Source: Octopus vulgaris (taxonomy: Eukaryota). From it: a stretch of 64,000 bases of DNA. Below are positions 1-64,000 of the stretch, piece after piece. Position 1 is the stretch's first letter, and each line of letters opens with the position of its first letter. Below the pieces are notes generated by a model. It saw only the letters and a list, made by a program, of their open reading frames with translations, had not been told where the DNA came from and made no database searches. The translations under genes and the position numbers were made by a program. The stretch lies in contig OX597816.1 in assembly GCA_951406725.2 (NCBI GenBank), positions 49,786,001-49,850,000 on the forward strand, read 5' to 3'.

Positions 1-359
1 AACTAGGACCACAATTACTACTAGTCCTGCAACATGCTGAATTTAACAACACAACACATCATGCTCTTAATCCCATTGGATCTTAACACCTCAGGTAATA
101 AACAACCATAAAACTCAAGATACACAACGAACTCACAATGTATCGGAGAATTATTTTTAATTTTTGTACATTTTTATCATTATTCTTTTACAAATAATGC
201 AATTTTCTTTTTTCCCTTTCTAATTTTTAAAAAAACTTCTTACATAAATATTCTTGACAAGTCATACAATAAAACCGGTTGAATATAATATATATTTATA
301 TATTTTATCATTTTCTCATATATATATTAAAATTTTCTTTCATTTGAGCATTCTGCATA

Positions 360-5090
<4,731 letters not shown>

Positions 5091-5199
5091 ACAGTCTATA
5101 TAAACATGGTCACATTAACATAGTCTGACATATGTCACACACAAGATCCACACATATTTACACAAGTAATACATTTATATATATATAGCATATACCTTA

Positions 5200-6300
5200 T
5201 TACCTCAAAAGCAACATATTCCTACAACTGTGTATAGGATGTATCATATAAATGCTATGTACATATAATATACCATCACCGAACGTCTTATCCTACACGT
5301 AAGACCTTTTCGACATCCATATATATAAAAAATATATACGTCAGCATAGTACATCTGAAATAAGTGACCTATTTATATATATAGGCTGAAGATATTCACA
5401 CCCATGGTCTTTTATATTTTCGTACATAAACACAGGACCACATAGAAAAATCTTTACACCTTCTTTAAAAACTTACCTTAGGATTACCTAGAATCCAACA
5501 CATACAAATAATATACGTATACTTAAAAACCTCACTTTATTATACACATAACCAAATGAATCCTTAGATATATAGACATAATTCCAACCAAAAAATATAT
5601 TAGATAATATACATCTCAATTATACTAGCCTGTAGGATAGATATCTTTAAGGCCGCAGCCCCCTATTACAACTATACAGTGGTTAAAGATAAGATGTAGT
5701 ACAACATGATGACAGACACATTAGCTGGTACAACCCCTTCAACCGTGAGGTCGCTACACCTGTAATAAAATTCACTCTCCTACAGAAACACTTCCCCAAC
5801 ATAAGTATACACATACAAATAAGAACACTATTAGATCCTACTCTACCACGCCCAATAGCCAGGAACCTAGCCAACAACAATGTGAAAAAACTTAATATAT
5901 CTACTTTTCCGATAACGTATACAATTGCAACTGCCCTATAAAACCACCTGTACAACAACTGCCTACAGAGGACCTATATATACATGCGAGGTAAGATCAT
6001 ATATAAAAGATCCACATATACGTCAAACAGCTTTAAGACCCGCGTACGCCCACACACTCGTTCGGCGACCGGATAAATCCAACCAAACTACCTCGCCGCC
6101 CACATCTGGTACCTTAAAAGGAACTCAATCCCCTTCAAGACCAAGTGGAAACTACAAGGCGCGTTGTACACAGGAGGACATAGTGACCTATGCATATCAG
6201 AGAGCCTAGAGATCTTGTTCGCCAAAGGCCCTCTCCTTAACAAATTTTCATATAACACTCCCAAATTGCATGCATAAGAATTATGCGAACTACAAGAACC
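5200..6300 (+). pseudogene. Decayed Penelope-like retroelement ORF (RT thumb/linker + GIY-YIG endonuclease), probably Naiad-like
   Basis: Hand translation across frameshifts gives PNESLRYID..SN (about 5550-5590), RHISWYNP.FNREVATPV..LLQKHFP..NKNTIR.SYSTTPN (about 5714-5856), CNCPIK.TC..NNCLQ..IYTCEV (about 5926-5993), SFKTR, AAHIWYLKRNSIPFKTKWK, DLCISESLEILF..LLNK and CMHKN. These match the WxNPP..CxC..CxxC..CxH signature of PLE linker/endonuclease domains. Confidence 0.8.
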
Positions 6301-6399
6301 TACCCCGGCAACCTGATTGATGACAACCCCACCACAACCCCCCAACCCCACTGTTCCCCTAGCACCCCCGATTACCTTTTCTCCTAAGACCTTTCACAT

Positions 6400-6885
6400 A
6401 TTGTATGTGCACGCTTGTATATGTGTATCGTATGTATGTATATATGTATAGAAATGCATGGGTACAGTAGGAATATACGCATGTATTATGTGTGTGTGTG
6501 TATGTATGTGTATATATATGTGTATATATATTGTGTGTGTGTGTATATATATATATATATGTATGTGCTTGTATGTGTGTGTGTGTGTATGTATGTATAT
6601 ATGTATATGTGTATATATGTATATGCATACGTATGTGTATGTGTATGTGTATATGTATGTGTATGTATGTATAAAATATTATATAATTAGGGCTTAGGAA
6701 AATAAAATAAATTACTTTGCCACATACTGAACTTTCTAGAAATAGCAGCCAATAAAGTTTTTTAGCCATCTTCCACTACTTAGAGAATTTCTCTCTAACA
6801 TTGTTTACTCAAAATAATAATGGTCCCTTTACATACTGAATACTTGATGAAATTGATTAATAACTAATTAACTTTACCCTCTTGT

Positions 6886-6925
<40 letters not shown>

Positions 6926-7108
6926 ATGTGTGTGTGTATATATGTGTGTGTATATATATATGTGTATATATATATATATATGTACATGTATGTGTATGTA
7001 TATATATGTATATATGTATGTGTATGTATGTATATATATGTATGTATATGTGTATGTATGTATGTATGTATGTATGTATGTGTATGTGTGTATATATATG
7101 TGTATATG

Positions 7109-7141
<33 letters not shown>

Positions 7142-7178
7142 ATATATGTATATGTGTATGTAGTTATATGTATGTATG

Positions 7179-7213
<35 letters not shown>

Positions 7214-8257
7214 GTGTGTATGTATATATACATGTGTGTGTGTATGTGTGTATATGTATGTATATATGTATATATGTGTGTGTGTATATGTATATATGTA
7301 TATATATGTGATATATGTAGTGTGTATATATATGTGTATGTATATGTGTGTGTGTATATGTATGTATGTGTGTGTGTATGTATGTGTATGTGTGTATATA
7401 TGTATGTGTATATGTGTGTGTATGTATATGTATGTATGTATGTATGCACACATGTGTATATGTATGTGTATATATGATATATATGTGTGTATGTATGTAT
7501 GTATGTGTGTATATATATATGTGTGTATGTGTATGTATATATATGTATATGTGTATATGTATATGTATGTGTATGTATATGTGTGTGTGTATGTATATGT
7601 ATGTGTGTGTGTGTGTGTGTGTACATATATGTGTGTATATGTATGTGTGTATGTATATGTACATATGTATGTAAGTATGTATATCTATATGTATATATAT
7701 ATGTATACATATATATATGTATATATGTGCATATAGTTTATATGTAGTGCGTATCCGTCTGTATAATGGTAACTACACGTATATGTATGTATGCATGTAA
7801 TATGTGTATGTATATATATGTGTGTAAGTGATATGCATGTATGTATATGTAACATAAGGAGGCGCGTGTGTGTGTGTATGTGTATAGCATATGTATAGAT
7901 ATATGTATACTTTGATGCATGTGTGTACTTATGTGTATATATGGATGCGCGTGTGTGTGTGCACGTGTATGGGTACGCACATGTATATGTGTATGTGTGT
8001 GTATGCGTATTTGTGTATGTATGTATGTGTGTGCGTATATATGTATATGTATGTATGTACATGTATGTATGTGTATATATGTATATATATATATGTATAT
8101 ATATAGATGGGTATGTATATATATATATATGTATGTAAGTATGTGTATGTATGGATGTATGTGTATGTATGCGCGTATATGTATGTATATGTGTGGGTAT
8201 GTGTGTATGTGTATATATGTATGTATGTATGGGTGTATGTATGTATGTATATATACG

Positions 8258-8294
<37 letters not shown>

Positions 8295-8704
8295 TTGTAT
8301 GTAGGTGTATATGTATGTGTGTATATATATTTATTGGTGTATATGTATGGACTAGTCTTCTAAGCGTGTAGACATGAATCTGTAGGTACGCGTACGTATG
8401 TGTATATATGTGAATGTATGTAGATGTATGTATGTATGAATATAACGCGTGCGTGCGTGTATGTGTATGAGTGTACGAATGAGTGAGTGTGCGTGCTAAT
8501 GAGTGTGCGTGCGTGAGTGAGTGCTTGTGTTCAAGTAGAAAGATAAATGGACTTGCTGTCGTAGCCAAGATGCTTGTGACCTGCGGTCAAAGATAACAAA
8601 AGTAATAAATGAAGATAATAATAAAATTAAAATTAGGGAATGGGTTTGTATTTGTATGTATATGTGTGTGTATGTGTAGGTATGTATAGGAACACATATG
8701 CCTG

Positions 8705-8737
<33 letters not shown>

Positions 8738-8892
8738 GTATATATATATGTATATATGTGTATATAGGGACTTATGTGTGTATGTGGATATGTGTGTATG
8801 TTTATGTGTGTATGTATATATTTTTGTGTGTACATGTATGTGTGGTCGTGTGTGTATATATACATGTGTGTGTGTATATATATGTATGCATA

Positions 8893-8933
<41 letters not shown>

Positions 8934-9030
8934 GTTTGTATATGTATATGTATATCCCAATGTGTGTATGTATATGTGTGTGTGTGTCGTGGGTATATAT
9001 ATATACATATGTGTATACATGTATAAGTGA
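6400..9030. repeat. Compound (TATG)n/(TG)n/(TA)n microsatellite tract
   Basis: Seen directly, with short unique islands at about 6690-6880 and 8530-8640. Confidence 0.9.
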
Positions 9031-9223
9031 TGAATCGTGCATCTTCTATGGGAGTGAGTTTTTTTATTCTTTTATTTATTCTTTTATCTAATTTACCACG
9101 TGACTCCTTGACCACTCCCCAAGTATGATATTTTTGCGCTATGCCTACCCCAAAAAAGGTCCCCCACCACCACCCCTTTAAACCTGCCTAAATGTATAAA
9201 TGCCAATACAATTCTTGTTAACT

Positions 9224-9274
9224 AGCTTCCTGAAGATTTCTCTTGAATGAAACAGTTCTAGTCCTGTAGAAGCT
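9224..9274 (+). ncRNA. Type I hammerhead ribozyme (Penelope-type)
   Basis: Stem I AGCTTC(9224-29)/GAAGCT(9269-74). Core CTGAAGA(9230-36). Stem II T-TTC-tctt-GAA-T. GAAA at 9249-52. Stem III CAG-ttctagtc-CTG. Cleavage triplet GTA, cutting after 9268. Confidence 0.85.
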
Positions 9275-9285
9275 CCTTCTATATA

Positions 9286-9385
9286 NNNNNNNNNNNNNNN
9301 NNNNNNNNNNNNNNNNNNNNNNNNNNNNNNNNNNNNNNNNNNNNNNNNNNNNNNNNNNNNNNNNNNNNNNNNNNNNNNNNNNNNN
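9286..9385. other. Assembly gap (100 N)
   Basis: Run of N. Confidence 1.
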
Positions 9386-10040
9386 AAACGGTAGATGAAA
9401 CGGTGCATCGTCTAAGAAATTACAGGGTAAAAGTTTTTCAATTTTCTCTGGTTTACGGTATTAATGTTATTTTGCGGTTAAAGCTTTTGGCTGTTATTTC
9501 TAGTGGGTGAACGGCCTATTATGGCCGTTCCTTGATTGTGATGTTGAACGTAAAAATGGTTTATGACTATTTAATTTTTTTCCCACTAGGCCGCTGGAGG
9601 CAAAAGAATTCTACAAAATTTTTTTTGCCACCCTATATTGATTAATTATGAATTTTCTGGTTAGTTCCGTAAGGGAATCGGTAGCTTATATTTATTTGCT
9701 GCCGATAAATTTGGCGCGAGTGCGACGATTTGAAAATTTTAGGTCAGATATTGCCGAGGTAGCAAGAGGAATGCCTCGTGAAAAATATCTGTTCATCTTG
9801 GCTATTTCTTACTGATGAGTCTAAGGGCCTATGGTGGATTGGCTTGATTTAATTTAATCAGGTTAGTTTACCATTAAACGGTAGATGAAACGGTGCATCG
9901 TCTAAGAAATTACAGGGTAAAAGTTTTTCAATTTTCTCCTGGTTTACGGCATTAATGTTATTTTGCGGTTAAAGCTTTTGGCTGTTATTTCTAGTGGGTG
10001 AATGGCCTATTATGGCCGTTCCTTGATTGTTGATGTTGAA
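9386..10040 (+). repeat. Direct tandem repeat, period 490 bp (1.3 copies visible), hammerhead-containing pLTR/retrozyme-like unit
   Basis: AAACGGTAGATGAAACGGTGCATCGTCTAAGAAATTACAGGG... starts at 9386 and again at 9876. The copies are near-identical for about 165 bp until (TA)n begins. Confidence 0.9.
9804..9910 (+). ncRNA. Type I hammerhead ribozyme with extended stem II
   Basis: Stem I ATTTCTTA(9804-11)/TAAGAAAT(9903-10). Core CTGATGA(9812-18). Stem II GTCTA(9819-23)/TAGAT(9882-86) encloses a 19-bp hairpin. GAAA at 9887-90. Near-palindromic stem III CGGTGCATCG. GTC cleavage site, cutting after 9902. The 3' half of a second copy lies at 9386-9420. Confidence 0.9.
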
Positions 10041-10049
10041 TATTAAATA

Positions 10050-11311
<1,262 letters not shown>

Positions 11312-11339
11312 AATATATATTTATATATATATACATATT

Positions 11340-15705
<4,366 letters not shown>

Positions 15706-16545
15706 TTAAATCTTCCAATCTTTAAATTGTTTCAGTTTCAAAAGACCACAATTTTTAGCCTCCTTTTGTATGTAGCATTTGATGGATGAGGGAGATTGAT
15801 GATACTGCCCGCCTCTGTGTTTCCATTCGTGAGGTAGGCTCGTCTGGAACCCTCGATAAATAGAGAAGTTTCGTTTTCAAGTCCCCACCATCCACACTAT
15901 GCAGATCGCTTAGGCATTTTGGAAGTATATTGGAGAACTGTGGGCCCTTTAAAACCAAACTGTTGCAATATCTGGTCCTGTATATTGATGAGAATGCTGG
16001 GATCATTTCCTGTATGCAGTGATAGCCTGTTCTGCTATGAGTGCAACTTCCAATTCTAAAGAATGGTACAAGGCCCTCGAGGATTTTCCAGATGCATATC
16101 ACAGCATATCTTACCCGCCTACGTTCTAGGGAGAAGCGTTTTAATACTTTCATTCATTCCCTGTAGCTGATATTTTGCATTGGGAGGATTTTCTTTGTGT
16201 AGGTTAGTTGGATTGCTTCTGGTTCCGCTATTAATTTTATATTGTGAGGTGACAATAGTTAGGAGTAGTAGTCCAAAAGTCTGAGGACGTGTGCCCTCCA
16301 AAGGACCATCATTGCCTACCTTTCTCTTGTTTTGAAGGTTCGAAGAACACCCAGGTGTCTTCATTTTATTTCCAAATTGGTAAAATGCACTTGAAAAGAT
16401 ACATCATTGTCCACGGCAATACACAGGTCATGCACTGATTTTGATTCAGTGATTGCAATTCCTCCCAGGCCAGTGTATACTGTCTGCATGTTCAACTTTG
16501 TGTGCTGGCAGCACAGGGCTTGGAATTTTCCTGCAATAAACTGCA
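15706..16545 (-). mobile_element. Older, diverged 5'-truncated family-A-related LINE (copy D)
   Basis: Translates as [29 protein letters not shown] and [39 protein letters not shown], homologous to family A. It ends in CTGAAAC plus a short tail. Both ends lie in TA arrays. Confidence 0.9.
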
Positions 16546-16574
16546 TATATATATATATATATGTATATACATAT

Positions 16575-16621
<47 letters not shown>

Positions 16622-16700
16622 CATATAAACATACATATATATATATATATATGTATATACATATAAACATACATATATATATATATATGTATATACATAT

Positions 16701-16840
<140 letters not shown>

Positions 16841-16882
16841 GTATATACATATATACATACATATATATATATATATACATAT

Positions 16883-16933
<51 letters not shown>

Positions 16934-16952
16934 CATATATACATACATATAT

Positions 16953-19900
16953 CAGCAAACAGACCCAGGATGGACACCACCGGCAACAACGTACACCTCA
17001 CCTCGATGCTCCTACTGAACATCAGAGGACTGCAAACACTCAGTAACAGGACAAAAATCCCGTTCCTGAGAGATTTTTTTTGCATGCAATCAAGCCTTAT
17101 GCATAGCACTAACGGAAACGCACCTGAAACCGGATATAGCAGATGCGGAGTTACACATACCACAGTATGCTGTACTACGGACCGACAGGAAAGAAAGGAG
17201 TCATGGAGGTGTTGCTATGTACATCCGTGAGGACCTCACACCCCAGGTCCTCTTGTCATACTCAAACTCGGTGTGTGACACACTAATTGTACATATTAGG
17301 CAACTTGATGTAGTTGTGTGTGCTACATACCGCCCTCCAGATGCCCCAAGCCATGTAGGCAAGTTTGAAGACTGCCTTATAAAAATAGAAGAAGTTCTAA
17401 CCACATTAGAACAACACATAAGTGTACTTCTTATGGGAGACTTCAATCTGCCCAATGTCAGATGGCCCGAGGGCCTTTCTCTCCCAGGAATGACAAGATG
17501 TGAACGAGGACAGGCGAGGTCCCTCCTGAACCTCATCAACACCCTGTACATGGAGCAGGTAATACTCCAACCAACCAGGGCAGGTAACACACTGGATCTC
17601 TGCTTCACAAATGACATGGATCTCATCCATAATGTGAAAGTGACACCGACACTACTCTCGGATCACAACATGATAGAGCTGACCATGTACGGGCCAAAAG
17701 AGAGCACGGACATGCAGCCTACAAGAAACCCCAGAATCTTTCCAGCTTGAACTACCATAAGGCAAACTGGAAACAAATTGAAAAGAGATCCTCAAACAAA
17801 ACTGGCCTAAATGTCTCTCCTCGCCAGACATCGAAGTGAAACTTCAACAATTCATGTCTGTAATGCAAGCCATATGCTACAAATATGTCCCAGAGAGAAA
17901 GGCCACTGTATACAAGAACAAAATCCCCAGAGAGAGGAAAATTCTAATGAGACGGCGTACAAAATTTTCAAATCGCCTAAACAAACAGATTGAAAGCAGT
18001 GAAAAGTCCCGCCTAAAAATAAAACTGTTGGAAATCGAAAAATGTCTGAAACTCTCCCATGAAAAGCAAAGAGCAGACAAAGAAGCCTGGGCTATAGACA
18101 ACATAAAATCTAACCCCAAAGCTTTCTACAGGTATGCCAAAGAAACGGCTACGGTGCACTGTAGAATAGGGCCACTCCTCGAAAAGGATGGCACACTTAC
18201 AGGAAAACCAATGAGGGTAAGTGAAATACTGAATGAGCAATTCAAGAGTGTTTTCACTCCACCCCTTGGGCATCTCCAAATCACCAATCCAACTGACTTT
18301 TTTACCACTGCAGATATAAAATCAGAGGCGGCGACGATAGATTACATCGATATAAAGGAAGACGATGTAATCAAGGCTATAGATGAAATGAAAACAGACT
18401 CAGCTACTGGCCCCGATGGATTCCCGGCAATCCTCCTAAAAGCATGTAAGAGAGTCCTAGCAAGACCACTGCAGTTCCTCTTTCAGAGCTTCCTTGCAGC
18501 TGGCAAACTTCCAAGAAAACTGAAGGAAGGTAAAATATGCCCCATTCATAAAGGAGTTAGCAGAGCGGAAGCCAAGAACTATAGACCTATCTCTCTGACC
18601 TCACACATCAGCAAGGTCATGGAACGAATAGTCAGAAGGAAGCTGATCACCTTCCTTGAAGAGAATGACTTGCTGCCCGACACCCATCATGGTTTCCGAC
18701 CAGGGAGAAGCTGTTTAACTCAGCTCCTACAACACTATGACTGGGTGCTGAAACGGCTGCTCAACCACTCAAATGTGGAAGTGATATATCTCGACTTTGC
18801 AAAGGCCTTTGATAAAGTCGATCATGGAATGATATGTCACCAACTGCGTGATCTCAACATAGTTGGAAAACTGGAAGAATGGCTTCATGACTTTCTGAAA
18901 GATAGAAGTCAGGTGGTAGTGGCCAATGGGGCCACTTCCATTAACAGGCAAATAGTGAGCGGTGTTCCGCAGGGCACTGTTCTGGGACCACTACTGTTCA
19001 TAATGGCCCTCTCAGACATGCCCTCAGCCACGCAGATAGCCACGATCACAAGTTATGCAGATGATACAAAAGTTTCACAGGCAATACAGAACCCTGAGGA
19101 CACTAAACACCTGCAATGTGAGCTAGACAAAATATACAAGTGTGCTGAAAAGAATAGCATGCAGTTCAATGCTGAAAGTTTCAAGCTTTATACTATCAGC
19201 ATGCAAAACTAAATGCAATACCCAATGAATACACTGGACCCGGAGGAATAGCAATCCCAGAGGCACAATCAGTGCGTGACCTAGGTATTTACATGAGTGA
19301 TGACGCGACCTTTCGTGTACATGTTGCTAAATTGGCAATGAAATGTAGACGACTGGCCGGATGGATCCTCAGAACCTTTAGAACAAGAGAACAAGAAACC
19401 ATGATGGTCCTCTGGAGGACACTTGTCCTAAGCCACTTTGACTATGCTCTCAGCTATGGTCACCATCCAGTGTCAAGTTGATCACAGAACTCGAGGCGAT
19501 CCAACGTAGCTACACGAAGAAGATAGCCTCTATGCAGAATGTAAGCTACTGGGAAAGACTCAGGAAATTAACATTATATTCCCTGGAGCGTAGGCGGGAA
19601 AGATATGCCATAATATACATCTGGAAGATCCTGGAGGGAAGTGTCCTGAACTTTGGCATCGATAGTTACGCAAATGCCAGAACTGGACGCCACTGCGTGG
19701 TGCCTAGGACTCCAAATTGCCATCAAGATGTAAGACAAGATTCTGTGATAGCCTGGGCTTCCGAGGCCCACAGCTCTTCAATATCCTCCCGAAGAACCTG
19801 AGAGACCTGCATGGGGTGGATACAGATGTCTTTAAAATGAAGCTGGATCTCTTCCTGTCAGGTGTCCCAGACGAAGCAACTTCACGGCAGGAGGGGCAGA

Positions 19901-20052
19901 TGAGGGCAGCTGCATCGAACTCTCTCATGCACCAAATAGCAGCTGCTAGAAAGCCTTCATGAAGTGAAACCAAGTAGCAACACCAAATGGCGGTGCCCCA
20001 GCATGGCCACAGCTCATAAGCTGAAACTGGAAAAATCAAAATCAAAAATCAA
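16953..20052 (+). mobile_element. Near-complete-ORF CR1/L2-group LINE, family A (copy E)
   Basis: EN motifs: LLNIRGL, ALTETHL, GGVAMYI, YRPP, MGDFNLP, LDLCF, SDHN. RT motifs: NYRPISLTS, HGFRPGRSC, YLDFAKAFD, GVPQGTVLGP, YADD. The 3' UTR is followed by an (AAAATC)-type tail. Both ends lie in TA arrays. Confidence 0.97.
16970..19962 (+). pseudogene. ORF2 (APE + RT, roughly 1000 aa if repaired), broken by several small indels
   Basis: ATG at 16970 ([21 protein letters not shown]). Pieces 17217-17750, 17836-19212, 19272-19481, 19478-19801 and 19717-19962 are collinear. Comparison with copy F shows 1-bp losses, e.g. GCTGAAAG vs GCTGGAAAG near 19173. Confidence 0.92.
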
Positions 20053-25451
<5,399 letters not shown>

Positions 25452-27072
25452 CACTGGCGAAAATTATTTTAAGACCAATGATAAAAGTTCTATTTCTTAC
25501 AAAATACTTTGTTACTAACACCATATAAATTATTTTTATTTTTACACCTTATGCAGAATTTATTTGTCTTTCGAATGATGCAGACAATAACTATTTTTAT
25601 ACAACTTGAATAATTCTAATGCTAAATTAATATAAACGTTTACCGGCAAAATTAGTTTAAGACCGTATCATTATAATTCTATTTAAAGCTTAAGATTGTA
25701 GCAAAAATTAGCAACAAGAATGAAATATATATTAGTACTTTGTGCCGTAGACTTTATTCTTAATAACGGGTGAACAACGCCTTGGCATTGAATTCGCTAA
25801 GTGTTTACAAAATTCTATGAGAATATTTTGCCATATTTTATTGGTATTATCGAATAATTGTTTTAGATTAGATGTTTTTTTTTTAGCATGGACTGTTTTG
25901 GAAACATAATTCTACAAGTTCTCGATCGGATTCATGTCCGGTCACTGGGAAGGCCACTCGATTACATCAATATTATGGTGATCAAAAAATTCCATAAACT
26001 TTTGTGCACACGACCATTATCCTGTGGATAAATAGCCCCCAGAGACATATGGTGCGTCAAATATGGCACATTATCCTTCAATAGATTCATATAACCTACA
26101 CTATTTTGCTTTCCATCAACTTTAACTAGAGGGCTGACACCAAAGCTACTAAATGCCGCCCACACTATCACACCCATACCCCCTGCTTTCACCGTCTTTT
26201 TCAGGCATTTAGGATGAAATTCCTCGGTTGTGAAACGCCTGACGTATGTTTTACTAACTGATCCAAATATACAGAAGCCTGACATGAAACTCCAAAGGGC
26301 CATGCACCAATCTCCGGCAGTCCATTGAACATGACGTTTTGCGAAATTAAGGCGTTTGAGTCGATTTATTTTGGATATTATTGGCTTTTTCCTAGCGATT
26401 TCTCCATGTAGTCCAAATTCTCTCAAACGGTTGCGGTTGGTTTATGGTGTAAAAATAACACCATTCTCGTTGGACAATTGGTTACAAATGTCAACGGCTG
26501 TCAGCATCTTGTTGCCTTCCGAAAGTCAGTGGATTCGACGTCCTTATGCGTCGTCGTTTTTCTTGGGGCGCCAGTCCTTTGCCGATCTTTATATTGACCA
26601 GTCTCCGAGTATAGCATCCACGTTTGCACGCAAGCCGTTTTACTGCACTTCAGTTGCTTGGTGATGTTCGAAAAGGAAACTTTTTGCTGGTGGAGTAAAA
26701 CGATTTTTGCTCTCGTGACTGGACTGAGGCTACGTTGTTTTCCCATTATTAATCAATTGTATAATAACGTCAAATTATAACACTATCTAATGCAGTTAGG
26801 CTAGTTGTGTGACCACCCATTTTGGCTAAAAAAATTGTTTACATTTTACATGGTCTTAAACTAACTTTGCCTGTAAATTTGAAACGGTTATATTAATTTA
26901 GCATTAGAATTCTTCAAGTTGTATCAAATTAGTTATTGTCTGCATCATTCGAAAGAGAAATAATTTCTGCATAAGGTGTAAAAGATAAACATAATTTGTA
27001 TGGTGTTCGTAACAAAATATTTTGTAAGAAATAGAACTTATATCATCGGTCTTAAACTTATTTTCGCCAGTG
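25452..27072 (-). mobile_element. Tc1-family DNA transposon, 1621 bp, IR/DR-type long TIRs, TA target duplication
   Basis: Termini are TA|CACTGGCGAAAAT...ATTTTCGCCAGTG|TA. TIRs of about 215-220 bp lie at 25452-25665 and 26851-27072. Each has outer and inner direct repeats (GGCGAAAATTATTTTAAGACC / GGCAAAATTAGTTTAAGACC). Confidence 0.95.
25732..26746 (-). pseudogene. Tc1 DDE transposase pseudogene
   Basis: The N-terminus MGKQRSLSPVTRAKIVLL is a paired-like HTH. Later motifs are ARKKP, RLNFAKRH, QDNGRVH, EWPSQ*PDMNPIEN and terminal TKY*. It has frameshifts and a stop, and the first catalytic motif is mutated (WSFMS). Confidence 0.92.
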
Positions 27073-27087
27073 TATACACGCCCCCCC

Positions 27088-27130
<43 letters not shown>

Positions 27131-27929
27131 CTTAACTGCTCGATAATATAAACACCACATTATTTTATTAAACCCATTAAAAAATATATAGATACGTCAA
27201 TAGATGGATATGTAAAACTTAAGACGCACGTCATGGACAATATTTGCGTTTCAATAGTTTAATAAGTAGGATAACCTTGCATCTTCTTATGTTCCAAAAC
27301 GGAAGTCTGCAGAATCAGCTGATAAAGAAATGCCTAAAATTTGAAGAAAGCTACGCTAATGATATTTTCTTTATTGCGTAATTACATTGCAAACGTTAAA
27401 ACGCCATTTAATCAAACAAGTTTCGTAAAACACTATGTAATTTGATATAATTTTACAGTCTCTGTAAAGCATTGAATGTTTATAATAATTCTTTATTCTA
27501 CTAAAAATAACGGCAACAGTCATAAATTCATAGTCAAAAAGAAATAAAACCAAATAAAAACAAACACCTTATTTGAAAGGAAAATCTGTATAAAATATTA
27601 CTTCTGTTTATAAATCCGTGTGAAAATAGATTTCTTAGCATCACTTCTAAGAATAAACAAAGCAAGTAAAAATGGGTTCCGTTGAATTCTGCTTCAGTAG
27701 TCAGGAGAAATCAAATAAAAATATATTATTCCTTTTGTGCATTACTCTGTATATGTTCTATCTTCGTGTTTAAATGCAGATTTGGATATACAAATATGGA
27801 GGATAATATCATTTTAAGTAATCTATTCCATGATTGTTCTTAATATGATCTGTATCCAAAGTCCACTGAGGTAAGTAAATGACCTCAATTTATGCGTAAA
27901 AGTAGGTAGTGCTGGAAAGTCTTACCTTT

Positions 27930-27968
<39 letters not shown>

Positions 27969-28063
27969 CACACACTCACACACACACAAACACACTCGAA
28001 CAAAATATAGTGTACATTTGCGCGTGCGTATACGCACACACTCATATATATACATATCTGTAT

Positions 28064-28125
28064 CTCTTTTACTCTTCTATTTGTTTCAGTCATGTGACAG
28101 TGGCCATGCTAGAGCACCGCCTTGT
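28064..28125 (-). mobile_element. 3'-tail fragment of SINE family 1
   Basis: TTGTTTCAGTCATGTGACAGTGGCCATGCTAGAGCACCGCC matches the tail of the full copies. Confidence 0.8.
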
Positions 28126-28192
<67 letters not shown>

Positions 28193-28571
28193 TGTTTCTT
28201 AAAGATTGAACCTGGAGTAGGTTATTATACATCAGAACGGCTATAATATGGATAATATGGGCTTAAACAGCTCGTAGATAGAGAATATTTTAAGTAAGCA
28301 TGACACTACAATTGGACAAGGACAATCATTCGAATTTCCATAAATGCAAGGGGTTTTATAAATATTAAGCGCCTAAAATTCAGGATTAAATATATTCATT
28401 ACCAAATGTAGATCGAAATGCATTACAACTTGATATTCTGAGAGTGGCATCACTGAAAGTGTTTTTCTTTTTACTCATAATGAAATTTTTTTCAAACAGA
28501 ATGATCGTTTAAATAAGTCACAAGATGCACGCTTCAAAGGAAATCCCAGTGAATTCCGATAATATATATAT

Positions 28572-28958
28572 TCTTTTATTGCCCACAGGTGGGGGCCAAA
28601 CATAGAGAGGACAAACAAGGAATTGAAACCTATTGTAGTCGCAGTAGTAACAATAGAAGAAGAAATATTAGTATTAGTATTAGTAGTAGTAGTATCAGTA
28701 GTAGCAGCAGTATCAATACTTACTATATATTTCTTTATTGCCTACAAGGGGCTAAACATGGAGGGGACAAACAAGGACAGACGAAGGGATTAAGTCGATT
28801 ACATCGCCCCCAGGGCGTAACTTGTACTTATTTAATCGACCCCCGAAAGGATAAAAGGCAAAGTCGACCTCAGTGTAATTTGAACTCAGAACGTAACGGC
28901 AGACAAATTACCGCTAAGCATTTCGCCCGGCGAGCTAAAGATTCTGCCTGCTCGCCGC
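28572..28958 (-). mobile_element. SINE family 2 composite copy with 17-bp TSD
   Basis: Head GCGGCGAGCAGGCAGAATC..., B-box-like GAGTTCAAAT, and body GGTCGACTTTGCCTTTTATCCTTTCGGGGGTCG. TSD TCCGATAATATATATAT at 28555-71 and 28959-75. Confidence 0.88.
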
Positions 28959-29317
28959 TCCGATAATATATATATGAACATGTACGAGTATTGAAAACAC
29001 TTTCAAATTTCAGGCCTTGGAATAAATTCGAAGCAATTGGGGCAGTAAATTACGGACGCCTTACAAAATGCGTAGTATTATTTAGCTATAGCTCTATACG
29101 TTCAAACTTCGGTTAGGCTGACACAGCGCACACGCGCACACGCGCACACGCGCACACGCACACACACACACAAGCTACATGCACACTCGCATACAAACAC
29201 ACATGTGCGCGCACACATATAAACATGGATATATATAGGCATATATATACGTACACATATCTACCTATATATCCTTGTATCTATTTTTCTGTCTATCTGC
29301 CTATCTGTCTATCTATA

Positions 29318-29356
<39 letters not shown>

Positions 29357-30968
29357 AATACACACTTAGGCATCACACACATCTCTGCTACGCTGAATAT
29401 TTAAGTTGTTTTCAATTGAGGGATCTAGATTTCACTTCAGATGCATGACTAGAGTCGCTTCTTAAATTCAAGTAAACTCATGACTTGTGAATGAGATTGC
29501 GTTGACATCGTTTATATGGAAGATCATTGATTAGATTATGCCTGCAATTAATTGACTCCCTCTAGTTACAGAGACACGCTGATTCCCCATCGGAACTACA
29601 TCTTTAGTATGCACAGCCACTTCAAAACCCAGACCAACGAAATTGATTGTCCTACACATAGACACATATACTTCTACATGTATTTATGCATGTGGTTTCG
29701 AGTGCCTATGTAATCTTGATGAGTTCAATCTAATAATCTTGTATAAATTCCACTCTTAAATACTAGTAACTATCTAACCACGCAAAATAAAGTTGCCGCC
29801 GAAAGTGTATTCTTCAGCAGTTTACTCAGAGTACAAGGACTTACTATTAATACAAGCCACATCAAGTCACTAAGAATGAATATTGCTAAAATCTTAAAAA
29901 CCACGTAATACAGTATGATGTTTGGTATATGAAGTGATTAAAACATGTGACTAATAATAACTTTATATCAAGGATATAGTTTATTTCCGAATGTTAGCGA
30001 TTGTATTCACGATTAATCTACTGAAATACAGGCATGAAAATTGCTTAACAATCATTGCCATTTATCATTGTTTCTCTTTTCCTTGTGTTCACACATGATG
30101 ATATCTCATTATAAGCATTAGCTTAAACAATTTTCTTTCCAAAACTGGAAGTCTATAGAAATTTATCTATGCAATACATCATTAAACATTTGGATATATT
30201 TTCTCAATATTTTATTAAACATGCAGTATGGCAATAATGGCATAGGTTTGCATAGTATATGCTTTCATTACTCTTGAATTTTCAAAAATAAATAAATAAA
30301 TCGAGTGAATAATCACATAATACAGTTTGTTAAATTGTAGAGAAAACTACATAATACACTCCGTAATAGTTACTTGATGTATCACCAAATGATGCGATAT
30401 CAAATAATGTATTGACTATACAAAATCCAAGAAAAAGCAATCGAAAGTTCCGCATTTCATAATGCAAAGAATAAATGAAATAAAATTATTCACCCGGGTT
30501 ACATATTACAGATACCATATAGACATGAGAGAAAGTTTTCTATGGGGTACATCAAAGTTTTACTTCAGAAAAAATTCTCCAACATAAACATAGCTTCTCA
30601 TGAAATCAGAAGCCATGTTAAGTTACAGCTCTAAATGTTTCACTAAGTAGTTTATATCTATATTTGATATGAACAAACTCTTGCTTGGTATAAATGCCCT
30701 CTATTCACTGTGGTTACCAGAGTAAAATATCTAAATTCTTCAGCATTTTTTTTTTTTAATCTTTATTATTCATAATTTCCTATTAATTTCTGTGAATATG
30801 CTGTGTATGTATATGTATAATAATTCGCTTCCGCACAGCTAATGTTAAACATATATATAAAAGGATTTGCGATAGGTACGTGCAAGTCTCTCCCACTATC
30901 TCTCTCTCTCCTTCTTCCTGTATATTTGTGCGTATGTGTTCGTGTGTAGCGATGTCTATGAGCTTGTA

Positions 30969-31012
<44 letters not shown>

Positions 31013-31066
31013 TACGTATATACACGTCTAAGTCTATGTAAATATGTATATATATATATATACATT

Positions 31067-31098
<32 letters not shown>

Positions 31099-31156
31099 CA
31101 TACATATATATAAATATATATATACATATATGTATATATATATGTATAGGTATGTG

Positions 31157-31196
<40 letters not shown>

Positions 31197-32589
31197 GCCT
31201 TCCTTTTTCCTTTTATAAATCCCTTCTGCGCGATGTACGGAAGATTTAATCTCCCTGTAACCACGAACTATATACGAAAGCGAATTACTGTTGAAAAATC
31301 TACATTCTGCTTCAGAACACAATCTTCCTTGGATATTCTTCCAATAGTTTTGGTTCACCACAAATGCAATCTCTAGTGAACAGTTGGCAATAAATTTGAA
31401 ATGAACCAAATTTAGGTATTTGCTGTTTCGCACAAACATTGTGCACATAATGTCACTCGAACAGATATCTACGTACGTGTATATACATACATACATACAT
31501 ACATACACACACATATATATATATATTTATATACATTATACATACACACACACCCACATATATATTATACATACATGTGCGTGTGTGTGTCGGTGTGTCT
31601 GTGTCTATCTAGCAATATATATGTTGCACACAAATAAATTCACGCATTTGTGCAAAAATTCGAGAATACTATGCAAGCATATAGTCAATTCAAGAAGGTA
31701 AGCTCTCTCTCTCTCTTCAAAATTCTATACTTTGATCGTTCTTTCTGCCATGCTTTATGGTTACTTCCTAGTTAAATTTGTATGAAATTTAGAACAAAAA
31801 AATTATTTTATAATAAACTATATTTTCTTTTGAATAGATAATTTCCCATGAGTATTTCTATACGTAATCTCGACTCTAAAATAGAAACACATTTGAAGAT
31901 ATATGTTTGAAAAGAAGATTAGGATCTTTATTGGATACAATTTGTTCCTTAGCATTACTAGTTGAAATCAAATTTAGAAGCCTCATAATCACAGTCATAA
32001 ATGAATAACTGCTTGAATATTGGTAATATATTTTGGTGATTTTTTAAAAATGTATCCGTTTCATTCCCATTTCATTGCATAGACTCTCATATTCGTATGA
32101 ATTCTGAACTGATTTATGCATATCCTTTTTAATTCAAGTACGTCCTTTCATAGTGTAATCTACAGGTTGAAATATAAAGCTAAGATTATGACGTACACTC
32201 CGGAATCGATATGTTGTCTTTTAAGAAGTGAATACACATATTTCATCGCTTAGCTGGGTAACGTATGGCACTATTTGGTCCAGTGCCTCTCAGTGAAAGA
32301 GAATCTAAAAAGAATTTTTAAAACGTTTCCCTACGTTGGAAGTGCATCTATTTTCAAATATCCACCAACTACAAAGAGCAACGCCTAATTTATGAAAGTT
32401 ACAAAATGCTTTACTTTGTATAAATCTTTATTTGCTCTTTGTCCGTATTTTCTAACATTCTTTCGTTATTTTAGCTGTGTTTCACTTTCTGTTTTAACGA
32501 AGGTTTGCTAAAAACCCATTCTACGTTTGCTATTACCAAATGCATGCTGAAACTGTGTTAATGATGAAAAAAGAAAAGAAGCTTACGTA

Positions 32590-33011
32590 TTTTATCTTTC
32601 ATGTTTTACCTGTTTCAGTCATTTGACTGCGGTCATGTTGGGGGCGCCGCCTTGAAGGGATTTACATTTCTTTTTAAAGCCTGGTACTTATTCTATCGGT
32701 GTGTTTGGCCGAACCGCTGCGTTACTGCGACAGACGCACTAACACTGGTTGTCAAGCGGTGGTGGGGGAAAACACTGACACAGTCACACACACACACACA
32801 CACACACACAAACATACACACACAAACACACACACACACACACACACACATAACTACGACATGTTTCTTTCAGTTTCCAGCGAACAAATCCACTCACAGG
32901 GCTATGGTCGGTCCGACGCTATTGTAGAAGCCACTTCGCCAAGATGCCATGAAGTGGAACTGAAACCGGAACCATGTGATTGAGAAGCAAGCATCTTACC
33001 ACACCTGTGCT
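32590..33011 (-). mobile_element. tRNA-derived SINE family 1
   Basis: Homologous to 52375-52793, with an internal (CA)n and the conserved tail GGCGGCGCCCCCAACATGACCGCAGTCAAATGACTGAAAC. Confidence 0.9.
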
Positions 33012-33758
33012 TTTTCCAATAACCTTTATGAAACTGCACTACCTTCAGATAATTCTTTCCTCTCTAATTTGTTTTATTTATATAACCAAACGTATCCCTC
33101 TGTCGCATTGTCTCACTAAAACAGGTTAATACATTATATTCTGAAAAAATAACATCACAGCGTATTTAAGTTTCCACATATTCTTTTCACGAGTTTATAT
33201 TCGATGAATATTAATTGATTTTGAATATAAATAACTGCAATATCGAATAGAGAAGAAAATATCAATCACATCACATCATATTACAGATAGAAGTCTATTG
33301 AGTGTTCCAAGAAAATTATAAGATCTTTTTTTGTGAAATGGATTTATTGGAGACTGATCAAAATCAATTCTACATTGTATAGGTCAGTATTAGTATTTCC
33401 AATGCTGCTGTCCATTTATTTTCTGTGGCACTAATATACATTTACTATTATTTGGTTACCTCATTGATTTGATTTGAAGTTCCCAAATAATTTTCGGATT
33501 TAGTGCACGTTAAGTATTTTTGTTGTAATCCTCATTTTCTCTTGGAGATCTACCTTCAAAATTGCTTCTGGCAGAGTAATTATCTTCTTTATGTAAGGTT
33601 ATCTACGCATACATAATCTAATCTTCTTTTTTCCAATTTGCCCAGTGCAGGTTAATCTAAAGGGCGGGGTATAGCCCCTATTTCTAGCATTTTCGTCAAC
33701 TGTTTTGAAGATTTCTCTGTGGCTCGTCGTTCTGGGTTCGGTACCAAACTTTGCATCA

Positions 33759-34156
33759 TTTACTTGTTTAAATCATAAAACTACAGCTATACTGGGGTAT
33801 CGCCTTGAAAAAGTTTTAGTCGAATGAATCAGCTCCGGTACATTTTTTTAAAGCCTGGTACATATTCTTCTGTCTCTTTTGCCGAACCGCTAATTGGTGG
33901 TGAGGTAAGCTAACCAGCACCAGTTTTCAAGCATTGTTGGGGAACAAACACAAAGACTCACCCACACACACACACGTATATTTCATAAATATATTATGAT
34001 GGACTTCTTTCAGTTTCCGTCTCTCAATTCCATACAAAAGGCTTGGCTCAGTCCAACGCTATAGTAGAAGACACTTACCTAAGTTTCCACACAGTGGGAC
34101 TGAAGACCAAAGCCATTTAGTTGAAAACGAAGCTTCATACCACTTAACCATGCCTG
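33759..34156 (-). mobile_element. SINE family 1 (diverged)
   Basis: Contains the blocks TTTTGCCGAACCGCTAA, CTTCTTTCAGTTTCCGTCT, ATAGTAGAAGACACTT and CAGTGGGACTGAA. Confidence 0.85.
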
Positions 34157-35594
34157 ATATTTCATATTTTTCCACAGCAATAAAATCACAGTGTACATTA
34201 TTTCCACCGAGTCATACATAACTTTTCGTATGTGTGAAATAAAATTAGCATAGTTTCCCATGATACTCAGTATAATGCAAATACATTTAAAACAATTTAA
34301 CTAATATTTAGGCATTTATACTCATCTAAAATTTATACCCATGCTAAAATTTTCCCCCTTTATGAATGAAAAGTAGAAATAAAACGGTTAATGCAATAAA
34401 ACTGTGTTTCATAAGTTCATTTTCCATCATTATGTCAAATATAATCCTTATAAATAATTTTCGTAAGAAAATTTCACAGGAGTATGTTATGGAATATAAG
34501 ATGTATTTAACAAATTTCATACTGGCTAAATAAATACTCAAATTATGAGATTCACTGTGTGGTAGCGATAAATTTTAGCCGATAATTAATAAGATAAATG
34601 TGTGTAATATATTCGTTACACCATCTGCTAGTGAACATCATCTAGCAACTTTCACCGCGAGCTTTATATGCATGTAACGTAATTTTCATGGAAATATGCA
34701 AAAGTAATTTGCCATTGTATTTCTTCAATAATTTAATTTTTGCAAATCCCTCTTGTCGGCTAGTCTCAGAACAATCTATCCATACATACCTGTAAATTTG
34801 TTGTTGTATTTTGTCTAAATCTCGTATGTAGCTTATCTTTTTTTAGCTAACATAAACAGTTGGAATAAATAAAACAGAACGTTTTGATAAAAGTAAGTAA
34901 CAGTCTTACCAAATGAATGTTGTTTTGCAATAGAAGGCATTTTATTGACTGTAGGATGATTTAAAAAATGAAATCTTGCGGGTTATTTGATTTTAAGCCT
35001 TTAAAAAAGAAGGAACAAATATCACAAAATCTTTGACTGAGGCATTAATGATTCTGTCACTTCGTTTACTTTGAACAAAATATATAACTTTCCGATTGTT
35101 TGCTTTAAAGGTAAAATTTAATCAGCTGTTTCTGCAAAGTCGTGTTGTTCGTTGAACGTGAAGCTCGAGCTTTAGACAAATATTTATTCAGGATTATATC
35201 ATGTGAAACAAATGCATCAATAGTTTAGCTAATCTATGAAAGTGGAATTTGTGAGAAATTAAGGAAGTGTCAACTTTACTGTACTCGTGCCATTTTATCA
35301 TACGGTAGTCATTATATGTCCTCTATGAAATATGTTTGTGACGGGAATTATTCATTATGTTAAATGTTGAACATGAATGTCTATAATACGTGTGATGCTG
35401 AGTATAAACACTTCATAGAAAAGTGTAAGTTCTGAAAACAATAAAATCTGTGTACACACACATGCGCACGCGTTTATATATTCTTGAACGTGTGAAATAA
35501 TGAATATATGTGTATATATACTTATATTATATATATATATGTGCGTATGTATATGTGTGCGCACGCTTGTGTGTGAATGTATATATATACACGC

Positions 35595-35765
35595 ATTTTT
35601 TCTCTCCTTGTTTCTCTCATTGTACTTTTCTGTGTATCTTCCTGTCGAAGAGCGTAGGCTCGAAACGTAAAATACTTTTTTCTATTCCTGAGCGCTATAC
35701 TAATGCTTTTGTTTGTTTGTACTCCACCTGCCTTCGTCTTTTGTTTATTTTCGTAAACATTCCCA
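35595..35765 (+). mobile_element. Penelope-like pLTR relic with degenerate minimal hammerhead (35634-35675)
   Basis: CTGTCGA-A-GAGC-gtag-GCTC-GAAA-CG-TA fits the hammerhead layout with core A6 mutated. The relic is flanked by microsatellites. Confidence 0.55.
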
Positions 35766-35780
35766 TTATATATATATACC

Positions 35781-35832
<52 letters not shown>

Positions 35833-35899
35833 TGTATGTATACACACGCACACACACATATATATAAATATATATATATATATGTTATAGATATATACG

Positions 35900-35950
<51 letters not shown>

Positions 35951-36954
35951 ATATTACAAAGACTTATATAGAAAACCATTTGCTTAAGTAGATAACGGCC
36001 TTGATTGCGATCATGACAAATTGCGGGCATGATAAATTGCGGCAATTCATTTGCTGCACATGACAAATGAATAATTTTGTACAACATTCACCAAACCCCA
36101 CTCAATAAAAGATACAAAAACATCAAAGTTGTAATAAATGCCACACGTTGAAAATTCTAGTCATGTCACAATGATCTGGCAAATCTAAAACATCTCTAAA
36201 ACCGCACGGAGTACATTTTGAGAATTTTCCGTATCTGAACTTAAATGAAATTATGGTAATTCAGAAACGGTAATTCGAATACCGAATAGTATTTCCAGCT
36301 ATCTTCTTTAAATTAATTGCTTTTGATACTAAATTTTAGTTTTCGATTCTAAACTCAAGCCACGTAATTAGCATCTATATTTTCCAAAATTTTCGTAAGA
36401 ATGCAGTTTCTAGAAGTGAAAATTATTTGGGAGTGTTAGATTGAAATATTATTGGGTTCTCTTCTTTATGAAATTATATTTTGTTTTGTGCTGATTATTG
36501 AAAATAATCTATGATCTGAGTAAAGCAACATTATTTTTGTTAGTAACTATTATATACAAAAATAAAAAACTGGGAAAAAAGGCAGTTTTCTGAAGCTGTC
36601 TACTTATTGTCATTCACAGCTTGACTGAATGCTTTGAATTATTTACTTGAACATTGATTGACTCCTTTTATTGTGTATTTTATCAAATAAGTATTAAAGA
36701 GGTGTAGAAAAATGAATTGCAATTCCGCACTCTAAACGGAAGCTGGAGCCGAGAGAAAAAAATAAAATCAATAAGAGTAGTATTACAAAAATGACTGACG
36801 AATATGTTAGCGAGTTAATGAGATCTTACTTCTAAAAAATAATTATGTATACTTCGTCTGAGTACAGATCGTATCTGTTATTCTTAACATAGCTACACAC
36901 AGATGTCACAAATGTCTCAAAATGAATTTCCTAGAGAGTGTACTCACATATATC

Positions 36955-37505
<551 letters not shown>

Positions 37506-38534
37506 GCTTTATTGAAGGTTTCAAAGGAATACAAGTTTTCAGTCATCTATGGTGGATGAAGTGAAGCATAACGTGTGAGGTTATTGCTACAGCATATTTT
37601 ATGTTGAGAAAAAGATGTTGTTAGCAAAATGCTTTTGAAAAGAAATGAGATCCAATGTCATTTCGCTCGGAGTTGCTTTCATAGAGGTAATATAAGCTAA
37701 CTGTCTATTGTTCTGCTGCAAATTATTTCAACGTAATTTCATTGATTCAAACAATAAGTGCCTCACCATTTTAGTCACATGTAAGTTGTGATTTAAAACG
37801 ATAAAATAAATGACCGGAAGCGTAACTCTCTTCAAACTCTGGGTTTTCATCTTATGTATTAGCTAGTGATGGACAGATTAATTAATTTTGAAATAATTAA
37901 TGAAGAAATATTAAACTTATAATCATTTCGTTTAATATTCTTACTCATCTCCTGTATTGTTTTGTAGGATTTTTTTCTAAAAAGTGGAATTCCTTCCGTG
38001 CAAAATGAATTGGAGTGAAAGATACTATGTTCTTTTCAGTCACTTTCAAATATATAAAAAAGTAGAACAAGTGAAAAATAAAATTTGACCTGTGCGAAAT
38101 AAATCTTATATATTTATGTAACCCAGCTTGGCTCCACGACTGTAATATTTAGACACTGGCTCTTTACCAATTGTATCAAATTTATGAGAGGCTAAATAAT
38201 AAATAAATCATATTAATGGCAAATATATTGAGATGTCTTCTTATGCTATTATGTTACAATATTGATGCGCAAATACAGACTGCTGTCATCTTTAATACAC
38301 GGATAAAAGTCTGTTAGCTTGAAAGCCAACTGGGATGAACGACCTACGATAAACGTAGGAAACAAACGAGAAGTATATCATCTTCATTGTCCTCATCATC
38401 GTTATTGTCGTTGCCCCTGTCTTCCTCATCGAAATCATCATCTTCGACAGGAAAAAAAAAAACATCAGGGAAGAGGAAAATATTTAAGAATGGCAGACAA
38501 GAGATAATGCAAATCAATGTAAAAATGTGATGAT

Positions 38535-38599
38535 GATGCTACTACTAAAACTACTACTATTATTATTGCTGCTGCTACTACTACCACCACCAGCACCAG

Positions 38600-38637
<38 letters not shown>

Positions 38638-38783
38638 ATAATAATAATGGTTTCAACTGATAAAATGTTAAGTTCACCACGGGGATTTTGAATTCAAATA
38701 GTAGTGGTAGTGGTAGTAGTAGTAGTATCAGTAATAATAGTAGTAGTAGTAATAATAGTAATAATAGTAGTATTAGTAGTAGC

Positions 38784-38815
<32 letters not shown>

Positions 38816-38880
38816 CAGTAGCAGTAGCAGTAGTAGTAGTAGTAGTAGCAGCAGAAGCAGTAGTAGTAGTAGTAATAATC
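38535..38880. repeat. (TAC)n followed by (TAG)n trinucleotide repeats in opposite orientation
   Basis: CTA/CCA repeats at 38540-38645 and AGT repeats at 38700-38878. Confidence 0.9.
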
Positions 38881-41689
38881 GTACAAAGGAAAAATGTAAG
38901 AAGGTGAAAAAGACGAGGAGGATGAAGAGGGGGAGTGTAACATGGAGATTAAAGAAGTAAAAGGTGCTGATGCAGAAGAAGAAGAAGACACTGAACTGAA
39001 AAATACTAAAGAATGACGCAGCAAAAAGCGTAAAAAAGAAGTAGAAGAAGAAAAGAAATAAGAAGCTGGAAAAGTAAGATGAAGAAAGAGATGGAAAAGA
39101 AGTGGAAGTTGCTAGGATATGAAAATAACGACGGCAGAAAGGAACGTAGTATTGTAAAATCGGACGAACATGAAAAATCAAAGCGAAAATGAAGAGATTA
39201 TAGTGTGACTCCATGTGAAAGTTGTAGGCTTCTCTATTGGAGACGGATAACAAAGTAAATAAATAAATAAATAAAGTAAACAAAGAGAATAAGAAGGCAA
39301 AAATAAAGGAGGTAAATTGAGACATTCACACAATGGTACATCACGTAGTCGAAGGAGAGATTGCATAGTTTATTCAGGCGATCACAAGTTGTTTTCATGC
39401 TACCAATACCAGTACCACTTGAATAACTCTGACTAGTAGAACTGATCGACCTTAAACAATGATGTACAGTACTCATTGTGTCATAGCATCTTCATTACCC
39501 TCATGAAATCAACCACCGAAACCTTCGCATTCATCGCAAATATCATGGTCACTGCATCTATTACTGCATTTCTTAGGTTTGTAGTACACACCGCGAACAC
39601 TGCACATGCACCAGTTACGTAAAGAAAACATTCGAATATACTGATATATCTACTACATCATTCGAGCACACAACATTCCTTGCATCCACCATTCAAACAA
39701 ACAGTAACCACCGCATCCACTTGGCAATCGATTTGCTCAAAGCGCATTTTGCTCTCAGCATTTATCGCACCCACTGCGTCCATGCGTCCACTGGTACTAC
39801 GTTTACCACATTTACCCGCGTACACTGCACTCATTGCATGAACTATGCATACTACACCTTCAGCAACCATTGCGCACGCGGCACTCAGTGTACAAAGCAC
39901 CCATTATGCTTATCTTAACCACCGATGCAAAACTACTCAGGAAAGAAAAATAACATAAGACATCATTTCCGGAAATCTCAGAGCTTTCGTTTGGTCCCCT
40001 GGTCAGACGCAAACGATTGTTGAAGCATACGTCACAGACTTAGTAAGGGTAAGAAAATATACCACGACTAACGCGATCCAGTGTTCCGATCGCAGATGGG
40101 AAGACGATGGCTTATTCACAGCAGGAATGCTTTTACTGATAGTTCTCTACAGGGAGAGGTAGTGGGAGCTTAACCTTCAGTCTGCTTGTAAACACATGTA
40201 TGTTTATTAGTTTTCTTTCAGCCGTATTCCCAATCCAGCATAGAGATTCAATCACTATCATAGCGATCAGTTTTTCCGCCCCTCTGTCTACTATACACGA
40301 AGACCAATACTGCCAATTCCACCCTCATCACTACTACCATTATTACCACAACATGACAACCAACAATACAATATGCTGTACGTATATACAACTCATATTT
40401 AAAAAAAAAAGTGTTTTACTTCAGTCCTACCGCTACGGTGACAAAATTCACACAGTAGTAATCACAACATTTCCCCTATGGCTACAAAAACTTCAACCAC
40501 CACCAAAATCTTCGCTACGAACTGTATCACCATCACCTGAATCAGCTGCAACCACTGCTCCTGATATGAGAAACACCTCCTTACTACATCACCAAACATT
40601 CATTCATTCAGAACTGGCAGATATATTTATTTTTAGAAAACATGCCGCGAACAACAATCAATATTTTTTATCAATACAAAGTAGCAAGCAGTACAGAATT
40701 GAACAATGTGTTGTTTGTTATTGTAGCTTTGTTCTGAATATTAGCATGATGTCTCATAGAGTTATGGTAAAATTACATAATAGAATGGCGAGGCATTCAT
40801 GCCTTTCTGCTGGACATAGTTGGCTATTTTGGGCAAATCTAATTTGTGATGTGAAAAGGCAAACAGGTGAATTTGATTTATATGGATCCTAAAATCACAT
40901 ATAGCTTTATGTAATAAAATTAGACTAATTCTCTTACAAAAAAAACAAAACACGTTGTTTAACATAACCGGGAGTAAGTAAGATAAACTACCTTATTGTA
41001 TTTAACTATAGATCTTAACATTCAGAGTTCGATACCCACCACCGATCTCATTCATACATTAACACTTCCAAAGTCAATTAAAAAAAGCTTGTAAAGTATT
41101 AGGTTTGATATAATCAACTGTTACCTTCCACAAAATTGAGACGTAAAGCGCCATATCTAGCCGAAAACGTATTTCTCATTATCCACCCTATGTAAGCTAA
41201 AGCTTACATCTTCTCTAAAGGCGATTTAACAATTAACCAACTAGATTGGGAATATAAAATTTTAATCTCACAGGAGGACAGAATGAGATGGGAGTCAGAA
41301 TGTTAAGCAATTGTTTATCGGCAGGCAGGATTTTCTCAGGGGAGCAGACACGAAATGTCTAAAACTAGCATAGAACATTCTCTCAAATCACACCAACCTC
41401 TCAAAATTTAACAATAGACTATAGCGAGCAAACCAGTTCCTGATATACATAACAAAATGTTATCACCAAGAGACTGCTTTTCATAATACATACATACATA
41501 CATACTTCTCCTTTTCTGGATTTTTATTTGAATATTTATAAACCAAGATTTATACATAAACCTATTATTTCAGGAATATTACTATTCACTACAAACCAGT
41601 AAATCATTGCAAATTTTTCTATATATTAAGGTGGTTATTTTGACCCCGATTTAGGTATACATGTATAAGTGCACCTTCGGTTACGATAC

Positions 41690-41858
41690 TGCGTATTCCA
41701 GTTCATCCGATCAACGGTGGTATGTATATAAAATCAACGTGCAAGGCGGTTAGAAACCACAGGCAAACTTAACCTAATTCTCAAGGTTATTCAGCGTGAC
41801 ACAGAATGGGACAAGGCTGGTCGTTCGAATTACAGGTACTACTAATTTTTGCCAGCAA
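41690..41858 (-). mobile_element. Fragment of SINE family 4 (cf. 63435-63722)
   Basis: Shares ATTCAGCGTGACACAGAATGGGACAAGG...ACAGGTAC...TTTTGCCAGC with 63530-63600. Confidence 0.7.
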
Positions 41859-43873
41859 ATTGCAAATATGCACATATACATACACGTATATATATATACA
41901 AAAATACCTTGTTGATCCCGAAACTCCAATGAAGGAGCCTTGGATATAGGTTAGAAACCGGTCCTTTCTCTGTCGGCATGAAATCTTGAAATAAAACTGA
42001 GCTATATACATGCAAGGATACATAAACAAACACGCACACAGACACAAGCACGAGCATGCGCACACACGCGCACACACACACACACACACACACACAAATA
42101 TATGTGTGTGTATAGGGTATTTCCAGAAAGCACTCAACCCAGGTTCTGGGTTATCAACACTGTGGGATTCTAGATTAATACCAAAATTCTAACGAAAGCA
42201 TACCTCTTATGTTTATGTAAACCTGTATATAAACACACGCTCATATATGCATAAGCGTGTGAATGTATGGGTTGTTTTAATAAAAAAAAGGGATAAACCT
42301 ACTTTCGCTGGAGACGTCTATTAAATTGCGTTTCAAGACTGTTTTCAATGAAAGTAGCAGTAAAGGAAAGCCATGCCTAAATTCAAGAAAGCAGTGAGTT
42401 TTTGAATATGTTTATATAATATGTATCGTTGTGTTACAATACTGCACAACAATGAATTAATTTTACATTTTGCAAAATTAGATATATTTTCGCTTTTAAT
42501 AAAGTTGCTTTTCTTATAATTGTTACGATATCCTGAACTCATCGATGGTGATATTGACTTACCTGGGTGATTACGCTAAGATTTCTTATTGAGCGGATGT
42601 TATCTGTTATTCACCTATAGATATATTAACTTAATTTTCTGTGTGCTCACTCTTCATTTTTCATGCAAATAATGATGTGTCTATGTAATTAAGCTGACAC
42701 TTAGTTTTTAAATATCCTCGATTTTCACGCCTACTTGTCTACGTAATAATACAACTACTTACTAATTCTATCATCACTACATCAGCAAGTGAGATTATGT
42801 CTAGGTTTATCTAATAGAAGAGAAACAAGTCTCAAGTTTTCACACGTGCTTGCCAAAACGTTTAAAATATTAGGTTTTTGTTTTTGTTAATATTGTCGTT
42901 TTCTTACTAAATAATTATTTCTAATTATTCCTAATTATGTAATTATCTTCTTTTTTTCTTAGCTACTATTAATACTTAACTATTGTTTTCAATGCGGATT
43001 GGGTTTCTAGATAATATTCGTTAGTTATTTTCGAAGAATAAATGATTTGTTTGTGCAAATTTTGCAACCACTGTTCTAGGAAGATTATGCAACACACTAC
43101 AGAGCATACAAATTAAGTCGAAATAGCAATTTACTGTAACACAATGTGCTCACAATCGGTAATAAACACAATATTGTTTTGAAGAGAAAACTAGTAATTT
43201 AAACACTACCAGTCCTTCATATATATATATACACATATACATACATACATACATTCATACATGTATACGCTCACACACACACATACACCCATATATATAT
43301 ATGTATGTACATATTTATATATATATGTTTTTAGATTTAAAATGAAGGGTCAGACATTAAAAATCGAGAAGCAGAATATAATATGAACCCAAAGAAAAAG
43401 ATAATGCGAATAAAGATATAATACAAAAACCAAAACCAAATAATTACAGGATATATAAGATCAATAGTACGAAGGATATCCATAACAATAAAGAAATGAT
43501 TATTAGAGACATTAAATATATTTCAGGACACCCGACAGTGAGTCTGATGTCTTTTAGCACACATTTATGTCAGACTTTACTTAAAATTCTGGCCGTTAAT
43601 ATCAACCTGGTGAATTTATTGCTGTTAAAATGCTTATATCCAACTGGTTTATAGCTGTTGAGGAACTGCATAAAGAAGTAAAATATAGCTATGTATATTC
43701 ATTATGGGTTTACAGAGTTAATAATGTAATGAAGTAACTTAAAAAGTATGTAAATTCAACAGCAATAAATATTTGTTTTTAATATTTTACATTAGCTTAT
43801 GGATGAATGTTTGCTCGCTCACACATAAACGCATATATGTGAGAGCGACATATATGAGAGAATATATGCTTTT

Positions 43874-43875
<2 letters not shown>

Positions 43876-43916
<41 letters not shown>

Positions 43917-44126
43917 AACATATATATATATATATATAAACATATATAAACATATATATATATATATACACATATATATACATGTATGTATATGTATATA
44001 TATGTATGTGTAAATGTGTATATATATATATGCTTATATATATATATATGTACATATATTTGAATATATACGTATGTATATATATATATATATATATATA
44101 TACGTATATATTCAGATATATGTACA

Positions 44127-44161
<35 letters not shown>

Positions 44162-44331
44162 TTATATATATATACGTTATATATTCAAATATATGTACAT
44201 ATATTTATATATGTATATGCATATATATATACATGTATATATTCATATATATACACATTTACACATACATATATATACATATACATACATGTATATATAT
44301 GTGTATATATATGTATATATATAAATATATG

Positions 44332-44368
<37 letters not shown>
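43876..44368. repeat. (CA)n-(TA)n-(TG)n compound microsatellite
   Basis: Seen directly. Confidence 0.9.
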
Positions 44369-44623
44369 TTAGTACAAACATATCACACATAATTACGTAC
44401 ACACGTAAAAACCCACATATGTAAAAATAAGAGTGTAACCATGAAGTATTCAGCAACTCTGCTTGCAGGTGAAAAAAGGCATATGATGCTTACGTACGAA
44501 TCTGCCCATTAGATTTAGCCCCTAATTTACAGGGTCAGCCTGGTCATAATGTGTCACGACAATTCATCTTGAATAGTAAGATGATTTAATACATTTCAGT
44601 GGATTACAGAAAATTTGACATTG

Positions 44624-45436
44624 TGTGGTCTGGTCAATAAGTATCCGGACTGTTGCCATAGTAACAAAGCTAAAGGGCGTAGAGTTAAACCGCTTGACGC
44701 AGATTGACCATGAACGCTGTTTTACATGCACACTAATGTTTAATGTTCTATCTTGTTTACAGCACTTCTTGAAACGAATTGGTTTGTGATCGTTGCATTG
44801 ACCTTGACAGACCAGGTTGTCATGTGATACCTGCTCAGCGTCCTACACAAAGTTGCAGAGAGTGCATGGGGGAGGTTATATAAGTCGCACCGAAATGAAC
44901 GAGTGGTTCAGACGTTTCCAAAACATTGCAGATGTGCGTACAACTGTGAGAGGAAATCGTCGAATCACCTCCTTTGAATTATCAGAGGATGTGGAGATTA
45001 GTTAGAGTTCAATCTAATCTGTTAACACTGAAGATTTGGGTACTAGATGCGTATCTGCCACGTTTGTTCCAAACCTGCTTTCAGCTGACCAAAACAAGAT
45101 CGGGGTTCAGTTGCATGATATCGCCTTGATTGTGCCGAGAATGTTGAAAGCTTTTTGAAAACTTTGCTTAGACCTCAAAGAAGGTATCGCCAAGCTTTTG
45201 GCAAAATTTGATACAGATTCTCTGCTCAACGTTCTCTCTGATTGTAAATGCGGATATCACACGCTATACACCTTCGTTCCAAGCACTGGTGTAAACAGCA
45301 GAAGTGAAATCGTACGCTGAATCTTATTGCACATACACAGCATAGGTCAAGATCAATCTGTACCGAGCAGCTTTATGATGCGTGGTTTAGATTCGTTACC
45401 ATGACAACAGTCCTGATACTTATTGGTGAGGCCACG
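44624..45436 (+). mobile_element. Internally deleted mariner element
   Basis: The left TIR TGTGGTCTGGTCAATAAGTATCCGGACTGTTGCCATAGTAAC matches the reverse complement of the right end (CGTGGCCTCACCAATAAGTATCAGGACTGTTGTCATGGTAAC), which is followed by TA. Transposase relics include SRTEMNEWFRRF, NRRITSFELSEDVEIS and EDLG.RCVSATFVPNLLSADQ (WVP-like motif). Confidence 0.85.
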
Positions 45437-45590
45437 TACATGATAAATCAATGAGAAGCTATGCTGGATGTTTGAGAGATTGGATGTACAGACACTGCAT
45501 CTCACAACACAGATGCCAACTCACACATACACAAACATACACACATGTAAACGCACAGATATGTACACAAGCATTCATAGATAGTTATTT

Positions 45591-46770
45591 CTATGAAAAA
45601 TGCGGACTCTTGCACCTTAATATTCTTGTTATTACATCTGGAAAAGTATAGAAAAGATTTCTACAGCAGAATCTGCCTAGTTCGTCACCTCTAAAGAAAC
45701 TAAAAATTACTTAAAATTAAAATTCTACTGTACTTAAAACATTGCAGCCGAGTATAGCATTTTAAAATTTTATTATATTTTATTAAAACAAAAGTTGTAA
45801 AAGCATTACTGGGTTTTTCCATAAATAATTTTAAACCTATGGGCTTATATTCAGAAACTCTTTTCAAGTATAGCCCCAGTAATTTTTATTATTTCCAGAA
45901 AAAAATATTCACGCAAGATTATTGAAGCCTGTATTTAATCCCATGGGCTTATGTTTGGAAATAGCAGTATTTTAAAAATGAAATAAAGTTAATTAAAAAG
46001 AAAGTACAGTAGAATTCGCCTAATTAAGTATCCCTAGACAATTGAAAGTACTGAATTAGATGAAATAATGAATTAGCCACACACGAATTAGACTAATTCT
46101 ATTGTATTTATGCTGACTAATAAATTTTACTTATGATTTATTTTTTAGATCAAACGTTTTGTTTTTTTTTAATGTTGAAGAATTGACTGAGCATATGGTC
46201 GATTTCACTCCAGTTAATGACCATTCTACTGCAAGCAATGTTTGTTTGTTTTTGCAATGGAATTTCAATTCAAGTGAAAAAAAGCTTGTGTAATATTATT
46301 TACAACTGCATATGTTGTTTGCACTTGATACAACTGAATTAAATCACTATTCTAACCATATATTTCAAAAGACATGATTAAAAATTTTTCCTTGTTTAAA
46401 TTTATTCTTGATTATTTCTGTACAGTATTTTTCAGGATTTACTTTTTAGATTATCAAAACAAATAAAATAAATTATCTCAAATTTACCTATTATAATGTA
46501 TTTTAATTTTTAAAATGTTATTCTCGGCAGCAATATTTTACGTACTTTCTTTTTATTGTTTTATTCTTTTACTTGTTTCAGTCATTTGACTGCGGCCATG
46601 CTGGAGCACTGCCTTTAGTCGAATAAATCGACCCTTAGAATTATCCTTTGTAAGCCTAATACTTTTTCTACCGGTCACTTTTCGCCGAATCACTAGGTTA
46701 CGGGGACGTAAACACACCAGCATCGGTTGTCAAGCGATATTGGACGGACACACACATACACACATAGTGT

Positions 46771-46802
<32 letters not shown>

Positions 46803-47122
46803 CGACGGACTTCTTTCAGTTTCCGTCTACCAAATCCACTCAAAAGTCTTTGGTCGACTCGAGGCTATAGTAGAAGACACTGGCCCAAGCTGCCACGCAT
46901 TGGAACTGAACCCGGAACGATGTGGCTGGGAAGCAAGCTACTTTCAATACAGCCATTCCTGCGCCTACATAGCTACTCCTGTAGAATTTTTATTTTAAGT
47001 ACTTTTTCTTTTCCTTTAGAGGTGACGAATTAGACAAATTCTACTGTAGAAATCTTGTTCTATACCTTTCCAGTTGTAAGAACGTAAGAATATTAACATG
47101 CATACGCCCGCATCTTTCATTG
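45591..47122. mobile_element. Non-autonomous TIR DNA transposon (about 140-bp diverged TIRs) with nested SINE
   Basis: 45591-45730 (ATGAAAAATGCGG..TTAATATTCTT..CTGGAAAAGTATAGA..TTTCTACAGCAGAAT..TTCGTCACCTCTAAAG) is the inverted counterpart of 46980-47122. Confidence 0.75.
46556..46966 (-). mobile_element. SINE family 1
   Basis: Full head (GGCGCAGGAATGGCTG..., B box GGTTCAGTTCC) through to the tail GCAGTCAAATGACTGAAACAAGTAAAAG. Confidence 0.92.
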
Positions 47123-50100
47123 TAATCCACCTTTTTTTCCAGACAATGCAATAAACTTAATAAATTCTCTTTTGGTAAAAAATGGAATTATTTTTCATTG
47201 TAAATGATTGAATTAAAGTAAGAACTTTATACTGTATTTTTTTAACTTTCACATATTTTTTCTTATAGTCTAAAAATAAGAAAAAGTTACCTGGACAGGG
47301 TTTCGACATTAGTTTTAGTTCTAGTTTTTAGTTTTAGTCTTCTATATTTCTTCTTTTTCTTCTATATCTGTTTTGAATTTTCTTCATTTCTTCATCATTC
47401 ATTTCAGTATCCCCCATATTTAAGTTTTTAAAAAAATATCATTATTAGGACCTGTATTCAATGCAACCACCACTATAAAGAGAAGCATCAAATCTAAAGT
47501 ATGCAGGCGATACTTATTATAAATAAACGGGTGCTTATTTGAGTTAAGTAATGAAACCTGCTAGTATATTTATTTCTTTTAAAATTAATATTTTTTTTAG
47601 GATAATGAGAAATGTAGTTATAATTGTAAAAAATATTAGATCCTATATCATCACTGTATATAAAATGTATATATTGAAACAAAGTGCATAATACGAAAGC
47701 ACCAAAAGAGAAAGTGCCAAAATTAATTATGTAAAATAATTTCGTATATAATATTAAATATTAATGTAATACTAATGTTATAAAATAGCGATATGAATAT
47801 AGTAAGAAGAGGTAGCAAGAAGGAACGAGAATATATGAACTATATAGTAAGAAGAAAAATCTGATCATATGAATAGTAAAGTCATGACTAATATAAAATT
47901 TTAAAAGACGCATTGACTAGTTTTGCATCCACCGAAAGGTAGAATGAGTCACTTGGCCTTGTTAGCTCAAAGCTAGTTTGTTAGTCGAAATTCATGTAAA
48001 ATAAAAATAAAGCCAGCAAATCAGCTACTGTTCTTGTCAACTTGCCTTAAGATATAAATCTGAACTCCGCTACTCTTAAAATCCAATCATACTATCTGAA
48101 AGCAAAATGCTTGTCAATTTACCCTAAGATATAATGATCTAAATTCTGCTACTCTTACTAAGTTTAAAAGCAAACAAAAAATCTTATTAAAACTTCAGAA
48201 GTTCTTACAACTTTGGTAGACGAAAAGCTATGCTTTTGTTTGTTTAATAAAAATTCCTCCTCGTATTTTGCTTTCATTTTCTGACAGACAAATATCTCCC
48301 TCCCTCCAACCCCCCACTCTCTCTCTCTCTCCCTCTCTAGCTATCTAGCTATGTATCTGTCTGTCTATTTATATATCTATCTATCGATATATAAATATAT
48401 ATGTGTGTGTATGTACGTGTGTGTGCGTGTGCGCGTACACAGTGTACCCACAATGTTTCCGTCTAACAAATTCACAGTATTGGCTGTTGTTCATGATACA
48501 TTCCCCAAGTGCTACGTTGTGAACTTGAACTCTGAACTACGTGTTTCCAAAATGAGATTCTTAGCTACAGAGACATATAAGTAATTACCTGACAGCATCA
48601 GTTAAAGTTAAAGTTTCTTTCTCACTGCATTCATATGGTAGTACCACCATTTTGCTTTATATCACTGCTTGTACACCTTTTGTTGTCTATTTCTCTATTC
48701 TTAATTTTGTATATTGATCAAAAATACGTAGCTTATTTAGTTCTATTTGTGTATTCGTGCAAAGCTTAATAAAGTAAACTTTTTCCCATTTTTGTTCTTC
48801 TATAACATCGATGTTCATCACAGTAGGAAGGTATACCGTTAGGCAAATATCAAAATATAATTAATGACACTTAGAACTGAAAGAAGAAAAACACTTTTTC
48901 ACGCATTCTAAATTTATTTCAAAGTAATGAATAATTTGACTTCATCCCGACATGCACTAGAAAGTAAGTGGCACTCTGAGAATGATATTTAGGCATTTTC
49001 TGACAACAGTATTTCGTGATATCATTGTATAATTATATCTTACATGATGAGAGCTCAACATGTTGCTGTTCAGCTACACTAAGCTTCGAAAATAATGTAG
49101 ATGTCGGATAGCAATATTCTAGTTTGTTGATCAAACGGAATAATGTATCAAAGTGTTTCTGCCTCTCTGATTGTATCATTAGCTCTCCGTCTTCCTCTTT
49201 TTCCCTCTAATTAGATAGATATTTAGAATTGTTTTCAGGTGCTTGTATTTAATTCATACTTCAGAGTAATATTAATTATAATAGGTTATTATAATATAGG
49301 AAAAATAGTTAAAACAGATTTTGTAACTTCTTGCATGACAGAAAGTGGTTACGAATCAGAATATCATCCATAATTAATTTTTGATTCAAAATAATTTAAC
49401 TCTCTGTCTGTGTGTCTTTCTGTCTGTCTATCTTTCTCTCTTTATATACAAGTGTGTGTGTGTATGTGTGTATACGTGTGTATGTGTGTGTGCGTGTGTC
49501 TGTGCGTGTGCGTGTGTCTCTGTGTGTGCGTGTGTCTGTGTTTGTGTGTGTGCGTACGTGTGCGCACGAGCATGTGTTTGCATTAAATACACCTCTTAGG
49601 GTGACACAGAAAGAAGTAATTGTAAGACCTGACAAGGCCGAAATATTTTCTTTGTAGCCGGAGGAAAATATATAGATTTCCTCCATTACAAATCTTTTGA
49701 GTTTCGTTAAAAAACTAGCTACACATAATCGAGCAACAAAGGAATTGGACGCAGAGGGATATTTGTATCATGGTAAATCTTGGCCAGTGTCAAATATATA
49801 TGAATATTATATATTTTTCCCTTTGGTTTCAATATTTATAATCTGTACAACTAATATTAAATGCAGTTTACATATATGTACATACGTACGTGTAAACATA
49901 CATGTATGTGTTTATATGTGTGTGTGTCTATGTGTGTGCGTGCGTGTGTGTGCGTGTTAGTATGACTTCTTGCTAGTGCCTGTGCGCTTATCTTCACCAA
50001 ATGAATTACAAGTTACGTCAGATAACTTTGTAATCCTGAAGATAAATTCGATAATTACACCTGAAAGAATGAATGGAACTGATAATGAATATAATACAAA

Positions 50101-50664
50101 TAATAGATTAGAATGGAATGAAACTTAAATGAAGTAACTATAAAAGAGATAAAATACAAAAATAATTACTCTCAATATTTATACAAATAAAACGGACAAC
50201 GTATTTGTAAACAAAAATAAAGGAATAAAAATAAGAGAGAGTTATAATTGAAGAAGTAAGTGTAAACATAGTTAAAGTGGCGAGCACGATAACGTTAATT
50301 AATCGTGACTAAACCATAACGTCTGTAATTATAATGTGGCACCTGTCGTCACCAGGAATAGATATAAATGAATACAAGATAAACAAAATAATTATCAAGT
50401 TGAAAATTCATGTAACTAAAGTAAAGTGAATAGGAAAAAATATTACGTAGCGTTTAAAATTAATGTTTCAAACACCTCATTTACACATATATGTGTCAGC
50501 GTTAATAATTACAATATCGTCGATTTACTGTTCTATTACATTAGGGTAATCTTATCCGATTTTATACGATGTCCTTGGAAAATCCTAATAATATATCGCA
50601 AACAACTTTAATATGTCGATGATGCAATATGAGGTGAGAAATATTGCGTAAAGGGTTTCATTTA

Positions 50665-50726
<62 letters not shown>

Positions 50727-52196
50727 CAAAGTAAAGTTGTAAGGAACTGCACGAAAGAAATTATATATGAAAGAAGGTTTTGAAAATGCAATAACTTTTC
50801 GAAATGTTTATTGACTTGACCGGTTTTACTTTTTTAGGAAGAGATTGTCAAAAGTAGAAAAAATATAAAGCTTTGTATAAGCGTTGTTGTGTTGTGTTTG
50901 GTTATCACAAAATTATTAAAATACAGTAATACATTCTTTGATAACGATAAGAAAATGCTAAAAACAGTTTACAAGAAAGTAATCAAGAAAGTATTTATAA
51001 CGGGACTACAATAAGTATTATGTCAATAAAAATCATGTTTGGTAGTATGAGAAAGTTTATAATACACTCGCTATCCACTCTTCCTTTAGGTTTGGGCTAT
51101 TTTTATTTCTGCATTTCATCATATACAGATAAATGTAAGAGAAGACTGTTACGCTACGAATGCAATTTCTATATATGTTGTAGTATATGAGATTAAATCA
51201 TCGCAGGTACGCCTCAATGCAATATTTGTTTACATACATATGGAAGACATACTTGAGAAGAGATGGTAGAAAAAGTCAAGTGTGTTTATTTCAGTCTGCT
51301 GCCTCAACGTAAAGAATGCTTTAGAACAGTCACTACAGTAGCATAACGAAACTTGTGAGTTGCTTCAGAAATCAGCAAATGATTTCTTGATTGACTAATA
51401 GTTAGATGATATTTAGCAGACACGGCTGCAGATTTACAAGAGAAGCAAGCACTTATTTATGTAGAAATAATTAATGTGTAATATGTTTAGAAATTTTATT
51501 TCGGGGAAAAGTTCATGGTTATAAATAACACAGTAAAGTTCATATATAAATATCCAATTCATAATTAGACTATAGGCGTGAATGATAGCACAATTCTGTA
51601 GTTTAGAAGGTTGAATGGGAATTTTCTCTAATAAATTGGCTTCAGTCAATTTATGTCATACTTCTACATATTTTAATTGTATTCTTGCATAATAAAATTC
51701 ATATTTAACACTTTCTTTGTAATAATAACTATAATAATAGTTTTAGTATAAAAAAAAAAGATGGGCTACAAAAAATATTCTGCTCAATACCCCAGATTTG
51801 CCCGTCAGACGCTTGACCATAACCAGTTGAGCGTGTCGCTTAGTGGCTGACGCTATGTGCAACTCTGATCACGGGCAGGGGTAGTGAGTAGCATCATAGC
51901 AATTTGTTGAGAGAGAAACTTTGGGGAGTTGAATAATTCCCCTCTGGAAATAGAGTGTTTCGTTCATCATTCTTAAGCAAATTTTTTGCGTGGTATAAGC
52001 TACTCGACTTAAAAAATATTCTAACTCGGCTCTATCTGCAAAGTCATGCGCTGTTTATCTTGATATGAGATCACAATGTTGTGCATATGTAGTTGTGATG
52101 CATGTGCCTGATGTAACCTTATTAGACGGGTAATCATTATACGCAAATTCGGCATCAGATACTTGTCCCCCACGGCCTCTTTGAAGACATGCATTT

Positions 52197-52226
<30 letters not shown>

Positions 52227-52227
<1 letters not shown>

Positions 52228-54107
52228 TATAAAAACTCACAGCTTATTTTGCTGGGTACGACAGAAAGTATCATATGTCCACATCTAGTAGACCAAGGTG
52301 ACACTTGTTTACTGGTCATGCTTCAAGAACACTGCCAAGAATTCTTGCAGTTCCAAGCAATACTCTCTCTCTCTCTCTTTTACTCTTTTACTTGTTTCAG
52401 TCATTTGACTGCGGCCATGCTGGAGCACCGCCTTTAATCGAGCAACTCGACCCCGGGACTTATTCTTTGTAAGCCTAGTACTTATTCTATCGGTCTTTTT
52501 TACCGAACCGCTAAGTGACGGGGACATAAACACACCAGCATCGGTTGTCAAGCAATGTTAGGGGGACAAACACAGACACACAAACATACATGCACACACG
52601 CATATATATATACATTATATACATTTATACGACGGGCTTCTTTCAGTTTCCGTCTACCAAACCCACTCACAAGGCTTTGGTCGGTCCGAGGCTATAGTAG
52701 AGGACACTTGCCCAGGGTGCCACGCAGTGAGACTGAACCCGGAACCATGTGGTTGGTAAACAAGCTATTTACCACACAGCCACTCCTGCGCCTGCTGATT
52801 TTTGTAGGTGTTCTACCATCACATCTACTCTCTTCATTGACCACAACCTTCGTTTTCTCACTTCATTTCATCATAGTTATATATATCTTTCCTTCTTTCA
52901 CATTGATCCTATTGTCACCTGGGCATGCTATGTCGATTATCATACATGTTATTTCATTTTTATTCACCACAACAACGTCCGCTTTCTGATATCTTGTTAG
53001 GTGATCGCACTGGATCATTGTATCCCACAGAATTTTGCAATCCTCACTTCCGGTAACTCCTTCTGGACTTTGCTCCTACCACGTCCTTGCTCTTTGTATT
53101 AGGTAATTTCCACAAAGCTACAAATATGTCATTCTTACCACATTGTCATGGCGTCTTCTGTTTTTACGTTTTGCCAATTTCGGGCATTTGCTAACGATGT
53201 GCCATACCATTTCACACCTCTCACCAAACATTCTGCATTTGTCGTAATCGGTAGTGTTATCTAATCTGCACTTCATATATTTGGTCTTTAATGCTTGCCC
53301 CTGAGCTGCGCATATGAGTGCTTTTGTCTCTAACTTGAGGTCACACCTTCAACTACATAGTTATCGGTCCTCTGTATTTCTTTCTTGCGCTCATATCTCT
53401 TGCAAATTGACTGCACATTTTCTTTTCCTTCCATGTCTTATTTTTGTTCAATTCTTGTTTAAATTGTCGATGTTGATGACACCGGACTTCTTCCTATGTT
53501 TCAATAGTGGCTGCACGGCATTGTATATATACCCCCTTAATATGTTCTCTTCTGCTTCCATACAGTCCTGGCAACTGATCAAACCTCGCTCAGCCTTTCT
53601 GCTGGACAAGTACAGCCTATCGGTGTAACTTTTAGGGTAGAAGTCAACATTTTTCTGATTTTGGTATCCATTTTCTTCAATTCTCTATTTCCCACAACAT
53701 ACTGAAGTGATGGTATCGCCCACGTATTAAGTACTTGGATTTTATTCCATCCAGTCAATTTTGAGCGCAACACCAGCCTCAGATTTTGGTAATATTCAAT
53801 CCTCAGTTGCTATTTTATTTCTTTTTCTATTGTCTCTTTGAACTGCAGTGAACCAAGGTATTTATAACCTTCCGTTTCAAGTCTCTATTTGGTAATTCTA
53901 TCCCTGCTAGGGACTGCACCTTGACTCTTTTTAGGTAGATTGTTCCGCAATTCTTGAGTCCAAATGCCGTTTTAACATCAGTACAAAAACAGTGAACCGT
54001 TTTCACTGAGAGACACTTTTGTGTCTCATTTTTGCCATTCACTTTCAAATGATCCATGAAGAGGTGGTTGATTGTATGAGATTCTCCTTTTAGTTGGTAC
54101 GTCATGA
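52227..54107 (-). mobile_element. Decayed R4/Dong-clade non-LTR retrotransposon (RT C-half + CCHC + restriction-like endonuclease), split by a SINE
   Basis: Hand translation gives INHLFMDHLK (LxMDDLK), FGLKNC, YKYLG, LRSKLTGWNKIQVLNTWAIP, ETKALICAAQGQALR, CRMFG...HIVSKCPKLA...RRHDNV, LWD..IQCDH, ADVVVV..CMIIDIACPGD.RI..KE and HLQKS|VLLGTARILGSVLEA*. The 5' end abuts the (TAA)n array. Confidence 0.85.
52365..52793 (-). mobile_element. tRNA-derived SINE family 1, well preserved copy
   Basis: Head GGCGCAGGAGTGGCTGTGTGGTAA (A box) and GGTTCAGTCTC (B box). Tail GGCGGTGCTCCAGCATGGCCGCAGTCAAATGACTGAAACAAGTAAAAGAG. Inserted into the R4/Dong ORF. Confidence 0.93.
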
Positions 54108-54109
54108 TT

Positions 54110-54111
54110 TA

Positions 54112-54173
<62 letters not shown>
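54110..54173. repeat. (ATT)n / (TAA)n microsatellite
   Basis: Seen directly. Confidence 0.97.
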
Positions 54174-54175
<2 letters not shown>

Positions 54176-54574
54176 AGCAGGAAGATGGTAAAATCGTTAC
54201 TGCACCTGATAAATAAAATATTTGGTTATTGATAGAATAAATGTCATTTGATCACTGGAGTCAATATAATCGAGTTACTCCCATAACTGAAATTGCCGGC
54301 CTTGTGCCAAAATTAGAAACCATTATAATCATTGGAATTGACTCTGCATTGGTCTTATTCCTGGTAGCATTTATGTGGGTCTTTTTCCTGATAGCATTTA
54401 TATGGTTACTACCAGTAACCTTCGGTTTCCACATTCTCAATAAACTTTCAAGTGCTCAAAACATACATACATACATATGCGTCGGTGACTGACTGTGTGT
54501 CGGTGCATGCGAATAAGTGGCTCTGTTTTCTTACCACTTTATCGTCTAAATATCGATCAAAAATATTTTCTATC

Positions 54575-54940
54575 TGCTGGAGTGGTTGTGTGGTGAGTAG
54601 CTTGCTTGTAAGACACATGGTTCCCTGTTCAGTCCCACTGTGTGATGCCTTGGGCAAGTGCCTTCCACTATAACTTCGGACCGACCACAGCCTTGTGAGT
54701 GGTTTTGGTAGACAGCAAATGTGTGTGTTTGTGTGACTGTGTTTGTACAACACACCTTCGCTTGACAACCGATGTTTGTGTGTTTACGTTCCCGATAGCT
54801 AGTGGTTCGGCAAAAGAGACCGATAGATTAAGTACTAGGCTCACAAGGAATAAGTTCCACGGTTGACTTGTTCGACTAAAGGTGGTGTTCCAGCATGGCC
54901 GCAGTCAAATGACTGAAACGAATAAAAGAATAAAAGAATA
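54575..54940 (+). mobile_element. SINE family 1
   Basis: Head GGAGTGGTTGTGTGGTGAGTAG..TGTTCAGTCCC. Tail GGTGGTGTTCCAGCATGGCCGCAGTCAAATGACTGAAAC followed by (GAATAAAA)2. Confidence 0.92.
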
Positions 54941-55062
54941 TGTGGGAATTGTTGAAATAACTTTGGAGATTATGCTGAATATTTCTCGAAAATGTTTTTA
55001 TGAATATGAATTTATATATAGTTATCTTTTCCTTTTTTCTAAGTAGACAGTCAATCCGTAAC

Positions 55063-55403
55063 ACTTATTGAGACCAACCCCTCGGTCATGACTGACTGTG
55101 GGATTGCACCTAGAAAGTTACCCTCCCAAGTCCGGGCATGGTTGTTTATTGAAGATCAGCAGTCGCTCATGCATACCGGCCTCCCCTCTCCACACCAACG
55201 ATGTTATGCAAGTGAAAGGCAAAGGTCGATACAGCTTGGTGACTGTGACGTCGCAACCCATTTCTACAGCTGAGAGAACTGGAGCAACGTGAAATAAAGT
55301 GTCTTGCTCAAGAACACAACACACAGCTCGGTCCGGGATTCGAACTCACAGCCTCTGGATCGTAAGCTCGACGCTCTAACCACTGAGTCATGCGCCTTCA
55401 CAT
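55063..55403 (-). mobile_element. tRNA(Arg)-like-headed SINE family 3 with 10-bp TSD
   Basis: Head GGCGCATGACTCAGTGGTTAGAGCG..CTTACGAT..GAGTTCGAATCCC carries A and B boxes. TSD AATCCGTAAC at 55053-62 and 55404-13. Confidence 0.88.
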
Positions 55404-55726
55404 AATCCGTAACGCTACTCTTATTACATCAACATTTACAGTAATGAAAATATAAATATCTTACAGTTGGAAAAGAAATTATAACGTGTTTGGAAAGAAA
55501 ATTAGAGAATGTATTATACTATAAATAATAAGTTCTAGTTACAACTTTCGAATCCAGAACGACTTTAATTGAATCAACATTATATTTCTAGACTTGCTAT
55601 TGTCTTAAATCTTCGCCTATATATACGCATTGTGTAAATTACTTCATAGAATAGGATTCATATGCTGTCTGTTTCTAATTAAATTATTAATCTCGAATGC
55701 TGAAAGTCACAACTAAAATTAAACGT

Positions 55727-55773
<47 letters not shown>

Positions 55774-56165
55774 AGCTTACGTATATAGGATTTTACGAAC
55801 GAATGTTGAGAAATTTTATGAAGGAAATTTACTGAAACAATTAAATCATCGAATTATTTACTTGATGCAATAAAATTTTATTAAAACCATTACATTTGCG
55901 TACGTAGTGTACGCATTCATTTTCAATCAGTGAACATAACCAAAACGTCCTCCGTTAATATGACTTTACTGATTTTAATAAGATTCCAAATTATATTAAA
56001 ATTTTGCTAGCAGGGGTTTAACAAATATTTCAGTGAATGGGGACATTAACTAAAATTCAAATTTAATTATGACTAGTTTATACTCAAAACAAATCCTATG
56101 AGTTTTTGCTGCGTTACAAAACAATCTTTATGAAATACAAAGCAAAACAATGTATGATGTATGCA

Positions 56166-56220
<55 letters not shown>

Positions 56221-56657
56221 CTGTCTGTACATAGTACTACCCTAATTCTCTATATGAGTTCTAGAATACCTAATGTGTATTTTAAATGCTAAGTGCAGTT
56301 GGTCATTTAGCTACGATAGAGTCCCGTTTATTTGTGTACGATTGCCTGTAATTCTTTTGAGTGCAGGAAAAAATGGCAGTGCAATCTCTGCGATATTTGT
56401 TCCGAATCTTCACGTCCAGTGTATAAATTCCATCAGGGCCAGATTGGCAGACATACTTAATCCATCACCTAGTTTAGCTTCACAACCTTTATTTAAACTT
56501 AGTTTGTTGCAATTATTTTGGTCAAATCTCTGCTTTGAGGATACGTGCAATCCTTCCTCTATTTAATCTCGGAGGAACGAAAATGGGTCATGGGGAAATG
56601 CTTTCTTTCCTGACTAACCTATAAAAAAACAAATAATCAAAAGAAATAATACACGTT

Positions 56658-57232
56658 TAGGCGGCGAGTTGGCAGGAAATGCTTAGTGGTATATCGTCTG
56701 CGGTTACGTTGTCAATTCAAATTCCGCCGAGGTCGATTTGTCTTTCATCCTTTCGGGGGTCGATTAAATAAGTACCAGTTACATACTGGGGTTGATGTAA
56801 TCTACTTAATCCACTTGTCTGTCCTTGTTTGTCCCCTCTGTGTTTAGCCCCTTGTGGATAGTAAAGAAATAGGTATTTTGTCTGCAGTTACATTCTGAGT
56901 TCAAATTCCGCCGAGGTCGACTTTGCCTTTCGGGGTCGATAAATTCAGTACCAGTTTCGCACTGGGGTCAATGTAATACACTTAATCCGTTTGTCTGTCC
57001 TTGTTTGTCTTCTCTGTGTTTAGCCCCTTGTGTGTAGTAAAGAAATAGGTATTTTGTCTGCCGTTACGTTCTGAGTTCAAATTCCGCCCAGGTCGACTTT
57101 GCCGTTCATCCTTTCGGGTGTCGAGAAAATATGTACCAGTTACGCACTGGGTTCGATGTAATCGACTTAATCCCTTTGTCTGTTCTTGTTTGTCCCCTCT
57201 ATGTTTAGCTCCTTGTGGGCAAAAAAAAGAAA
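56658..57232 (+). mobile_element. SINE family 2, head-to-tail trimer (about 175-210-bp units)
   Basis: One head (GGCGGCGAGTTGGCAG) is followed by three bodies. Each body ends TTTAGCCCCTTGTG..AAAGAAA, and units restart at GGTATTTTGTCTGC (about 56872 and 57048). Confidence 0.9.
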
Positions 57233-57589
57233 CTATACGGGTTATTGCGTGCTTGTTGATAAGTATTTTTTTTTCCATTTTATAAATCATTGCTTTACTT
57301 AAATCATGTAGATTTCTACTATTTAGATTTTACATAGCTCTATGTGTTACACAAGCAAAAAGTAATTCTTACATTTGTATCCTTCCGAAATCAGACGTAC
57401 TTTTCTTATAATATATGAGACAAAATATGTCTTAGATAATAACTGAGACTCATTCTATATGAAAAAGTTCGTAGATAGCATTAAGTTTCTAGATTTTTCA
57501 TTATAAATTAGATTAATCGAGAAATAATACATTAGCTTGAACATAGTTATTTCTCAGCATAGAAGTTCTAATGTAATCGTGCTATCTTA

Positions 57590-57800
57590 AGGCGCAAGCT
57601 GCAAGGATCGTTACCGCACCGGTCAACAATTTTTTGTGGCATTTCTTTAAGTTTTGTGCTGAAATACCTACGGAGTCGACTTTACAATTCATCCTTTCGG
57701 GGTCAGGAAAATACATACCAGTTGAGCGCTGCGGCCAATATAATCGACTAATCTCCTCCCCTGAAATTGCTGGCTGTGTGCCAATATTTAAAATCACTAT
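57590..57800 (+). mobile_element. Diverged SINE related to family 2
   Basis: Contains the body GTCGACTTT..TTCATCCTTTCGGGGTC and the tail CCCCTGAAATTGCTGGCTGTGTGCCAA. A similar tail lies at about 54255-54325. Confidence 0.65.
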
Positions 57801-58779
57801 AATCGTGTCATATCAACTTTTATTTGAGTTTGTTCGTATTTCTAGATTATTGTGATTATATTTTGTTCAAAACACTGAATATAATATTATATTCCAAAAT
57901 TAGGTTTTTCAAAAAATTTGATATTTGTAATATCCAGCAAGCCGGAGTTTCTCGTTTCATCAATTAGTTTACTACTAATACCAATAAATGAAATTGAATA
58001 TGTAAAATATTGCATTAAAGATTCTTTGTGAATAAACAAATAACAAAACCCTGATTGCTAAAACTATGAAACGTCTACAAATATTGAGAAATTGCGCAGT
58101 AAAAATCAGATACTCTAATTTATTTTACATTTTGAAATCTGTTCATATTCGTTTGAAATTATATGCAACATACGTATCATAAAATAAAATATGCTAAATA
58201 ATATTCATGTAAGAAAATATTTAAAATAAATTTATTGGCATCCATATGCTGCCGCTAAGGAGAATCATAAAATTCAGCTTTAAAAAAAGCTGAAAATATA
58301 TACACAAATATTTAGAAATTATTGTCCCGAGATAGAATTACCAAATACCAAGAAATGCATTATTTTATAACATATATTCGACAACAGCCATAGATATTTG
58401 CATAGTGGGAATATCAAAGGGAAATTTTAATGTTATTAATAATCTATTGAATATAAACTTCCATTATGCAAAATATAATACATATCGCTAAGATTCTAGC
58501 ATACATAACGCCTACTTTCCTCCGTGTGTTTGTGTGTGTAAGCTTGTGTATATGTTGACACGTGTGTGCATGTGTATATATATCTATATATATATATATG
58601 GAAAAAAGTCAAGATAGAAAATGCTAAATTAATTTTATAAAAAAACATTTCAGTACCAGTTTCAGGCACTGTGACTTTTTCAACTGTAAGAATTAAATAA
58701 TTAAATTGAGAAAAATTAAAAGAAAAGTTTTTTTAAAAGAATATTTGTATTATATTTTCCTTGTTTCTGCCTGTCTCTG

Positions 58780-59246
<467 letters not shown>

Positions 59247-59298
59247 TGTGTGTGCACACATAGATTACTATGGTATGAGTTACACCTCCAAATAGCTG

Positions 59299-59305
59299 AT
59301 TATTA

Positions 59306-59375
<70 letters not shown>

Positions 59376-59388
59376 CATCATCATTATT
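59299..59388. repeat. (ATT)n/(ATC)n microsatellite
   Basis: Seen directly. Confidence 0.95.
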
Positions 59389-59580
59389 CAGTTGGTTCCT
59401 CGACGATCCCTGTACTTAGAAGCGTTACTAGTTGTAAAGTGCACAGAATGCGAAGTCAAAATTCTGATCAGCATGTGTATAAACATTTAGACCCTTCGTA
59501 CCTTGCACAATTTTAGTTAATCATCCAATAACGAGTTCCAAATAACGGCAGGACCTACATTGAATATTCATACTGTTGTC

Positions 59581-59621
<41 letters not shown>

Positions 59622-61592
59622 CATACATACACACACACATACACATACATACACACATACACACAGATATATATATATACATTAATATTTAGCACTTCAA
59701 CGATATAGTGAGTATACGAGTATAATCTAGAGGCTATGTGAGCCATGCATAACCTTTTAAATAAGTTTTGCTGTGCTTCTTTCTTAATATAAGATTTGAA
59801 AATAATAGGAATAACAATATTTATAAAAATATGTATAACTCTGGTCTTCTATTCGTATAACTTCTTGGAAACTTGAAACTGAAAACATCCTAAGTTTATG
59901 ACTCATTGAACAAAAATAGTTTCAGATATTTTCACAATATGGTTAAGTACATACAAGTTGCATACGCAATAAGAAATATCGATGTAGGAATGCATCAACT
60001 CATCAAATCAATTTGCCCAGAGAGAGAAAGAGACTTACTTCAGATCAGAAATGCGAGCTTGTCAATATTCCCTCAATATATTCTGATATAAATGTTTGAT
60101 AAATGGTTTTATAGATCACATATGTTATTTTGTATATGTATAATACAGTCAGCTGCATACCCTCAAGACACACAGTAAGTCTCTCAGCCGAATGAAATGT
60201 AGCTGTTGATATTGAGTACCAGAGACAATTGTCTTTAGAAAACATTTTCTAAACTATAATTACATAGAAGTTATATTGATTTATAGTAAAACATTGTTAT
60301 CTTGTCATCCATATAAAAAAATGAGTTGTATATTAAATGTATGACAGTCATTCAACACCAGGTGCTAAAATTACCAAACTAGTAAACGAAAACATATCGT
60401 CGTATTTCTATCATGAAAATATCACACAACAAGAGGGAAACATATGTTTAGCAATTCTTTGTTACAGAAAAGAATGACGAAAATGATTAAAAGCCCATAA
60501 ATTTGAAAGCAAGAGCTGAATGAATTTTGCAAATGCCACCTTACAATTGCTCCGTTTTTAGTACGTGTCCAGTATCATCTATCTCCTCTTAGCCATGTCG
60601 TTAAATGACGTGAATAATGGAGCTAAACTCACATTATTGTAATCAATAGCATAGTCACCGACGATATTTATATAATATTTACATAATTTATTTAAACAGT
60701 ACCAGATAGTGCAATATAGATTTAAATGAATATGTACATGGTTATTTTTGTCTTAGAAAATCGTATCATGTTTTATCGATAAAGAAAAATGGAAAAAATG
60801 ATTGACTACGTTATAATTTAACACCATATAATATGAGAGGCAACAAACTGTATACTATACTGCAACGTCTAGCCCATTGCTGCATGTGCATATTTGTATA
60901 ACTTTCTGGTTGAAACTATTGGAATATCGAACATTTGTATTAGTTTCTCAATTTAATTATATCTAGGAGTATATGTCTACGCCGACCACTCGTTTAAGCA
61001 TATAAAATAGGTCTGCATAGCAATACGGTTTTGTAGAAAAAGTTAATGTAATCGCTCAATTAAACATTTAATAGTCCTGAGCTAACAATGCCTCAGCCAC
61101 CAGTTTGTGGTTCATATCACTTTTCTGATCTTCCCACTCGCTACAAAACTATGATAAGTGATGTTCGAAAGCACAAGTTCAGCCAGTTCTTAAACAGAAA
61201 TATGCAGAAAAATTTTATTGAACAATAGTGCATCTATAATGGCGCTGATGATTATAATATTCCATCTGCAATGTTAATATGTGAATCTATATGTTCCTAT
61301 ACAAATAGATTTTACTACTGATACTTTCTGTTCAAATAAAGCATTAATCAAGTAAAAGAAGACAATCCAAACGAAACTGAATGGCAAATATATGGAAAAT
61401 GATTCAGTAAGTTTCAGTTTATTCCGTATATTCACATCATCAGAGGTTAGAATATAAGCATATAACAATTTACAGCACACATAGAGTAAATTACACTGTT
61501 CCTGGAAACGGAAACATATGTACATAACTCGCATTTGCATAAATATATAGACACACACACACACACTCACACCAACGCACATAGCCACACCT

Positions 61593-61634
<42 letters not shown>

Positions 61635-61640
61635 ATATTC

Positions 61641-61950
61641 TTGGCCATGTTAGAGCACCGCCTGTAGTCGAGCAAATTGACACCAAGACTTATTCTTTGT
61701 AAGCCTAGTACTAATTCTATCGGTCTCTTTTGCCGAACCGCTAAGTTACGGGGTCGTAAACATACCAGCGTCGGGTATCAAGCAATGGTGGAGGAACAAA
61801 CACGGATACACAAACATAGACACACACACACATACATATATATAAATGCATATGCATTTATACGACGGGCTTCTTTCAGTTTTCGTTGGTCGGCCCGCGG
61901 GTATATTAGAAGACACTTACCTAAGGTGCCACGCAGTGGGACTGAACCCA
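61641..61950 (-). mobile_element. SINE family 1, truncated at both ends
   Basis: Runs from GGCCATGTTAGAGCACCGCC to GTGCCACGCAGTGGGACTGAACCC, homologous to 52365-52793. Confidence 0.88.
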
Positions 61951-62949
61951 AATCCTTTTAGCAAAGTGATAAGCAAACTCGATGACTAGGTTCCGTTTCG
62001 TTTCTTAATCTCTTCAACAAGGTATAATCCTAATCGGTTAGAGTAATCAAAACATGTAAAACTTATAATATACACGACTGGTTGGTTATGTTACATCAAC
62101 GCGGAATAAAATATACTTCCTCACATATTGTATTTACGTATTTGGGAGTATGATCATTTGCCCTTTTGTTGGAATGCGAGGAAAAAATAAATTTTGACCA
62201 AAAATAAAAATAAAAATCTAAATTATTTTTCTTGGACATATAACAATTCCATGAATAGGTTGATTACATCCAATATTTCTAATTCGTTTCTCCAAATATA
62301 TTTCTTCAAAACCATATTGATTTGAATGTAGCGTGTGACGAAAGGATGGGTGAACAACGTAACACGGATTGTATTATATAGATTTACAGAGATAATTTAT
62401 TAGTGAAAAATTCTGTTGATACGATGACAGGTGAGTGTGAATTTGAAAGCTATTTTTAATGATACGAGGGAACACGTACGAGCACTTTTCTTGGCTGAAA
62501 ATTAGAATATATATTCACGGACTCAAAATACCCAGAAGTTATTATTTATGGAATAATTGATTTTTACCATTGAGAGAGAGATAACATTTAAGTACGTGGT
62601 AATTCAAGAAGATGAAGGAAAATATATTTTGGGAATTAGTCCCTTTAAACGATTTCATTTGAAATTTTCCCGGCATTAATTTAAGAAAAAATAATCGTAA
62701 AAATAGGTTTTTCTAAAAGGTATTTCCATTATAGGAAACATCTTTTTAAGGGTATTTCCATCAAAAGTAGGAAAGAAACCAGCGTCGGGTAGAACAATTA
62801 ATTATATCAATCCCTACACTTTCTAATCAAAATATTAATTTACTCTTTCTGTTTTTCATTCATAAACACGCGCGTGCACACACACGCACAACGTGTGTAT
62901 GCGTCTATGCCTGTATTTGCATATAAGTATTTGGGCGTTACGTAAATAC

Positions 62950-63231
62950 TGGAGCTCATGAAATGATGTCTTTCGCTTGGCGTTGTGAAAGACATTTAGC
63001 CTTCAAATGACGCCACCCCGCTGTCTAAGCGAGCAGACCAACAGAAGAAAGGGTGAGAGAAAGTTGTGGCGAAAGAGTATAGCAGGGTTAGCCACCACCC
63101 GCTGCTGGAGCCTCGTGGAGCATTTAGGTGTTTTAGCTCAATAAACACTCACAACGCCCGGTCTGGGAATCGAAACCGCCATCCTACGACCGCGAGTCGG
63201 CTGCCCTTACCACTGGGCCATTGCGCCTCCA
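62950..63231 (-). mobile_element. tRNA-derived SINE (family 5)
   Basis: tRNA-like head GGAGGCGCAATGGCCCAGTGGTAAGGGCAG..GGTTTCGATTCCC, followed by a non-tRNA body. Confidence 0.8.
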
Positions 63232-63434
63232 GTTGTCTATATAGATATGGATATATTAATGTATGTGTAGTAATGATTATCATTATATTTTTTGCAGTGA
63301 AAAGATTATCTGTATAGAATTCAGTACGCTGGTTAGATTTGATAGATATAATATTTACATCAGAACTCTAATCTGAGTTTCGCCCCGCGCTAGGCTATTC
63401 AAGACTGTTCTGGACAGCCCGATCTGGAACTATA

Positions 63435-63722
63435 CTCAGAGTATCAACGGAACAGCCTGTTCGTAAAATTAACGCGCAAGTTTGTGGGCACTCCACAGAC
63501 ACGGGTACCCTTAACATAGTTTTCATGGAGATTCAGTGTGGCACAGAATGTGACAAGAATGGGCCTTTGAAATACAGGCAAAACTCATTTTGCCAGCTTT
63601 GTGGGATATAGCAACATGTAATAAAATTTCTTGCTCAAGGACAAAAAAACATCACCAGGAATTGAACTCACGATCTTACGATTGTTAACCGAACATCCTA
63701 ACAATTAAACCACACGCCTTCA
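63435..63722 (-). mobile_element. tRNA-derived SINE family 4
   Basis: Head GAAGGCGTGTGGTTTAATTGTTAGG..GTGAGTTCAATTCC, then TTGTCCTTGAGCAAG. The body is shared with 41690-41858. Confidence 0.8.
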
Positions 63723-64000
63723 TACTCAGAGTATACTATCGCACTTTAATACACAGACATATATACATATATATGTGTGTATGAAGGGGTGTGTGTATGT
63801 GACCATATTAATGTTTATACATGTAAATGCACATACAATATACATACTATATGAATGAAGAATACTTAGCATTGGAGTATTTGGGTCATTATTTAAATTT
63901 GTAACATGATTTAAACACACTGTTTTAAATTTAATAGTAAATCTATTATTTACAAACTGATAGTCAGCTCGGTGACTCGCACTTTACTGGGCAGTTCTCG

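What the first reader, a model, noticed from the sequence alone, without database searches (positions are those of the whole stretch)
19988..20027. Covarying two-hairpin 3' RNA element shared by LINE family A, LINE family B and the dominant SINE
Seen: family A reads TGGC-G-GTGC-ccca-GCAT-G-GCCA then CAGCT-cata-AGCTG-AAAC (19988-20027; also 21302-21341). SINE family 1 reads GGC-G-GTGC-tcca-GCAT-G-GCC, G, then CAGTC-aaat-GACTG-AAAC (52394-52432, 54881-54919). Family B (minus strand, 10881-10932 and 11688-11740) reads CCAGGT-G-GTGCTA-ttaagt-TAG(A)CAT-G-GCCTGG, then GCCA-ataa/atac-TGGC, then C-GAAAC/AAAAAC. Hairpin 1 keeps an internal G-G mismatch in all three lineages. Hairpin 2 changes sequence (CAGCT/AGCTG vs CAGTC/GACTG vs GCCA/TGGC) but keeps pairing and a 4-nt loop, which is compensatory change. 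Established: stringent-type LINE RTs recognise a 3' stem-loop, and partner SINEs borrow the LINE tail. Inference: this is the RT recognition element, and the family-A lineage is the mobilising partner of SINE family 1.
Basis: partly seen in the sequence, partly recalled or inferred. Interest (0 to 1): 0.8.

Follow-up and report, generated by a model that had tools for sequence, protein, structure and literature searches.

The report
G·G two-hairpin LINE/SINE tail signal
Two distantly related jumping-gene (LINE) families and an abundant short parasite element (SINE) in this octopus-like genome end in the same small predicted two-hairpin RNA, which is also kept in many relatives from other samples and is likely the handle the LINE copying enzyme grips: a well-supported new variant of a known mechanism.

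Summary
LINE families A and B (35% protein identity) and a SINE end in hairpin 1 (1x1 G·G mismatch), an abutting hairpin 2, then RAAAC and a short terminal repeat. The host is probably an octopod (best named hit Argonauta). The element is clade-wide. Among 80 metagenome relatives, a G·G two-hairpin lies at the 3' end in 22 of 80, versus 1 of 80 upstream controls and 1 of 400 shuffles. Fifteen disjoint close pairs show 25 compensatory changes (null mean 5.8). The conserved core is 5'-YGG/YGR-3'; stems and loops otherwise vary. By analogy with eel and zebrafish L2, it is likely the cis signal bound by ORF2 for target-primed reverse transcription; this is untested. The SINE tail is closest to family A (5 of 6 copies), but the terminal repeat, apparent age and insertion context differ, so the partner is 'A lineage', not proven family A. 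SINE-LINE tail sharing is textbook and known for bivalve CR1/CORE-SINE pairs; this scan noted a similar case on another genome. My eight searches found neither this octopod pair nor the G·G motif. Interest 0.4.

The parts
19988..20009 (+). Hairpin 1 of family A copy A1: 4-bp outer stem, G19992·G20005 1x1 mismatch, 4-bp inner stem starting with a G·U pair, CCCA loop
   Evidence: among laid contigs of 4 organisms the only variant at >=5% is 19991 C>T, which keeps the pair as U·G
20010..20027 (+). Hairpin 2 (CAGCT/AGCTG, 4-nt loop) plus AAAC linker
   Evidence: variants at >=5% occur only in the loop, at 20015, 20016 and 20018
20028..20050 (+). Degenerate terminal repeat, (TCAA)n in the cleaner copies, followed by a (TA)n array
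   Evidence: loose ends
16954..20027 (+). Family A copy A1: 5'-truncated LINE ORF2 (APE 17070-17747, RT in 17782-19209) broken by frameshifts/stops; stop codon 19960-19962, 25 nt before hairpin 1
17914..17988 (+). Basic EN-RT linker segment (IPRERKILMRRR), conserved as IPxxRxxxMRKR in relatives; candidate tail-binding region by position only (inferred)
   Evidence: analogy to PMC4176376; no alignment to ZfL2 possible
21302..22319 (-). Family A copy A2, 5'-truncated, intact tail at 21302-21341
1894..2856 (+). Family A copy A3, same 5' truncation point as A2, indel-rich, hairpin 1 damaged
11688..14469 (-). Family B copy B1 (APE-linker-RT, one frameshift); tail 11688-11740 with G·G hairpin 1 (bulged A, 6-nt loop) and GGCCA/TGGCC hairpin 2
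10881..11311 (-). Family B copy B2, 5'-truncated; tail 10881-10932; (TATCAAAG)-type terminal repeat
15725..16545 (-). Old A-related LINE fragment 'C' (67% DNA identity to A); tail decayed, not matched by the model, but ends ACTGAAACAA.T.AAAGA like the SINE (22 of 26)
52375..52793 (-). Best-preserved SINE copy: head with A/B-box-like stretches (by eye), central domain, (TA/TG)n spacer, 3' body, two-hairpin tail 52394-52432, AAGTAAAAGAGTAAAAGA repeat
   Evidence: ARAGORN and Rfam did not detect tRNA
54578..54940 (+). SINE copy, tail 54881-54919
46555..46966 (-). SINE copy, tail 46575-46613 (A·G instead of G·G)
36955..37498 (-). Older SINE copy, hairpin 2 altered
32592..33004 (-). Older SINE copy, hairpin 1 loop CCCA-like as in family A
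33745..34156 (-). Oldest SINE copy, decayed tail, CCCA loop, G·A
61643..61961 (-). SINE copy broken after hairpin 1
28070..28125 (-). Isolated SINE tail next to a (TA)n run

Best explanation
The two-hairpin tail, conserved and covarying at the 3' end of this LINE clade and of the SINE, is likely the cis-acting RNA signal that the LINE ORF2 protein binds to start target-primed reverse transcription, and the SINE likely took it from the family-A lineage to borrow that enzyme. Shown: position just upstream of the terminal repeat, structure conservation with compensatory change, a sequence-conserved YGG/YGR core (G·G mismatch next to a G·U pair), and closest similarity of the SINE tail to family A. 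Inferred from eel and zebrafish L2 work: ORF2, via its EN-RT linker, reads the general stem shape and a flexible mismatch hinge. Also inferred: the variable loops give family specificity, and priming starts in the short terminal repeat downstream.
For: Descriptor scan without any G·G requirement: 43 of 80 relatives' tails match, 22 with G·G (21 clusters at <80% aa identity). Controls: 2 of 80 upstream windows (1 G·G), 8 of 80 reverse complements (0 G·G), 27 of 400 shuffles (1 G·G). On a MAFFT alignment of 25 tails, hairpin 1 is 92% paired, with 83% over both helices versus 54% shuffled and 32-40% for slid partners. RNAalifold predicts hairpin 1 unaided. 15 disjoint close pairs give 25 compensatory double changes (null mean 5.8, max 15 of 5000) and 29 broken pairs (null mean 53.6, min 42). 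The covariance model without filters hits the 3' end, sense strand, in 36 of 78 loci, 17 of them among 58 loci not used to build it, with 4 off-target hits at 2 distinct sites. Within family A, across four organisms, 1 of 26 stem positions varies (pair kept) versus 3 of 4 hairpin-2 loop positions. The second, unrelated SINE family in the window lacks the tail. Literature passages: L2 stem-loop and mismatch required, bound by the EN-RT linker (PMC1636434, PMC4176376); CR1 3' hairpin plus short repeat proposed as RT site (PMC4316615).
Against: No binding or transposition data exist. About half the relatives lack the exact G·G form: other 1x1 mismatches, 2x2 loops or no match (37 of 80 none, some cut off by contig ends). 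RNAalifold did not predict hairpin 2 on the wide alignment, where only 69% of its cells pair. The descriptor and seed set were designed after looking at the tails, so alignment statistics lean toward the structure. On the partner: the terminal repeat differs, SINE copies are older, and the (TA)n flanks differ (6 of 6 LINE copies versus 0 of 7 SINE 5' ends). One of six SINE tails did not rank A first.
Confidence: 0.78

Rival explanations
1. Same recognition element, but the SINE's partner is an unsampled or extinct sister lineage of A (for example the old C-like family), not family A as seen here.
For: The SINE terminal repeat matches the end of decayed copy C at 22 of 26 nt. SINE copies are 62-79% alike versus 89-96% for A. 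The insertion context differs. Contigs with an A-like hairpin end in three different repeats, including the SINE-type AAGTAAAAGA. Octopus vulgaris has 13 recently active CR1 families (PMC13282606 passage).
Against: Hairpin 1 of the SINE is 19 of 20 identical to A, and older SINE copies carry A's CCCA loop. C is itself an A relative, so this rival overlaps with 'A lineage'.
Confidence: 0.35
2. The structure acts mainly in 3'-end formation or stability of the transcript (processing, termination, protection from decay) rather than in RT recognition.
For: A structured 3' end would be selected under either role. In 16 of 22 G·G relatives the ORF2 stop codon falls inside the element, so it could also act at translation termination.
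Against: The SINE is non-coding and probably a Pol III transcript, yet it keeps the same fold. No Rfam family matches. The known precedent for shared LINE/SINE tails is RT recognition.
Confidence: 0.12
3. The hairpins are chance folds, or mere inherited sequence without selection on structure.
For: Single-sequence z-scores are modest (-1.8 to -2.9), and seeds were chosen for pairing.
Against: Shuffle, upstream and reverse-strand controls, pair contrasts, held-out model hits and loop-biased variation.
Confidence: 0.03

Closest known systems
Bivalve CR1-partnered SINEs: BivaCORE-SINE1/BivaV-SINE2 with CR1-14_CGi (PMC4824008, section 11 read); Amar_SINE-2_CORE with Amar-1_LINE#CR1 (PMC11481361 passages)
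   Same: Mollusc SINE sharing a 35-60 nt 3' tail with a CR1-group LINE, with predicted stem-loops and compensatory changes
   Different: Those partners are mostly CR1-Zenon, reported as scarce in cephalopods. No G·G motif is mentioned in the text read. I could not see Fig. 5B, so the same architecture cannot be excluded.
Eel UnaL2/UnaSINE and zebrafish ZfL2-1/ZfL2-2 3' stem-loop (PMC1636434, PMC4176376; passages)
   Same: Stem with an internal mismatch near a short terminal repeat; general stem plus variable loop; shared by the partner SINE
   Different: L2 has one stem-loop with a bulge and a U-U or A-A mismatch, and it is experimentally proven. Here there are two abutting hairpins with G·G next to G·U, and nothing is tested.
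Amniote CR1 3' UTR hairpin plus octamer repeat (PMC4316615 passage)
   Same: Hairpin plus short terminal tandem repeat proposed as the RT site; family B's 8-9-nt repeat is of similar length
   Different: Described as a single hairpin; no sequence comparison was made here.
Octopus tRNA-CORE SINEs (OR1 of Ohshima & Okada 1994, seen only as a mention in PMC4824008; 'tRNA-Core' main octopus SINE in PMC8967140 passage)
   Same: Abundant octopod SINE of about 400 nt with a tRNA-like head and central domain; probably this family (from recall)
   Different: No partner LINE for it was found in the texts searched. The original 1994 and 2005 papers and the SINEBase supplement were not readable.

Membership tests
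Stringent-type LINE 3' recognition tail | Structured element at the extreme 3' end, just upstream of a short terminal repeat | tested here: met
Stringent-type LINE 3' recognition tail | Structure conserved by compensatory change | tested here: met
Stringent-type LINE 3' recognition tail | Shared with a SINE of the same host | tested here: met
Stringent-type LINE 3' recognition tail | Required for retrotransposition and bound by ORF2 | not testable with these tools
   needs assay
CR1 clade LINE (Jockey superfamily) | ORF2 with APE endonuclease and RT, no RNase H, about 1000-1150 aa | tested here: met
   this feature is shared with L2 and Jockey
CR1 clade LINE (Jockey superfamily) | RT groups with reference CR1 rather than L2/Jockey in a tree | not testable with these tools
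   No labelled reference RTs were available. The 'CR1-like' label rests on recalled motifs and on CR1 being the Jockey-group clade listed as recently active in Octopus vulgaris.
CR1 clade LINE (Jockey superfamily) | ORF1 type | not tested
   Window copies are truncated within the endonuclease region; ORF1 of relatives was not analysed
tRNA-derived CORE-SINE (OR1-like) | tRNA-derived head with Pol III A/B boxes | tested here: inconclusive
   Box-like stretches seen by eye; ARAGORN 0 genes, no Rfam tRNA hit
tRNA-derived CORE-SINE (OR1-like) | CORE central domain | not testable with these tools
   No CORE consensus obtainable; resemblance recalled only
SINE/LINE partner pair (SINE with family A) | Tail closest to that LINE among candidates | tested here: met
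   5 of 6 SINE tails rank A first among 85 tails; only 3 host families sampled
SINE/LINE partner pair (SINE with family A) | Same terminal repeat and insertion signature | tested here: inconclusive
   They differ in the window; contigs show A-like tails with three repeat types
SINE/LINE partner pair (SINE with family A) | Overlapping activity periods | not testable with these tools
   No genome; window copies suggest the SINE is older
Known Rfam structured RNA or ribozyme | Match to a covariance model | tested here: not met

The most novel reading that the evidence does not exclude
A widespread invertebrate CR1-like clade uses an undescribed RNA recognition code. A sequence-fixed YGG/YGR internal motif (G·G beside G·U) in hairpin 1 would be read by a conserved basic ORF2 linker. 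Hairpin 2 and the loops would set family identity. The dominant octopod SINE would have expanded by capturing this code from the A lineage, giving dozens of natural RNA-protein variant pairs for mapping LINE template specificity.
Probability: 0.35. Interest if true: 0.62.

Novelty: new variant of a known kind. Interest (0 to 1): 0.4.

Why it matters
Template recognition has been mapped experimentally mainly for L2, R2 and L1. For CR1-group elements it remains a proposal. A 40-nt element with strong natural covariation across more than 20 divergent families is a ready-made target for structure and swap experiments. It also points to the LINE lineage behind a SINE class that makes up about 11.6% of the Octopus vulgaris genome (all SINEs; PMC13282606 passage). 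The principle itself, SINEs borrowing a structured LINE tail, is textbook.

Tried and rejected
No whole genome is held, so copy number, age profiles and other host LINE families could not be surveyed. The repeat finder was swamped by (TA)n. Viral and prokaryote collections held no relatives. Rfam gave no match at gathering level for the window, and only weak chance-level hits for the tail and SINE. Clade labelling through homolog names, the Atlas and PDB failed. The first descriptor scan depended on automatic end-finding and skipped 18 of 80 loci: 25 of 62 matched, 13 G·G. It was replaced by a fixed window. The relaxed descriptor is not specific on the raw window, with many hits in TA/TG repeats, so only its contrast against controls is used. 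The tree is the quick IQ-TREE only: 69 rows, with L030 and L059 dropped for internal stops and 11 rows collapsed at >=80% identity. It gives family A no supported sister, so it cannot date the SINE capture. Contig depth peaks over the tail, and 'joints' into 19985-19993 appear, but neither is used as evidence. No convincing target-site duplications were found for three SINE copies. (TA)n targeting as a clade trait is rejected: 1 of 66 relatives has a TA run after the tail. No earlier finding matched by sequence.

Full report
Setting. The window is repeat-only eukaryotic DNA. The best named homolog of the family A protein is from Argonauta hians (56% over 98%), so the host is probably an octopod. 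No whole genome is held. The first 26 kb is a (TA)n-rich zone, with 33% of tiles TA-rich versus 3% beyond. It holds six LINE pieces: family A (A1 16954-20027+, A2 21302-22319-, A3 1894-2856+), family B (B1 11688-14469-, B2 10881-11311-) and an old A relative, C (15725-16545-). They encode APE and RT domains with frameshifts. A and B share only 35% identity in the C-terminal region. Eight tails of one SINE family lie at 28-62 kb.

Observation. The shared A/SINE pattern has 8 matches against 0 in 100 shuffles.

Is the structure selected? I fetched relatives by the ORF2 C-terminus alone: 207 were confirmed and the best 80 kept. Their median pairwise protein identity is 45%, and their hosts are unnamed. 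A descriptor that allows any 1x1 mismatch matched 43 of 80 tails, 22 with G·G. Controls gave 2 of 80 upstream windows, 8 of 80 reverse complements and 27 of 400 shuffles, with 1, 0 and 1 G·G respectively. The descriptor was written after seeing the tails. On a plain MAFFT alignment of 25 chosen tails (22 loci and 3 window copies), 83% of cells pair versus 54% shuffled and 32-40% slid; hairpin 1 is 92% paired and hairpin 2 69%. RNAalifold finds hairpin 1 but not hairpin 2 there.

To reduce relatedness and selection effects I compared 15 disjoint close pairs, taking the structure from one member only. There were 25 compensatory double changes versus a null mean of 5.8, and 29 broken pairs versus 53.6. 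I chose the pairs among loci with a visible fold. Three pairs are not strict sisters in the quick tree, and three references contributed stray pairs from the repeat region.

The covariance model, run without filters on 78 of the 80 loci, hit the sense-strand 3' end of 36. Seventeen of these are among the 58 loci that were not seeds, though some are close kin of seeds. There were 4 off-target hits at 2 distinct sites, and one seed (L048) was missed. In the 36-row model alignment the core columns are Y 36/36, G 32/36, G 33/36 on the 5' side and Y 36/36 (U 32), G 33/36, R 36/36 on the 3' side. This is a G·G mismatch stacked on a G·U pair. Other subgroups shift the mismatch by one pair or widen it to a 2x2 loop while keeping both hairpins.

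Contigs from four organisms laid on family A show 4 variable sites (>=5%) in the 40-nt element. Three are in the hairpin 2 loop, and one is a C>T change that keeps a stem pair. These are assembled contigs, not reads.

Mechanism. Shown: a covarying two-hairpin element directly upstream of RAAAC and a short terminal repeat, in LINEs and in a non-coding SINE. Established, from passages read: in L2 the tail stem-loop and its internal mismatch are required for retrotransposition, and the EN-RT linker binds the stem generally and the loop specifically (PMC1636434; PMC4176376). The CR1 3' hairpin plus octamer is proposed as the RT site (PMC4316615). Inferred: ORF2 binds this element, perhaps through the conserved basic segment at 17914-17988, and primes in the terminal repeat. 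The G·G/G·U core would be the general determinant or hinge and the loops the family code.

Partner. Among 85 LINE tails, family A ranks first for 5 of 6 SINE tails (48 versus 28 for the best copy), and family B shares 10 nt. Older SINE copies carry A's CCCA loop. Against a simple A = partner reading: the terminal repeats differ; the SINE end resembles decayed C (22 of 26); SINE copies are 62-79% alike versus 89-96% for A; and 6 of 6 LINE copies, about 5 independent insertions, lie between (TA)n arrays while 0 of 7 SINE 5' ends do. The (TA)n association may be local, since only 1 of 66 relatives shows it. Contigs with an A-like tail continue into (TCAA)n, AGATAAAA-type or AAGTAAAAGA-type ends, so more tail-sharing families exist in these genomes. 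I put 'A lineage in the broad sense' at about 0.65.

Comparison and novelty. It works like the stringent L2/CR1 tail. CR1 membership of the LINEs and CORE/OR1 membership of the SINE are likely but rest on recall, not tests. Mollusc SINE/CR1 pairs with compensatory stem-loops are published for bivalves (PMC4824008, section 11; PMC11481361 passages; PMC4758252 passages).

Eight literature searches turned up no octopus SINE-LINE pair and no G·G two-hairpin motif. Neither did passages of PMC3747384, PMC10294476, PMC9115989, PMC3531059, PMC13282606, PMC8967140, PMC5786205 and PMC4120745. However, figures, Repbase/Dfam notes, the SINEBase supplement, one MetaSINE supplement and the Ohshima & Okada 1994/2005 papers were not seen and could hold it.

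Verdict: real, structurally well supported, a new variant of a known kind; interest 0.4.

Noticed in passing
window 1-26000: All six LINE pieces (families A, B, C) have (TA)n on both sides, and the 5' junction of A2/A3 shows ATA microhomology with the array. This suggests insertion into, or survival within, (TA)n arrays. Only 1 of 66 relatives has a TA run after the tail.
   Followed up: partly
window 1894-2856 and 21302-22319; also 1-216 and 23994-24233: A2 and A3 share the same 5' truncation point in opposite orientation, and neighbouring unique sequence is also duplicated inverted (89%). This is probably one insertion duplicated, or an assembly artefact; A3 is indel-rich.
   Followed up: partly
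L001-L080 tails: In 16 of 22 G·G relatives the ORF2 stop codon lies inside the RNA element, so the signal overlaps coding sequence. In window families A and B it lies 25 and 14 nt downstream of the stop.
   Followed up: partly
L001, L012, L015, L018, L019, L036, L044, L049, L071, L072; window A and SINE: The hairpin 1 loop is repeatedly NCCA (CCCA, TCCA, ACCA) in unrelated branches.
   Followed up: no
window 28728-28940(-), 56665-57226(+), 57647-57753: A second SINE family (Meta-like by recall), including a three-unit tandem array at 56.7-57.2 kb, with a different 3' tail lacking the element.
   Followed up: partly
window 25456-27068: Tc1/mariner DNA transposon remnant with about 210-bp terminal inverted repeats (89%) and an HTH_Tnp_Tc3_2 hit.
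   Followed up: partly
window 20027-20032 (loose ends): Many contigs carry the A-type hairpins followed by an AGATAAAA(TAAAA)n end not present in the window, possibly another SINE or LINE subfamily with an A-like tail.
   Followed up: no
window about 5100-6400: A-rich non-repetitive stretch that may be a decayed L1/Tx1-type LINE 3' fragment (impression by eye); the Pfam check did not run.
   Followed up: no
L034, L039, L041, L046, L054, L059, L066: A subclade with a Y·Y mismatch variant of the element followed by a longer spacer and an (ATAC)n end.
   Followed up: partly
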